From: an uncultured Candidatus Saccharibacteria bacterium
GTDB lineage: Bacteria > Patescibacteriota > Saccharimonadia > Saccharimonadales > JACDBH01
DNA length: 54,693 nt
NCBI GenBank assembly: GCA_964641015.1
Contig: CAZXJN010000005.1
Span: 1-54,693 of the forward strand
Reading direction: 5' to 3'
The position numbers and the translations under genes were made by a program. This document shows positions 1 through 54,693 of the stretch, piece after piece; position 1 is the first letter of the stretch; each line of letters opens with the position of its first letter. The notes under the pieces were generated by a model that worked only from the letters and a program-made list of their open reading frames with translations, was not told the DNA's origin and made no database searches.

Positions 1-1
1 T

Positions 2-78
2 TGGTCGGGGATAGAGGACTCGAACCTCCGACCTCGCGGTCCCAAACCGCGCGCGCTAGCCAACTGCGCCAATCCCCG
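2..78 (-). tRNA. tRNA-Pro(GGG)
   Basis: Reverse complement CGGGGAT...TT-GGG-AC anticodon loop...GGTTCGAGTCC...ATCCCCGA-CCA folds as a 77-nt cloverleaf with encoded CCA. Confidence 0.96.
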
Positions 79-282
79 TTCATCAACGTGTAAGCATCCG
101 TTTGCTCTCAAAATCCCAAGCAGTCTCTATGGCGACTTAGTTTGGAATCTTGGTTTTAAAACAACGATAGCTAGGCTATTATACCGAAAAATAACAGATA
201 CAGCAATGATATTTCAACAGGCGCTTCAAGCTGCACAGAAAAACTGGCATATTTTGACTAATTATGATAAAATTATCTAATA

Positions 283-441
283 ATGAAGTACCTATCAATA
301 TTTTTCACCATCCTATTCGTCTGGGTAGCGGTACTGTTGATGGCCCTGACCCGTGATAATACCACAGAAATTTTTCAGTTATACCTGGCGGTGATGGTGA
401 GCACTGTAGTACTGTTTTTGATTGGTTTTGCAAAAAAGTAG
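283..441 (+). CDS. 52-aa two-TM small membrane protein (not in ORF track)
   Basis: ATG283..TAG441 encodes MKYLSIFFTILFVWVAVLLMALTRDNTTEIFQLYLAVMVSTVVLFLIGFAKK; two hydrophobic helices; ends 7 nt before the kinase start; resembles 2025..2213. Confidence 0.7.
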   Translation: MKYLSIFFTILFVWVAVLLMALTRDNTTEIFQLYLAVMVSTVVLFLIGFAKK

Positions 442-448
442 GCGGTAA

Positions 449-2032
449 ATGACCCGAGCAAGCCGACAAAAAACAATCGCAAGCATAAAACGCACTCGGA
501 CCAAGCGCTTGGCTGGACTCATTACCAAATCTTATTTTCTCTACCGCCGAGGTAAAGAAGAGGAGATGTACAACCTCATCTGCGAGGAATTTATGTCGTT
601 TGGAGGCGTATATGTAAAGTTTCTCCAGGGCGTATTGCTGCGATCCCAGGTGATGCGCAAATGGCATAATCCCGAAAAGCTCAGAATCTTCGAAGACCTC
701 GACCACGAGCCCATCAATATATCTGCCCTGCTGCAGCATGAGCTGCCAAAGGATAAATTACAGCATATCGCACTTATCCAGCCGGAACCTTTTGCAGCCG
801 GGAGCTTTGGCCAGGTGTACTATGCACAGCTGCAGAACGGTCAGCCGGTGGTCGTCAAGGTACTGCGCCCAATGGTACGTGAACTGCTCAAGCATGATAT
901 AAAACTGCTTGTCCGGTTCTCTAAAACATTCTTTGCAAAGCTTTACAAAAATATGAACGTCGACCTGAACGATGCGCTCAAAGACTTTACCAATGCCACC
1001 TTGCGCGAAACAGATTACCGGCAAGAGGCTGATTTTGCCAATCAAATGTATCAGCGCTACAAGGATCATCCGACAATTTTTGTACCGCAAACATACCTCG
1101 AGCTATGTACCGACAATATTATCGTACAAGATTATGTCGACGGCACCTCACTGGCGCACGTCGTTAAGCTGCACAGTCAGGGTGTCGACCCGGTGCAATA
1201 CGTGCAAGACACACTGGGCACAGACCTCGTACACGTACTCCGCAGCTTTGGCTATGAATCGCTAATCGGTATCTTTGAAATGCCGCGCATCCAGGGCGAT
1301 CCGCATCCAGGCAATATTCGTGTGATGAAAGACAATCGTATCGGGCTGATTGACTTTGGGATTAGTGCAGCTGCTCCTGCTGACAAACATGGCCTCTATG
1401 GCCTACTCGATAGCTACGACAAAATGATGCAGGGCTCCCAATCAGCAATTGATATGTTTGAATACGGGCTGAAATTTTTTGTCAGCGACCTCTACCGTGC
1501 ACTACGAAAAGTCAGCGAATATCTCAGCCGCGGTGAAGACAAAGATTACGTCAATGAAGTCAGTAAAGTGGCAGGCAAAATATTCTCAGATGCAACAGGC
1601 AGCGACATCATCAATTTGGATGCAAAGAGCGACAGCAACATACTGGTCGTTATCAACAAAATGATGAATAAAGGCAATCGCTTTGGCCTGGTAATGAAGC
1701 TCGAAGCCACCGATATGCTGCGCGCTATTCAGACCTATACCACGCTACTGAGCAGCCTAGGCCTGTACTCTGAAGTAATGCCCCACACCCTCAAGCAAGC
1801 AAACGAGTATGTGCGTAAAAACTTCCCCGATGTAGTGACAGACCATAGTGAATCGGTTGATATTGCCTCTGCGGTAGAAACGATTGCCAACTGGCTAGAG
1901 CGTGTGGCCGACCGTGACCCCGCACTATTCCGTCAGCTTGCCGAAAAAATTCGTATGCAGCCCGATAAGACAGCTGTTACTAGTGAGGAAATTACGATAA
2001 AATCAGAAGAAGGAGAAAAGGTCCATGCTTAG
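449..2032 (+). CDS. ABC1/UbiB (AarF)-family atypical protein kinase-like protein
   Basis: Motifs GGVYVKFLQ, PFAAGSFGQVY, VVVKVLRP, ETDYRQEA, GDPHPGN, LIDFG. Confidence 0.88.
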   Translation: MTRASRQKTIASIKRTRTKRLAGLITKSYFLYRRGKEEEMYNLICEEFMSFGGVYVKFLQGVLLRSQVMRKWHNPEKLRIFEDLDHEPINISALLQHELPKDKLQHIALIQPEPFAAGSFGQVYYAQLQNGQPVVVKVLRPMVRELLKHDIKLLVRFSKTFFAKLYKNMNVDLNDALKDFTNATLRETDYRQEADFANQMYQRYKDHPTIFVPQTYLELCTDNIIVQDYVDGTSLAHVVKLHSQGVDPVQYVQDTLGTDLVHVLRSFGYESLIGIFEMPRIQGDPHPGNIRVMKDNRIGLIDFGISAAAPADKHGLYGLLDSYDKMMQGSQSAIDMFEYGLKFFVSDLYRALRKVSEYLSRGEDKDYVNEVSKVAGKIFSDATGSDIINLDAKSDSNILVVINKMMNKGNRFGLVMKLEATDMLRAIQTYTTLLSSLGLYSEVMPHTLKQANEYVRKNFPDVVTDHSESVDIASAVETIANWLERVADRDPALFRQLAEKIRMQPDKTAVTSEEITIKSEEGEKVHA

Positions 2033-2213
2033 GGAATTCGTACTATTTATCAAATATCCTTACACCGCAGGTGTAATAGGAATCATCTGGCTCGGCAGCG
2101 CCGCTCTGCTTGCGATTGACAAGGAGCTTTCGCTGGTTAATATTGTTATTTTCAACATGCTGGCCAGCGTTATTATTGCCGGGTTTGGCTTCCGCGGCAA
2201 AAGCGAGCTGTAG
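2025..2213 (+). CDS. 62-aa two-TM small membrane protein
   Basis: Overlaps the kinase stop; two hydrophobic helices; C-terminal M-x3-V-x5-GF as in 283..441. Confidence 0.7.
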   Translation: MLREFVLFIKYPYTAGVIGIIWLGSAALLAIDKELSLVNIVIFNMLASVIIAGFGFRGKSEL

Positions 2214-2311
2214 CGCGCACCTTTTTTGAGCCCATCACTGCCAAGCAGTCTCCTTTCGGCCAAGGGCAATCTACCCCTTAGCCAAGGCTTTCATCAACTT
2301 GTATTTTTCTA

Positions 2312-2340
2312 ATCTGTAAAAGGCCTGGCCTTTTACAGAT
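2312..2340. terminator. Bidirectional hairpin terminator between convergent operons
   Basis: ATCTGTAAAAGGC-ctg-GCCTTTTACAGAT, 13-bp perfect inverted repeat. Confidence 0.7.
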
Positions 2341-2389
2341 AGAGAATTTGCAAATTTTATAATTACCACCCTCAAAAGAGGTGCGTGCG

Positions 2390-2962
2390 CTAAAGCTTGC
2401 CGCCAAGGCGGAATGCTTCAAAGGCTAGTTTCAGGGCCATTTTGGCGTCTTCGAGTGGGTGGTGGATTTTATGCCCAAAATCTTCGTCCAGAAGCTTCTT
2501 TAGCGCCCGCCTGCTTGACCCTGCACCATGCTCGGTCATAATCATGATCGACGAAAGTTCTAGCAATGGGAAAGGGTGCTGCCAATAACGCTCCTCTATA
2601 TTTGCATCCTGGCAATCCAGCAAGAATCTATACTCAACGGGGTAGCCATTGTTAACAAGAACATAGTCTGCATCTTGCTCGGCCTCTACATACCAAGCCC
2701 AGAACGCCTCCCGTAGCTCCTCGTAATTATTATGAGTAATCGGCATGTCGGCTATAGCTGGCAGGACATTATTTTTTACCCATTCATCAGTTTTTTCAGT
2801 CAGTCGGGCCCGGGCAGTAAATTCATTTAGTATATTACCCTCAGCATCCATAACAGCCGCTCCAATAGCAAAAGCCTTGCCATGCAGCCCGTTTGTCTCT
2901 AGGTCAAAACTAAGCAGTTTTGTCTGCCTGGTGATATTCGGTGTTTTAGCAGGCTTGCTCAC
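2390..2962 (-). CDS. DEDD/DnaQ-like 3'-5' exonuclease family protein
   Basis: ExoI motif SFDLETNG; ExoIII-like HHPLEDA. Confidence 0.75.
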   Translation of the reverse strand: MSKPAKTPNITRQTKLLSFDLETNGLHGKAFAIGAAVMDAEGNILNEFTARARLTEKTDEWVKNNVLPAIADMPITHNNYEELREAFWAWYVEAEQDADYVLVNNGYPVEYRFLLDCQDANIEERYWQHPFPLLELSSIMIMTEHGAGSSRRALKKLLDEDFGHKIHHPLEDAKMALKLAFEAFRLGGKL

Positions 2963-3546
2963 TTACGCCTCTCTTCCAACCACTTTGGAGCTGGGCCAAA
3001 TACAATTGGGGTTGTTGATATCTCCGTGCGGGTCACGTCAAAATACTTCTGGTATATTCCATCCGCACTATCAAAGACCGCTTCAGAGAAATCAAATCCA
3101 AGTGCCTCTGAAACTCTTTTAACCGATTCTTCACTATCCCCCTCAACCTCTACAACGGGCGGAATCCACGGCCATTCATCAAGCATAATTTCGCAGCCGT
3201 CAAATTCCCATATCTCCCTTTTCGTTTCTTGACTAGCTTTCTCCGTCAGCCCGATTGCTTCTAGCAGATTACACGCCTCATCATAGTTAGAGACTTCAAT
3301 CTCAATCTCTTTCATACCGTCTATACTCTCTGACTGACGCTGCTTAAAACTCATAGTGGTCTTATCCGCTTCTTTACGCACACGGACCCACGCAGCTTTC
3401 TTATCAAGCCTAAGGTCATCATAATCATAGACCTTGCGCTTCAATGTAGTTTGCGGCGTGGCACAAACAGCGCCCAAAGCCTCTAGTTTCTTACGAACAT
3501 TTTCGTGGTCAACATCTAAAAATGTAGCTTCGATTTCAGTGTTCAT
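2959..3546 (-). CDS. CYTH-domain protein (class IV adenylate cyclase/triphosphatase tunnel fold)
   Basis: N-terminal EIEATF, WVRVR, EIEIEV, QETKREIW, LDEWPW..EVEG. Confidence 0.85.
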   Translation of the reverse strand: MNTEIEATFLDVDHENVRKKLEALGAVCATPQTTLKRKVYDYDDLRLDKKAAWVRVRKEADKTTMSFKQRQSESIDGMKEIEIEVSNYDEACNLLEAIGLTEKASQETKREIWEFDGCEIMLDEWPWIPPVVEVEGDSEESVKRVSEALGFDFSEAVFDSADGIYQKYFDVTRTEISTTPIVFGPAPKWLEERRK

Positions 3547-3866
3547 TATTTTTTCTTAAACCTGTCCTTGTCCCGGACGAGCAATTTATCTATGGCTCTT
3601 TGCATGCCGCGATCCAGGTCAACGCCCTCCTGGTTTGCCAAACAGATTACAGTCCAGAGCACGTCGGCTAATTCGTCTTCTAGGTCATCTTCAGTTTCAG
3701 TAGGTTTCTTTGGCTTATCGCCGTATTTATGATTGACGATACGAGCGACTTCTCCGACCTCTTCAACAAGTCTTGCAACATTTGAAAGCGGCTCCCAATA
3801 AGGCTTCTCGTAGTCCTGCAGGATATCATCAATTTTTTTCTGAATATCGCCCAGCGTGTCGGCCAT
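3546..3866 (-). CDS. MazG-like nucleotide pyrophosphohydrolase (YpjD-like)
   Basis: LVEEVGEVAR and DELADVLW motifs in a 106-aa all-alpha protein. Confidence 0.88.
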   Translation of the reverse strand: MADTLGDIQKKIDDILQDYEKPYWEPLSNVARLVEEVGEVARIVNHKYGDKPKKPTETEDDLEDELADVLWTVICLANQEGVDLDRGMQRAIDKLLVRDKDRFKKK

Positions 3867-3874
3867 GATTTATC

Positions 3875-5386
3875 CTACTTGGCGAATTCTATGGCGCGGG
3901 TTTCGCGGATGACGTTTACCTTGATGGTGCCTGGATACTGCATGGTTGATTCAATCTTGGTTGCAATATCGCGGGCTAGCTTAATGGCGGTTAGATCGTC
4001 CACAGCCTGCGGCTTTACGAACACGCGGACTTCGCGTCCAGCACTGATTGCATAAGCTTTGTCGATACCCTTAAATCCTAACGCGGTGTTCTCTAGATCA
4101 CGCATGCGCTCGCCAAAGTTTTCGGCGCTAATATTACGGGCGCCTGGGCGGGCGGCGCTGATTGCATCCACTACACGGACAATGAGTGCTTCGACAGTAG
4201 TCGCCTCAACATCGTCGTGATGCTGCTCTGCGGCCAGGGCAACTTCCTCAGGCGCGCCATATTTGCGCAGCATTTCGCCGCTAATATGGTGGTGCTTGCC
4301 TTCCATTTTGTGGGTCAATGCCTTGCCCAAATCATGCACAAGCGCCGCGTACTTGGCGGTCTTTACATTGGCGCCAATCTGCTCGGCGATCAGGCCGGCA
4401 ATGTGCGCCATTTCGGTCGAGTGCTTGAGTACGTTCTGACCATAGCTGGTGCGGTACTTGAGCTCTCCAAGCAGCTGCATGATTTCCTTTGGTATGCCAA
4501 TAACACCGACTTCACGGGCGGCGTCTTCTGCCGCATGCATGACGTCCTTTTGAACCTGCTTCTGAGCTTTTTCGACGACTTCTTCAATACGGCCAGGGTG
4601 GACACGTCCGTCCTTGAGCAGCATTTCAAGTGCAATACGAGCCACCTCGCGGCGCACAGGATCAAAGCTGCTCAGAATAATCATGCCAGGCGTATCATCA
4701 ACCATGATGTCAACGCCGGTCGCACGTTGCAACGCCTGAATATTCCGGCCTTCTTTACCGATAATCCGGCCCTTCATTTCTTCGTCTTCAAGCTTGACTG
4801 CAGTGACGGTGCGCTCAGCAGTAACCTCGCTGGCCATGCGCTCCATAGCAGTAGTAATAATGAGTGCTGCTTTCTCTTCGGCCTGTTCCTTGGCCTCGTT
4901 CTGCAGCTTGTTAACGAGCCCGATGAGATCATTCCTGATATCTCGCTCAGTCATCTGCATGAGTTTTTCTGTAGCTTCAGCTTTTGACAGCTTGGCAACT
5001 TTTTCAAGCTTCTCCTGCTGCTTGGCACGGATAGCACGGATCTCATCCTTGAGAGCCTCTACCTCATCCTCACTTTTGCGCAAAGTCTCAGCACGCTTGT
5101 CAATTGTATCGAGCTTCTTATCAAGCGACTCTTCGCGGTCACGCAGTCTTAGCTCTATCTCTTTAACTTCTTTGCGGCGCTGCTGTTCGTCCTTGCGCGC
5201 CTTTTCAGCTATTTCCGCGGCCTCATCTCGCGCTTTTTTAAGCTCGGCTTCGGCCTCTTTCCTGGCCTTTCTCAGCGCCTTTTCGGCCTCAGCCTCTACC
5301 GACCCAAGTTTTTTCTTGGTTATGAAAGTGCTGGCCCCAAAACCAGCACCAATGCCAACCACTCCTAGTAAGATGGCTAGTAGCAT
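3875..5386 (-). CDS. rny: Ribonuclease Y
   Basis: N-terminal TM, coiled coil, KH motif MKGRIIGKEGRNI, HD motif VHDLGK, C-terminus YPGTIKVNVIRE; SD AGGAG. Confidence 0.97.
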   Translation of the reverse strand: MLLAILLGVVGIGAGFGASTFITKKKLGSVEAEAEKALRKARKEAEAELKKARDEAAEIAEKARKDEQQRRKEVKEIELRLRDREESLDKKLDTIDKRAETLRKSEDEVEALKDEIRAIRAKQQEKLEKVAKLSKAEATEKLMQMTERDIRNDLIGLVNKLQNEAKEQAEEKAALIITTAMERMASEVTAERTVTAVKLEDEEMKGRIIGKEGRNIQALQRATGVDIMVDDTPGMIILSSFDPVRREVARIALEMLLKDGRVHPGRIEEVVEKAQKQVQKDVMHAAEDAAREVGVIGIPKEIMQLLGELKYRTSYGQNVLKHSTEMAHIAGLIAEQIGANVKTAKYAALVHDLGKALTHKMEGKHHHISGEMLRKYGAPEEVALAAEQHHDDVEATTVEALIVRVVDAISAARPGARNISAENFGERMRDLENTALGFKGIDKAYAISAGREVRVFVKPQAVDDLTAIKLARDIATKIESTMQYPGTIKVNVIRETRAIEFAK

Positions 5387-5583
5387 AGTAGTCTCCTTCT
5401 CTTGCTGCTCACCGAACCGCCTCTGGCATCACTTTCACTTCATTAGCCTCTGGCAGAAGCTCGGTAAGAATTCAAAAATAATAAAAAATCTTTAAAACAT
5501 TATAGGACATTCCCAAAACTCGAATAATCCTACACTCTAGAATAGCATTTTTTTGCTACATACACCTAGGTGTTTTTTTAACT

Positions 5584-5976
5584 TCAGTTCTTTGGCTGAG
5601 TAATATGCACGGGTGCGCCGTACGCAGGGGTAATACCTATATCATTTTGGTCAGATTGCAGCGCCCGAATACCCCTTTGCAGCCACTGGTCCTCGCCCTC
5701 AATGCCCACAATTGGAACCTGCAAGCTATACGCGAGCGCATTAGCCACGCTCAGTCCAATACGAAGCCCCGTAAAACTGCCAGGACCTTTGTAGCACACA
5801 ATTCCGGTGATATCAGCCAGTGTTTTATTCTGGGCTTTTAGCATTTGGTTGATTTTGGCATGAATAGTCTCTGCCAGCTGACGATGCGCCTGCCATACTT
5901 CATACGCAACTTGAGACTCATGTTCATATAAACCGATTTCTGATTCTGGCTTATCCGTGCGAAGGCTCAATATCAC
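5584..5976 (-). CDS. tsaB: t6A37 biosynthesis protein TsaB (short, N-terminal domain only)
   Basis: GPGSFTGLRIG motif; adjacent to tsaE. Confidence 0.9.
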   Translation of the reverse strand: MILSLRTDKPESEIGLYEHESQVAYEVWQAHRQLAETIHAKINQMLKAQNKTLADITGIVCYKGPGSFTGLRIGLSVANALAYSLQVPIVGIEGEDQWLQRGIRALQSDQNDIGITPAYGAPVHITQPKN

Positions 5977-6440
5977 CGCGAAACCCCCTCTACCAGGTAC
6001 TGCAGCGGTTTGGGGTAGGAGATATGAAGCACCCGATAATCTTCGCCGGATTGCACACGACTCAACTGAACGGTGACCCGTTGCTCTGGCAGCACATCAC
6101 TGATAACATCACCCCACTCAACTACCACGACCGCCTTAGGATCAGTCATAACTTCTGCAAGCTCGTGGGCGACCATACCGCCCTCACTCAGACGGTAAAA
6201 ATCAAAATGGTGCATTTCGATACCATCCCGGCCCTGATACACTTGGCCGACCGTAAAAGTCGGACTTGTTACTGTGTCATTGCTGCCAAGTCCCTTTGCC
6301 AGACCTTTGGCAAATGTAGTTTTGCCTCCGCCTAAATCACTAGACAATAGAAAAAATTCGCCGCCCCTACACCGTCTCCCGAAGCGCTCGCCTATGGCGA
6401 AGGTATCGTCGGAACTGGAAGACTCTATTTGCAATGTCAT
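5973..6440 (-). CDS. tsaE: t6A37 biosynthesis ATPase TsaE (start at 6440, 6452 or 6461)
   Basis: SDLGGGKTTF, VTSPTF, HFDFYRL, VVEW motifs. Confidence 0.93.
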   Translation of the reverse strand: MTLQIESSSSDDTFAIGERFGRRCRGGEFFLLSSDLGGGKTTFAKGLAKGLGSNDTVTSPTFTVGQVYQGRDGIEMHHFDFYRLSEGGMVAHELAEVMTDPKAVVVVEWGDVISDVLPEQRVTVQLSRVQSGEDYRVLHISYPKPLQYLVEGVSR

Positions 6441-7722
6441 GCCGGTACTCATATAGGGCATATCCTACCGCGGCTGCACCCACCGCCGCAAGTACTGACG
6501 GGTGCAGAGGCGCTACATCATCAAGCGTCTGCGCACCCCCGGCTGTTTCGCCGCCACTCGATTCGCTGCCATTTGGAGTAATACCCAGCACTGCTGCAGT
6601 TGATTTTGACTTAGCATCGGCTGCTACCACGGGACTCATTGCATTCATTTCGTTCGGGGTTGGCCTTGTGGTCCACTGCCACCTGCCGTTATCAAGCGCC
6701 CATGCCTGGCCGTCCTTGGCCTTTTGGTACGGATCACTTTGCCCGATCACTTTCTCATTTGGGTCCAGCAGCCACACCTGTGCTTCGGCATTTGACAGGC
6801 TTATGCTGGTGTCCCCAGAAGTAAAAGCCTTGAATTCTTTGGGCTGCAGCACGGTTCCTTCTGGAAAAGTATACTTCCGCGGTTTGGTACTACCGAACGC
6901 GAGTTTAAACCCGCTCAGATCAAATATGCTGTCATTCGGATTATAAAGTTCTATAAACTCATCATCTGCATCTGTCTGCGGACTGGCAGGGTTTGGCAGT
7001 AATTCATTCACCACCGGCGCCATTTTGCCCGCATTGCGATTAATCTTGCCCACGACTGTAGCAGCCGTTACATAGCGCACGGGCGGCAAAGTGCTCGGCA
7101 GGAACACAAATGCTTCATCTATTACATCCTCGTCTGCGATAATATCTTGCTCATACTGGCAGGAGTCAGTAGTACTCGGCCGATTGCTCTCCCATTGATC
7201 GTTTTTTCGTTGTAGAAACCCAAGCGCATCTGTCGGCAGCTCCTGCACATGAGGGTGCGATGTTTTAGACCGCGACCACGCCACGCTATCCAGCACTGTG
7301 CTGACAAACTGCCCGCCAATTTCGGTTTGTTGCAGATACAGCAGCTGTACCATGCCGTTTGTCGAGCTAAACCCCAGTGACGCCGATGCTACTACTGTTT
7401 GGTAGCACAGCAGCAGCGCGCTGTCATTCACCAAATAATACGAGTCGGGCTCCAGTACGCCAGACAATGTCACGAGCTTGCTGCTCGTAGCCTTGGACAG
7501 ATCATAATGGTTATAGTAAGCAAGCTGCACGCGGCTCATGTCCACCTGCTTGTCACCGCTCTTGATTTCAAAATACTGCCCAGAGGTAGAGACTCTAAAC
7601 TTTGTAAACCGCAGCTTTACAGAATCATGCGCCGAGACCGCCCGCATCGGAAGCGCCGCACATAGGAGTGCGGCTATGACGACGAGCCCCACCACTCCAG
7701 ATTGGATGTGTCCTCGTTTCAT
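6367..7722 (-). CDS. Secreted lamin-tail-domain (LTD) protein with C-terminal membrane anchor
   Basis: Signal-peptide-like start MKRGHIQSGVVGLVV at 7722; LTD signature VVNELLPNP..DEFIELYNP...FDLSGF; C-terminal TM plus Arg-rich tail. Confidence 0.75.
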   Translation of the reverse strand: MKRGHIQSGVVGLVVIAALLCAALPMRAVSAHDSVKLRFTKFRVSTSGQYFEIKSGDKQVDMSRVQLAYYNHYDLSKATSSKLVTLSGVLEPDSYYLVNDSALLLCYQTVVASASLGFSSTNGMVQLLYLQQTEIGGQFVSTVLDSVAWSRSKTSHPHVQELPTDALGFLQRKNDQWESNRPSTTDSCQYEQDIIADEDVIDEAFVFLPSTLPPVRYVTAATVVGKINRNAGKMAPVVNELLPNPASPQTDADDEFIELYNPNDSIFDLSGFKLAFGSTKPRKYTFPEGTVLQPKEFKAFTSGDTSISLSNAEAQVWLLDPNEKVIGQSDPYQKAKDGQAWALDNGRWQWTTRPTPNEMNAMSPVVAADAKSKSTAAVLGITPNGSESSGGETAGGAQTLDDVAPLHPSVLAAVGAAAVGYALYEYRHDIANRVFQFRRYLRHRRALRETV

Positions 7723-7843
7723 ACCTTGAATCGTATTGTTATGCCTGATCTGCCTCGACGCAAGCATGAGCAAAACAAAATTATATTTTTTACAACATAG
7801 CTGACGGTTCGCGCCCTCATTGCAACCAGCGTATAATGAGAGC

Positions 7844-8386
7844 ATGCTAAAGCTTAGTAAACACATTCATAATCTTCCCGTGATGAGCCTGCGCACTGGC
7901 GGCCGCGTGGCAACTGCCCTGCAGCCGATTATCAATCCCCACAACCTGCAGATAGAAGGATGGCGCTGCGAAGACTCGTTCAGTAAAGATGAGCTGATTC
8001 TGCTCAAGCAAGATGTACGTGATTTTGTAGCAAAAGGTATTGCGGTGGATGACCATGATGTTCTTGCCGAAGCAAAAGACCTCGTGCGCCTCCAAGAGGT
8101 GCTAGAGTTAGGATTTGAACTCATGGGCAAACATGTTGTCACTCATCGCAGGCGAAAACTCGGCAAAGTCACCGATTATGCGCTAGATCCGCTAACTATG
8201 AAAATCCAGAAACTTTATGTCAGCCGCCCTGTCTACCGCAGCTTGACAGAGGGCCAGCTCATGATCGACCGCTCGCAGATCGTCGAAATCACCCCCTCAC
8301 GCGTCGTAGTGCGCGACACTGATGTTCTTGTGGAAGCTCCGGCCAGCCAGCCTCTCACTGCTGCACCCACCGAACAGGTCGCATAA
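7844..8386 (+). CDS. Conserved hypothetical protein, tandem PRC-barrel-like
   Basis: Two repeats resembling PRC barrels (LPVMSLRTGGRVA; GKHVVT..KLGKVTDY); TATAAT 6 nt before ATG7844. Confidence 0.6.
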   Translation: MLKLSKHIHNLPVMSLRTGGRVATALQPIINPHNLQIEGWRCEDSFSKDELILLKQDVRDFVAKGIAVDDHDVLAEAKDLVRLQEVLELGFELMGKHVVTHRRRKLGKVTDYALDPLTMKIQKLYVSRPVYRSLTEGQLMIDRSQIVEITPSRVVVRDTDVLVEAPASQPLTAAPTEQVA

Positions 8387-8401
8387 CGCATAAGAAAATC
8401 T

Positions 8402-8430
8402 TTGACAAATCATAAGTATTTTGCTATAAT
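8402..8430 (+). promoter_or_regulatory. Consensus sigma70 promoter facing the 3' end of recX (antisense)
   Basis: TTGACA(8402-8407)-17 nt-TATAAT(8425-8430) with extended -10 TG. Confidence 0.7.
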
Positions 8431-8493
8431 GTTAGTATCCCTTTGCTCCCTATGGTGCAAATTTTCTCTACTCTACCCCTGTTAATTAGATTT

Positions 8494-9093
8494 TTAGTCG
8501 AAGCTGCTAAGGACGGATTTGATATCGTCATAGCTAAAGCCTTGGCGGGCGAGGTATTGCATAAGTTTCTGTGGGTCTGATTTGTAGCGGGCGATTTTTT
8601 GTTTTTTAGAGGCAAGTTCACGTAGCCGCGCCAGCTCATCGCCGTCATCCTCTGTTGCCTCAGAAGCAACCTCCCTGGAGATCCCCTTTCGAGCAAGCTC
8701 TGCTTTGATCGCCCGCTCGCTCTTGCCGCCACGGCGGCGCACATCAATCAGCCACTCGGCAAACTTCTGCTCGTTCAAATATCCCCGCTCTAGAAATTCT
8801 GCCTGCAATCTTTCACTAAGGTTGGGGTCCGCTTTCTTACGGAACATATAGTCACGGAACTCCCGCAGGCTCCGCGGACGGCTCATCGCCCATTCAAGCG
8901 CTCGGCCGCGGAGCTTGCCGTCATCAGATATCTTCTTGAGCCGCTTGTACTCTACCTCATTAATCTCCTGCCCGATTTTGAGCTTTTCAGCCACCAGCTC
9001 ATTTAGACTCAAAGAAAACGAATACTTACCGTCCAAAAACACACTGGCTCGTTCTGGATTCTTCACTTGCTGCTTTATGGAGGTAATTTTCAT
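8494..9093 (-). CDS. recX: Recombination regulator RecX
   Basis: MKITSIKQQVKNPERASVFLDG; RPRS..E; GYLNEQKFAE; IKAELARKGI; KLMQYLARQGF; downstream of recA. Confidence 0.9.
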   Translation of the reverse strand: MKITSIKQQVKNPERASVFLDGKYSFSLSLNELVAEKLKIGQEINEVEYKRLKKISDDGKLRGRALEWAMSRPRSLREFRDYMFRKKADPNLSERLQAEFLERGYLNEQKFAEWLIDVRRRGGKSERAIKAELARKGISREVASEATEDDGDELARLRELASKKQKIARYKSDPQKLMQYLARQGFSYDDIKSVLSSFD

Positions 9094-9111
9094 ATTATGA
9101 AACATTTTTAC

Positions 9112-9134
9112 ATTTTCTGGGGTCAGAACCTAGA
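9112..9134. repeat. 23-bp intergenic repeat, copy 1
   Basis: ATTTTCTGGGGTCAGAACCTAGA, identical to 20532-20554. Confidence 0.85.
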
Positions 9135-9143
9135 CGGTGCATA

Positions 9144-9593
9144 CTAGGTACTTGCGCCGATTACGATAAGAGACGGGAAGATGATAGCGAACCATACAGC
9201 TTCCACAACTATGCCTGGCGGTGTCTGAGACCACTGAATACGGCTGTGGAATTTTGCGAGCCTGCCCCACTTTTTCTCCGGGGTTGGACGCAGATAGTAA
9301 TAGTACAGCCACATCAGATCGGGGCTGGCGGCTAAAAATGCACAAGCAATAATAAGGAGTGAAATACCGGGCCACAACGAAGCGATAAACAACGTGGCGG
9401 CCACCGCAAGCGCCATATCAAGCGCTAACCTCCGTAAAAACCTGGAGCTTTTTGCGTCCAATGTCTCGCCAAAGTGCGGCAACGCATCCAGGACAAAATG
9501 ACTGAATGGGGCTGCGGCCACAGCTGTAGCCGGATACTTATGCAGGGCAATCGCGATAACCGCTCCCGCTAGTCCATGATTCGTCGCCGTCAT
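9144..9593 (-). CDS. Membrane protein, YdjM-like putative metal-dependent hydrolase
   Basis: N-terminal H (TNH), SHFVLDALPH and SPD motifs, several TM helices. Confidence 0.55.
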   Translation of the reverse strand: MTATNHGLAGAVIAIALHKYPATAVAAAPFSHFVLDALPHFGETLDAKSSRFLRRLALDMALAVAATLFIASLWPGISLLIIACAFLAASPDLMWLYYYYLRPTPEKKWGRLAKFHSRIQWSQTPPGIVVEAVWFAIIFPSLIVIGAST

Positions 9594-9708
9594 AGCATAA
9601 TTCTATCAGCCTTGGAGCAATTTTAATGACCCAAAAACGCCTATAAACTCTGCGCTAGAGTATTACCCTCTTCTCTCATGATCTTTCTGTTGGCCCGCGT
9701 GTAGACCC

Positions 9709-10734
9709 CTAGGCTTTGTTGGCCTCCATGACTTGTTTGGCGATTTTTTCTAGCACTTTTGGATTTTCTTTCAGGTAATTCTTGGAAGCTTCGCGGCCCT
9801 GGCCGATTTTCTCACCCTCGTAGCTGAACCATGCGCCGGATTTCTCTACTATTTCCTTGTTTACCGCCAGATCCAGTACGTCGCCTTCGCGGCTGATGCC
9901 TTCGTTGTACATAATGTCGAACTCGGCTTCGCGGAATGGCGGCGCAATCTTGTTCTTGACTACCTTCACCCGGGTGCGGTTGCCGACGACACTATCGCCT
10001 ACCTTGATCTGCGAGGTCCTACGGATGTCCATGCGGAGGCTGGCGTAGAACTTCAGCGCGTTACCACCGGTAGTGGTCTCTGGGTTGCCGAACATCACGC
10101 CGATTTTCATACGCAACTGGTTGATGAATATCACCGTACTCTTAGATTTGGAAATAATAGCAGTCAGCTTGCGCAGTGCCTGGCTCATCAGGCGAGCCTG
10201 CAGGCCCATGTGGCTGTCACCCATATCGCCCTCAATCTCTGCCTGCGGCACTAAGGCTGCAACAGAGTCGACCACTATTAGATCAACTGCGTTGGAGCGG
10301 ACGAGTGACTCGACGATTTCCAGCGCCTGTTCGCCATTGTCCGGCTGAGAAACCAGCAGGCTCTCTAGATTTACACCGATACGCTGGGCATACTGCGGAT
10401 CAAGCGCATGCTCTGCATCGATAAATGCCGCCACACCACCTTGTTTTTGAACTTCTGCAATCGCGTGCAAGGTCAGGGTGGTCTTGCCGGAGCTTTCCGG
10501 TCCATAAACTTCAATTATACGACCCTTTGGAATGCCGCCGCCCAAAGCTAGATCCAGCGACACGCTGCCAGTTGGATAGCACTCAACATTCTGCTGGGTG
10601 CTTTCGCCAAGGCGCATAATCGTGCCTTTGCCGAACTGCTTTTCAATATGATCTACTGCCAGGCCAAGCGCCTTGGACTTGCCGTCTTCTTTTGTATTGT
10701 CTTTCGTTGATGCGTCAGACTGTGCTTTTGCCAT
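9709..10734 (-). CDS. recA: Recombinase A
   Basis: [43 protein letters not shown]. Confidence 0.99.
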
Positions 10735-10993
10735 CGTTACCTCTCCTTGTTTATATAGGGTAGTTATATTATACGCTGTTCGTGCTATGCAAGTCCCGTT
10801 ATTGCTTTTTTGTTGTTATTTACGCAACTATATTGTTTAGCATAACTATGATGTGGGTTCTTGCAACGCCCGTTTTCGGTATAACGGGACAGGCATGAAC
10901 GCTATAGAGTACCCTAGGCGCCAAAATACAGCAAGCATAATTTTATCGGTGTGCGTTTTTGACCTGTTTTAGGCTATACTAAGCATTAACAGT

Positions 10994-12802
10994 ATGCGTA
11001 TTTCCGATGCACTAGTTAAAGAGTTGCTCATAAAAGCAGGCAAAGCAACCGAAGAGCAGCTAGCCACCGTCCGAGAGCAGTCGGGCAATAGCAAGGCGCC
11101 CCTGCAAGATATTGTTATTAAGGGCAATGTTATTAATGAAAAAGATCTGACCAAACTATACGCCGAAGAAATAGAGGTGCCATTTGTTGAACTGGATCCA
11201 AAAAACATCAAGCGCGAAGTGCTCAAGCTCATACCAGAGCGCATTGCAAATCAGTACCGGGTGGTGCTGTACGGCGTGGACGAGACTGGCGCCAAGCTGT
11301 TAGCTACCGAAAACCCCGATGACGTTGAAGCCATCAACTTCCTAAAGAAGCAGCTAGGCGAAGATATTCGGATAGCAATGGCTACCGCGCAGAATATTGC
11401 CGCCTGCCTGGATCAGTACCGCGGTGAAATCGGCACCGAGCTCACCAAAGTAATGACTCCGGAAGAGCTGACTGAAGACATTGATGAAAACATATCTGAA
11501 GAAGACGTGGCAGAGGATTCGCCGATTGCTCAAACCGTCAACCTGCTTATTGAGTACGCAGTCAAAGCAAACGCGAGCGACATCCACATCGAGCCGCGCG
11601 AGGGCTATGTTTCTGTTCGCTACCGTATAGACGGCATCCTAAAAGAAACCAACAAGCTGCCAAAGAAAGTAATGTCTGCGCTGGTGTCTCGTATCAAAAT
11701 CCTGAGCAACCTCAAGATTGACGAACGGCGCGCACCGCAGGATGGAAGATTTAAAATATCAGCAAATGGATCGATCTACGCCCTGCGCGTCTCCACCTTG
11801 CCTATTGTTGATGGTGAGAAAGTAGTAATGCGTATCCTCAATGAATCCAGCAAGGCGCTAACGCTCGAAGAGCTTGGCTACTGGGGGCGATCGCTCGAGG
11901 ATATCAAGGATGCGATTGTCCAGCCGCATGGGATGATTCTGGTGACTGGTCCGACTGGCTCAGGAAAAAGCACCAGCCTGTTCAGTATCCTCTCAATGAT
12001 AAACAGTCCGACAGTAAACATCTCGACTGTAGAGGATCCGGTCGAGTACCGCGTACCCGGCGCCAACCAGACGCAGGTAAATCCTGTAGCAGGAATGACG
12101 TTTGCTAATGGCCTGCGGGCGCTGCTGCGTCAAGATCCAAACATTATTATGGTGGGCGAGATCCGTGACGGCGAAACAGCCTCGTTAGGGGTGCAGGCTG
12201 CGCTGACAGGCCACCTGGTATTCAGTACACTGCACACCAACAATGCAGCCACCACCCTGCCGCGTCTGCTGGATATGGGTATTGAACCATTTCTGATTGC
12301 CAGTACCGTGCGAGCGGTTGTCGGACAGCGCCTGGTGCGGCGCCTCTGTAATGAATGCCGCGAGTCCATTGAGCCAGATGCAGAAACGCTCAAGCGCATT
12401 ACGGAAACATTCAGTATTGATGCGGCCTCTATGAAACACATTCATAGCTTGGAACAAAAAGCGCTCGAAGGCGGCATCGGCAAAAGCAATCAGGGCAAAC
12501 AGCCAAGCGATCAACTCAGCACGACTGACAGCAAAATCACCCGCATCTGGAGAGCGCACGAAGGCGGTTGCGATACCTGTAATAAAACTGGCTACAAGGG
12601 CCGAATCGGCATCTATGAGGTCCTGCGCAATTCCGAAGATATACAGAAGCTGATTGTTGCCAACTCTACTTCAGAGGTCATTAACCAGCACGCCATAAAA
12701 GAAGGCATGGTAACAATGCAAATGGATGGATTTATCAAAGCCCTGCGCGGACAGTCTACTATAGAAGAAATCCTGCGCGTAACCGCCACCAGCGAAGAGT
12801 AA
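10994..12802 (+). CDS. pilB: Type IV pilus assembly ATPase PilB/GspE
   Basis: ASDIHIEP, GPTGSGKST, VEDPVEY, RQDPNIIMVGEIRD, LHTN, Cys-rich Zn motif. Confidence 0.95.
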   Translation: MRISDALVKELLIKAGKATEEQLATVREQSGNSKAPLQDIVIKGNVINEKDLTKLYAEEIEVPFVELDPKNIKREVLKLIPERIANQYRVVLYGVDETGAKLLATENPDDVEAINFLKKQLGEDIRIAMATAQNIAACLDQYRGEIGTELTKVMTPEELTEDIDENISEEDVAEDSPIAQTVNLLIEYAVKANASDIHIEPREGYVSVRYRIDGILKETNKLPKKVMSALVSRIKILSNLKIDERRAPQDGRFKISANGSIYALRVSTLPIVDGEKVVMRILNESSKALTLEELGYWGRSLEDIKDAIVQPHGMILVTGPTGSGKSTSLFSILSMINSPTVNISTVEDPVEYRVPGANQTQVNPVAGMTFANGLRALLRQDPNIIMVGEIRDGETASLGVQAALTGHLVFSTLHTNNAATTLPRLLDMGIEPFLIASTVRAVVGQRLVRRLCNECRESIEPDAETLKRITETFSIDAASMKHIHSLEQKALEGGIGKSNQGKQPSDQLSTTDSKITRIWRAHEGGCDTCNKTGYKGRIGIYEVLRNSEDIQKLIVANSTSEVINQHAIKEGMVTMQMDGFIKALRGQSTIEEILRVTATSEE

Positions 12803-12827
12803 CATCAAAATAAGGACTTGATTCATA

Positions 12828-14039
12828 ATGGCAGAATTCACCTACACCGCAAAAGATCAATCTGGAAAGCCGCAGACCGGTAAGATTACGGCCGAGTCAC
12901 GAGATCAAGCGGTTTCGTCACTGATTAAACGCGGACTCACCCCGCAAACTGTCAAGCCTGTCGGCGGCAGCGGCTTGCAAATGAATATCAAGTTGCCAGG
13001 CGGCGGCAAAGTCAAGCCAGCTGCGCTGGTGGTATTTACCAGACAGTTCTCTACGATGGTGTCAGCTGGCGTACCCATGCTACGCTCACTCACTACCCTG
13101 CGCGAGCAATCCAATTCACCAGCCCTCAAAGAAGTCCTCGAAAAAGTCGTCAATGATGTACAAGGCGGCACCCAATTATCCGATGCTTTCGCCAAACATC
13201 CGAAAGCCTTTAGTGAAGTTTACGTAAATATGGTCCGAGCTGGTGAAACCGGCGGTATTTTGGATAAGATCCTCGGCCGCCTGGCAACACAAGTTGAAAA
13301 AGACGCCAAGATAAAAGGCAAATTCAAAAGTGCGATGGTCTACCCCGCCGTAGTCAGCGTCGTTGCTATTGGCGCAGTAGGGTTCTTGATGGTTGGAGTG
13401 GTGCCAAACCTTGCCAATATTCTTATCGAGGCTGGCGGCGAGCTCCCCCTGCAGACAAGGATTATTCTGACCATCAGCAATATTATGACCAATCAGTGGT
13501 ATATCATCCTGCTTTCTATCCTTATCGGCGTGTTTGCTTTTAGAAAATTTACCAGCAACCCCCAGGGCAAGTATGCGTTTCATAAACTGCTGCTAAAGCT
13601 GCCGATTTTTGGGAATATTATCCTCAAGGTCAATGTGGCACGCTTTGCCCGTACCTTTAGCTCGCTCATGGCTGCAGGCGTTACCGTAATCGACTCGCTA
13701 GAAGTCACGAGCGGTGCACTCACCAATCTCGTAGTGCGAAAATCGCTTACCGAGAGTGTCGACAGTATAAAGAACGGCAGTAATATTGCCGACAGCCTCG
13801 CAGCCAGCGGGATTCTGCCCGCCATCATCATACAAATGACCGCAGTAGGTGAAGAGACAGGAAAAATTGGTGAAGTTCTCGAAAAAGTTGCAGAATTTTA
13901 TGAGGACGAGGTAGATCAAATTACCGCCAGCATGTCGTCTATCATTGAGCCGATTTTAATCGTCGGTCTCGGCGGTATCGTCGGCTTTATCGTTATGAGT
14001 GTGCTTGGCCCGATTATTTCCATCCAAGGTACTGTATAA
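12828..14039 (+). CDS. pilC: Type IV pilus platform protein PilC/GspF
   Basis: FTRQFSTMVSAGVP, AGETGG, AMVYP, VGEETG. Confidence 0.95.
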   Translation: MAEFTYTAKDQSGKPQTGKITAESRDQAVSSLIKRGLTPQTVKPVGGSGLQMNIKLPGGGKVKPAALVVFTRQFSTMVSAGVPMLRSLTTLREQSNSPALKEVLEKVVNDVQGGTQLSDAFAKHPKAFSEVYVNMVRAGETGGILDKILGRLATQVEKDAKIKGKFKSAMVYPAVVSVVAIGAVGFLMVGVVPNLANILIEAGGELPLQTRIILTISNIMTNQWYIILLSILIGVFAFRKFTSNPQGKYAFHKLLLKLPIFGNIILKVNVARFARTFSSLMAAGVTVIDSLEVTSGALTNLVVRKSLTESVDSIKNGSNIADSLAASGILPAIIIQMTAVGEETGKIGEVLEKVAEFYEDEVDQITASMSSIIEPILIVGLGGIVGFIVMSVLGPIISIQGTV

Positions 14040-14045
14040 AAAGAA

Positions 14046-14074
14046 TTGACATCCAGAGCATAAGCGTTTACATT
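14046..14074 (+). promoter_or_regulatory. sigma70 promoter of the major pilin
   Basis: TTGACA-17 nt-TACATT; spacer contains GCATAAGC; SD AAGGAG before ATG14124. Confidence 0.7.
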
Positions 14075-14123
14075 TGAGGTATTATCAAAAAAATTAGAAG
14101 CATTCTAAAGGAGTGGATTTACA

Positions 14124-14567
14124 ATGCGAAAATTAAACCAAAAGGGCTTCACCATTATCGAGCTTCTCGTAGTAATCGTGATTATCGGTATCTTGGTAGC
14201 CTTAACCTTGCCTAACTTATTTAGCGCACAGGCCCGTGGTCGTGACACCGATCGTAAGAATGAGCTCAAGAACCTGCAGCAGAAGCTTGAGACTTACTTT
14301 AACGACAACGATGAATACCCAGCATCGCTGAACGATCTGACCCCAACACCAACCGATGATGAGCTGACCGGTCCTCGACAAGATGCTTACACCTATACCC
14401 CAGCTGCGGTAGGCGGTGTAGCAAACCAGTCATATACACTGACTGCAACACTTGAAAACGAGAACGACAAAGATGCTGTAAACGGTGTTTACACCCTAAA
14501 CAGCACCAACCAAGGCGACACCGGCGGCGGTGGCGGCGGTGGCGGCGGTGGTGGCGACGACGACTAG
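14124..14567 (+). CDS. Probable major type IV pilin with poly-Gly/acidic C-terminal tail
   Basis: Class III signal QKG|FTIIELLVV; own promoter and terminator; ends G11-DDD. Confidence 0.9.
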   Translation: MRKLNQKGFTIIELLVVIVIIGILVALTLPNLFSAQARGRDTDRKNELKNLQQKLETYFNDNDEYPASLNDLTPTPTDDELTGPRQDAYTYTPAAVGGVANQSYTLTATLENENDKDAVNGVYTLNSTNQGDTGGGGGGGGGGGDDD

Positions 14568-14596
14568 TCGTTTCTGTTCAAACCCGCTATAAGTAC

Positions 14597-14626
14597 AAAA
14601 CCGGTTGCCCAAGGGTAACCGGTTTT
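14597..14626 (+). terminator. Intrinsic terminator after the major pilin
   Basis: AAAACCGGTTGCCC-aa-GGGTAACCGGTTTT. Confidence 0.8.
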
Positions 14627-14649
14627 GCTATGCTTATGGTTAATACGCT

Positions 14650-15042
14650 ATGAATAAAGACCAATCCGGCTTTACGCTCATTGAGCTGATTGTGACCATT
14701 GCAGTCACAGGGCTAATACTTGGCGGTATCGTTAATGTTTATATCGGCATACAAGCCATGCAGCGAAAGACCTACCACCTTGAGCTTGCAACGCGTGCCG
14801 GTGAACGGCAGGTAGAGTCGCTGCGCAACAGCCACTATGCAAGCCTCGAGCCAGGTGTACCTATAGATTTCAGCAGCGAACTACCTGATGACTTGGCTAA
14901 TCCTAAGACAGGAGTGGTTGAAGTGAGCGAGCCATCAGATGGGCTGCGCCGCGTTGATATTACTATTACCTACAAGGACGGATCGCGCACCCAGACAGTC
15001 AAGCAAAGTTCACTTATCGGTGTGATTGGAATTGCACAATGA
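14650..15042 (+). CDS. Minor pilin (PilV-like)
   Basis: Class III signal QSG|FTLIELIV. Confidence 0.85.
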   Translation: MNKDQSGFTLIELIVTIAVTGLILGGIVNVYIGIQAMQRKTYHLELATRAGERQVESLRNSHYASLEPGVPIDFSSELPDDLANPKTGVVEVSEPSDGLRRVDITITYKDGSRTQTVKQSSLIGVIGIAQ

Positions 15043-15722
15043 AAAAGCTTCACAAACCCCAGCACGGCTTTACGCTCACAGAAATGCTGATTGCCACCGC
15101 GGTCGCAAGCCTGATGATTATTCTAATAATGACCTTTCTCGTCAATACACTGAGAACCAACAGTATCGATACCGCCCGAGCCGACCTCCTTCGCGAAGCT
15201 CAGATCGCACTCGATGTACTTAACAAAGATATTCGCCTGTCTGCAAATGCCGACTCAGTCAACCGTTGGCAGGATGAATACTCTCCGCAAGCGGAGGCAA
15301 CTAATGGCTATGGATGGACGTCTGACAGCAGCACTGTTGTTCTGGCAACTGCCGCCACTAGTGTTGACGGCGACATCTTGTTCTCTGACGCGACCCACTA
15401 TATCACCTTCAAAAATAATATAGTGTACTACCTCGACGGTGATGCGCTCTACCGACGCACTCTCGCTGGCGAGATCGATGGTGCAGATGTAGCCGCTGTC
15501 ACTACCTGCCCTCTCGCAGCAGCCAACAATGACTGTCCGGCCGATCGCCTGCTTGTTAACAACGTCGAAAGCTTTATCCTCCGCTACTTGAACGGTGACG
15601 GTGATGAGGTAGATCCAGACCATGCCCGCCTCATTGAAGCAGAGCTGCATCTTGCAACTAATAAATATGGACGGGACATCACCGCCAACTATGTCACAAG
15701 GATGGTATTTAGGAATGAATAA
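15039..15722 (+). CDS. Minor pilin (PilW-like)
   Basis: Class III signal QHG|FTLTEMLI. Confidence 0.85.
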   Translation: MKKLHKPQHGFTLTEMLIATAVASLMIILIMTFLVNTLRTNSIDTARADLLREAQIALDVLNKDIRLSANADSVNRWQDEYSPQAEATNGYGWTSDSSTVVLATAATSVDGDILFSDATHYITFKNNIVYYLDGDALYRRTLAGEIDGADVAAVTTCPLAAANNDCPADRLLVNNVESFILRYLNGDGDEVDPDHARLIEAELHLATNKYGRDITANYVTRMVFRNE

Positions 15723-17142
15723 AGCTCTCAAGCGCTACCAGTCACTTCATCGCAACCAGAAGGGGGTAATCCTGATTACCGCACTTTTGGTAGGATTGCT
15801 TCTGACGTTTGTCGGTTTATCACTGAGCAATCTGGTTATTGCCCAGTATAGCCGGACAAACCGCAACGTGTTTGTATCAAACGCCCTCATGACTGCCGAG
15901 GCAGGGGCTGAGCAAACTCTATTTGAAATTAACTCTGATAGTTCTTTCTCTGGCTTTACTACAGAAACCGAGTTTTATAATAATGAAGAGCAGGGACGTG
16001 CCACCTACCAGACAACCGTAGAAAATGGCACAGGCCCAAACGAAAGAGTCATTACATCCACCGGGCGTACCTATCGGAGCAATGGTACCGAACCTGTGAG
16101 TACACGCAGCGTCCGTGTCACTATCGTGGCAACTGCGTCGCCTGGATACTCAGTCCAGACAGGTCCTGGCGGACTTATTTTGAGCGGTAGCGCCAGCATT
16201 ACCAGTGCCGAAATTTATGTGAACGGCTTTATAGACCTCAGAGGAGCGGCAAAAATCGGCACCGCGAGTAACCCAGTAAGTGTCCATGTTGGCAATTACA
16301 ACTGCCCGAGCGGCAACAATCCGGGTCCCACCTACCCCGAGCTCTGCAGCAGTGGCGATCCTATACGGTTCGAAACAAGCACCAAGATTTACGGGCCGGT
16401 ATGTGCCACTGGCCAGATAAAAGATCGTGTAGCATCCTGGCAAACCGATCCAGTCATACCCGGCCTCATTCCAGGCTGCATTGCTCCCGCCGTATCAATG
16501 CCTGCGTATGACCGAGCCGCTCACATCTCGCGCATGACGCCTGCTTCTGGCTATCCGGCAAATAATATCAACTACAACTGTACTCAGTGGCAAAACCCAG
16601 TTGGCAATGTCCGAACGCTACCTCCCAATATCCGTCTAAACGGCAATGCAAACTGGGGCAGCAGCTGTGATTTGACTATCACGGGTGACGTCTACATTAC
16701 CGGTGACTTGGATATCGGCGGCTCAACAACCATCAGAATTGCTGACTCACTAGGCACCACGCGTCCGGTGATTGTGGTTGATGGCAACATTAATGTGGGA
16801 GGCTCAGCATCGCTCATCCCTAACAGCAGCGGCACCACTGCGCACTTTATCAGCTTCAAGAGCTCGGCAAGCTGCAGTCCCGCCTGTACCGATGTGACCG
16901 GTACGGACCTCAAAACCTCTCAAGGTGTTCGAACAGTCAACGTTCAGGGAGCAGGCAACTTTCCCGGTACGATATTCCATAGCTACTGGGGCACCGTAAA
17001 ACTAGGCGGGAGCGGTAATATGGGCTCCGCAATTGGCCAGACGGTCGATCTGAGCGGTGCAGGTACGATAGTCTTTGGCACCGCACTGGCGACTGGCGAC
17101 AGCCAGTGGACTGTTCGAAGCTATCAGTATGACTTTCAATAA
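15715..17142 (+). CDS. Large PilX-like minor pilin / putative tip adhesin
   Basis: ATG15715; QKG|VILITALL lacks Glu5 as in PilX/GspK; AEAGAE motif; Gly/Ser/Thr-rich C-terminal domain with paired Cys. Confidence 0.75.
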   Translation: MNKALKRYQSLHRNQKGVILITALLVGLLLTFVGLSLSNLVIAQYSRTNRNVFVSNALMTAEAGAEQTLFEINSDSSFSGFTTETEFYNNEEQGRATYQTTVENGTGPNERVITSTGRTYRSNGTEPVSTRSVRVTIVATASPGYSVQTGPGGLILSGSASITSAEIYVNGFIDLRGAAKIGTASNPVSVHVGNYNCPSGNNPGPTYPELCSSGDPIRFETSTKIYGPVCATGQIKDRVASWQTDPVIPGLIPGCIAPAVSMPAYDRAAHISRMTPASGYPANNINYNCTQWQNPVGNVRTLPPNIRLNGNANWGSSCDLTITGDVYITGDLDIGGSTTIRIADSLGTTRPVIVVDGNINVGGSASLIPNSSGTTAHFISFKSSASCSPACTDVTGTDLKTSQGVRTVNVQGAGNFPGTIFHSYWGTVKLGGSGNMGSAIGQTVDLSGAGTIVFGTALATGDSQWTVRSYQYDFQ

Positions 17143-17213
17143 TCTCTATTAGAAGCGTAAGCACTTTGCTATACTAGTAGCAAAGAAATCGATAGGGGCA
17201 CCGCTGGAATACC

Positions 17214-18293
17214 GTGGGAACAAAGAACTCACAAACACTATTTTATAAAGACAGGCCGCTTTTTGGATTGGACATCGGCTTTAATACCATTAAAGTCATG
17301 CAGCTTGATGTTGCAAAGAAATCTACCACTGTCCTTGGCTATGGAGTGGCAAAGTTTGATGAAAATGCGGTCAAAGACGGGGTAATTGTTGACTACGAAT
17401 CTCTTGCAAAATCAGCTCAGGACCTTTTCAGCAAAAACATAATCGGCTCAATCAGTACAAGAAGGGTGGCGGCAACTATTCCCGCCTCTAAGGCCTATTC
17501 CCGCGTGCTCCATCTCCCCGCCAAGCTCAAGAAGAAAGAGCTCGACGAAGCAGTTCGCCTAGAAGCCGCCCAGTACATTCCCATTCCGCTTGAGGACCTC
17601 TATCTTGACTACGAAGTAGTAGGCATACACGATGATCAGTCAGAGGTACTACTAGTCGGTGCTCCCAAAAAAATTATTGATTCCTACATGAAGTTTTTTG
17701 AGCTTATCGGGCTGGAGGTCAGCGCGCTCGAAACCACTATTTCGGCTGCCAGCCGGATTATTTCACGAGTCGAAAACAGTCAGGATGTTCCTACCATTCT
17801 GATTGACCTCGGATCATTATCGGTTGATCTGACCGTGTATGACAAAAATGTGGTCGTCAACGGCACTATCCCCGGCGGTGGCGATGATTTTTCTCAGCGA
17901 ATAGCCGAAAAACTTGGCGTGAGCAAAGCTGAGGCAAACAGCATAAAGACAAAATACGGGCTGGGAGTCAGCAAGCATCAGGCTGAAGTCCGTAAGGCTC
18001 TCAAGCCGCAGCTTGATTCGCTTATCAAAGAGATTCGTCGTGTCGTACGCTACTACGAAGAGCGTACAGACGGCAAATCAACCATCGGCCAGATCATCAC
18101 CATGGGCGGCGGCTCGAATATGCCAGGGCTTGTAGACTACCTGACCGATAATCTACGTATCGCGACGCGCCTGTGCAACTTCTGGAGCAGCTTTGACACC
18201 GACGGCTTACAGCCGCCATCCGAAGCCGAAAAATCACTGTATGTCACGGTGGCGGGTACCGCTATTATCAACCCAGGAGATATCTGGAAATGA
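17214..18293 (+). CDS. pilM: Type IV pilus assembly protein PilM
   Basis: Actin-like fold motifs FGLDIG, ILIDLG, IITMGGGS; EAAQYIP. Confidence 0.93.
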   Translation: MGTKNSQTLFYKDRPLFGLDIGFNTIKVMQLDVAKKSTTVLGYGVAKFDENAVKDGVIVDYESLAKSAQDLFSKNIIGSISTRRVAATIPASKAYSRVLHLPAKLKKKELDEAVRLEAAQYIPIPLEDLYLDYEVVGIHDDQSEVLLVGAPKKIIDSYMKFFELIGLEVSALETTISAASRIISRVENSQDVPTILIDLGSLSVDLTVYDKNVVVNGTIPGGGDDFSQRIAEKLGVSKAEANSIKTKYGLGVSKHQAEVRKALKPQLDSLIKEIRRVVRYYEERTDGKSTIGQIITMGGGSNMPGLVDYLTDNLRIATRLCNFWSSFDTDGLQPPSEAEKSLYVTVAGTAIINPGDIWK

Positions 18294-18877
18294 TCAATTT
18301 GATTCCCACCGACCACAAACAAGCAATTACCTACGCGCGCTACAACAGCAAGCTGGTGGGCTGGCTTATCGGCATCGTGATTGCAGTGGCAGGCCTTGGC
18401 CTTATTGCCAGCGGCGGCCTATTCTATATCAACCAGGATATTAATCACTACAAAGCATCTATTGCCGAGAGCAAAGAGCTGCTCAAAGAAGAAAACGAAG
18501 AGGAAACCCTCGCGCGGGTAGAAGAAGTCAGCGGGCAGTTGTCGCTGGCTGTGGACGTACTCTCAAGAGAAGTGCTGTTCTCAAAACTTCTTCCTCACCT
18601 TGGCACACTGATGCCTGATGGCACCATCCTAGAAAACCTCAGCCTCAGCCGAGAGCTTGGCGGCGGCATCGACCTGTCCATTGGCGCAACAGATGAGTTT
18701 AGAGCTTCGCAAGCGCTCGCCAACATCAAAGCCGATGACAACCTTCTGTTCACTGCTGCTGACGCAAACCGGATCACCTGTGAGAACAAAGACACCGACT
18801 ATGTTTGCACTGCTTTTATCCGGGCAACGCTGGTTGAAAAGAATCCATTCATGTTGCTCAATCAGGAGGCAAACTGA
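18290..18877 (+). CDS. PilN-like bitopic membrane protein
   Basis: MINLIP PilM-binding motif followed by one TM and a coiled coil. Confidence 0.8.
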   Translation: MINLIPTDHKQAITYARYNSKLVGWLIGIVIAVAGLGLIASGGLFYINQDINHYKASIAESKELLKEENEEETLARVEEVSGQLSLAVDVLSREVLFSKLLPHLGTLMPDGTILENLSLSRELGGGIDLSIGATDEFRASQALANIKADDNLLFTAADANRITCENKDTDYVCTAFIRATLVEKNPFMLLNQEAN

Positions 18878-19488
18878 TGAATAGCAAGCGCTTCTTTATC
18901 GTAATGATTGTTCTGGTAGGCCTGCTGCTGCTTGGATTTGGTGGTGGCACCTACAAAGCCAACTCCATGCTCCACGACGAAAGCGAAAAGCTGGTTGACC
19001 TAAAGCTCACCAGCTCAGTACTGGAAAGGCAGCGAGAAGGATTAAATCAAGCCAAACGGGATATTGCCGAATTTTCTGAGCTGGAAAAACTAACAAAATC
19101 AATTCTCCCGCAAGAAAAGGACCAAGTAAACACTATCGGAGAGATAGCCACCCACGCCCAAACCGCCAATATTCGGCTTGGTGCGATTGAATTCCCCCAG
19201 TCACAGCTGGGGCAAGTCTCCCGTGGCCGGAGAGCTGCCGCTGCCACTGACAGCAGCAAGACTCAGCTGACCCCGCTCGAAGACCTCAAGGGCGTCTACG
19301 TAATGGATATCGACATACGCAATCATGGCGAGCATCCGGTCGACTACGAGCAGATTATCCGTTTCCTGGAGCTTCTAGAGGGCAATCGCCGCACGGCACA
19401 GGTAGTTAATATAAGCATCCAGCCCGATGCCGAGAATAAAACGCTATTTCATTTTACTATCAATCTAAACACCTACGTTAGGCCTTAG
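18877..19488 (+). CDS. PilO-like bitopic membrane protein
   Basis: N-terminal TM, coiled coil, FLELLEGNRR-type C-domain; follows pilN. Confidence 0.75.
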   Translation: MNSKRFFIVMIVLVGLLLLGFGGGTYKANSMLHDESEKLVDLKLTSSVLERQREGLNQAKRDIAEFSELEKLTKSILPQEKDQVNTIGEIATHAQTANIRLGAIEFPQSQLGQVSRGRRAAAATDSSKTQLTPLEDLKGVYVMDIDIRNHGEHPVDYEQIIRFLELLEGNRRTAQVVNISIQPDAENKTLFHFTINLNTYVRP

Positions 19489-19490
19489 AT

Positions 19491-19778
19491 ATGAAAAACA
19501 TCACCCACCGCATCCAGCCAATTATCGAAATTCTGCAGCGCTATAGTATTACCGCTGCGATTATCGTCGTCAGCGGTATTTACGGCTACCTCATCTACAC
19601 CAGCAGCACCCTTGTGCAGGTCGAGCCATCTGAGGTAGAAATCGCCGAAAAATATCAAGGCGCCAAGCGTCCAAAAATAGATGAGGCGATAGCAAAAAAG
19701 ATCAGCGAGCTCCAGGACAACAACATAAACTTTCAGGCACTGCTCGACGACGCCCGCAAGAACCCGTTCGTAGAGTAA
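19491..19778 (+). CDS. Small pilus-operon membrane protein (PilP-position)
   Basis: Single TM; ends RKNPFVE; last gene of pilMNO. Confidence 0.6.
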   Translation: MKNITHRIQPIIEILQRYSITAAIIVVSGIYGYLIYTSSTLVQVEPSEVEIAEKYQGAKRPKIDEAIAKKISELQDNNINFQALLDDARKNPFVE

Positions 19779-19784
19779 ACGCAG

Positions 19785-20396
19785 TTAGTTGCCGTGCAGC
19801 TTGAGGTTGCGCTCATGCGCGCCGACAATCATTTTTGATACCTGATATGGCTGCGGCACATACGAAAACTGGTAGTTCTCCTGCTCTCCCGCTGTTTCTA
19901 TCACAAGAGTACCGTAGTTAAAAAAATGCGCCAGCAGACCCTTCTGCGTGACTGTCACATCTTGCACGTCGCCAATGGAAAGCTGGGATATCTTGCGGTT
20001 AAACAAGCTTCTGTACACTACCTGCGCAATCTTCTCGCTCGTGATAAATATTACATTGCTCTGGTACAAAAAAGCGGCAATAAACGTCATAATCGCGGTA
20101 GCAATAATCATCACGAACATCACAAGCACCAGGAGCGGACGAAAGGTGTTTGCATTAGTGACGGCAAGCGCACTGTCAAAATCCGCCACACCCAAGAATA
20201 TACTCGCTGCAAGCAGCGCCACTATTACAAACGCTCCTGTAAGGAGCACGATAATCAAACCCACCGAATGTTTGCGAATTTCGGTAATCAACTCTTCTTC
20301 GGCGTCAAATTCAATAAACTGAAAGTAGCGGCGGCCTTCCGGCGATAGTTTGGTAGCTGTTTGTTCGCGGTGCCGTTTGTCTTGCTCGGTTTCCAT
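19785..20396 (-). CDS. Membrane protein with bacterial PH domain
   Basis: Two TMs then ITSEKI..Q...F.RKIS.LSIGDVQDVTV.Q.G....FNYGTL.IETAGE. Confidence 0.75.
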   Translation of the reverse strand: METEQDKRHREQTATKLSPEGRRYFQFIEFDAEEELITEIRKHSVGLIIVLLTGAFVIVALLAASIFLGVADFDSALAVTNANTFRPLLVLVMFVMIIATAIMTFIAAFLYQSNVIFITSEKIAQVVYRSLFNRKISQLSIGDVQDVTVTQKGLLAHFFNYGTLVIETAGEQENYQFSYVPQPYQVSKMIVGAHERNLKLHGN

Positions 20397-20531
20397 TCTC
20401 TACAGTATACCACTCGGGCTCTGATAAAAATCAGTGCAGAATAAATAAAAAATTTCCCATAGCGAGCAAAGGAATAAGTCAATTATACCAAAAAGTTTAT
20501 GCTTTGTCAATATACCGCACCACATTTTCAA

Positions 20532-20554
20532 ATTTTCTGGGGTCAGAACCTAGA
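20532..20554. repeat. 23-bp intergenic repeat, copy 2
   Basis: Identical to 9112-9134; here it extends to a 10-bp hairpin with loop GTCAGAA. Confidence 0.85.
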
Positions 20555-20577
20555 AAATATAAGAGCTAAAAAACAAA

Positions 20578-21609
20578 TTATAGGAGCGATGACTGGCTGT
20601 CGGAATCAAATTTTTTGCCGAGATGCTTATAAGCACGGTGCGTTACCTTACGGCCACGGGGTGTGCGCTCTAGCAACCCGATCTGTAGCAGATACGGTTC
20701 ATAAAAATCTTCTATTGTCGTCATTTCGTCACCGGTAAGCGCGGCCAAAGTATTAAGACCAACTGGACGCTGCCCGTAATTTTCTATCATCCGCTCAAGC
20801 AGGTGCCTGTCAGCCGGGTCAAGGCCGAGTTCGTCAATCTCTAGCATATGCAGCGCCGATGTTGTTACTTCCGTATCTATAATGCCATCGCCGTTAACAT
20901 CGGCGTAGTCACGCACCCGTTTGAGCAGGCGGTTGGCAATGCGCGGCGTCAACCTGGCCCTTGTAGATAGCGTATTGGCGGCTTCAGGGTGGATAACTGA
21001 CTCCAGTATCCCGGCAGCCCGGCTGATAATCTGGGCGATTTCTTCCGGGGTATAAAATTCCAGCCGGTGGATCATGCCGAACCTATCTCGGAGCGGCGCA
21101 GCCAAGCTGCCGGTACGGGTAGTTGCACCAATCAAGGTAAACTTGGGCACGTCCAAGCGTAGCGACCGGGCACTTGGCCCCTTGCCGAGCATAATGTCAA
21201 TCTTGAAATCTTCCATGGCGCTATAAAGCACCTCTTCTACTGAGCGGTGCAGCCGGTGGATTTCATCAATAAACAATATGTCGCCGTCCTGAAGATTAGT
21301 CAGCAGGCTGGCCAAATCACCCGCCCGCTCAATAGCCGGGCCGCTGGTGACGCGGATCTGGGCGCCCATTTCATTAGCAATGACGCTGGCCATAGTAGTC
21401 TTGCCAAGCCCCGGTGGGCCATACAGCAGGATATGGTCCAGCGGTTCGCCGCGCTTTTTGGCGGCCGCAATGGCTAGCTGCAGGTTTTTCTTGAGCCGGT
21501 CCTGGCCAATATAGCTGGCAAAGTCACGCGGCCTGAGCGTAATCTCCAGCTCGACCTCAGCCGGATCATTGTCATCAGTAGTGGTATGAATAATTCTCTC
21601 AACCGCCAT
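20578..21609 (-). CDS. ruvB: Holliday junction branch-migration ATPase RuvB
   Basis: [40 protein letters not shown]. Confidence 0.98.
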
Positions 21610-21670
21610 AAGAAAACCTTCTTTTTTTAGTAGTTGGTAGATAGTAGCTGGTGGTTAGGAAGTTCATTGC

Positions 21671-22249
21671 TTACCTGCCCTTCAGCGCCAGTTTAATACG
21701 GTCCTCGGTTGGCATATCTGCATCAATATTCTTGAGGGCCAGAGCAGCGTCTTGCGGGCTATAACCGAGCGCAATAAGCGCCTCGGCCGCCTCATCCTGA
21801 GCCCCTAAGCCTGGTCGAGTAACTACGCCCTCAGCCCCTTCGTCCGAAACAAGGCCTACCTTATCGCGCAGCTCTACCACAATCTGTTCGGCAGCGCGCT
21901 TGCCTACCCCTTTGGCCGTCTGAAGCAGCTTTACATCGCCCGTGGCAATCGCTGCTCGCACCGCGTTGGCCGGGCCAATATCAAGCACCGCCATGCCGAC
22001 TTTTGGACCGACGTTTTTTACACCGATCAGCTGCTCGAACAACAGCTTGGTGTCCAAGGCAGAAAATCCAAATAAATCATGTCCTTGCTCACGAATGTGC
22101 TCATATATATACAGCTTGACCTGGTCGCCGATCGCAAAGCGTGCATAGTCATCGTTGGTCAGCACCACTCCGTAGCCAACCCCGTTGATATCGAGTACGG
22201 CCACATCTGCCAGCTTTTCGCTCATAATTCCACTAAGTGTCGCTATCAT
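21671..22249 (-). CDS. ruvA: Holliday junction DNA-binding subunit RuvA
   Basis: LDINGVGY, HIRE..LFGF, VGPKVG, GVGKRAAEQIVVELRDK. Confidence 0.97.
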   Translation of the reverse strand: MIATLSGIMSEKLADVAVLDINGVGYGVVLTNDDYARFAIGDQVKLYIYEHIREQGHDLFGFSALDTKLLFEQLIGVKNVGPKVGMAVLDIGPANAVRAAIATGDVKLLQTAKGVGKRAAEQIVVELRDKVGLVSDEGAEGVVTRPGLGAQDEAAEALIALGYSPQDAALALKNIDADMPTEDRIKLALKGR

Positions 22250-22300
22250 CTACCTCTTAGTATACACCATGACCCGGCCTCAAACCCCTGACAAATTAAC

Positions 22301-22771
22301 TCAGCGAAGGGTCATTGAATGAGTAATAGCACAGGCAATTGCGTCGGCGCAGTCGTCTGGTTTTGGCACCTCTTTGAGCCCCAAGATAACTCGCACCATC
22401 TCCTGGATTTGCTTTTTGTCTGCCCTGCCGTATCCTGTCAGCGCCTGTTTAATTTGCAGAGGAGTGTACTCGGCAATACTGAGTCCCGCCTGCACGCCAG
22501 TGAGCAGCACCACCCCCCTGGCCTGTGCAACGGTTATTGCGGTAGTGACATTTTGAGCAAAGAACAGCTTTTCGACCGCCATCTCATCTGGCTTTGTTTC
22601 AGTAATAATACCCGTGAGCTCATCATAAATTGTATGCAGTCTGACTGCGTCATCCTCTTTGACAGGCGTACGAATCACACCGCCGTCTATAAGCTGTGAC
22701 TTGCCTTTGACAACTTCAATAATGCCGAAACCGAGGATGCCGGTGCCAGGATCGATCCCGATAATTCTCAC
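22301..22771 (-). CDS. ruvC: Holliday junction resolvase RuvC
   Basis: IIGIDPG, AVEKLFF, QARGV, GRADKKQIQ, PDDCADA. Confidence 0.97.
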   Translation of the reverse strand: MRIIGIDPGTGILGFGIIEVVKGKSQLIDGGVIRTPVKEDDAVRLHTIYDELTGIITETKPDEMAVEKLFFAQNVTTAITVAQARGVVLLTGVQAGLSIAEYTPLQIKQALTGYGRADKKQIQEMVRVILGLKEVPKPDDCADAIACAITHSMTLR

Positions 22772-23400
22772 TTTAGAACCTCGACCTTATCGCCGTTAAC
22801 CACAAAGACCTGGCCGTCTTCTAAGCACTCATAAGTGTGGCCGCTGTCGTCTAACGCTCCGGCCATTTTTTCTGCTTCGGCACCAAACCAATCAGAACCC
22901 CAATGCGGCACGATCACCGTGTCAACCAGCCCCAAACCATCCCAGACCACATCTGCTTTATATACTTCATCGACGTGGCCAGGATCATCCCCGTGCTCGG
23001 TGCCGCGCAGGGTAGGGCCTGCCACAACCGATCCCGCGCTGGATCCTCCGTAGGCTACTTTGTCAGCCTTAACCTTGCTGATCAATATTTTATCCAAGCC
23101 GCTCTGCTTCATGGCCGAACGCAGCAGGAAAGTATTGCCGCCCGAGCACCACACCAGGCCAAATCCGTCTAGAATATCCGCAGGAACCTTAGCGTCAAAA
23201 TAATCGCGCAGGTCAATTTCTTCAAACTCAAATCCTAGATCTGAAAACTGCTGCCGGTGTTCAGCGATCTTGGCAGCTCTTTCGCTCGTGGGGCCATAAT
23301 CCTTGGCGTTGCCTATGTAGGCGACTTTTTTCTTACCGGTAATACCCGCCAGTACGCCGGGGTATTTGCCAAAATTTTCAGATGATAGGAACAGCCTCAT
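22768..23400 (-). CDS. Peptidase E-like (family S51)
   Basis: SGGNTF, GSSAG, VPH motifs. Confidence 0.85.
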   Translation of the reverse strand: MRLFLSSENFGKYPGVLAGITGKKKVAYIGNAKDYGPTSERAAKIAEHRQQFSDLGFEFEEIDLRDYFDAKVPADILDGFGLVWCSGGNTFLLRSAMKQSGLDKILISKVKADKVAYGGSSAGSVVAGPTLRGTEHGDDPGHVDEVYKADVVWDGLGLVDTVIVPHWGSDWFGAEAEKMAGALDDSGHTYECLEDGQVFVVNGDKVEVLK

Positions 23401-23402
23401 GC

Positions 23403-24116
23403 CTAACTCTTGATTTCAAAATTCGTGTGGGTGTTGCTCACGTCGTCCAGCTCATCGAGTGCATCCATAAGCCGCTCGATTTTACCGATGGTAGCTTCGT
23501 CTGACACCTCAATGGTATTGTTCGGCTCGTAGGATAACTCTGCCTGCTCTATCTCAATTCCTGATTCTTTCAACGCGTCGCGGACCTTGGCTAGATCAGT
23601 CTGGGCCGTATAGATAATGGTCTCGCCGTCCATTTCCTGGACGTCTTCTGCACCAGCATCAAGCGCTGCCATCATCAGATCATCACCGCCGCCCTTGGCG
23701 ATAATCACGCCTTTTCGCGTAAACTGGAATGCTACGGCACCCTTTTCGGCTATGCTGCCGCCGTGCTTGTTGAATGCGTTGCGCACTTCAGGATAAGTCC
23801 GGTTAACGTTGTCTGTGGCGCATTCTACAAGTATTGCTACGCCGCCTGGCCCGTAGCCTTCGTACATAACCTCCTGCAGCTGGGCTGCTGACTTGTCAGC
23901 AACGCGCGCAATTGCCCGGTCGATGTTGCTGCTAGGCATGTTGGCGGCCTTGGCTTTCTCTATAGCCATGGCAAGCGCAGGATTCATTGACGGGTCAGTG
24001 CCGCTGCGGGCCGCAATGGCAATCTGGTTGCCGATTTTAGTAAACACGGCTCCGCGCTTGGCATCTTCTACGGCTTTGCCGCGCTTGATTTTACTCCATT
24101 TGTTGTGTCCCGCCAC
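23403..24116 (-). CDS. yebC: YebC/PmpR family protein
   Basis: GTG start at 24116 with SD AGAAAGGA; AGHNKWSKIK, YEGYGPGG, TDNVNRT. Confidence 0.95.
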   Translation of the reverse strand: MAGHNKWSKIKRGKAVEDAKRGAVFTKIGNQIAIAARSGTDPSMNPALAMAIEKAKAANMPSSNIDRAIARVADKSAAQLQEVMYEGYGPGGVAILVECATDNVNRTYPEVRNAFNKHGGSIAEKGAVAFQFTRKGVIIAKGGGDDLMMAALDAGAEDVQEMDGETIIYTAQTDLAKVRDALKESGIEIEQAELSYEPNNTIEVSDEATIGKIERLMDALDELDDVSNTHTNFEIKS

Positions 24117-24139
24117 TATTGGTTTCCTTTCTGTGCACA

Positions 24140-24268
24140 CTTATTTTGAGAGTGGTAATTCGTCCTAAGCTAAGGACATTTCTTCAGCGTATACATAATA
24201 CGCTGCCGAAATGGATGCCTCATCTTGGCGCAACTGACGCTTGGCTCAAAAAAGCCGCTTGACTGTGT
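24140..24268 (-). ncRNA. Candidate structured 5' leader of yebC (homolog at 50779-50909)
   Basis: TTTTGAG/CTCAAAA closing stem and internal hairpins; sequence blocks shared with the RRM leader. Confidence 0.55.
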
Positions 24269-24338
24269 TAATGGTTCGCACAAATTACCCTTAGCGCAAA
24301 ATACCTGCTTCACTCTGTTTGTGTAAGGTCTTTTATTA

Positions 24339-25790
24339 CTACTCGAGGTAGTTTGTATCTGTTATTTTAGCATTTTTTGGTAGTTTCTGCCACCAGATGA
24401 AAGTAACAAGCAAAATAATACCGTACAGAAACACCATAGCGCCCGTACCGAGCAACACTTCGAACTGCATATTAGGAATACGCGCAACCAAACCTGCCAT
24501 ATCGAGCAGATATGTAAGAATGAGCCGTGCCGGCCAAGCAAACCACCCCGCCACCGCTGGCAGCATTGCCCCCGCCAGACCTGCAACAAATGCCGCCATC
24601 ATGCCGAGCGGAATCAGAGGCACTACTAACAGGTTCGCAAGCAGTACCATATAGCTTGATTCATTAAAAATATACAAAATAATGGGCAGCGTCATGATCT
24701 GTGCCGCAAAGCTCTCTAGCGCCAGCTCGCCAAACAGCCCTGGCTTTTTGTCTTTGTAGATACGTTTTTTCATCACTGGCGCTACCATCAGCACGCCAAA
24801 GAAAGCCAGAAACGATAAGTACCAGCCTATATCAGACCACAGATACAGCGGGCTCCATAGCGCAGTACCGGCAGCTGTCATCAGGATAATGAGCAGAGCC
24901 TTCATTCGTCGGCCAAAATACCACGCACCAAGAGATAATATGCTGATGATTGATGCACGTACAATTGACGGCTGTGCGCCAGTCACGAGCAAAAACGCAC
25001 CTATCAACAGGCATGCGGCTGCCAGCGCTTGAAATTTTGACCGCTTGGCAAACAACCTACGGGTCGCCCTAACGAGAATTGTGAGATTGTACCCTGACAC
25101 GGCGATAATATGCGTCAGTCCTACCATTGCTAAGATTTCACTGGTATGTTCGGGTAGAGTGTCCCGTTGCCCGATTAATATTCCCAGCCCAAACGATGCC
25201 TGAGGCTCTGGCAAAGCAGATTGGATTCCTGCAGAAAAATGCCTGGTCGCATTAAACACCACTGACTGAGAGCGACCCGTCACCTCCAATTGTGCATAGC
25301 TCATCCAGGCAGTGTATGACCCTCGACCCGGAGAAAACTTACCAGACACCAATACCTCATCGCCGCGATAAATCATCCGCTCGCCATAGCCGGATACGCC
25401 CACCTTACCGACGATTGGCCGCTCGCCATCAGGAGTCACCAACCTCAATGATCCCAGATCAAACGATATAGCACCGCGTGCATCATACATGCTGTCGCTT
25501 AACACCCTGCCGTGCAGTACGACGTTTTGTTTGCTGAGAGTTTGCACAAAATCAACCTCAGCCATGTATAATCCACCCCGCCACCACCCTAGACTCAGGC
25601 CGAACACAATCGCTGCATACACAGATAGCAACCGGCCCCGGCGAAAGCTCACCAAAAATAAAAATCCAAATATAATCGGCCACCACCCGCTGATCTCACC
25701 ACCCACGCGGGCCCATGCGAGACCCGCAAGTATTGCCGTACTGCAGAGGATAAACCTCGTAGTCCGACGGTAAACTGTACGCCGCTCCAT
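24339..25790 (-). CDS. comEC: ComEC/Rec2 DNA-uptake channel (no C-terminal beta-lactamase domain)
   Basis: GLTHIIAVSGYN, GAQPSIVRA, DIGWYLSF motifs; OB-like region; probable start ATG25790. Confidence 0.93.
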   Translation of the reverse strand: MERRTVYRRTTRFILCSTAILAGLAWARVGGEISGWWPIIFGFLFLVSFRRGRLLSVYAAIVFGLSLGWWRGGLYMAEVDFVQTLSKQNVVLHGRVLSDSMYDARGAISFDLGSLRLVTPDGERPIVGKVGVSGYGERMIYRGDEVLVSGKFSPGRGSYTAWMSYAQLEVTGRSQSVVFNATRHFSAGIQSALPEPQASFGLGILIGQRDTLPEHTSEILAMVGLTHIIAVSGYNLTILVRATRRLFAKRSKFQALAAACLLIGAFLLVTGAQPSIVRASIISILSLGAWYFGRRMKALLIILMTAAGTALWSPLYLWSDIGWYLSFLAFFGVLMVAPVMKKRIYKDKKPGLFGELALESFAAQIMTLPIILYIFNESSYMVLLANLLVVPLIPLGMMAAFVAGLAGAMLPAVAGWFAWPARLILTYLLDMAGLVARIPNMQFEVLLGTGAMVFLYGIILLVTFIWWQKLPKNAKITDTNYLE

Positions 25791-25871
25791 ATCAGGCAAT
25801 ATATACCCGTTTTCAACAATTGCAAGCATGAGCAAAAAATAAAATACCCCAGACAGGCTGAGGCACTTTAT

Positions 25872-26043
25872 TTGGAGGGACCAGCGGGGCTCGAGTATTT
25901 TACTGCTCGCTTAGGCCCTGAAGAGCTCGCTCGGCCAAGCAAAGAAAACTCAAACATCCACTGGATGTTCTCGCCCTCTCGGGTTCGAGCCTGCTAATTA
26001 ACATCCAATGAAAAGACCCCACGCGAGGGTGGGGTCATTTCAT
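25872..26043 (-). repeat. tRNA-Lys 3'-end duplication enclosing a palindromic mini-element
   Basis: TTGGAGGGACCAGCGGGGCTCGA at 25872-25894 repeats 26043-26065; internal AACATCC-act-GGATGTT palindrome. Confidence 0.8.
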
Positions 26044-26119
26044 TGGAGGGACCAGCGGGGCTCGAACCCGCGACACCAGGCTTAAAAGGCCCGTGCTCTA
26101 CCAGCTGAGCTATGGTCCC
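26044..26119 (-). tRNA. tRNA-Lys(TTT)
   Basis: GGGACCA...CTTTTAA anticodon loop...GGTTCGAGCCC...TGGTCCC-T-CCA, 76 nt. Confidence 0.96.
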
Positions 26120-26272
26120 GCAAATGCTTATGCATTTGCGAGTAGAAAGTTATGAAGTCATAAAGTAAAAAGTTTTTCTTACTTTGAACTTTATAAACAT
26201 TTAACTTCCGACTAGCAAAATATATTTTGCAACAGGGGTTATTATCTGTTATTTGGGTAAAAAAGTCAACAA

Positions 26273-26758
26273 TTAGTGCTTTTTCCTGTGCTTTCCACCC
26301 GTTCGTTTTGTCATCATTACCAGTAGAGTGATGGACATAACTACCCCTACTCCTACGGTGAGTTCCTGGTACTGTGTCACTACTGCCCATGTCTCCGTAG
26401 ACATTGCTGCATTTGCCACCCCTTCGGGTAGCAGAGGTACGATAAGCACCAGCGCAAGCAGTGATGTTGCGAGCGCTGGCAAAAACCCCAGTAGAACAAG
26501 CGGTTTTGGCAGTTGTCCGCGCAAAAATACCGCACAGAGTACCAGTGGCGCAAGCAGCATGATAATGCGTGCAGTATGCGAAGCATACTCTGCCCCGCTC
26601 GTCACTGATGAGGCGATGAGCGCTACATTCGTACCAGAATATTCAACGAGCACGCTGCCCGCGCAAAGTGCCAAAAAGCAAACTGCTGCATTGGTGCGCA
26701 AAAACAACAGGAGGACGGTAAACGCTGCCACAATAACCAGTGGTAAAAATTCAATCAT
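26273..26758 (-). CDS. Hypothetical multi-TM membrane protein
   Basis: 161 aa, about 5 hydrophobic segments, basic C-terminal tail; TATAAT 6 nt before ATG. Confidence 0.75.
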   Translation of the reverse strand: MIEFLPLVIVAAFTVLLLFLRTNAAVCFLALCAGSVLVEYSGTNVALIASSVTSGAEYASHTARIIMLLAPLVLCAVFLRGQLPKPLVLLGFLPALATSLLALVLIVPLLPEGVANAAMSTETWAVVTQYQELTVGVGVVMSITLLVMMTKRTGGKHRKKH

Positions 26759-26796
26759 ACCGTCATTATAACTGAAAAAACATAAGCAGATGCCAG

Positions 26797-27300
26797 CTAC
26801 CAGCTAAACTCAGTGCCGACCAGCCAGCCTGCTTGCTGTGCATAACCAGACGATACCTCTAGCACATAACGCGTTGGCTTGTCAGGACAAAAGCTCTGGG
26901 GATACGTGCTTGGCAAAACGGAGTTTTTTATAGTCACCACCCGCTTCTCCTCGTCCAGCCAGATCATGTCAATGGGGAAGTTCATATCTTTCATCCAGTA
27001 GCAGTAATCGCCGGGCAGTTCGTAGCTAAACAACATGCCGCTGCCTGGATTCAAACAGTTGCGGAATGATAGCCCCCTGGCCTTTTCTTCTCCAGTCTTA
27101 GCCACTTCAGCACGGACAGTCCTGTCCTCAGCCGATATTTCTACAACTTCTAAATCAGGGTTTGTGGTGCAGTCTGTTCTTAGTAATGAGGACTCCGGCC
27201 GGAAAAAAAGCCAGCCAACTACAGCCAAACCTATGATCCCGCCGATAATAAGCAGCCCTTTAGGCGCCGACGCGGTCTCTGCGGGGCTGTCGTTTGGCAT
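26797..27300 (-). CDS. DUF192-family membrane-anchored protein
   Basis: AEVA.T.EEKARGLSFR, GMLF, WMKDMNFPIDMIWLD, YVLEV; start uncertain (overlaps the rimK end). Confidence 0.85.
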   Translation of the reverse strand: MPNDSPAETASAPKGLLIIGGIIGLAVVGWLFFRPESSLLRTDCTTNPDLEVVEISAEDRTVRAEVAKTGEEKARGLSFRNCLNPGSGMLFSYELPGDYCYWMKDMNFPIDMIWLDEEKRVVTIKNSVLPSTYPQSFCPDKPTRYVLEVSSGYAQQAGWLVGTEFSW

Positions 27301-28171
27301 TTTGTTCGACATATTCAATAATCTTCCCAGCTACATTGCGGCCGGTTACCGTTTCGATACCAAATCCCGGGCTGCTGTTTACCTCCAGCACTAGTGGGCC
27401 ACGGTTCGAACGCATAATATCCACACCGCAGATACTCAACCCCATAGCCTTGGCTGCCTTTTGCACGGTTTTCTTTTCTTCCTCTGTCAGCTTAACCGCT
27501 GTACCCTCTCCGCCCTGATGCAGGTTAGAACGGAAGTCATCATCCAAGCTCTGACGCTTCATACTGGCAATCACCTTGCCGCCGACAACAAGCGCACGGA
27601 TGTCTTCACCAGCTGACTCTTTTATAAATTCCTGAAGCAATATGTTAGTACCGTCATCATCCATGACGTAAAACGCCTGCATTACGGACTTGGCAGCCTT
27701 TTTGGTCTCAGCTAGGACTACGCCGTTGCCATGGGTACCGCGTGCCAGCTTGATGATAACCGGATAGCCGCCCATATCGTCAATTTGGTCGTCTATGTCA
27801 TTAACAGAACGGGTAAACACCGTCTTTGGTATACCTACGCCAGCTCGAGCCATTAGCTGGATAGAACGCAGCTTGTCACGTGATCGCACAATCGCAATCG
27901 AGCTCGTCGTCGTATAAACACCTTGCATCTCAAACTGACGCACAATTGCTGTGCCGTAGCGAGTCATATTGCTGGCAATGCGCGGAATAATAGCATCGAA
28001 ACCCTTCAACACCTCACCCTCATAACGAACTACCGGATTGCTTTGTTCGATAGCCGCATGGCAGTTCTTGTATTTAATAATGTGCGCCTCATGCCCACGC
28101 GCAATAGCCTCTTCCTTGAGACGCTTTGTAGAATAGTTACTGGGTCCGTTAGATAAAATTGCAATTTTCAT
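27260..28171 (-). CDS. rimK: RimK-family alpha-L-glutamate ligase
   Basis: YSTKRL.E, IPRI, SRDKLRS.QL, QEFIKE..GEDIR, FRSNLHQGG, VLEVNSSPG. Confidence 0.92.
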   Translation of the reverse strand: MKIAILSNGPSNYSTKRLKEEAIARGHEAHIIKYKNCHAAIEQSNPVVRYEGEVLKGFDAIIPRIASNMTRYGTAIVRQFEMQGVYTTTSSIAIVRSRDKLRSIQLMARAGVGIPKTVFTRSVNDIDDQIDDMGGYPVIIKLARGTHGNGVVLAETKKAAKSVMQAFYVMDDDGTNILLQEFIKESAGEDIRALVVGGKVIASMKRQSLDDDFRSNLHQGGEGTAVKLTEEEKKTVQKAAKAMGLSICGVDIMRSNRGPLVLEVNSSPGFGIETVTGRNVAGKIIEYVEQNAKRQPRRDRVGA

Positions 28172-28174
28172 AGA

Positions 28175-28651
28175 TTAACTTTCTTTTTCAAGCTTTGACT
28201 GCCGCTCAGCAGAACGCTCCTTTTCTTCTTCAATCAAAGCCTTCCCTAGTTTAACATCAACGATGAATTTACCACGCAAAGTATTCCGGCCTATGAGGAC
28301 AGGAAATACTTGCTTGCTACGATCTGTAAGTGTAACTCGGCTGCGAATAACTTTTCCACCAATACAGATGCGGAGCGGAATTTTATATCGTAATTCTGAC
28401 TGCCCGTTTGAGCTTATAACCTTTACATGCGAGAACTCATCAAAGTAAACAACCTTACCAGTAAAGGCAGGGTGTTCAGGGCCATAAAAAATTACCTCCA
28501 GCCGATCGTTGCTTACGGTGATAGAGCTTGCCCACACAGCGGAAGTTTGTGCACCGGTGTCGATTCGTGCATATACAACCTCATCACCAAGATCAGGGAA
28601 GGATACTTTCTCGGCTTGACCTATAATCTTTTTATCAGGAACATGAGCCAT
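28175..28651 (-). CDS. RimK-associated putative protease (RimB-like, retropepsin-like DTG motif)
   Basis: ARIDTGAQTS, SSNGQSELRY, LTDRS...FPVLIGRN..F.VD; directly upstream of rimK. Confidence 0.85.
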   Translation of the reverse strand: MAHVPDKKIIGQAEKVSFPDLGDEVVYARIDTGAQTSAVWASSITVSNDRLEVIFYGPEHPAFTGKVVYFDEFSHVKVISSNGQSELRYKIPLRICIGGKVIRSRVTLTDRSKQVFPVLIGRNTLRGKFIVDVKLGKALIEEEKERSAERQSKLEKES

Positions 28652-28698
28652 GACTAATATTATAGCATATTTATAATATTATTACAATACCATTTAGT

Positions 28699-29634
28699 CT
28701 ACTCTTTGGTTTTTTCTAAGACAAGTCCGACAATTACGTCAACAATATCTACTCCAGCCTGCTGAAGACAGTGCTCATACAGGCCTGGACGCCCATTTTC
28801 GTCCACGATTTTATAGCCTTCTGATGTTCTAATAAAATCAAATCCTATGATATCTTTGCCGATTGCCTGCTGTGCTCGCTGGGATAAGCTAATTATTTCT
28901 TCAGACGGAGAAACATATTCAGACACTGCTCCCTTTCCGTCCTGCTTGCCTGGATCGTAGACCTTCCATTCAGAGCCACCAAGAGAGAGCGGCTTCCTAT
29001 AAGCTATCAAAGGCTGCTGCCCTACCATACTTACTGACACCCACCCGGAAGCATCATTATCATAAAACTGCTCTAATAGAAATTGCTGGTGCTTGCCACT
29101 CATTGATGCGGATAGCTCAATTACTCCATGCAAATCTTCAGATGATTCACACCTTACAATACCGGTGCCCCAGCCCCCAAATCTTGGCTTGATGAGGACT
29201 CTGCCTCCCAGCTCTTGAAATGCTTTATCTATACCTGTGCGGTCATCGCTCCTAATAAGGGCGTACTTTGATACGGGCAGACCTGCTGATTTAAGCAATG
29301 AATGGGCCCGGAGTTTATCATTTGCAGCTTCTGTGCCATCTGCAGTATTTATAACTTTTGCCGTTGCTCCAATTGCTCTTAGCAAATGCAGGTAATAGCT
29401 GTCTGGACCTGTGCGCGATGGCCAAATCGTATCATGCCAGAAATATACATCTACGTCGTTTAGGCATATATCACCAACGTACACCTTTCCGTTAATTAGT
29501 ACGCCCTCCCTGAAATCTGCCTCAATAATCTCGCAGTTATGCTCATCAGTCAGTCGTTTTTTGATTTCCTCAATACGCTCCTGGGTAAAAGAGCCCTGCA
29601 CGGCCTTGTAGAAACCTATTTTTGGTCTAGTCAT
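28699..29634 (-). CDS. Divergent RimK-like ATP-grasp ligase
   Basis: VIN..A.DK, LIKPRFGGWGTG, LLEQF, IIGFDFI, VDENGRPG. Confidence 0.8.
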   Translation of the reverse strand: MTRPKIGFYKAVQGSFTQERIEEIKKRLTDEHNCEIIEADFREGVLINGKVYVGDICLNDVDVYFWHDTIWPSRTGPDSYYLHLLRAIGATAKVINTADGTEAANDKLRAHSLLKSAGLPVSKYALIRSDDRTGIDKAFQELGGRVLIKPRFGGWGTGIVRCESSEDLHGVIELSASMSGKHQQFLLEQFYDNDASGWVSVSMVGQQPLIAYRKPLSLGGSEWKVYDPGKQDGKGAVSEYVSPSEEIISLSQRAQQAIGKDIIGFDFIRTSEGYKIVDENGRPGLYEHCLQQAGVDIVDVIVGLVLEKTKE

Positions 29635-30467
29635 AACCTCTCCTGTATGTACTGCATAATATGATCAGCAACATTTATTCCTGTTGCCTGCTTGAACCCT
29701 TGCCACTCTGGAGTAACATTGGTTTCAATTACTTGCAGTGTGCCTTCGCTATCTCTCGCCATATCTACACCAGATATATCGTAACCCATGCTGCGATGCG
29801 CTTGGAGGGCAAGCGATTGCTCCTCTTCGTTGAGCGTGTAGGCCTCAGCCCTACCTCCCTGTGACACATTTGTCCGAAAGTCCTCACCCGATGAGCTTCG
29901 CTTTATGGCTCCAATCACCTTATCACCGATACATATGACGCGTATATCATATGCCATCTTCACAAACTCTTGGATTATAATTTTTGTGCCCTTTTCTTCG
30001 ACTTCCCGCAAGACATGGCCCTCATCATGGCACAGTCGGACGCCTTTACCCCTCTGAGAGTCTATGTCCTTTATAACTAGCGGGGGCTGGGGCCTCGATT
30101 GTAAAATCTGCCATGCTTTCGTGCTGCCGGCATGGAAGGTTCTCATGTGGGGTATATTCTTTTGTTTGTAAATAAGCGCTTCGTGCATTTTTGACGGAAT
30201 AAAATGAGAGGCAAGTGCCGCATCTATCACGGTCTTGCCTTCTGAAATAAGCGCCTGTGCAAGCGCCTGTGCAAGCGCATAATTATTATTATAGCCACGG
30301 AACAGATATGCATCATGTGAAAAAAAATCGTGATCAAATAAATTCTCAATGTCAAAGGCTAGCTCTTTCAACGGAAAGACAGTGCACTCTACGCCTCTGT
30401 CCTCGGCTGCCTTGATGAGGTCAAGTGTATTTGGCGAATCACGTCGTGAAATTATTGCAAGCTTCAT
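29631..30467 (-). CDS. RimK/LysX-like ATP-grasp ligase
   Basis: VIKDIDSQRGKG, IIQEFV..YDIR, FRTNVSQGG, SGVD, IETNVTP. Confidence 0.82.
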   Translation of the reverse strand: MKLAIISRRDSPNTLDLIKAAEDRGVECTVFPLKELAFDIENLFDHDFFSHDAYLFRGYNNNYALAQALAQALISEGKTVIDAALASHFIPSKMHEALIYKQKNIPHMRTFHAGSTKAWQILQSRPQPPLVIKDIDSQRGKGVRLCHDEGHVLREVEEKGTKIIIQEFVKMAYDIRVICIGDKVIGAIKRSSSGEDFRTNVSQGGRAEAYTLNEEEQSLALQAHRSMGYDISGVDMARDSEGTLQVIETNVTPEWQGFKQATGINVADHIMQYIQERL

Positions 30468-30497
30468 TAGTGCATATTCCAATGATTCATCTTGACC

Positions 30498-31616
30498 CTA
30501 TCTGAAAAAGCCTTTTTTGCCTTTGGCGGTGGCTTTAAATTGCTCGAGCAGCTCCTTTTGGGTCTTGGTCAGGTTCTGAGGTGTCTCTACATTGATCGTA
30601 ACGATATGGCTGCCGCGGGTGCTGCCGCGAAGGTGCGGCACCCCATGGCCAGACAGCTTGAAGTCCGTACCGCTCTGAGTGCCGGCCGGAACCTTCATCT
30701 TAATGGGGCCGTCGACGGTCTCTACCTCTATCTCCGCGCCAAGTGCGGCGTCTATCATTGATATGGATTCTTCCGATAGGATTAGGTTGCCTTCGCGGGT
30801 GAAATGCTTGTGAGCCTTCACTCTGATATTGACGTATAGATCGCCGCGCGGCGCATTAGCCATAGCTTCGCCGTGCTCACGCAGGCGTATGGTGGCGCCG
30901 TCGTCTATACCGGCAGGAATCTTGAGTTTGATTTCCTGATTCTTACTCTTTGTGCCTTTGCCCTTACAGACGCTGCAGACTTTTTCAGGGACTTTGCCGC
31001 TGCCGCGGCAAGTACCGCAGACTGTTGCCTGCTGGATATTACCGAAAATCGTACGGGTAACATGCACCTGTTGGCCGGAGCCTTTGCAGTCAGCGCAAGC
31101 CTTCATCTCATAACCCGGCTCTGCCGTGGAGCCCTTGCAGTGATCACAGACATCCTCCATGACCAGATTCAGCTCTACTTCAGTGCCAAAAACAGCCTGC
31201 TCAAAAGTAATAACTACTTCGGTCTCAACATCGCGGCCCCGCTTGGCCCTGCCGCCCTGCCGCTGGCCGCCGGCGCCGCCAAAAAAGCTGCCGAATATAT
31301 CACCGAGGCCCAAATCGCCAAAGTCAAAGTTAATATTCTGGCCCTGGCCGCCAAACCCGCCGAATCCTGCAAATGGATCGCCGTCACTGGCTGCGCTGCT
31401 GCCAACCCCTGCATGGCCGAACTGGTCGTAGCGCTGGCGCTTGCGCTCATCTTTTAGGACTTCGTAGGCCTCATTGACTTCTTTGAATTTAGCCTCATCG
31501 CCGCCTTCTTTGTCAGGATGATATTGAATAGCCTTCTTGCGAAAGGCCTTTTTTATCTCATCATCAGAGGCAGACTTTGCGATCCCAAGAATCTCGTAGT
31601 AGTCTCTCTTAGCCAT
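30498..31616 (-). CDS. dnaJ: Chaperone DnaJ
   Basis: J-domain with HPD, G/F-rich linker, four CxxCxGxG repeats. Confidence 0.98.
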
Positions 31617-31728
31617 TTTTTACCTCAAAACTTCGCCTGCCCCGCACCAAAACCTGATCGAAACAGTCTGTAATCAGATTGTGGAGAATCAAGTTTTTGG
31701 TGCTGGGGTAATAGTCTCGTTTGCTCAT
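31609..31728 (-). CDS. 39-aa upstream ORF beginning MSKRDYY, stop overlaps the dnaJ start
   Basis: ATG31728..TAA31609; first 7 residues match the DnaJ N-terminus MAKRDYY; lies just downstream of CIRCE. Confidence 0.45.
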
Positions 31729-31743
31729 AGTTCAACGTATAGT

Positions 31744-31771
31744 TTAGCACTCTATAGGTATAGAGTGCTAG
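31744..31771. promoter_or_regulatory. CIRCE (HrcA operator) upstream of dnaJ, 10-nt spacer
   Basis: TTAGCACTC-tataggtata-GAGTGCTAG. Confidence 0.8.
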
Positions 31772-31824
31772 TAGTTTTGCTCATTTCAGTAGAAGGGGTA
31801 TGTGTTTCAATACCCTATCTTTTA

Positions 31825-31854
31825 ATTATACCACACTGCTTATGCTTTTGTCAA
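31825..31854 (-). promoter_or_regulatory. sigma70 promoter upstream of dnaJ
   Basis: Minus strand TTGACA-18 nt-TATAAT, spacer contains GCATAAGC. Confidence 0.7.
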
Positions 31855-31896
31855 GTACAGCTGGCTGCCGGTACATCAGCGCTAGCTGCTATGGCC

Positions 31897-32226
31897 TTAT
31901 TCGGATTCTGAACTTCCAGGAAACTTCAACGTAACCATTGAAATATTGTCTCCGCATACAATACTTTTCGTCTGAAGCTCTACTAGTTCTGCCTCTGCGT
32001 CTTCTGACCATAGAAGCCTGTTATAAAACTCCAGCCCGCGGTTGAACTCAAGAGGTGTAATCGCACCAGCTATAACATTGTTTTCGAGAGCTCTAAACAC
32101 ATCGGCTGGCGTATTTAGAAAGCCTTCGAAAAATATAGTAGCCGGTGTCATATCAACAGGTCTGTCTATATCAGACAGGTCTTCCACCGCACTCTGCCAA
32201 AGCTGCCGTTCATTTTCGCCAAGCAC
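31897..32226 (-). CDS. Hypothetical acidic protein (~109 aa)
   Basis: GTG32226 preceded by SD AAGGAGG at 9 nt; open to 31897. Confidence 0.5.
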   Translation of the reverse strand: MLGENERQLWQSAVEDLSDIDRPVDMTPATIFFEGFLNTPADVFRALENNVIAGAITPLEFNRGLEFYNRLLWSEDAEAELVELQTKSIVCGDNISMVTLKFPGSSESE

Positions 32227-32371
32227 TGTCTGGGTCCTCCTTCGGCACATCAGCTAAATCGGGTGGTAGCGGAGACGGGCGCGATGTCTCATCGTCTGAC
32301 GGGAGTGCAGCAGGATCATCTTCGATGCTTCGCAAGTATTCTGCCAGCCGCTCGCCCGTCATTTTTTCCAT
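32210..32371 (-). CDS. 53-aa Pro/Asp-rich hypothetical protein coupled to dnaK (not in ORF track)
   Basis: TAATG overlap with the dnaK stop; [53 protein letters not shown]. Confidence 0.5.
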   Translation of the reverse strand: MEKMTGERLAEYLRSIEDDPAALPSDDETSRPSPLPPDLADVPKEDPDSAWRK

Positions 32372-34308
32372 TAATCTTCCTTGCTGTCATCGACGACTTC
32401 GCCTTCGACTGCCCCGTCCTCTTTGCTCTTCTTGCCTTTTTTGCCCTTGCTTTCGCCCTGGCTCTTGTCCTCGGACGCCTGGCTATCGGATTCGTTGGAA
32501 GATTCATACATTTTGGCGCCGATTGGCATAATCTTGTCGCTCAGCTCTTTGCCGGCTTTTTCTAATGTGTCCTTGTCAGCCTTTTCATCCGAGCTAACTT
32601 TCTTGGCTGCCTCGATTGCGTCATCCAATGTCTTTTTGTCATCATCAGAAATCTTGTCAGCATTGTCGCTCTTTAGCTTTTCAGCGCTGTAAATTGCGCT
32701 GTCAAGCTGATTACGTGCATCGACAGCCTCACGGCGCTTCTTGTCCTCTTCGGCGTGGGCCTCGGCGTCTTTAGCCATCTTTTCGACCTCTTCCTTAGAC
32801 AAGCCTGAGCTGTCTTGGATAGTAATACTCTGCTCTTTGCCTGAACCCTTATCCTTGGCGGTAACGTTCAGAATACCGTTGGCGTCAATATTAAAGGTCA
32901 CCTCAATCTGCGGTACACCGCGCGGTGCTGGCGGAATTCCGTCTAGCACAAACCGGCCCAGGGATTTATTGTCGGCGGCAAACTCTCGCTCGCCCTGCAG
33001 TACGTGGATTTCTACCTGGTTTTGGTTGTCAGCGGCCGTAGAAAATACCTCCGACTTGCTGGTAGGAATGGTAGTGTTGCGCTCAATCAGCTTGGTGCTG
33101 ACAGAGCCCATTGTCTCAATACCAAGCGACAACGGGGTTACATCCAGCAGCAGCACGTCTTTGACATCGCCTTGCAGCACGCCGCCTTGGATAGCTGCGC
33201 CGATAGCAACGACTTCATCAGGGTTAACGCCCTTCATTGGGTCTTTGCCGAAGATTTTCTTGACCTGCTCCTGAACGGCCGGCATACGGGTCATACCACC
33301 CACCAGCACCACCGCATCGATATCGCTGGCCTTGAGTCCAGCATCTTTCAGGGCCTTTTCGCATGGTATGGCAGTCTTTTCGATCAGCTCGCCCACCAAG
33401 CTTTCTAGCTTGGCACGAGTCAACTTGTACTCAAAATGCTTTGGACCATCTGCATCAGCGGTAAGAAACGGTAGGTTTATATTGACTTCAGTAGCGGTAG
33501 AAAGCTCAATCTTGGCCTTTTCAGCCTCGTCACGAAGCCGCTGCATTGCTGCACGATCCTCGCTAATGTCGAGTCCGTGCTCTTTTTTGAATTCATCTGC
33601 AAAATGGTTTACCACTACTCGGTCGAAGTCAGCGCCGCCAAGGTGTGTGTCACCATTGGTTGCCTTCACCTCGAACACCCCGTCGCCAAGCTCTAGGATT
33701 GATACGTCAAACGTACCGCCGCCAAGGTCATACACAGCAATCTTCTCGTCTGATTTCTGTCCTTTGTCCAGGCCGTAGGCCAGTGCGGCGGCGGTTGGCT
33801 CGTTAATGATACGTTTGACTTCTAATCCTGCGATCTTGCCAGCATCCTTGGTAGCCTGACGCTGACTGTCATCAAAGTATGCAGGCACCGTAATAACTGC
33901 TTCGGTAACCGGCTGGCCCAGGTAGCTTTCGGCATCTGTCTTGAGCTTGCCCAGGATCATCGCGCTGATTTCCTCGGGGCTATACTCTTTATCACCCATT
34001 TTTACCTTGACAGCGGTACCGCTTTTGACGATCTCGTAGCCCATCAGCTTGAGATCGCGCTGGACTTCACGATCGGTAAACTTGCGGCCAATCAGGCGTT
34101 TTACTTCATAAATCGTGTTCTTCGGGTTGGTAACCTGCTGACGTCGGGCTAGCTGACCGACTAATCGCTCGCCGTTTTTGTTGACAGCCACCACAGACGG
34201 CGTGGTTCGGCCGCCCTCGGCATTTGTAATAATCTCAGCCTTGCCTGACTGCATGGCAGCCATAGCGCTGTTGGTTGTACCTAAGTCAATACCAATTATT
34301 TTACCCAT
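32371..34308 (-). CDS. dnaK: Chaperone DnaK (Hsp70)
   Basis: [41 protein letters not shown]. Confidence 0.99.
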
Positions 34309-34439
34309 AACTTGCCGCTTCGCCTATGAGACAAACCTCGCGGTTTTTCCCATCGTTCGGGGCCGCGGAATAAATCCGCTGACTCCGGCTGCTCCTTTCC
34401 CTTCGAGCTTGCGAAGCATCTCCTTTCTTTATTACTTAA

Positions 34440-34466
34440 TTAGCAACGTGCATATCAGAGTGCTAA
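34440..34466. promoter_or_regulatory. CIRCE upstream of dnaK, degenerate copy
   Basis: TTAGCAACG-N9-GAGTGCTAA. Confidence 0.75.
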
Positions 34467-34488
34467 ATCAATGGTAGCACAAAATATT

Positions 34489-34515
34489 TTAGCACTCAAC
34501 CCTATCGAGTGCTAG
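34489..34515. promoter_or_regulatory. CIRCE upstream of dnaK
   Basis: TTAGCACTC-N9-GAGTGCTAG. Confidence 0.92.
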
Positions 34516-34868
34516 TCTTTCTTACTGGAGCTCTCTTCCATGTGCCAACGACGTACAGATCGTTCCTCGCGCTGCTTTTGTTCAAGTGCTTTGGTCAGCG
34601 TCTCTGTCTCGCTGTAACGGTAAAGACCGCTTGCCTTGTCCTTTGCAAAATCATAATAAATAGCAACCGCGCCCATGCCGCCGATCAGTATTCCAAAAAC
34701 AGCAAACAGTACGAATCTGTCAGGATCTCCTGTTTCAAAACCTTTGGCCATCAGCCAGCAACCGAATAGAAAGACGGCTGCGCCGACAGCCCGTCGGAGC
34801 GTCAAGTGGGTAAAGAATTCAACCAAAAACTCTATGACCGACCGCAGCAGTGAAGCAAATAACAGCAT
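34512..34868 (-). CDS. Hypothetical two-TM membrane protein between grpE and dnaK
   Basis: 118 aa, two hydrophobic helices, charged C-terminus; TATACT 6 nt before ATG. Confidence 0.7.
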   Translation of the reverse strand: MLLFASLLRSVIEFLVEFFTHLTLRRAVGAAVFLFGCWLMAKGFETGDPDRFVLFAVFGILIGGMGAVAIYYDFAKDKASGLYRYSETETLTKALEQKQREERSVRRWHMEESSSKKD

Positions 34869-34886
34869 GACGCCAGTATAGCAAAA

Positions 34887-35351
34887 TCAGCTTTTTACAC
34901 GGACCATGGCTTCGCGAATGATTTCGCCGCCTAGTGTATAGCCTGCCTGAAGTTCCTCGCTGACTATTTCTTGCTTGCCGCCCCCATCTTCGTGGCTGAC
35001 AGCGTTGTGCAAACTCGGGTCAAATGGCTCGCCCACGGTCTTGATCCTCTCAACGCCGAGCTTACCTAAAATCTCTTCAAACTGCTTGACTATGCCGCTG
35101 ACACCTTTTACATAATCGTGCTTCTCCAAATCCTTTGGCGTATGTTTAAGTGCACGCTCAAAGTTATCTATCACCGGCAGAAGTTCACGTACGACATTTG
35201 CCTTGTAAAATGAACTCATCTTGAGACGCTCTTCTTCTGAGCGACGGCGGACATTCATAGCATCAGCGCGCTCACGCTGCAATGCATCTGTGAGCTCGGC
35301 AATGTGCTGCTCAAGCTCTTTTGCTGATTTTTTGGGCTGTTTTTTGGCCAC
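34887..35351 (-). CDS. grpE: Nucleotide exchange factor GrpE
   Basis: RERAD..N.RRR, LLPVIDNFERAL, FDPSLHNAV, LQAGYTL..IIREAMV. Confidence 0.96.
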   Translation of the reverse strand: MAKKQPKKSAKELEQHIAELTDALQRERADAMNVRRRSEEERLKMSSFYKANVVRELLPVIDNFERALKHTPKDLEKHDYVKGVSGIVKQFEEILGKLGVERIKTVGEPFDPSLHNAVSHEDGGGKQEIVSEELQAGYTLGGEIIREAMVRVKS

Positions 35352-36058
35352 TACAGCACCTCCTCTAAGGCGCGGCCGGCGCGGGCAACGAGCGCGGTCA
35401 CGTCACGGTAGCTCTGGCGGGTTGGACCAAGCACACCGATGTAGCTCTGATCCGAATAAGGACTTCCGAATCGACTAATAATCAAGCTACAGCCTGCACT
35501 GCCGCCAATAGGATTCTCACGGCCGATGTACACGCTAAGCGGATCGTTTGGGGCTGCCTCCCTGAGCCATGGCTCAAGGTTATCGAGCAACCGGGCTACC
35601 TCTTGCACCTGGCCTGGGTGGATGAACTCCGGCTGGCCAAAAAGATTAGACAGGCCACTCATATAGAGTTGGTCACCGATGGTCGCCAGACCCAAATTGT
35701 GAGTAAGCTCCACAAGTGTATCTACCGCGTTACGGATTGTTCGCTCCGGCAGCCCACCATGCTGCACACGAGTAGTAATCGCTCTTTCTCCACGGCGCTC
35801 GAGTGGCGTCTGCTCTTGCTCGGTTTCACTGAGATAATTTACATAATAACGATAGCCCTTATCAGTAGGTATGCGTCCCGCACTGGTATGCGGCTGTTTT
35901 ATGTATCCCAATCGCTCCAGCTCGGCCATTTCGGTGCGTATGGTTGCACTCGATACGCCAAAAACCTTCGCCAGCAAGCTGCTGCCCACTGGGCTGGCTA
36001 CTTCTGCATATTGCTCAACAATAGAGAGCAAAATTGCTCGTTGTCGCTCAGTTATCAT
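35351..36058 (-). CDS. hrcA: Heat-inducible repressor HrcA (short 235-aa form)
   Basis: [35 protein letters not shown]; IGVLGPTR; CIRCE upstream. Confidence 0.95.
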
Positions 36059-36064
36059 AAGAAT

Positions 36065-36102
36065 AGTGTACTATCCTGGCACTCAGGTGTCAAGAGTGCC
36101 AA
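36065..36102 (-). promoter_or_regulatory. hrcA promoter overlapped by CIRCE (36076-36102)
   Basis: CTGGCACTC-N9-GAGTGCCAA; minus-strand TTGACA(36093-36088)-17 nt-TACACT(36070-36065), 6 nt before ATG. Confidence 0.88.
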
Positions 36103-36107
36103 ACAGG

Positions 36108-36428
36108 TTATTCCTCTGTGAAAAGCCGAAATTCTATGTAGCTTCCATCGCTCGCCGTTGCATCACCTTCTATCAGGTTGACCAGCTGCGGATTGGTAAT
36201 AATGCCTGATTCTACTTCGAGCGAAGTATATTCTGTGTCTGCTGTGGATTGATATACCGCCGACGGCACAAAAGCGGCCAGCAGTACCAGCCCGCTCGCA
36301 AACAGCGCCACCAAAGCAAAGCGGCTCTTATGGATCACGTCTTCGTAATGCAGCTCGAACTGCCCAGTGACAACCTCTGGTTTTCGTGTATCGCGCCGAG
36401 GCTTGGTGGTGCGACGTAGTATAGCCAT
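36108..36428 (-). CDS. Hypothetical single-TM protein
   Basis: 106 aa, basic N-terminus, one TM; TACAAT 6 nt before ATG. Confidence 0.65.
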   Translation of the reverse strand: MAILRRTTKPRRDTRKPEVVTGQFELHYEDVIHKSRFALVALFASGLVLLAAFVPSAVYQSTADTEYTSLEVESGIITNPQLVNLIEGDATASDGSYIEFRLFTEE

Positions 36429-36440
36429 AAGCCTATTGTA

Positions 36441-37184
36441 CTATGAGCTGCCCAAATAGAGTTGAATGTCGATGAGCAAGCGTTCGGCATGATCACGCCC
36501 GCGGGCCTGCTTGTCTGGGTCAGGTTCACGTCCATTTGCAAGCTCGTCGACGGCCATGGCCGCTTCATGTATTTCATTATTGATAACAAAATGATAAAAA
36601 TCCGACTCTAACGCATCCTGGATTTCAGCCTGCGCGCTACGAAATCGCCGAATGACCTCCTGCTCTGTCATTTGGCCACGTCCGGTAAGCCGGGACATCC
36701 ATATCTCAAAGGTGGGTGGCAGCAGAAACACAAACACTGCATTTGGGTTTAACCGATGCAGCGTCCGCCCTCCGGCAACCTCTATCTCGTCAATAGCTAT
36801 CTTGCCCGAATCATAAGCCTTCTGCAATTCGGCCCCTTTGATCCCTGAGACTTGCTGGCCGTGGATAATGGCTGCCTCTAGATACTCGCCCGCTTGCAGT
36901 CCGCGCAGAAATTCATCCTCCGAGGTAAACCAATACTCTACCCCATTTTGCTCAAGCACACCGTTGTTCTCCCTCGGCATGCGCGTCGTGGTAGAAATTA
37001 TCTGGTGATATCTGCCAGTCTGCACCAGTATAGCGATCAGCGTGTTTCGACCAGAGGCAGTAGGACCTACGAGCAGGACCATTTGTGTTTCAGTAAAAAG
37101 CCTGGCAGTCTCATCAGATGGGCGATACGCCTGCAGTACCTCCTGGAATTCATCAAGCCGTTCTAGTTTATTTTCTGTTTTCAT
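36441..37184 (-). CDS. Guanylate kinase-like protein 1
   Basis: GPTASGRNT, STTTRMPR..EQNGVEYWF, EFL..GEYLE. Confidence 0.85.
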   Translation of the reverse strand: MKTENKLERLDEFQEVLQAYRPSDETARLFTETQMVLLVGPTASGRNTLIAILVQTGRYHQIISTTTRMPRENNGVLEQNGVEYWFTSEDEFLRGLQAGEYLEAAIIHGQQVSGIKGAELQKAYDSGKIAIDEIEVAGGRTLHRLNPNAVFVFLLPPTFEIWMSRLTGRGQMTEQEVIRRFRSAQAEIQDALESDFYHFVINNEIHEAAMAVDELANGREPDPDKQARGRDHAERLLIDIQLYLGSS

Positions 37185-37222
37185 ATCTGTCAGTATAGGG
37201 GCTGCTTCAGAAAAGCCAAAGC

Positions 37223-37909
37223 CTAGCGGATAACCCGCTGCAAATGTTCATAGAGAGTTATAGCCGAGGAGCGAGCCCGCGCAGATTCGGTTTGATTTAC
37301 CGAACCACGCACCACCGCCCGCAACGACTCAACAGCAGTATTGAGATCATCATTGAGGATAAACACATATGACGGGTCAGCCAACGCCGCCCGCAATGAT
37401 TCTTTTGCCTCAAGCAGCCGCGCTTCAAGGTCTTTGTCGCGGTGTGCGCTGATTCTGCGCATCCATTCGCTATGATTAGGCGGCACGATATACACCGGAA
37501 TCACACTCGCAAACCCAAGCTCACGGAATTTTGGCAAAGCAGTTGCAATAATCGACATTGCGCAGGCTCCGCTGCCCGGAAACGAGCTGGCTCTAGTGCC
37601 GTATATTTCGCTGCCGCGCTGAACCACAAACTGTACGTATTCACCGTTTTCAATTTCTTGAATAACGTTATTCAGGTCGCTTCGAAAATTATAGTCCCTG
37701 CCCTGAACCTCGCCATCTCGTGGCGGACGAGTAGTATCGCCTATCACGAATGGCAATCCAGACTGGCGCACAACGGTTGATTTGCCTGCACCTGTCGGTC
37801 CCACTACCGCAATCAGGTTGATATGAGAAAGCTGTTTTTTAACTTCTTCATTTGCTTGATAGTTTTCTTGTAGCCCCTGTACGCGGGCAACTGCAGTTTG
37901 TTTGTCCAT
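37223..37909 (-). CDS. Guanylate kinase-like protein 2
   Basis: GPTGAGKST, DTTRPPRDGEVQGRDYNF, YGT, PVYIVPP; probable start ATG37909. Confidence 0.85.
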   Translation of the reverse strand: MDKQTAVARVQGLQENYQANEEVKKQLSHINLIAVVGPTGAGKSTVVRQSGLPFVIGDTTRPPRDGEVQGRDYNFRSDLNNVIQEIENGEYVQFVVQRGSEIYGTRASSFPGSGACAMSIIATALPKFRELGFASVIPVYIVPPNHSEWMRRISAHRDKDLEARLLEAKESLRAALADPSYVFILNDDLNTAVESLRAVVRGSVNQTESARARSSAITLYEHLQRVIR

Positions 37910-38191
37910 ACTTAAAATCATTATAGCAGGAGCACCTGTAAAACATAAACGCCATACTACAAGCAAAAATACACCTGGCGTCATTCGAACACTGTAGCAA
38001 GTGACAACATGACCAGGCGCTCCATGAGGTTAAACTTTTTTAGTAAAGCGGATGATTCTAATCGGCTAAGGGCATTACTATTAATGCCTCTGTGGGGATG
38101 TCGACTTTGCCAAAACGCTTCAGGCGCTACTGCACCCCACGAAACAAGTTTCGCGCCTCCCCCGCTTGAAAGAGCTGAAGAGCAGAGTACG

Positions 38192-39973
38192 TTAATCACG
38201 CTTCAACATAACAGTGAAGGCTTCGGCTGGGATATCTACTTTACCAAAGCGCTTCAGGCGCTCTTTGCCCTTCTTCTGCTTGGCCAGCACTTTTTTCTTG
38301 CGTGATACATCGCCGCCGTATAGGCCGCTGGTCACATCCTTGCGGAATGCGCTAATGTCCTCGCGAGCAATGAACCGCCCGCCGATAGCAGCCTGCAGCG
38401 CGACCTTGAAATTCTGCCGCGGAATAACCTCTTTGAGCTTAGCAACGGTTTCACGACCCAAGGCGTTTGCCTCAGAGCGATGCGCCATTACGCTAAGAGC
38501 GCCAACCATCTCGCCCGCCACATAAAAATCAACCCGCACTAGATCCTCCTCGCGGTAATTGCCCAGCTCGTAATTGAACGAACCATAGCCGCTGGTTACG
38601 CTCTTTAGCTGGTCGTAAAAATCAGTCAACAGATTGGCCAGCGGCGCTTCAAACGTCACAAGCGCCAGCTGTGCATCAACGTAGCTCAGGCCTTTTTGCA
38701 GGCCGCGCTTGGACGATATCAGCTGAATCACTGCCCCTACATACTCCTTAGGCACCACGATTTCACCGTTGATCCATGGCTCGGCTATAGTGGCTACCTG
38801 CGCTATATCCGGCAAGCTGCTGGCAGATTTAATATTGACCTGCTCGCCATTATTAAGCGTCACGTGGTAATCAGTACTAGGATTGGTAACAATCAGACTC
38901 AGCCCGTATTCACGCTCCAGGCGTTCACGGACAATCTCCATATGAAGCAGTCCCAAGAATCCGACTCGCACCCCAAATCCAAGCACCGGTGAATTTTCTG
39001 GCTCGTACTGCAGCGCTGAGTCGCTCAGGCTCAGCTTTTCGATAGCTTCTTTTAGTTCATTATAAAATTCATTGCTCTCAGGGAAAATACCCGCATACAC
39101 AAACGGCTTGACTTCTTTGTAGCCGGGGAGCGGTGCGGCGGCAGCCTTTTTACTCAGCGTAACTGTGTCGCCCACCTTTGCCTCACGGGTTGATTTGAGG
39201 TTAGTCACAATGTAGCCGATTTCACCAGTCTGCAGCGATGGCGTGGGTGACATGCCAGGATTTAGCTTACCCACCTCTAGAGCAATCCCATGACTCTGCG
39301 TGCCCATCATCGTGATATCCGAATTCTTTGTAATTTCGCCGTCGACGATTCGCACGTAGAGCACTACCCCACGATAATCATCGTAGTAGCTATCAAAAAT
39401 TAACGCTCGTGTCTCGCTGTCGGTTGACCCTGCAGGCGGCTCGACTCGTTCTACCACCGCATCCAACACCGCCTGCACCCCTTCGCCTGTCTTGGCAGAA
39501 ATATGCAAAATTTCACTCTCGTCACAACCAAGCAAGCTGATCACCTCTGCGCTCACACGCGGTACATCTGCGGCCGGCAAATCGATTTTGTTGAGCACAG
39601 GAATGATCTTTAGATCGGCTGCAATCGCCAGGTATACGTTTGCAAGTGTCTGCGCCTGTATCCCTTGGCTCGCGTCCACCACCAGTATTGCCCCCTCGCA
39701 TGCTTCGAGACTGCGCGAAACTTCATAGCTAAAATCTACATGCCCCGGGGTATCAATAAGATTAAGTTGAAACTCCTTATACTGCATCTGAACAGGAGTA
39801 AGTTTGATCGTAATCCCCTTTTCTCGCTCCAAATCCATTCCGTCAAGCAGCTGCGCCTTCATATCGCGCTTTTGCACCGTGCTGGTCAGCTCAAGCAATC
39901 GATCAGCAAGCGTAGATTTGCCATGATCAATATGCGCAATAATACAAAAGTTTCGAATATGATTCTGGCTCAC
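38192..39973 (-). CDS. lepA: Translation elongation factor 4 (LepA)
   Basis: AHIDHGKSTLADR, DTPGHVDF, NKID, GFLGLLH, KQKKGKERLK..G.V. Confidence 0.98.
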   Translation of the reverse strand: MSQNHIRNFCIIAHIDHGKSTLADRLLELTSTVQKRDMKAQLLDGMDLEREKGITIKLTPVQMQYKEFQLNLIDTPGHVDFSYEVSRSLEACEGAILVVDASQGIQAQTLANVYLAIAADLKIIPVLNKIDLPAADVPRVSAEVISLLGCDESEILHISAKTGEGVQAVLDAVVERVEPPAGSTDSETRALIFDSYYDDYRGVVLYVRIVDGEITKNSDITMMGTQSHGIALEVGKLNPGMSPTPSLQTGEIGYIVTNLKSTREAKVGDTVTLSKKAAAAPLPGYKEVKPFVYAGIFPESNEFYNELKEAIEKLSLSDSALQYEPENSPVLGFGVRVGFLGLLHMEIVRERLEREYGLSLIVTNPSTDYHVTLNNGEQVNIKSASSLPDIAQVATIAEPWINGEIVVPKEYVGAVIQLISSKRGLQKGLSYVDAQLALVTFEAPLANLLTDFYDQLKSVTSGYGSFNYELGNYREEDLVRVDFYVAGEMVGALSVMAHRSEANALGRETVAKLKEVIPRQNFKVALQAAIGGRFIAREDISAFRKDVTSGLYGGDVSRKKKVLAKQKKGKERLKRFGKVDIPAEAFTVMLKRD

Positions 39974-40213
39974 GCCCTACCTCCAATCAAAAAGGGTAGT
40001 CCGATAAAATGCACTCTCTTTTGCTGATCCATTAAAGAGCCGAGAACGGGTACCTCGACAGTCAAGCGTGCAATAGAACGAAAATTTCGTATACATATAT
40101 GAGATTGGTTCATTTTTATCATTATAACAGAGGTCAATGAAAGAAACTAGAAAACAGTAAAGAGAATCTGGCAAACCACCACAAAAGCTACTCGACCTTG
40201 CTTTACCCGCCCT

Positions 40214-41845
40214 CTACCAATCGATATGGATTGGTTTGAGCAGCACTCGTGAAAAATGCTTGAGCTTGCGAATCACCGGAAACGCTTCTTCTAACCCGAA
40301 CAGCCAAGACAGGCTCAAGTGGGTGGCCCCCGTTACTAACGTGATGAGTGACAGCTTTACTCCTAGTGTGACGAATCCAGCATCGCCCGCCTGCAACGGA
40401 AATATCTGCACCATAATATAAGCTGCCACAATACTAAACCCTGTCACCGACATAATGCGCCACACCCCGCTCCAGAATTCTCTGTCAAACAGCTTTATAT
40501 CTTTTGACACCATAATTGTCCCGAGGATAAATACCTCGACTGAGGCTACGATCGACTGCGCCATCGCCAGCCCTGCTACACCGTAATTCCATGGCCGGGA
40601 CAGCTGCCACGCCAGAAAGATGTTCAACGCAATCGCAAAAATCGACACAAAAAGCGGCGTCCAGGTGTCCTTTTGCGCATAAAAATAGCGTGACACGATA
40701 GAATAAATTACCCGGAAAAATATCGCCACGGTAAGGAATCCGAATATTGCTGCAATCTCCGGCGCATCACGACTGAAGATAATGCGCGCCAAATATCCAC
40801 GAGCAAAGAACGCCACCACCACGACTGGTACGGTGATCCAAATCATAATGCGTAGTATCTGCAGAAATTCTTTGCGAAACAAGTCACGCCGCCCCTGAGA
40901 TAGTCGCTCGCTCATGCGTGGGAATGCCGCGGTTGATATCGCCGAACCAATCAGCAAAATCGGTGCTGTATGCAGCACATACGCATTTTCGTAGTAGCTG
41001 AGATAGCCCGTTCCGAGCCGCCTGGCAAAATTTGTCTCGACAATTGAGTTGATCGAATCCAAACCCTGGTCAATCGAGCGTGGCGGCAGCTGCCGCAGCA
41101 CTTTACGAAAATGCAACGAACCAAAATTAATCCGCGGGCGCCAGCGGAACTTCAGACCGCCCATACCAAAAAACACCACCAGCAGCTGCAGCACCGCACC
41201 TAGTAGCGCTCCCACGCCGAGACCCACCAGCCCCAGGCCGCCTGGCCCGCCGTTATTGGGCTCGACATTGCTAAACACCATCGCCGCGATAATAATACTC
41301 AAGTTGTAAAACAACGGGGCCACCGCATAGAAAAAAAACCGCCCCATCGTCTGCTGCGTCGCCGTCAGAATACCGGTGATGGTGAACAGCAGCGGATTAA
41401 ATGCAATCAACCGCATGATAACCACCGCATTATTCAGCTGCTCCGGTGACATATTCGGCGCCACCACGTAGTGGATTAACTGTTCGGCAAAGACAAACAA
41501 AATCAGCCCCACAAACACCATAACAATCGCCAGCAAGTTGAGCAGGCTCGAAGAAAGCTCCCACGCCCCCTTACGATCCTTCTCCTCTAGCCGGTCAGCC
41601 AGCACGGGTATAAACGCGACACCCAGCGCTCCTGCCGCAACCGTATAGAAGAAAAAGTCAGGGATTTTAAACGCAGCAAAAAACGCATCAGTGCTATTTG
41701 GACCCAGCGCATCAAAGTTGGCATTAATGAATTTAACCCTGAGAAACCCGAGCACTTGCCCGATCATCGCCGTCACGACCAACAGAATCGCCGCACCACC
41801 GACGGTCACTTTTTTATTTGCACGGTTAAGAATTCGGCTTTTCAT
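40214..41845 (-). CDS. murJ: Lipid II flippase MurJ (MviN)
   Basis: DAFFAAFKIPD, GALGVAFIP, STAAFPRMS, RYFYAQKDTWTP; about 14 TMs. Confidence 0.92.
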   Translation of the reverse strand: MKSRILNRANKKVTVGGAAILLVVTAMIGQVLGFLRVKFINANFDALGPNSTDAFFAAFKIPDFFFYTVAAGALGVAFIPVLADRLEEKDRKGAWELSSSLLNLLAIVMVFVGLILFVFAEQLIHYVVAPNMSPEQLNNAVVIMRLIAFNPLLFTITGILTATQQTMGRFFFYAVAPLFYNLSIIIAAMVFSNVEPNNGGPGGLGLVGLGVGALLGAVLQLLVVFFGMGGLKFRWRPRINFGSLHFRKVLRQLPPRSIDQGLDSINSIVETNFARRLGTGYLSYYENAYVLHTAPILLIGSAISTAAFPRMSERLSQGRRDLFRKEFLQILRIMIWITVPVVVVAFFARGYLARIIFSRDAPEIAAIFGFLTVAIFFRVIYSIVSRYFYAQKDTWTPLFVSIFAIALNIFLAWQLSRPWNYGVAGLAMAQSIVASVEVFILGTIMVSKDIKLFDREFWSGVWRIMSVTGFSIVAAYIMVQIFPLQAGDAGFVTLGVKLSLITLVTGATHLSLSWLFGLEEAFPVIRKLKHFSRVLLKPIHIDW

Positions 41846-42031
41846 TCACCTCTATTATGGCGGAGCTCGCCTCACTTTACCAGAAAAAACCCCAGGTTTA
41901 GAGCAGAGCGCCTCGCATTATCTCGATATACTAGGGTTTACATACCATCTTCCAGACCCTGGTCGCGGAAAAATATTTCTAAAAGCTGGCAGGGAATCGC
42001 CGCTCCCTGAGAGCCGGCATGCTAGATATCT

Positions 42032-43906
42032 CTAATACAGAGCGGCTTCTTTGGGCATCTTGGACCCGTCAAGAATCTTCAGCACCTCATCCGCCTCGAC
42101 TGTCTCTTTCTCGAGCAGCTCGTCCTTGAGCGCCTCGAGCTTGTCGAGATTAGCCTCGATGACCATCCGCGCCCGATCGGCTGCTTCGGTAATCAAATGT
42201 TCGACTTCATCATCAATCAGCTTGGCGGTCTCGTCAGAGAATTGCTTGTCATGCACCATGCGGTCAATCATCATGCCTTCTTCGACGCGGAAAACTTGAT
42301 TGCGCAGCTTGCCACTGCCCATGCCTTGGTTGATGACCATTTCGCGAGCCAGTTCAGCAGACTTCTGCAAATCAGACCCCGCACCAGTCGTCACTCGATC
42401 ACGGCCATATTTAACCTCTTCGGCAATTCGCCCCCCAAGCATTCGCGCCAAAATATCCTTGTACTCGATGACGCTGTGATAACTCTTGTCCTCGGGCGGG
42501 ATAAACCATGTCACGCCGCCTGTGCCACCACGTGGGATAATCGTAACCTTGTGCACCATATCGCTGTCTGGCAGGACATGGCCGACAATGGCGTGCCCAG
42601 CTTCATGGTAAGCGGTCATCTCTTTGTCCTTTTCGGACATAATCTTGCTCTTGCGCTCTGGGCCAATTGCTACCTTCTCAAACGCATTAGTCACATCTGC
42701 CTGTGTGATCTCCTTACGGTTGTCACGCGCCGCGAGAATAGCTGCTTCGTTGGCAATATTGCTTAGGTCCGCACCACTGCTGCCTGCCGTCTTTGCAGCC
42801 AGAGCGTCCAGGTCAACGTTCTTAGCGATAGGCTTTTTGTCAAAATGAACCTTTAGAATTGCTTCGCGGTCCTTGCGGTCAGGCAAACCGATATTGACAC
42901 GTCGGTCAAATCGACCGGGACGCAGCAGGGCAGGGTCAAGCACATCTGCACGGTTGGTTGCCGCTAATACAATCACGTTTGTGCCTTGTTCAAACCCGTC
43001 CATCTCTACCAATATTTGGTTAAGCGTCTGCTCGCGCTCGTCATGACCGCCTCCCATACCGGAGCCGCGGCGGCGTCCGACCGCATCTATTTCGTCAACA
43101 AAGATGATACATGGCGCGTTCTTTTTCGCCTTTGCAAACAAATCACGAACACGACTTGCACCAACACCTACGAACATCTCCACGAACTCCGAGCCGCTAA
43201 TACTGAAGAATGGCGTGTCAGCCTCGCCGGCTACCGCCCGAGCAAGCATCGTCTTACCAGTGCCCGGAGGCCCTACCAGCAGCACGCCCTTTGGAATACG
43301 CGCGCCGACGCCTTCAAATTTCTTTGGATATTTGAGGAACTCGACAATCTCCTGCAGGTCCTGTTTTGGTTCATCAGAGCCAGCAATATCCTTAAAGGTA
43401 ACCTTGTTCTTTTCGTTACCGTAGAGTTTTGCCCGGCTTTTGCCAAAGCTCATCGCTTGATTTCCCTGACCCTGCGCACTCCTGAGCATAAAGAACAAAA
43501 TGAACCCGATGAGAATAACCGGCAACAGCGCTATCCCTAGCTGAGCCAGCACACCGCCGCCTTCGCTCGGTGTTTCGTATTCGATTTCTACTTTCTCGGT
43601 GTCAATACCATCCTCAGCAATGGTTGAGTTCGGATCTTTTTGCGACTCAATACTAGGTGAATCTTCACCATCTTTGGTGACCTCTACCCGACTGCCGGCA
43701 ATTGTCAGCTTGTCGTATTTGCCCTCGTTGGCTTCAGTAACTACCTGACTATACGGCTTGCGCTCAAGCTGGCTTGGTTGATTGTAGGCAGCAAATACAA
43801 CAGCGCCAATTAAAATAAGCATCGCTATAAAACCGACGTTTTTCATGCCGCGCTTGTTATTGTTACCTCCTGGTGTTTTGTTCGGACGGAACGATTTTTT
43901 CTCCAT
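42032..43906 (-). CDS. ftsH: ATP-dependent metalloprotease FtsH
   Basis: Two TMs, [25 protein letters not shown]. Confidence 0.98.
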
Positions 43907-43940
43907 AGCACTCCATTATACAGATGTCGTTATCTTGTGA

Positions 43941-44864
43941 CTACTGTGTAATTCTTACGAATTCTACATCACGCTTGCTGAATCTAACCTTAGAATTCGC
44001 ATCAAGCAACATCTCAGTATGCGGCTGCGCCGTGCGAATTGCAACAGTCAGCCTGTCTACGAGCCAGCGATTAAAGCCACGCTTGCCGTTCCCGCGCAGC
44101 CACTCCGCTACCAGCTCGGCGGCAACCTTGTAGGGCAAATGTACAACATCTGACCGCCTGAGCGCCGTGCGTTTTGGCTGCACATGCAGCATTGTTTCCA
44201 GATGCTTGTCGATGGCATTATTAATTTCGCGCTGCCGCCTGAGCAGTGCGATAAGCTTCTGATAATCACGGGGTGACTTTTGTTTCGCACGGTTAATCAC
44301 ACTATGGCGTACATAGTTGCGACGATACTTCTGGTCAGTATTGGTGCTGTCCTCGTTCCAGACCAGGCCGTTTGCTTCGGCGTATGAGCGGATTATCTGT
44401 TTTGGAGTATTTAGGAATGGCCGGTATATGCCGCCTTGGTTTTTCAGAGATGACAGGCCCTTCCTGCCGGTACCACGGATCAGGTTAAGAATTGCTGTCT
44501 CTACCACATCATCGTGGTGGTGGGCGGTGACTATACCCCGGGCGCCGCTATGGCTTTGGACTTTCCTTAGGAATTCATAACGTGCCCGTCGGGCCAGGTC
44601 CTCGCTGGCATCGTGCCCTAGCTTGCCCTCTTCAAAAACGAACGGCAGGCCAAGCTTCCTGGCAACTTCGCTTACTAATTGCCTGTCCAGATGCGAATCA
44701 TCCCGTATCCCATGGTCAAAATGTGCTGCCGTGAACCTTAAAGGAACAGATTTGTCATGATGATGCTGGGCCAGGATATGCATAAGCGTCATCGAATCAA
44801 CGCCGCCGCTCACTGCGACAACATAGTGGCCTGGGTCTAGTTTGATTGCTTTTGTGATATCCAT
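43941..44864 (-). CDS. tilS: tRNA(Ile2)-lysidine synthetase TilS
   Basis: AVSGGVDS, HFDHGIR, RRARYEFL, TAHHHDD, RGTG, DSTN...RNYVRH. Confidence 0.95.
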   Translation of the reverse strand: MDITKAIKLDPGHYVVAVSGGVDSMTLMHILAQHHHDKSVPLRFTAAHFDHGIRDDSHLDRQLVSEVARKLGLPFVFEEGKLGHDASEDLARRARYEFLRKVQSHSGARGIVTAHHHDDVVETAILNLIRGTGRKGLSSLKNQGGIYRPFLNTPKQIIRSYAEANGLVWNEDSTNTDQKYRRNYVRHSVINRAKQKSPRDYQKLIALLRRQREINNAIDKHLETMLHVQPKRTALRRSDVVHLPYKVAAELVAEWLRGNGKRGFNRWLVDRLTVAIRTAQPHTEMLLDANSKVRFSKRDVEFVRITQ

Positions 44865-44924
44865 CCTACTCACATAATAATCTAAAACTACTCTATTTGC
44901 TTATGCTATATGGATTTTTGGGTA

Positions 44925-46523
44925 CTAAACCGTGAGCTCAAACTCTTCGATGCCGCCTTCGGACGGAATCAGGTCAGGCGAGCGGTCCGGCAGGAACCTC
45001 CAGGCAATACAAGCGGCCGTAAATATAAGCCCGGCGCTAATAAGCAATGAGAAGTGATAGCCTCCCATCCAGGCATCCTTGGCCGCGTCTGCAAGAGCAG
45101 CCCCTGCTTCACCGCCGACTCCCTCAGCGGCATACAAAGCGCCGGCCAGTGACTGTTCGGCAGCGGTACGGGCGGCTTCTGGCAGCCCTGCCAATGCTGA
45201 CGTAATCCTGCTGCTGTAATTGGACGCCAGCATAGAGCCAAGCACGGCGATGCCTAATGCTCCGCCTAGTTCGCGCGAGGTATCATTCATGGCCGATCCC
45301 ATTCCAGCCCGGTTACGCGGCACCGATGACATCAGCAGATCGGTTGTCGGCGACATTGCAAAGCTCATGCCTAGAGCCAGTACGACCATATTGACTATCA
45401 CGTAGCTGAATGAGGTATCAGCCGTAATCTGCGACATCAGAAACGTACCAAAGGCCACTACGAACATGCCGGCAGCTACCGTCCGCCGCTTGCCGAATTT
45501 GTCAACAACCTTAGGCGACTGCGGCGCGAATATCATCATAGTAAAGGCCACCGGCAGCATCCTGAAAGCCGCTTCCAGCGGCGTAAATCCAAACACCAGC
45601 TGAAGCAGCTGGCTCATATTAAAGAAAATTCCCATCAGCGAGAAAAACACCAGCGTCAGCACCAGCGCGCTGACACCAAAAGCCGGCTTTTTAAATAAAT
45701 TCACATCAAGCATCGGCTGTTTGTTGCGCCGCTCCCACCAGACAAAACCAATAAGAGCCAAAACGCCCAGCCCGCCAATCAGCAGGGTCTGCGGTGATGT
45801 CCAGCCGTTATGCGGCGCCTCGATAATCGCGTACACAAGCGAAACCAGCCCGACGATAGACAGCACCGCGCCAACTGGATCAAGCGGTGAATGGTCGGGG
45901 TCGGCTGTCCGCGGTACCAGCAGAATACCGGCCAGGAGCGTCACCGCGATAATCGGCACATTAATAAAGAACACCGCATGCCAGCTGAAATTCTCCAGTA
46001 CAAGGCCGGTTACCAACGGGCCGAAGGCGACGCCAGCGCCGCTTACGCCCGCCCACACGCCGACTGCTTTCGGCCGCTCCTCAGCTGGAAAAACATTAGT
46101 CAAAATCGACAGGGTGGCCGGCATAATCATAGCTCCTGCCAGTCCCATTACCGCCCGGGCGGCAATCAGCTCATTGGCCGTAGTTGCAGCAGTTGCCGCA
46201 AACAAAGAACCCCCGGCGAACAGCACTAGCCCTGCCTGCAGGATGCCTTTGCGGCCGAACCTGTCGCCAAGCGCCCCCATCGTAAACAGCATGCCGGCAA
46301 ATACCAGGGAATATGAGTCGACCAGCCACTGAAGCTGGGCATTGGTAGCCTGGAGATCGCGCGCCAGTACCGGCAGCGCCACGTTCAGCGCCGTATTGCC
46401 GACCATTACCACAATCAGCGACAAACAAAGTACGCCTAATGTGTACCAGCGGCGCTTGTAAACTCTCTCTGGGATATAATCACGGCGGCGTATCAGCCTA
46501 ACCCTAGACCTAAGAAACTCCAT
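44925..46523 (-). CDS. DHA2 (EmrB/QacA-type, 14-TM) MFS efflux transporter
   Basis: GALGDRFGRK motif A, ARAVMGLAGA, GPLVTG, FFINVPI, GGALGIAVLG. Confidence 0.93.
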   Translation of the reverse strand: MEFLRSRVRLIRRRDYIPERVYKRRWYTLGVLCLSLIVVMVGNTALNVALPVLARDLQATNAQLQWLVDSYSLVFAGMLFTMGALGDRFGRKGILQAGLVLFAGGSLFAATAATTANELIAARAVMGLAGAMIMPATLSILTNVFPAEERPKAVGVWAGVSGAGVAFGPLVTGLVLENFSWHAVFFINVPIIAVTLLAGILLVPRTADPDHSPLDPVGAVLSIVGLVSLVYAIIEAPHNGWTSPQTLLIGGLGVLALIGFVWWERRNKQPMLDVNLFKKPAFGVSALVLTLVFFSLMGIFFNMSQLLQLVFGFTPLEAAFRMLPVAFTMMIFAPQSPKVVDKFGKRRTVAAGMFVVAFGTFLMSQITADTSFSYVIVNMVVLALGMSFAMSPTTDLLMSSVPRNRAGMGSAMNDTSRELGGALGIAVLGSMLASNYSSRITSALAGLPEAARTAAEQSLAGALYAAEGVGGEAGAALADAAKDAWMGGYHFSLLISAGLIFTAACIAWRFLPDRSPDLIPSEGGIEEFELTV

Positions 46524-46561
46524 TTTTTCCTTTCGTTCTTCCCTGTTTTTTGTATGCTGTA

Positions 46562-46580
46562 TACTATATAAAGTATAGTA
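46562..46580. promoter_or_regulatory. Candidate operator in the divergent MFS/HxlR promoter region
   Basis: Inverted repeat TACTATA-taaag-TATAGTA. Confidence 0.4.
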
Positions 46581-46624
46581 AAGACGAAAGATATAGTAGC
46601 ACCCGCAGTGCCCGTATGTAAAGC

Positions 46625-46996
46625 ATGGAAGATTCTGATTTTGATGAATTAGTCTGCAGGCTCCAGCAGGACGACGGCCCCTTCCAGGAGCTTAAATCCA
46701 CGCTAAAAATCATCGGCGACAAATGGTCGGTTTTGATCCTCGTCTGCATATTCAATCGTATAAGCCGGTTCCACGAAATTGAAGAAGCCCTGCCGAATCT
46801 AAATCCCCGCACGCTATCTAAGCGGCTGAAGAATCTTGAGGCCAACGGGCTGATCACCAAGCAGGTCTTCCGCGAATTCCCGCCGCGCACCGTCTACAAC
46901 CCGACGCAAAAGGCCCATGATTTGCGCGCGGCAATCACCGAGCTTCGCAAATGGGCCCGCAAATACCACCGCGAAGATCGCACAGGCTGGGCTTAG
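46625..46996 (+). CDS. HxlR-family winged-helix transcriptional regulator
   Basis: IIGDKWSVLIL, RFHEI, RTLSKRLK.LE..GLI, PPRT.Y. Confidence 0.93.
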   Translation: MEDSDFDELVCRLQQDDGPFQELKSTLKIIGDKWSVLILVCIFNRISRFHEIEEALPNLNPRTLSKRLKNLEANGLITKQVFREFPPRTVYNPTQKAHDLRAAITELRKWARKYHREDRTGWA

Positions 46997-47042
46997 TTTG
47001 CGGGGGCTAGATTTTAGGCTGGATATATGCTATATTTACCCC

Positions 47043-47251
47043 TGTTCCTCAGCAATGTTTTCAAGAATTCGGGAGGAGGAAGCTCACTAGGGATTTCTAA
47101 AACTGCCCCCGTACATATGTTTGTCTAAACAAGTTTTTCAAACCAAGCGGCCTGTCCGCTGTTTGGAAAACTTAGAGGAGAAACATAGGCACTAGGCCGA
47201 AGCTTTTGACGGTTTGCCGGCAAAACGAGGCAGGTGCGTGAGTTTCGACGA
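47043..47251 (+). ncRNA. Highly structured unannotated RNA/leader abutting the split tRNA
   Basis: Extended -10 TGcTATATT at 47028-47036; stems 47079-87/47238-46, 47117-22/47181-86, 47131-37/47167-73, 47146-50/47156-60. Confidence 0.45.
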
Positions 47252-47529
47252 GGCAAGGTAGCTCAGTTGGTTAGAGCACAGTGATTTAAAAATCTGTTTT
47301 GGGGCGGCGTAGCTCAGTTGGTTAGAGCACAGGACTCATAAGCCTGGGGTCACTGGTTCAAGTCCAGTCGCCGCTACCAAAATAGGTTTTTAAGCAAGAC
47401 TCATAATCGAGCGATTAGCGAGATTATATGCAGAACCCAAGAAATCCATTCCATAGAAAAGAAATAGATTTCTTGGCGTGAAGCTATATAAGCCTGGGGT
47501 CGCGGGTTCAAGTCCCGCCCTTGCTACCA
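47252..47529 (+). tRNA. Split tRNA(CAU): segments 47252-47281 + 47398-47405 + 47491-47529 join into a 77-nt tRNA
   Basis: Acceptor GGCAAGG/CCTTGCT-A-CCA, intact D and T arms; joined anticodon arm identical to the inner tRNA. Confidence 0.7.
47303..47379 (+). tRNA. tRNA-Met(CAT), elongator-like, nested inside the split tRNA
   Basis: GGCGGCG...CTCATAA...GGTTCAAGTCC...CGCCGCT-A-CCA, 77 nt; G1:U72, A31:G39 mismatch. Confidence 0.93.
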
Positions 47530-47559
47530 GAATTTTTTAATGAATTTCGACTGAAGAAT

Positions 47560-47591
47560 GGTCACTGGTTCAAATCCAGTCGCCGCTACCA
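47560..47591 (+). repeat. 32-nt copy of the 3' end of the inner tRNA-Met (att-like)
   Basis: GGTCACTGGTTCAAATCCAGTCGCCGCTACCA versus 47348-47379, one mismatch in the T-loop. Confidence 0.85.
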
Positions 47592-47599
47592 GAAAAATC

Positions 47600-47627
47600 A
47601 CCTCGCTTTAAAAAGTGAGGTTTTTTT
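47600..47627 (+). terminator. Intrinsic terminator of the tRNA locus
   Basis: ACCTCGCTTT-aa-AAAGTGAGGT followed by a T tract. Confidence 0.8.
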
Positions 47628-48279
47628 AATTTTGATTTGTCATAATTTCCCGCAGCTTGCGGCGGGCCCGATGAAGCCTCACCTTCGCGGCTGTTTCGGA
47701 TATACCCAGCTCCTTTGCAATATCTGCGTGTGTAAGATCGTAAATATCCCGTAGTACCACCACCTTTCTAAGGTTTGGCCTGAGCGACTGGAGTGCAGCC
47801 TGAAGCTTTCTTTGAAGCATAGAATTTTCTGCCGCTTCTTCTTCACCGCCCGATATTCCAAAAGTTTTCTCGGGGACATCATCGAAGTCTGCGTGAGAGT
47901 GGCGTTTTCTTTTTTTATAATGGTTGCTTGATGTGTTGGCCACAATCCTATACATCCAGGTGGAAAATTCAGATTCACTCCTGAATTTGGGCAATCCCTG
48001 CCAGGCCCTGCGGTATGACTCTTGCAATACATCTTCGGCATCAGCATCATTTTCAGCTAGCCTGCGCGCAAGGGTGTAGACATCACGAAAAGTAAGGCGC
48101 ACCACTTCATCAAACTCACTGCGGGCGGCCTGTTTGTAGTGCTCGCTCTGCGCAAGGTCAGAAGCCTCTATGCAAGCCTGTTCCTGCGCAAGATTTTCTT
48201 GGGCCGAGGCAACAAGCTGCCTTACTCTCTGCTTTTCTGCTGACTCTGGGCCAGCCTTCGGATAACTAGCTTCTGACAT
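47626..48279 (-). CDS. ECF (sigma-24/RpoE-type) sigma factor
   Basis: DAEDVLQESY..AW, FSTWMYRIV.N (region 2); VVVLRDI..LT..DIA..LGISETAAKVRLHRAR (region 4). Confidence 0.93.
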   Translation of the reverse strand: MSEASYPKAGPESAEKQRVRQLVASAQENLAQEQACIEASDLAQSEHYKQAARSEFDEVVRLTFRDVYTLARRLAENDADAEDVLQESYRRAWQGLPKFRSESEFSTWMYRIVANTSSNHYKKRKRHSHADFDDVPEKTFGISGGEEEAAENSMLQRKLQAALQSLRPNLRKVVVLRDIYDLTHADIAKELGISETAAKVRLHRARRKLREIMTNQN

Positions 48280-48313
48280 AAACCATTATTTTAGAATAAA
48301 TCCTGACACTTTT

Positions 48314-48847
48314 CTAGAGTTCGAAATCCAGCGGATTAACCGGTTCCCACTTCGGTAGAATTGAATCAAACAAATACAGGCAAATATCCTTGGTGCCGGG
48401 AAATATCTGCTCATCAGTCATGCGGGCGATCTCGCTTCTCGTAAACAGCTGCAGGCTTTGTGACTCTCCCTCAGCAATCAGGCCCCAAGGCTCTTCCGCC
48501 GTTACAAAAGCATAATCGAGCACCGTATGAAAGTGCGTATTATCAAACGGATGGGTATTTATACTTGCTGGCTGCGGATGAACGACCGCCAGCGAGATTT
48601 TCTCAATCCGGTCCTTTGGCTGCAGTACCCTCAGCTGCGCGAGTTCATAGCCTGACTCCTCGCTCACTTCATGGTCAATTGACTGCCAGGGCGTCTCATC
48701 AAGTTCTACGTGGCCGCCAAACTGCAACCACTTGTTCAGCTTTTTATGCATATGCAAAAGCAGTTTTGGCTGATCAAAATCAGTACGGAATATATACGCA
48801 CCTACGGTTAAATCGTGCTGTCCCGGCTCCTGGTGTATATGCGGCAT
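48314..48847 (-). CDS. NUDIX hydrolase
   Basis: LHMHKKL..W..FGGHVELDETPWQSI.HEV.EESG. Confidence 0.88.
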   Translation of the reverse strand: MPHIHQEPGQHDLTVGAYIFRTDFDQPKLLLHMHKKLNKWLQFGGHVELDETPWQSIDHEVSEESGYELAQLRVLQPKDRIEKISLAVVHPQPASINTHPFDNTHFHTVLDYAFVTAEEPWGLIAEGESQSLQLFTRSEIARMTDEQIFPGTKDICLYLFDSILPKWEPVNPLDFEL

Positions 48848-49013
48848 ACTATGAATTATATCTGTTATGTTCGTCTTTTGAACTAGTTTGTAGACAAAAA
48901 TACTTTAAAATGTTGCATATAAACCTTATAATCAAGTACAGTACGAGAAGATATAAGGGTGTGCTGGCAGATTTTTCAGTATAAACCGCACCTACCAGAG
49001 GGAATAACAAACC

Positions 49014-50063
49014 ATGGGATTGTTCGATAAAATCAAAGACAACGCTCGGGACCTAAGCATGAAGGCTCTGGAGGCCACGCGCGAGTATGACGAAGATTAT
49101 AAACCAGCAGAACAGCAAAAGCCCCAAGAGCCTACCCCTGCAGAACCCCCCGCTCCAGAGATCGCACCAGCTGAGGTCGAACAGCCGCCGGTAGAGGATG
49201 AGCTGAATTTCATAGACGAACCCCTTGATCAGCTTGCCGAAGAGGTAAATTCCAAATCAGCTGAAGAAACCTCAGAAAAAACACCTGTCCGCACCTCTAA
49301 AGTAACCGAAATGTCCAAAGAAGAGCACGAAAAAGCTGAGAAGAAAAAGCGTCAGGAAAAAGCAAAGCAAGCTGCCAAAGAGCGTTTAGCTAAATCGTAT
49401 GTTCCCTCATACAAACAAGCCGATGCTGCCAAATCTGAAAAGGCAGATGATACCAAAGAGCCAAAGGCCGGCAAAGACGACAAGAAAATTAAAGTCACCA
49501 AGTCGGCCCAAAAGCCAGCCGCGCCACCAAGGGTCGGCGTTGGTATTGTCGATGTCGCGCCTGGCAAATTTGTAGACCCGGCAAAAAGAGCAATGTACGC
49601 CCGCGAGCGCGCCGCCCTCAACGCATTGGCATCCCAGCGCAAGCTAAATGGCACTGTGCCGCTGTACACCGCCATTCATATGAACTTCAAAACCCGCGTA
49701 TTTATCAACCGCATAGAATACAGCGGCAGTTTTGGCAAAAACGTAATACCTATCGAGCAGGTTGCGTGGGTCAAACTCCGACACGAGGGCACTGGCGTGA
49801 TTATCGAGACCACCGAGGGCAAGCGAGTGGTAATGGTGGTCAAACAAGCTGACCGCCTGGCGTTTGCCGACGCAGTCCTCAAGGTTCAAGCTATGCAGCC
49901 CAAGAAAGGCAAATTCCGCGACACCAAGACCGTGCGTATTGACGAGCTGGAAAAATTCGGCGAGGGCATTGATGAGATTGAGAAACTGGCCAAGTTGTTT
50001 GACAAGGGAATCCTAAGCCAAGAAGAATTCGACCTCAAGAAAAAACAAATCCTCGGCATATAA
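49014..50063 (+). CDS. SHOCT-domain protein with low-complexity N-terminus and PH-like domain
   Basis: C-terminal DEIEKLAKLFDKGILSQEEFDLKKKQILG; Glu/Lys/Pro-rich N-terminal half. Confidence 0.8.
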   Translation: MGLFDKIKDNARDLSMKALEATREYDEDYKPAEQQKPQEPTPAEPPAPEIAPAEVEQPPVEDELNFIDEPLDQLAEEVNSKSAEETSEKTPVRTSKVTEMSKEEHEKAEKKKRQEKAKQAAKERLAKSYVPSYKQADAAKSEKADDTKEPKAGKDDKKIKVTKSAQKPAAPPRVGVGIVDVAPGKFVDPAKRAMYARERAALNALASQRKLNGTVPLYTAIHMNFKTRVFINRIEYSGSFGKNVIPIEQVAWVKLRHEGTGVIIETTEGKRVVMVVKQADRLAFADAVLKVQAMQPKKGKFRDTKTVRIDELEKFGEGIDEIEKLAKLFDKGILSQEEFDLKKKQILGI

Positions 50064-50288
50064 GTCTAGACTTTATCGTTTTCCTTTGGTCCAGGGCTTG
50101 TCTGATTTTCTTGTGGCCAATAACCAGGACATATCTTCTTCCAATGAAGAAGCAAATTCTTTTTTTGACCGACAAAAAGCTAAGCTTTTTTTAAAACCAG
50201 TTTCAACCACGGCCGCAGGCCGTGCCCGACCAGTATTTTTGGTTCGGCAAAAATACTGGACAAAGCCGGGGTTAAGACAAAAGCAGAA

Positions 50289-50308
50289 GCCGCCAGAAAC
50301 CTGGCGGC
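50289..50308 (-). terminator. Hairpin terminator after the small ORF
   Basis: GCCGCCAG-N4-CTGGCGGC followed on the minus strand by TTCTGCTTTT. Confidence 0.6.
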
Positions 50309-50370
50309 AACTTTATTAAATGGCCTAGGCCGCATTTCCTATCTCATATCTCTTAACTCATAGCTCAGTG

Positions 50371-50454
50371 CTACAGGTTAGCAAGCTCTGTATCAAGTGC
50401 CAGCAGCTCTGCATTGTTTGTTGGCAGCAGCTCGAAGTCTAGTCCGATTTTCAT
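50371..50454 (-). CDS. 27-aa acidic small protein (not in ORF track)
   Basis: MKIGLDFELLPTNNAELLALDTELANL; SD AAGGGG; own promoter and terminator. Confidence 0.6.
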   Translation of the reverse strand: MKIGLDFELLPTNNAELLALDTELANL

Positions 50455-50505
50455 AACTGTTCCCCTTGTTTATTTTTATATGTTTATTTGTCAGTCAATA
50501 GCTAC

Positions 50506-50534
50506 ATTGTAGCGTACTTTTGCTGATTTGTCAA
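50506..50534 (-). promoter_or_regulatory. sigma70 promoter of the 27-aa ORF
   Basis: Minus strand TTGACA(50534-50529)-17 nt-TACAAT(50511-50506). Confidence 0.75.
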
Positions 50535-50778
50535 CAATGCATATGCTTATTCAACCTTCCGCCCCTGTTTTTTAGTTTGCGCTTTTTTATTTATCATGCT
50601 TTACTTAGGATGCAGGTACTAATCTGTCGTAAGCGAGTCAAAGAAAGTTCAGCCACGAGCAGTTAACGCCGGGTCAGAGTTCGGACAAAGTAAGACGGAA
50701 ATAATAAAGGTCGAATTGTTACCCTGCGTTAACAACTTAGCTACTGCTCAAAGCCCTCGAGGCCTAGGGTCGTAGCAC

Positions 50779-50909
50779 CACTGTGAAGCGGCTCTTTTGA
50801 GCCAAGGGTAGTTTTCTGATCATCGGAGCACTATTTCGGAGACGTATTTATTATACGATGGAGAAATATCTCCGAATGAGCAGGAAACTACCACTCTCAA
50901 AAGAGCCGC
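50779..50909 (+). ncRNA. Candidate structured 5' leader of the RRM gene (homolog of the yebC leader)
   Basis: 14-bp stem GCGGCTCTTTTGAG/CTCAAAAGAGCCGC; GGTAGTTT/AAACTACC; TATTTC/GAAATA; CGTAT/ATACG. Confidence 0.6.
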
Positions 50910-50933
50910 GCGCACATATAAGTAAGGAAAAGA

Positions 50934-51230
50934 ATGTACAAATTGTTTGTAGGCGGTCTACCTTTTGCAACAACCGAAGATGAGCTTCGCGATGTATTCG
51001 CAGCTCACGGTGCAGTTGCATCAGCAGTAGTCGTCAAAGACCGCGACACCGGTCGCAGCAAAGGTTTTGGCTTCGTCGAGTTTGAAAACGATGACGAAGG
51101 CAAGGCAGCCGAGAAAGCCCTCAACGGCTCTGACCTCGCCGGCCGCTCTATCACCGTGAACGAAGCTCGTCCACGCGAAGAGCGCCCTCGCCGCGATTTT
51201 AATGGTGGCGGCAACAACCGCAGCTGGTAA
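50934..51230 (+). CDS. Single-RRM RNA-binding protein (Rbp type)
   Basis: RNP2 LFVGGL, RNP1 KGFGFVEF, ITVNEARP, RG-rich tail. Confidence 0.95.
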   Translation: MYKLFVGGLPFATTEDELRDVFAAHGAVASAVVVKDRDTGRSKGFGFVEFENDDEGKAAEKALNGSDLAGRSITVNEARPREERPRRDFNGGGNNRSW

Positions 51231-51254
51231 TTAACTTACCCGTAGCGAATCACT

Positions 51255-51292
51255 ACAGCACCCTCTGTAAAACTATGGAGGGTGTTGTTTTT
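51255..51292 (+). terminator. Intrinsic terminator after the RRM gene
   Basis: ACAGCACCCTC...GAGGGTGTTGT followed by a T tract. Confidence 0.75.
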
Positions 51293-51313
51293 TGTCAAAC
51301 TGCTTGTGGTAAA

Positions 51314-53923
51314 ATGACCGCAGACGTTTTATCAGGTAAAGCTGCAAGGATTACGGTGGGCACTACACAAAAACACATATATAATCTGGAAATCGAAGAC
51401 ACGCTCCTGAAGCTAGGGACAGGTCACAGCGGCATTAGCCAGGCAGAGGCAACCAAGCGTCTGAAGCTGCATGGCCGAAACGAACTCAGTGTAAAAAAAA
51501 CCCCGCTCTGGAAGCGCATTGTTGAGCCGTTTACCAGCTACTTTGTAATCGTCATTATTTTTGCCGCCATCCTGAGTATGCTCAAGCAGGAATGGTTTGA
51601 GGCCGCTATCATCAGCGTTATCGTGGTGGTAAATGCGCTGATTTATTATTTTCAACAATTTTCTGCCAGTCGTGCTGTCAAGGCCTTGATGTCGCAAGAT
51701 CGTCAGAAGGTTGCGGTGCTCCGCCCAAATAATAAAGATGATCTGCAATATATAGAAGAGCTTGTGCCTGGGGATGTAGTTCGCATTCACGAGGGCATGA
51801 AAATCCCGGCGGATGGCCGGGTAATTCAGGCAAACCATATTCAGATTGATGAATCCATGCTGACTGGCGAATCGCTGCCTGTCCATAAGCATGGCTCTGC
51901 TGTCAGAGGCACAAAGCAGATTTATGATCAGGGAAATATGCTGTTTAAGGGCACTTACGTACACGGCGGCAGTGGTTTGATGGTGGTTACCGATACAGGA
52001 AACAATACTCAGCTCGGTGAAATTAATACGCTTGCCGCCGAAGCCGACACAGGCAAAACCCCTATTCAGCACAAGATAGATGATTTGACCAAGAAGCTGC
52101 TCATTGGGATTAGCATTGTGACCGCCTCTGTATTTGCCCTGGCGCTCTACAGAGGGCTGGAGTTTTCTGAAGCGCTGAAGTTTACCGTGGCACTAGCAGT
52201 GTCAGCCGTACCAGAAGGCCTGCCCGTAGCCATGACCTTGGTACTTCTCATAAGCGCACGGCGTATGGCCAAGCAAAAAGCACTGGTTCGTAAGATTTCT
52301 GCAATGGAAACAATGGGTGCAGTCACTATGATTGCCACCGACAAAACAGGCACTATCACCAAAAACAAGCTCACCGTAGCTGACAGCTACAGCGCCCACT
52401 CCGATAAGCGGGTGTTTCATCAGAATATGCTTGCCAGCCTGAATGGTGAAAACGGCCGTTCGGATGATCCGCTTGATCAGATATTATTCAATACCATAAA
52501 AAAGACCTCGCTGCCCAAGGGATGGAAAAAAGTAAAGGAATTTCCCTTTAATCAGCAACTGCGCCTGAGCGGTATAGTCTGGCAGACTGACAGCGGCGAA
52601 CACTGGCTGTATGTTAAAGGCGCTCCGGAGCAGATTATGTTCCACTGCCGCAGCAAGGAGACCAAGGCAGCAATGCAGGCTGCCAAAACCGAGCTCGAAC
52701 ACTTTACCACAAAGGGTTATCGGACTATTGGTTTTGCGATGAAAAAGCTCAGTCGACCACCAGAAAAGCTCAACCACGACGCGCTGACACGTATGACATT
52801 CAATGGCTTTGTCGGCCTGAGCGACCAGCTGCGCCCGCGTGTCAAACGCTCGATCGCAGAAGCACAGGCAGCCGGCATCAAAGTGGTTATGCTGACGGGC
52901 GACCATGTACAAACTGCGGGGTACATCGCATCTCAGGTAGGTATTGCCCGAAAAAGTTCGGAGATTTCTGACAGCTCGCTGCTCGATACTGAAAGCCCTG
53001 AAAAGATTTGGGAAACACTAGGCGACATCAAAGTGTTTGGTCGAGTACTGCCTAAGCATAAACATGCTTTGCTCAAGGCGGTCAAAGGCCACGAAATTAC
53101 TGCCATGACAGGTGACGGCGTCAATGATATTCCTGCGCTTGTCGAGGCCGATGCGGGGCTTGCGATGGGGTCCGGCACAGATGCCGCCAAAGATTCGAGT
53201 GACATTGTGCTGACCAATAGCAATTTTCACACTATTGTTAACACGGTGCGAGCTGGGCGCACAGTGCTTGCCAATATCAGAAAGATGGTGGTGTACCTGC
53301 TTGCAACCAGCGGCGGCGAAGTACTAACCATGCTGACTGCACTGCTGCTTGGTATCCCGCTGCCAATTACTGCCGTGATGGTAATCTGGGTTAATCTTGT
53401 GACTGATGGCATTGCGGTCATACCGCTCGGACTCAGCCCTGCTGAATCACATCACATGCAGCAACCGCCACGACACCCCAAAGCGCCGCTACTGGACAGA
53501 GCCATGCTTAGCCGCGCCATACTGCTCGCCACAGCCCTGGCGGCCTGTACTCTGCTAATATTTAAGCTCAACCTAGACAAAGGCCACGCCTATGCCCAGA
53601 CATCGGCTTTCTTAGGAATCATCGTGGTCCAGTGGGCTAATGCTCTTAACATGAATTTTGAATTCAAGTCCTGGGTCTACAACTTCATCAAACCCAATTA
53701 CAAGCTGCTGATAGCTATAGGCGCATCCATCCTGATAAATATAATTGTCTTCTGCACCCCTGTCCGTAAGTACTTCGGCCTTGAAGTACTGGAGGCGTCT
53801 GACGCTCTACTGGCAATAATGTTCCCAACGGTAGTCGCCCTTGTAGTTAGCGATACGCACAAGATATTCATAGACCGTCTGCGAATCAGACGGCTTAAAC
53901 GGCCTAAAAAATACGCCCAATAG
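51314..53923 (+). CDS. Type II (Ca2+-like) cation-transporting P-type ATPase; start uncertain
   Basis: TGES, PEGL, DKTGT, KGAPE, MLTGD, GDGVND, TM6 WVNLVTD. Confidence 0.95.
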   Translation: MTADVLSGKAARITVGTTQKHIYNLEIEDTLLKLGTGHSGISQAEATKRLKLHGRNELSVKKTPLWKRIVEPFTSYFVIVIIFAAILSMLKQEWFEAAIISVIVVVNALIYYFQQFSASRAVKALMSQDRQKVAVLRPNNKDDLQYIEELVPGDVVRIHEGMKIPADGRVIQANHIQIDESMLTGESLPVHKHGSAVRGTKQIYDQGNMLFKGTYVHGGSGLMVVTDTGNNTQLGEINTLAAEADTGKTPIQHKIDDLTKKLLIGISIVTASVFALALYRGLEFSEALKFTVALAVSAVPEGLPVAMTLVLLISARRMAKQKALVRKISAMETMGAVTMIATDKTGTITKNKLTVADSYSAHSDKRVFHQNMLASLNGENGRSDDPLDQILFNTIKKTSLPKGWKKVKEFPFNQQLRLSGIVWQTDSGEHWLYVKGAPEQIMFHCRSKETKAAMQAAKTELEHFTTKGYRTIGFAMKKLSRPPEKLNHDALTRMTFNGFVGLSDQLRPRVKRSIAEAQAAGIKVVMLTGDHVQTAGYIASQVGIARKSSEISDSSLLDTESPEKIWETLGDIKVFGRVLPKHKHALLKAVKGHEITAMTGDGVNDIPALVEADAGLAMGSGTDAAKDSSDIVLTNSNFHTIVNTVRAGRTVLANIRKMVVYLLATSGGEVLTMLTALLLGIPLPITAVMVIWVNLVTDGIAVIPLGLSPAESHHMQQPPRHPKAPLLDRAMLSRAILLATALAACTLLIFKLNLDKGHAYAQTSAFLGIIVVQWANALNMNFEFKSWVYNFIKPNYKLLIAIGASILINIIVFCTPVRKYFGLEVLEASDALLAIMFPTVVALVVSDTHKIFIDRLRIRRLKRPKKYAQ

Positions 53924-53973
53924 CTTCTACTAAACCAAGAAAAAGACCCCATCTTTCGATGAGGTGCTTTTCT

Positions 53974-54048
53974 TGGTTGCGGGGGCAGGACTCGAACCTG
54001 CGACCTTGTGGTTATGAGCCACACGAGCTGCCACTGCTCCACCCCGCG
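53974..54048 (-). tRNA. Initiator tRNA-fMet(CAT)
   Basis: C1:A72 mismatch, A11:U24, CTCATAA loop, encoded CCA; 75 nt. Confidence 0.93.
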
Positions 54049-54693
54049 TCATTATGCTGCAAACGATGTGGTTTTTTCATGCCTAAAACCACTGGAGCAG
54101 ACTCTATATTATCCTAAGGAGTTAATTATGTCAATACACCCTTAACTGCACTGTGATTGCTAGCCCGTGAACGCCTTACAGAATCACCCCCCAGGGGGCA
54201 TCCTTGGCCTTGTCGGGCCATACAAACCTACCCTGATTCGGGTGTTTGTCAAAAATACAATAGACAGCGAGGTGCGAGCCTAAAATTCCTACCCAAAGTT
54301 AATATGGAATTTTATGGCCGACAGATGGGGAGTCTTCTGAGAATCGTTGCCTTTTGCGGGAGGTGCGGGAGCATCCGCCTGTGGGCCTGGGCATCAAATC
54401 GTTGCCTGATTTTGGGCGGTGTGGAAACGACAATAGACAGCCAGGGCGCTAGGGGATGAACTCCTAATATAAAACTTCATCCCCCGACCAAAGGGAGTCC
54501 GCCCTGGCATTGTCGTTTTTATCACCAGGCCAAGTCACGTGACGATTTGGCCCAGTGTTTTTTGGCTACTTTTCAACAAGGAAAAGTAGTAACTTGCTTC
54601 TTGGTTGCAAGAAGATGGAGTGATTTGGTTTCTTAGATAAGGAACATGGCTACTTTTTGCCGAATCAAAAAGTACGGGTCGAGCCAAGCTGTA

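Follow-up and report, generated by a model that had tools for sequence, protein, structure and literature searches.

The structured sequence lying upstream of both yebC and an RRM gene in the window (the whole 54,693-nt stretch of DNA analyzed) is an interspersed non-coding element of approximately 138 nt, which we call R1. Very likely it is a repeat spread by insertion, as opposed to a leader dedicated to particular genes. The fuller statement, that R1 is an insertional repeat which folds on one strand, is REPIN- or IS200-derived in style and has probable side effects on mRNA, is held as a whole with somewhat more belief than doubt.

Architecture and covariation of R1

R1 opens with a 5' box of consensus ACCAC[AT]GT[CT]AAG, continues as a rod-like, imperfect hairpin of approximately 41 bp, and closes with the 3' end GCGCRC. 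Two conserved internal loops interrupt the hairpin: CCAAG opposite ACT near its base (loop 1), and a purine-rich 5x5 loop beneath the CGTAT/ATACG tip (loop 2). Given that the flanking DNA is unrelated from copy to copy, the borders of the element are sharp. After a pattern search and nhmmer, a CM was built from 16 distinct copies in the genome. The three methods together (pattern, nhmmer and CM) yielded 17 strong, full-length copies, scoring 91-143 bits, and approximately five weak or partial ones in the 803-kb genome; the first-pass annotation had described two, both in the window.

Compensatory change is observed at 27 of the 41 pairs among the 16 copies of this genome, and at 28 of the 41 pairs among 48 copies from seven other genomes. 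In those 48 copies, aligned by fitting to the R1 model, 93.8% of cells are paired, against 34-49% when the partners are slid, and none of 500 shuffles reaches the observed value. A set of 16 copies from several families, likewise fitted to the model, presents at least two Watson-Crick types at 28 of the 41 pairs. The compensatory changes read from two copies in the first-pass annotation are thus genuine and form part of this wider pattern, and the internal loop CCAAG/ACT it had singled out is kept across the order. The possibility that the 5' box pairs instead with the 5' strand was discarded, as inspection found no covariation for it.

At the gathering threshold, Rfam 15 yielded only tRNAs in the window. 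At E<=10, the yebC copy has no match and the RRM copy matches only microRNA and snoRNA noise, at 14-20 bits. With 78 copies, 28 covarying pairs and no Rfam entry, the case for a new structured family is well supported.

The copies at yebC and at the RRM gene

The window features are listed below.

24133..24269 (-): R1 copy in the yebC 5' UTR (CM R1 116 bits, E 5e-29), consisting of 5' box AACACAGTCAAGC, a long imperfect hairpin and 3' end GTGTGCAC
24279..24310 (-): partial 5' R1 copy (GAAGCAGGTATTTTGCGCTAAGGGTAATTTGTGCG), directly upstream of the full yebC copy (nhmmer fragment and flank listing)
23403..24116 (-): yebC CDS (ORF list, flank, orthologues)
24364..24393 (-): probable yebC promoter, extended -10 TGCTAAAAT, inside the comEC 3' end (promoter scan)
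50777..50913 (+): R1 copy in the 5' UTR of the RRM (rbp) gene (CM R1 133 bits, E 8e-34)
50934..51230 (+): gene for an RRM-type RNA-binding protein, 98 aa (ORF list)
50577..50737 (+): rbp promoter TTGCGC-17-TTTACT (preceded by TGC) and conserved leader of approximately 125-150 nt, present in 20 of 20 family genomes
2215..2392 (+): third, degenerate R1 copy (CM 27.9 bits at 2234-2388; fold -68.8 kcal/mol, z -8.1)

Both full copies lie in sense orientation just before the start regions and share the sequence blocks previously quoted for them, with a mean column identity of 78% when aligned. The yebC start codon, GTG at 24116-24114, is 17 nt past the end of R1 (24133), with the SD AAAGGAA between; the ATG of the RRM gene, at 50934, is 20 nt past the end of its copy (50913). 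The RRM copy folds at -65.1 kcal/mol (z -10.3 versus shuffled sequence), and the fold of the yebC copy is weaker (-39 kcal/mol, z -2.9).

The yebC-side copy sits between yebC and comEC, whose stop is at 24339. We infer that transcription starts at the extended -10 inside comEC, which would give a yebC 5' UTR of approximately 240 nt which contains R1 and the partial copy, versus approximately 40 nt in relative G019. The TGnTAAnATAACAGATA motif is kept upstream of yebC in relatives. At least ten other full R1 copies are also preceded by a 5' partial copy.

At rbp, R1 is inserted between a conserved leader and the SD, and adds 137 nt. The conserved blocks of this leader (GCAGGTACTAATCTGT..AGTTCGCC..AACGC..GAGTTCGG..AAGACGGAA..GGTCGA..CTGCGTTAACAA) are distinct from R1, and 18 of the 20 family genomes have the leader without R1; no match to it was found in Rfam. 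The conserved leader of rbp is thus at 50577-50737 and distinct from R1, and it possibly serves autoregulation. A divergent near-consensus promoter, TTGACA-17-TACAAT (11/12), is located at 50506-50534 (-), facing the tail of the upstream gene, and is kept upstream of rbp in relatives.

As predicted from sequence, a very stable hairpin would form the last ~137 nt of the 5' UTR at both yebC and the RRM gene, ending 3-8 nt before the SD, and R1 may there stabilize the mRNA or insulate the ribosome-binding site. Any such effect on mRNA would be a side effect common to tuf, groEL, rpmA and other genes, and not a specific co-regulation of these two.

In the degenerate copy at 2215-2392 the basal stem and both ends persist, but the palindrome CTGTAAAAGGCCTGGCCTTTTACAG takes the place of the apical part; the 3' end of the copy overlaps the stop codon of a convergent ORF, 2390-2962 (-).

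Copy number and distribution

R1 forms a multi-copy family confined to some of the Saccharimonadales. In the family to which the window belongs, it is present in 11 of 20 genomes, with zero to approximately 17 copies each, and congeners differ: in one genus, one species has no matches and another has 12. Order-wide, 15 of 201 sampled Saccharimonadales genomes carry it. When the pattern was scanned against 185,579 species representatives (GTDB, one genome per species), the matches were exclusively Candidatus Saccharibacteria/Saccharimonadales MAGs, apart from one probable chance match; among viral contigs, the single pattern match is inside a coding region and was unconfirmed by the model. Given that Saccharibacteria genomes are tiny and streamlined, a structured repeat in their 5' UTRs and gene spacers is unexpected. 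Among the papers searched, none ties Saccharibacteria to RAYT, REPIN, MITE or structured repeats, and none describes R1.

Placement and orientation

Placement was surveyed for 78 copies in 20 genomes using simple ORF calls, with ambiguous cases resolved in favor of the longer ORF. Copies survive only at the edges of coding regions, and their orientation is fixed for each kind of edge. Approximately 35 copies are in sense and end 12-21 nt (mode 14-16) upstream of a start codon, with the SD in the interval. Approximately 36 are antisense to a convergent gene; measured from its stop codon, their 3' ends lie at -3 to +18 nt, and at least 48 nt separate these copies from the next start. The remaining copies, about seven of the 78, are tandem or ambiguous. 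No sense copy among the 78 was found in a trailer of the form stop, element, promoter, next gene, and no antisense copy was found between a promoter or upstream cistron and an SD. The fallback reading of the first-pass annotation, a miniature mobile repeat recognizable by many copies in random orientation or between convergent genes, is therefore borne out in the number of copies and in the location of some of them between convergent genes; their orientation, however, is strict and not random. An orientation fixed with respect to replication was rejected as an explanation: on contig C1, tuf, pilB, ppa and the FKBP gene lie on one strand, and their R1 copies point both ways.

Sense copies are mostly found before highly expressed genes. 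In the home family, the genes which follow them are tuf, groEL, rpmA, rplK, efp, ybaB, ppa, yebC, rbp and an aminoacyl-tRNA synthetase gene. The 15 copies from other families are without exception in sense, 7-17 nt before the start codons of rpsR, rplK, rplL, rpsG, tuf, groES, clpP, ybaB and ylqC. The rpsR site is occupied in seven genomes of four families (G003; four species of genus g15; G029; G192). At rpsR of G090, clpP of G054 and ybaB of G177, the sites with a recognizable promoter, the 5' box begins a few to approximately 20 nt, as judged by eye, past the likely transcript start. Directly upstream of the clpP copy (L223, G054) are a perfect CIRCE operator, TTAGCACTC-N9-GAGTGCTAA, and a -10 box.

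On contig C15 (14598-18549), three tandem paralogous genes encode probable surface proteins of 345-355 aa with an N-terminal membrane anchor, and an antisense R1 copy stands behind each of the two examined. G003, G004 and G017 have this arrangement too, which indicates that this type of gene and R1 were duplicated together.

Strand-specific folding, promoters and terminators

The same strand of R1 is constrained to fold whatever the neighboring gene. Folding with RNA parameters favors the sense strand in 20 of 22 leader copies and in 30 of 36 convergent ones; DNA parameters give 22 of 22 and 30 of 36. Stems on the sense strand hold 116 G-U against 53 A-C appositions, an excess present in both classes of copy. 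The copies behind these counts and behind the fold energies are related to one another and were aligned to the model, so the values are not independent.

No sense-directed sigma70-like promoter was found within 60 nt upstream of any of 40 convergent copies. Ten of the 40 have a sigma70-like promoter on the other strand, which is the promoter of the next gene. Given the lack of sense-directed promoters, convergent copies are probably not transcribed in sense, and the persistence of the sense-strand bias among them suggests either that single-stranded DNA is under constraint or that they descend recently from source copies functional in sense.

The 5' flanks of 62 copies share no sequence, and the idea that R1 carries a promoter of its own was dropped on account of this and of the promoterless convergent copies. 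An outward -35 box (TTGACA, contained in the reverse of the 5' box) was also considered, and inspection found no consistent -10 at the right spacing. Nor does R1 qualify as an intrinsic terminator: there is no U-tract in either direction, the stem being followed by GCGCRC in sense and by CUURACAGUGGU in antisense. U4 precedes the basal stem and A4 follows it, an order opposite to that of a terminator, and a terminator scan at both window copies found none beyond a small internal stem.

Occupied and empty orthologous sites

The presence and absence of R1 at orthologous sites indicate that copies arose by insertion and were lost again. Among 19 family genomes, the yebC locus has R1 in only three: this genome (G000), G010 and G012. 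Divergent hairpins with R1's ends are found at yebC in G011 and G001, and G016 retains a remnant, the 5' box joined directly to the 3' end (ATCACAGT|TGCGCAC). The remaining yebC loci mostly have spacers of approximately 10-25 nt, and the upstream context differs in G009, G013 and G005. At the rbp locus, only two of 20 family genomes, G000 and G012, have R1. These frequencies do not agree with the leader specific to yebC and the RRM gene that the first-pass annotation had proposed.

The closest relative, G009, whose YebC is 92% identical, has no R1 match. Eleven of its sites were compared as orthologues of occupied ones, and ten are empty; these include the spacer between groES and groEL, the 5' UTR of tuf, and the positions behind ppa, pilB, the FKBP and ZIP-transporter genes and a sigma-like gene. 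The eleventh, at rpmA, holds a decayed relative of R1. In genus g49, each of three species has one copy, at a different place: between tig and clpP, between rplJ and rplL, and before ybaB. Where the other two species lack the copy between rplJ and rplL, their spacers are short, clean and empty, and in one species (G054) the ybaB slot holds a different hairpin.

Metagenomic yebC loci presented an R1 match, a weak one, in one of 80 cases. The metagenome scan with YebC found no close pairs of filled and empty sites, given that the best YebC relative is only 76% identical, and a look-up of the exact RRM protein for strain-level relatives returned nothing on record. Neither a transposition intermediate nor a strain-level polymorphism was found. 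A whole-genome search for solo or empty target sites, with the 5' box joined to GCGCRC, gave one match, which is coding. No target-site duplication was found in 62 junction pairs; the junctions have a weak TA-rich preference, with no further target motif seen.

Unrelated hairpin-rich inserts of 75-190 nt occupy the slot of R1 at rbp in G003 (L101) and G011 (L096) and at ybaB in G054 (L231). The slot between the transcript start or leader and the SD attracts or tolerates various structured inserts.

Y1 transposase genes

Six-frame searches found PF01797 (Y1_Tnp) above cut-off in eight of the 11 family genomes with R1 and in none of the nine without it (hypergeometric p = 0.0013, with kinship between genomes ignored). 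Among genomes with at least four copies, seven of eight have a Y1 gene; the one without it is 89% complete. Y1 is also absent from seven genomes with one or two copies, including those of g49, in which the single copy occupies a different locus in each species. The only Y1 gene of this genome is as follows.

Contig C2:35776-36393: Y1 gene, 205 aa, HUH motif PNHFHLL and tyrosine motif RYIHLNP

Its protein scores 34.6 bits against PF01797 (cut-off 23), and its best NCBIfam match is NF047646, REP-associated tyrosine transposase (REP_Tyr_transpos), at 41 bits, below the cut-off of 80. A PDB sequence search with the protein gave nothing significant. The gene adjoins mnmA both here and in G008, and is bracketed by palindromes.

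R1 was not found near Y1 genes at five inspected loci, and none of 22 Y1 loci is beside an R1 locus. The palindromes that bracket the Y1 genes are short, differ from R1 and vary by species. In favor of a link, these palindromes bear CACCACAT-type tags in G008 and in two units of this genome, and in G014 an exact R1-type 5' box, ACCACAGTTAA, precedes the palindrome flanking a Y1 gene. It may be that repeat-rich genomes simply hold both R1 and Y1.

In this genome, a 19-mer palindromic unit, CTAGGTTCTGACCCCAGAA, occurs in six copies, two of which, inverted, bracket the Y1 gene. Sites of the unit are 9115-9130 (-) and 20535-20550 (-) in the window, and 35723-35738 and 36416-36431 on contig C2; two other copies are followed by AATGTGGTG...TATATTGACA. 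The unit is probably the cognate REP-like repeat of the Y1 gene.

Comparison with known repeat systems

R1 lacks at least one defining feature of each of REP/REPIN-RAYT, ERIC/IRU, Correia-type MITEs and IS200/IS605-derived elements. Like REP/REPIN-RAYT of Proteobacteria, it comprises extragenic hairpin repeats in tens of copies per genome, patchily distributed and with compensatory change, and high copy number co-occurs with a RAYT-like Y1 gene carrying HUH and Tyr motifs. However, the REP tag GTAG/CGTC is absent, the tag-like 5' box of R1 being ACCACWGTYAAG. Whereas a REP is a palindrome of 20-40 nt and a REPIN is two inverted REPs, R1 is one hairpin of approximately 125 nt, whose arms, unlike REP palindromes, fold inconsistently on their own. 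A RAYT gene is flanked by its cognate repeats, yet R1 never flanks a Y1 gene and some R1 genomes have no Y1; moreover, the orientation of R1 to genes is strict, unlike that of REP/REPIN.

ERIC/IRU of Enterobacteriaceae, imperfect palindromes of ~127 bp, resemble R1 in size, in their rod-like hairpin and in their transcribed intergenic sites next to coding regions. Their sequence is unrelated and they occur in either orientation, whereas the orientation of R1 is tied to context and its ends are sharply asymmetric. Correia elements (CREE/NEMIS, Neisseria) and other MITEs are, like R1, small non-coding insertions at gene edges which enter mRNAs, and can alter mRNA processing and stability. MITEs have terminal inverted repeats to their very ends and a target-site duplication (TA for Correia), and R1 has neither: its ends ACCACWGT... 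and ...GCGCRC are not mutual inverted copies. The PATEs derived from IS200/IS605 share with R1 asymmetric ends, lack of duplication, strand-specific folding and a Y1 gene in the genome; they have separate left and right subterminal hairpins, though, and insert 3' of a fixed tetra- or pentanucleotide, in contrast with the one long hairpin and weak TA-rich junctions of R1. Integron attC sites were rejected as a match: the 5' box contains GTTAAGC, but the stem is not closed by a complementary RYYYAAC, and the neighbors are core housekeeping genes.

A further comparison is with the E. coli ompA and B. subtilis aprE and ermC leaders, whose 5'-terminal stem-loops stabilize mRNA, and with the RNase III sites of phage T7. 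As with R1, these are stable hairpins near a 5' end, before the SD or between cistrons, in highly expressed genes; unlike R1, they are features of single loci and not dispersed repeats.

Origin of R1 and alternative explanations

In the insertional reading, the R1 hairpin would be the form which is recognized and copied, probably as single-stranded DNA. RAYT-like Y1 (HUH) transposases would handle this hairpin, as with REP/REPIN and IS200/IS605-derived elements, and selection would then purge the insertions that harm a gene or its signals, leaving the copies at gene edges. That the Y1 enzymes mobilize R1 is a tentative suggestion about which we are doubtful; the lack of R1 beside Y1 genes counts against a direct link. 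A purely selfish element would not be expected to obey a strict orientation rule, which counts against the insertional reading as well, and the sense-only copies outside the family, together with the rpsR site in four families, hint at a function.

These last observations bear on the proposal that R1 is primarily a functional RNA module of the 5' UTRs and intercistronic regions of highly expressed genes which has been moved around. It could act as a stabilizing hairpin at the 5' terminus, insulate the ribosome-binding site or be processed in the manner of an RNase III site, with antisense copies as by-products or 3'-end protectors. Besides the 15 outside-family copies, all 7-17 nt before start codons, and the recurrent rpsR occupancy, it draws on the short distance from the likely transcript start to the 5' box in G090, G054 and G177, which is the layout of known 5' stabilizers, on the near-constant distance to the start codon (mode 14-16 nt), on the non-canonical loops kept across the order, and on the different hairpin filling the ybaB slot of G054. 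Yet most orthologous genes in close relatives have no R1, the gene served varies by species, and 36 copies are antisense to the only nearby transcript while retaining the sense-strand folding bias. We consider this proposal unlikely as the primary explanation, though worth serious attention, and it would be compatible with a mobile element if R1 is partly domesticated. A combined form would make R1 a mobile, orientation-dependent "expression cassette": a domesticated hairpin copied as single-stranded DNA by RAYT-like enzymes, which in sense would provide the most highly expressed genes with a protected and insulated 5' UTR ending 14-16 nt before the start, which in reverse would be tolerated or used only right after a stop codon, and whose rpsR copy, common to four families, would be the ancestral working copy and the source of the family's spread. 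This version is speculative and rather improbable.

If the copies at stop codons were terminators or 3'-end stabilizers acting on the strand of the gene, and this explained the family, one could point to the 36 copies at -3 to +18 nt from a stop, at the end of a transcription unit and with at least 48 nt to the next start, to the sigma-like gene, which in G009 has a canonical terminator where this genome has R1, and to the reverse strand, which also folds well (mean -46 kcal/mol). Against this, the stem is followed by no U-tract in either orientation, the strand opposite the gene folds better in 30 of 36 copies, and most such genes in G009 have no terminator at all, which makes the explanation quite improbable. 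A dedicated leader, protein-binding or thermosensing, which co-regulates YebC and the RRM protein, as the first-pass annotation had put forward, is very hard to sustain: both copies are indeed in sense, directly before the SD and well folded, and the yebC copy is common to three genera and the rbp copy to two, but at least 17 copies lie before or behind unrelated genes in the genome, 16 of 19 yebC and 18 of 20 rbp loci of the family have no R1, the metagenomic yebC loci add one weak match in 80, and rbp has a different conserved leader of its own. Independent small-RNA genes would account for conserved structure, strand-specific folding and sharp ends, but not for the lack of a conserved upstream promoter (0 of 40 convergent copies with a sigma70-like one within 60 nt) or of a terminator, and we give this idea hardly any credence.

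For the RAYT-like Y1 genes known from the candidate phyla radiation, R1 is a candidate substrate. Its orientation is tied to the kind of gene edge while the same strand folds better throughout, which constitutes a natural experiment for separating constraints at the DNA level from those at the RNA level. R1 also cautions annotators of these genomes that "conserved leaders" common to a handful of genes may turn out to be dispersed repeats.

Other sequence features near R1 copies

Pyrimidine-rich repeat runs (TTCCTA/TTTCTA/CTATTCC) lie beside R1 at C9:19100-19290, C9:30100-30300 and C1:81500-81700. They are located just upstream of the next gene's extended -10 promoter, and are absent at the G009 counterparts.

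A motif, ACAACAGGGGT/ATAACAGATA, is found at or just past the promoters of rplK, yebC, ybaB and others (L022, L029, L040, L213, and C1:111240-111260). It may be a promoter-proximal signal specific to the lineage.

Follow-up and report, generated by a model that had tools for sequence, protein, structure and literature searches.

What becomes of a tRNA gene that carries a second, complete tRNA gene inside it? The question is raised by positions 47252-47529 of the window, by which we mean the whole 54,693-nucleotide stretch of DNA analysed here, from an uncultured Candidatus Saccharibacteria bacterium. There, three separated pieces of an outer tRNA(CAU) enclose an intact tRNA-Met. Our preferred answer, to which we give a probability of roughly 55%, is that the locus makes one precursor, from which the working inner tRNA would be released via a stalk and end processing, the outer shell remaining unspliced. 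As far as we searched, the nested layout is undescribed in the published literature; no paper was found on tRNA introns or nested tRNAs in Patescibacteria.

Anatomy of the nested locus

How are the two genes arranged? An earlier note on this DNA had divided the outer gene into three segments that join into a 77-nt tRNA(CAU), and the sequence and ARAGORN both agree. The cloverleaf that the joined segments make is perfect; its acceptor stem has 7 bp (G1.U72), and a D arm and the T arm GCGGG/CCCGC are present. ARAGORN finds the canonical set complete: cloverleaf, U33, CAU anticodon, A73 and CCA. The intact tRNA-Met within insert 1, likewise noticed earlier, is called by ARAGORN and by Rfam (67.7 bits). 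In the unjoined DNA the same two programs detect the inner gene alone. The outer segments as first read, followed by the features of the locus, are these:

47252-47281, + strand: outer piece as first read, nucleotides 1-29, GGCAAGGTAGCTCAGTTGGTTAGAGCACAG
47398-47405, + strand: outer piece, nucleotides 30-37, GACTCATA
47491-47529, + strand: outer piece, nucleotides 38-76, AGCCTGGGGTCGCGGGTTCAAGTCCCGCCCTTGCTACCA
47130-47251, + strand: upstream leader, ending in TTTCGACGA directly before the outer 5' end; 86-90% matches before other tRNA genes of relatives
47252-47278, + strand: outer piece 1 (GGCAAGG acceptor 5' strand, D arm, position 26); identical in G010, decayed copy in G003
47279-47281, + strand: CAG, assignable to outer positions 27-29 or to a 3-bp target duplication, as its left copy (right copy CAA, 47395-47397)
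47282-47302, + strand: left arm of the stalk (insert 1); pairs with 47377-47396
47303-47379, + strand: inner, complete elongator tRNA-Met(CAU); ARAGORN, Rfam 67.7 bits
47380-47394, + strand: right arm of the stalk (insert 1); from the fold and the comparison with G010
47395-47402, + strand: CAA and GACTC, the 5' strand of the outer anticodon stem, running into the anticodon loop; identical in G010
47403-47487, + strand: insert 2, a type-A structured mini-element of two hairpins and an internal loop; 76/85 identical to G010
47488-47529, + strand: outer piece 3 (ATAA, anticodon-stem 3' strand, variable loop, T arm GCGGG/CCCGC, CCTTGCT, ACCA); identical in G010
47560-47591, + strand: orphan 3' fragment of an inner-type tRNA-Met, variable loop to CCA; 31/32 identical to 47348-47379
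47600-47627, + strand: intrinsic terminator, the sole one after the nest; terminator prediction

Read from the 5' side, the order is leader, piece 1, CAG, a 21-nt left arm, tRNA-Met, a 15-nt right arm, CAA and GACTC; then ATAA, an 81-nt structured body, a second ATAA and the outer remainder up to CCTTGCTACCA (47529). A 30-nt spacer, the orphan fragment and the terminator lie 3' of the outer gene.

Where do the inserts begin and end? The border of insert 1 is ambiguous because CAG (47279-47281) recurs as CAA (47395-47397): the placement at 29/30 in the earlier note gives a perfect stem, and 26/27, as in relatives, is the other choice. The boundary of insert 2, with ATAA at both 47403-47406 and 47488-47491, is ambiguous as well, and the initial ATAA doubles as outer positions 35-38. 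The stalk, first described as a 14-bp stem extendable to about 17 bp, is real and longer than that. Positions 47285-47302 pair with 47377-47394 over 18 bp, 3 G.U pairs and the inner CCA included, and 2 further pairs past a 1-nt bulge bring the total to 18-20 bp. The predicted fold of the 278-nt gene (-100.4 kcal/mol, z = -5.7) shows the three outer arms (acceptor, D and T), sets the inner cloverleaf on its stalk and forms the insert-2 hairpins. The outer and inner tRNAs of this genome differ at 10 positions, in 5 base pairs; the part of the 3' region that sets the outer tRNA apart is GTCGCGGGTTCAAGTCCCGCCCTTGCT.

What surrounds the nest? Matches to the leader (86-90%) stand before tRNA genes of G002 (two copies before tRNA-Lys), G028 and G045, and L042 shares it. 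The leader is probably part of the same transcript, or else the promoter region; a sigma-70 consensus was looked for there and none was found. Neighbouring genes encode an MFS transporter, an ECF sigma factor, a NUDIX protein and a SHOCT protein, and the tilS reported near the locus corresponds to a tilS-like PP-loop gene at 43941-44873. No transposase, integrase or other recombinase was found adjoining the locus. The orphan fragment at 47560-47591, absent from the earlier note, has the TTCAAAT loop variant as in relatives and is missing from G010; we take it as a relic of an earlier rearrangement or integration.

Recurrence among relatives

Is the arrangement real? We searched 60 relatives and ran two pattern scans of species-representative genomes; the pattern demanded an intact D arm in piece 1, so that the sample is biased towards intact shells. 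The design was found again in G010 (another genus of the same family), in G054 (another family) and in L036, L038, L039, L042, L043 and L194. A metagenome scan added one locus, on contig L359, where a different stalk sits at position 30/31. In L037 and L203 the stalk and inner tRNA are present and the outer 3' part has decayed. Most relatives have a contiguous, un-nested tRNA-Met gene.

Eight of the loci lie downstream of the same ftsH and tilS-like PP-loop gene, and are therefore one orthologous locus. In a wider pattern scan, tRNA-in-tRNA nests with other stalk families and a single anticodon-loop insert proved widespread across Patescibacteria. A looser pattern for the 3' side of the nest gave false positives among the matches listed and added nothing.

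A collapse or chimera of tRNA repeats during assembly could in principle imitate such a structure, and several contigs of the window's assembly do break at tRNA genes, with a tRNA-Glu duplicated at one scaffold gap. However, the same architecture, diverged in sequence, occurs in at least 10 independent Saccharibacteria assemblies, long contigs among them. Because the design is the same in independent assemblies, we regard chance and misassembly as excluded; the probability that we would still assign to an artefact is negligible.

Is the outer tRNA needed for decoding?

The genome to which the window belongs has three contiguous CAU tRNAs, an initiator-like one (C5:53974), the inner tRNA-Met and C8:39277. 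By best match in E. coli the inner tRNA is a tRNA-Met and C8:39277 is a CAU tRNA-Ile. Since initiator, elongator Met and Ile2-like CAU tRNAs are all supplied by contiguous genes, the outer tRNA is redundant. The inner tRNA is identical or nearly so to the single contiguous tRNA-Met of un-nested relatives, and the inner gene is almost certainly the working elongator tRNA-Met.

Might the outer tRNA itself be Ile2, as was once suggested? We reject this assignment: the Ile2-like gene is C8:39277, and the outer stems match elongator tRNA-Met genes elsewhere. The outer-type stem GGCGATG/CATCGCT occurs in the contiguous tRNA-Met of G007, G013, G015 and G017, while GGCAAGG/CCTTGCT with the same T arm is found, among the matches listed, in a contiguous tRNA-Met of Shapirobacteria (L293). 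The stem variants of the shells pre-exist in contiguous genes and therefore need not have evolved inside the nest. The GGCAAGG acceptor stem is also common in other phyla.

Does the genome depend on any other interrupted tRNA gene? A script search of the window genome found no other interrupted tRNA, and no anticodon whose sole gene is interrupted. ARAGORN missed the tRNAs Asn, Trp, Ile-GAU, Glu-UUC, Gly-GCC, Ser-UGA and Ala-UGC, at least partly because four tRNA 3' ends sit at contig edges. The intron mode of ARAGORN, applied to the whole genome, gave mostly spurious calls; it joined the 5' half of the inner gene to the orphan fragment and flagged the tRNA-Glu duplicate at the scaffold gap.

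Origin of the inserts

If the outer gene was once contiguous, how were the inserts acquired? At insert 1, perfect flanking repeats (CAG...CAG) are seen in L194, and CAG...CAA in the window genome and G010; in the remaining loci only the right copy, a full 27-31 strand, survives, which gives a shared boundary at 26/27. Insert 2 is flanked by ATAA...ATAA in five loci, the window genome included, and by ATAT...ATAA in four. These border repeats (CAG/CAA, ATAA/ATAA) are short, and ATAA is also the own 5' end of stand-alone copies of the element. Hairpin or inverted-repeat arms are present, in the stalk (47282-47302 with 47377-47396) and in the hairpins of insert 2.

A third insert, at position 43/44, is present in G010, G054, L036, L039, L043 and L194, and cleanly absent from the window genome, L038 and L042. 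In G010 it measures 113 nt and splits outer piece 3 between AAGCCTG and GGGTC. Its alpha type is common to G010 and L036, though these two differ in outer type and in insert-2 type; its beta type is also found within a nested tRNA-Ile(GAU) in L220. Insert 2 comes in three types among the loci (A, B and C) and is absent from L037 and L359.

Type-A-like stretches of about 85-92 nt occur at other sites in at least 10 relatives, and the family has compensatory changes at 14/21 predicted pairs. In G024 the 3' end of tRNA-Ser(GGA) is present as threefold direct repeats with one such element between them, the mark of integration at a tRNA gene. Among relatives we find copies at unrelated sites and both filled and empty sites, as expected of a mini-element. 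Within the window genome no second copy of the stalk arms or of the insert-2 motif was found. No Rfam family matched the inserts at gathering or permissive thresholds, over the region and ten stand-alone motif loci.

Given the flanking short repeats, the variable insert 3 and the occurrence of the insert-2 family at other tRNA-linked sites, the inserts very probably arose by successive DNA insertions. To this extent the earlier suggestion that the locus is a relic of successive insertions holds, as an account of its origin.

Could insert 2 be what the locus is for? The outer tRNA would then be a natural scaffold, lending tRNA-like ends and stability to an insert-2 RNA that is the real payload. 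The strong covariation of the family speaks for this, as do the fact that the nest holds this genome's only insert-2 copy and the G054/L039 pair, in which insert 2 is 53/57 identical and the outer exons 63/77. But the insert exists in three types and is missing from L037 and L359, and its family resembles part of mini integrative elements. We consider insert 2 a very unlikely payload. The more general proposal of the earlier note, a natural tRNA scaffold that releases or protects the inner tRNA, is plausible and forms part of our preferred reading.

Conservation and decay of the shell

How does a redundant shell fare over time? Of the G003 shell there remains only a GGCAAGG-type piece 1, altered at about 11 of 30 nt, while the inner tRNA is intact. 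Since the shell is decayed there and in L037 and L203, it appears to be dispensable.

The comparison of the window genome with G010 provides a second measure. On both sides the flanking genes are orthologous and in the same order, with proteins 55-87% identical. Identity at four-fold degenerate sites is only 33.5%, and alignments of the flanking intergenic DNA are no better than those of shuffled sequence. At the nest, identity is 77/77 for the outer exons, 77/77 for the inner tRNA, 33/40 for the arms and 76/85 for insert 2, or about 87% for the inserts together; a Fisher test puts the exons ahead of the inserts in conservation (p = 0.0006). The six substitutions in the arms all affect paired positions, where they leave standard base pairs intact or produce them. 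In insert 2, four substitutions make up two compensatory pairs, and the remaining ones lie at unpaired or loop positions, save one that breaks a pair.

With neutral sites saturated but the exons identical, a vertically inherited dead shell should be erased by now. The lack of erasure points either to a functional shell or to recent allele exchange. On the sequences compared, then, either the composite would be under purifying selection in this clade, or filled alleles would be swapped by recombination anchored in the tRNA exons.

Nine distinct shells, in a sample biased towards intact ones, have 100% acceptor pairing and 95.6% T-stem pairing, with both-side changes in 8 pairs, and all of them keep A73 and CCA. 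In the anticodon loop, positions 32/33 are changed in four of the nine (L039, L043, L194 and L359; U33C in L194). No such changes occur among the contiguous or inner tRNA-Met genes examined.

Is the outer gene then purely a dead relic, its intact look due to recent insertions or allele swaps together with gene conversion by the inner tRNA? Decayed shells exist, as such a relic would predict. In L036, L039 and L194 the outer sequence is that of the same genome's inner tRNA, lineage-specific variants included, which indicates gene conversion, and the chimeric T stem of L038 points the same way; the block of similarity with G010, moreover, stops where the tRNA does, which is the pattern that exons acting as recombination anchors would leave. 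In the window genome, however, gene conversion cannot hold the outer exons, because outer and inner tRNA differ at ten exon positions, which make up 5 base pairs. The mostly compensatory changes of the arms and insert 2 with respect to G010 argue for long-term selection on structure, and both flanks agree in gene order although their sequence is saturated all the way to the borders of the gene. We find a purely dead outer gene unlikely. Whether the shell has some present role, for example as a folding or processing frame or as a scaffold, we put at roughly even odds.

Are the outer pieces spliced?

What of the possibility that the outer gene is a true multi-intron bacterial tRNA, yielding two tRNA-Met species per gene? 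The inner tRNA would have to be excised by tRNA end-processing enzymes, by RNase III or by both; an undescribed route would then have to clear away what is left of the stalk, together with insert 2, and ligate the three outer pieces. Several of the foregoing observations are what one would expect of such a gene. Once joined, the pieces make a perfect cloverleaf that has A73 and CCA; no exon position differs from G010, at a distance where neutral sites are saturated; and in nine shells the acceptor and T stems have remained paired while both strands changed. A hairpin that pairs A35 and U36 of the anticodon with the insert is kept by covariation (AATC/GATT, ATTC/GAAT, AAAC/GTTT), and resembles the anticodon-intron helix of eukaryal pre-tRNAs. 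The insert sites at 37/38 and in the variable loop are, in addition, position-specific across different tRNAs.

On the other hand, no signature of a known splicing route was found. A bulge-helix-bulge (3-nt bulge, 4-bp helix, 3-nt bulge) was sought at the exon-intron junctions and is present at no border: the foot of the stalk has 4 unpaired nt on the 5' side and 1 nt on the 3' side, and the sole bulge of insert 2 is on the 3' strand. The earlier note had proposed a search for RtcB; tblastn with E. coli RtcB and RtcA queries over the whole 803-kb assembly (99.7% complete) gave nothing below E = 0.2, and no HSGSR motif was found in the window genome. On the RtcB and junction-motif searches we reject archaeal-type splicing. 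A group I core would not fit into inserts of 116 and 85 nt, and an Rfam scan of 46900-47800 at E <= 10, which would report a group I or II core, returned only the inner tRNA and chance-level matches.

The product of splicing would also be redundant, the shell is decayed in G003, L037 and L203, and its stem variants already exist in contiguous genes. Changes at 32/33 in some shells (U33C in L194), with none in the contiguous or inner tRNA-Met genes examined, argue in the same direction, as does a genome in which, allowing for tRNAs missing at contig ends, no interrupted tRNA is the sole gene for its anticodon. The multi-intron tRNA of the earlier note has thus drawn no positive support from the junctions, the Rfam core search, the RtcB/RtcA search, the redundancy or the decayed shells, and we judge it improbable. 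The same doubt attaches to its wider form. It is hard to credit that Saccharibacteria, and Patescibacteria more widely, possess an undescribed, protein-dependent maturation of interrupted tRNA genes; such a pathway, in which end-processing enzymes and RNase III would free the embedded tRNA, all inserts would be removed and the outer pieces ligated, is in our estimation a poor prospect.

A model for the nest

How, then, might the locus work? We return to the reading that we prefer, a single precursor whose shell stays unspliced. Positions 47252-47529 would be a single transcription unit, derived from an elongator-type tRNA-Met gene (the outer one) that was interrupted in the DNA by small non-coding hairpin elements. 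Element 1, in the anticodon stem, would be a long inverted-repeat stalk bearing a complete tRNA-Met. Element 2, in the anticodon loop, would be a copy of a family of mini-elements of about 90 nt from tRNA-linked sites; some relatives have an additional one, in the variable loop.

The inner tRNA, almost certainly the cell's elongator tRNA-Met, would be freed by a double-strand cut in the 18-20 bp stalk, after which RNase P and 3' trimming would yield the mature molecule. RNase III is encoded in the window genome, so that the stalk would have a plausible nuclease. The placing of terminators is consistent with one transcript: in eight relatives whose outer 3' piece is both intact and readable (G010/L040, G054/L041, L036, L038, L039, L042, L043 and L194), inspection by eye finds a GC-rich hairpin and T run after the outer 3' end and none after the inner tRNA.

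The outer pieces would remain unspliced and give no second decoding tRNA, persisting as a tRNA-like shell of acceptor stem, T arm and D arm. Why should such a shell persist? We infer two options. It may be selected because, by keeping the duplicated segments off the inner tRNA, it would allow clean folding and processing of the precursor. Alternatively, its conservation may be only apparent and stem from allele exchange between lineages, with the tRNA exons as homology anchors.

What the nest would mean

Standard tRNA finders detect only the inner gene, so that loci of this type are invisible in Patescibacteria genome annotations. We take the nest to be of a known kind, that of small mobile elements which use tRNA genes as targets but leave a working copy in place, here in an intron-like geometry. 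If this conservative reading is true, the locus exemplifies, in a clean and conserved form, how very small non-coding DNA elements enter a tRNA gene and supply a spare copy of it. The positions of the inserts bear on the old question of a mobile-insertion origin for tRNA introns and split tRNAs, and the conservation of exons and inserts between genera suggests that selection can come to act on a composite of this sort as one RNA unit. Should the outer gene be spliced after all, it would represent a new kind of bacterial RNA splicing. The inserts would then be bacterial tRNA introns of mobile-DNA origin, and the locus a living model for the origin of archaeal and eukaryal tRNA introns and of split tRNAs.

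Comparison with known systems

Which known systems does the nest resemble? Engineered tRNA scaffolds likewise carry an RNA on a helix that replaces or extends the anticodon arm of a tRNA frame, and the RNase III stalks of rRNA operons are likewise long leader-trailer helices around a mature RNA that needs excision. Unlike either, the nest is natural and has a tRNA itself as its cargo.

Bacterial group I introns interrupt the anticodon loops of tRNA-Leu UAA, tRNA-fMet and the Azoarcus tRNA-Ile CAU. The nest shares with them an anticodon-loop interruption in a bacterial tRNA, but its inserts of 116 and 85 nt are too short and match no Rfam intron at E <= 10.

Closer in layout are the multi-intron, split and tri-split tRNAs of archaea, which have several interruptions, at 37/38 and at non-canonical sites, and in which a functional RNA may lie inside one of them; the intron of Haloferax tRNA-Trp contains a C/D box sRNA. 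Position 37/38, the anticodon stem and the variable loop are all known positions of archaeal or eukaryal tRNA introns. The nest differs in being bacterial and redundant, in the absence of a bulge-helix-bulge at its borders and of an RtcB match in its assembly, and in bearing the marks of DNA insertion.

To MITEs, mobile insertion cassettes and the double-hairpin elements of mitochondria the nest is similar in that its inserts are small and non-coding, possess arms that form hairpins or inverted repeats, and are bordered by short repeats that may be target duplications. Relatives may have or lack them, and their families have copies at several sites. In contrast to these, its cargo is a functional tRNA of the target's own kind, the window genome has no second copy, and its arms evolve by compensatory change at a fixed locus, which argues for a role at the RNA level.

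The remaining parallel is with integrative elements and genomic islands whose insertion sites are tRNA genes and which bring along a substitute for the tRNA segment that they displace, as at the att sites of tyrosine integrases. The nest departs from them in carrying a whole tRNA inside its target, in inserts of only 85-120 nt with no integrase nearby, and in insertion sites that include the anticodon stem, the anticodon loop and the variable loop and not just the 3' end. What it has in common with the islands is the tRNA gene as target, the preservation of an intact copy, and direct repeats of tRNA segments at the borders, as at 47560-47591 and at the tRNA-Ser of G024.

Genes and conserved elements flanking the tRNA-Met nest

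What accompanies the tRNA-Met nest (47252-47529) in the window? Two genes and a conserved leader precede it, and a further piece of tRNA follows it:

42032-43906: ftsH, upstream of the nest
43941-44873: tilS-like PP-loop ATPase gene, upstream of the nest
47130-47251: conserved element of about 100 nt (the leader), upstream of the nest
47560-47591: orphan tRNA-Met 3′ fragment of the inner type, 32 nt, between nest and terminator

In eight of 11 nest loci ftsH and the tilS-like gene lie 5′ of the nest, and the order ftsH, tilS-like gene, nest is kept across families. The leader recurs in the related genome G002, where two copies (86-90% identity) stand 5′ of tRNA-Lys(CUU), and was also found in genomes G028 and G045 and at locus L042. 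Within the family of the nest genome, the motif TTCGACGA lies immediately 5′ of several tRNA starts.

The orphan fragment carries the TTCAAAT loop variant and is preceded by the leader-like GAATTTCGAC; its counterpart is absent from G010, a genome of another genus in the same family. A partial tRNA copy lies on another contig of the same assembly:

C10:30779-30955: partial tRNA-Gly(UCC) copy (5′ two thirds), anticodon region altered

This copy, with about 120 nt of unrelated sequence, is immediately upstream of an intact tRNA-Gly(UCC) and has TTCGACGC on its own 5′ side.

The insert families

Insert 2 belongs to a family of structured elements, here called type A:

47403-47494: type-A motif, about 90 nt; also at loci L021-L034

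Its consensus is GATGATAATCGAGCGATTAGCGAGATTATATGCCGAACC-hairpin-GGCGTGAAGCTATA; covariation is strong, and Rfam has no match for it. At least 10 related genomes carry one to three copies each, often enclosed by longer conserved surroundings, GGGAAGAGCAGCC ... GAAACCCCGAAGGGGTGTCTCAT. One example in G010 is located after smpB, and one in G024 is flanked by repeats of a tRNA-Ser 3′ end. At L029 (genome G008) the motif is adjoined by the reverse complement of the insert-3 alpha signature (GCGTGAACTCAGAAG).

The beta family of insert 3, the variable-loop insert of some relatives, has the layout ..CAAGCAAGGAAAACGTAAAC-hairpin-GTTTAC immediately 5′ of the variable loop/T arm GGGTC. It is present in tRNA-Met and tRNA-Ile(GAU) nests alike (L220, 3002-3300; L041, L039, L043, L194).

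Assembly breaks at tRNA loci

Four contigs of the assembly end inside tRNA genes, retaining only T arm, acceptor and CCA:

C1:27-50
C2:68955-68978
C10:35100-35123
C20:28-51

ARAGORN did not find Asn, Trp, Ile-GAU, Glu-UUC, Gly-GCC, Ser-UGA or Ala-UGC tRNAs in this assembly; they may be concealed where contigs break at tRNA loci. At C6:12929-13083 tRNA-Glu(CUC) sequence is duplicated on both sides of an N run; we rejected this candidate nest as a scaffolding artefact.

Nests across Patescibacteria

tRNA-in-tRNA nests with a single insert occur widely across Patescibacteria (loci among L155-L237):

Examples: L164, L166, L211, L226, L237; L172, L198, L208, L222, L223

L178 has several levels of nesting. 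Two conserved stalk families recur in the single-insert nests, TCACCCCG...CGGGGCA(A/G) and ACCTGCCCGCC...GGCAGGCGGGT; among the nests of these families that were typed, the inner tRNA copy is Val, Ile or Met.
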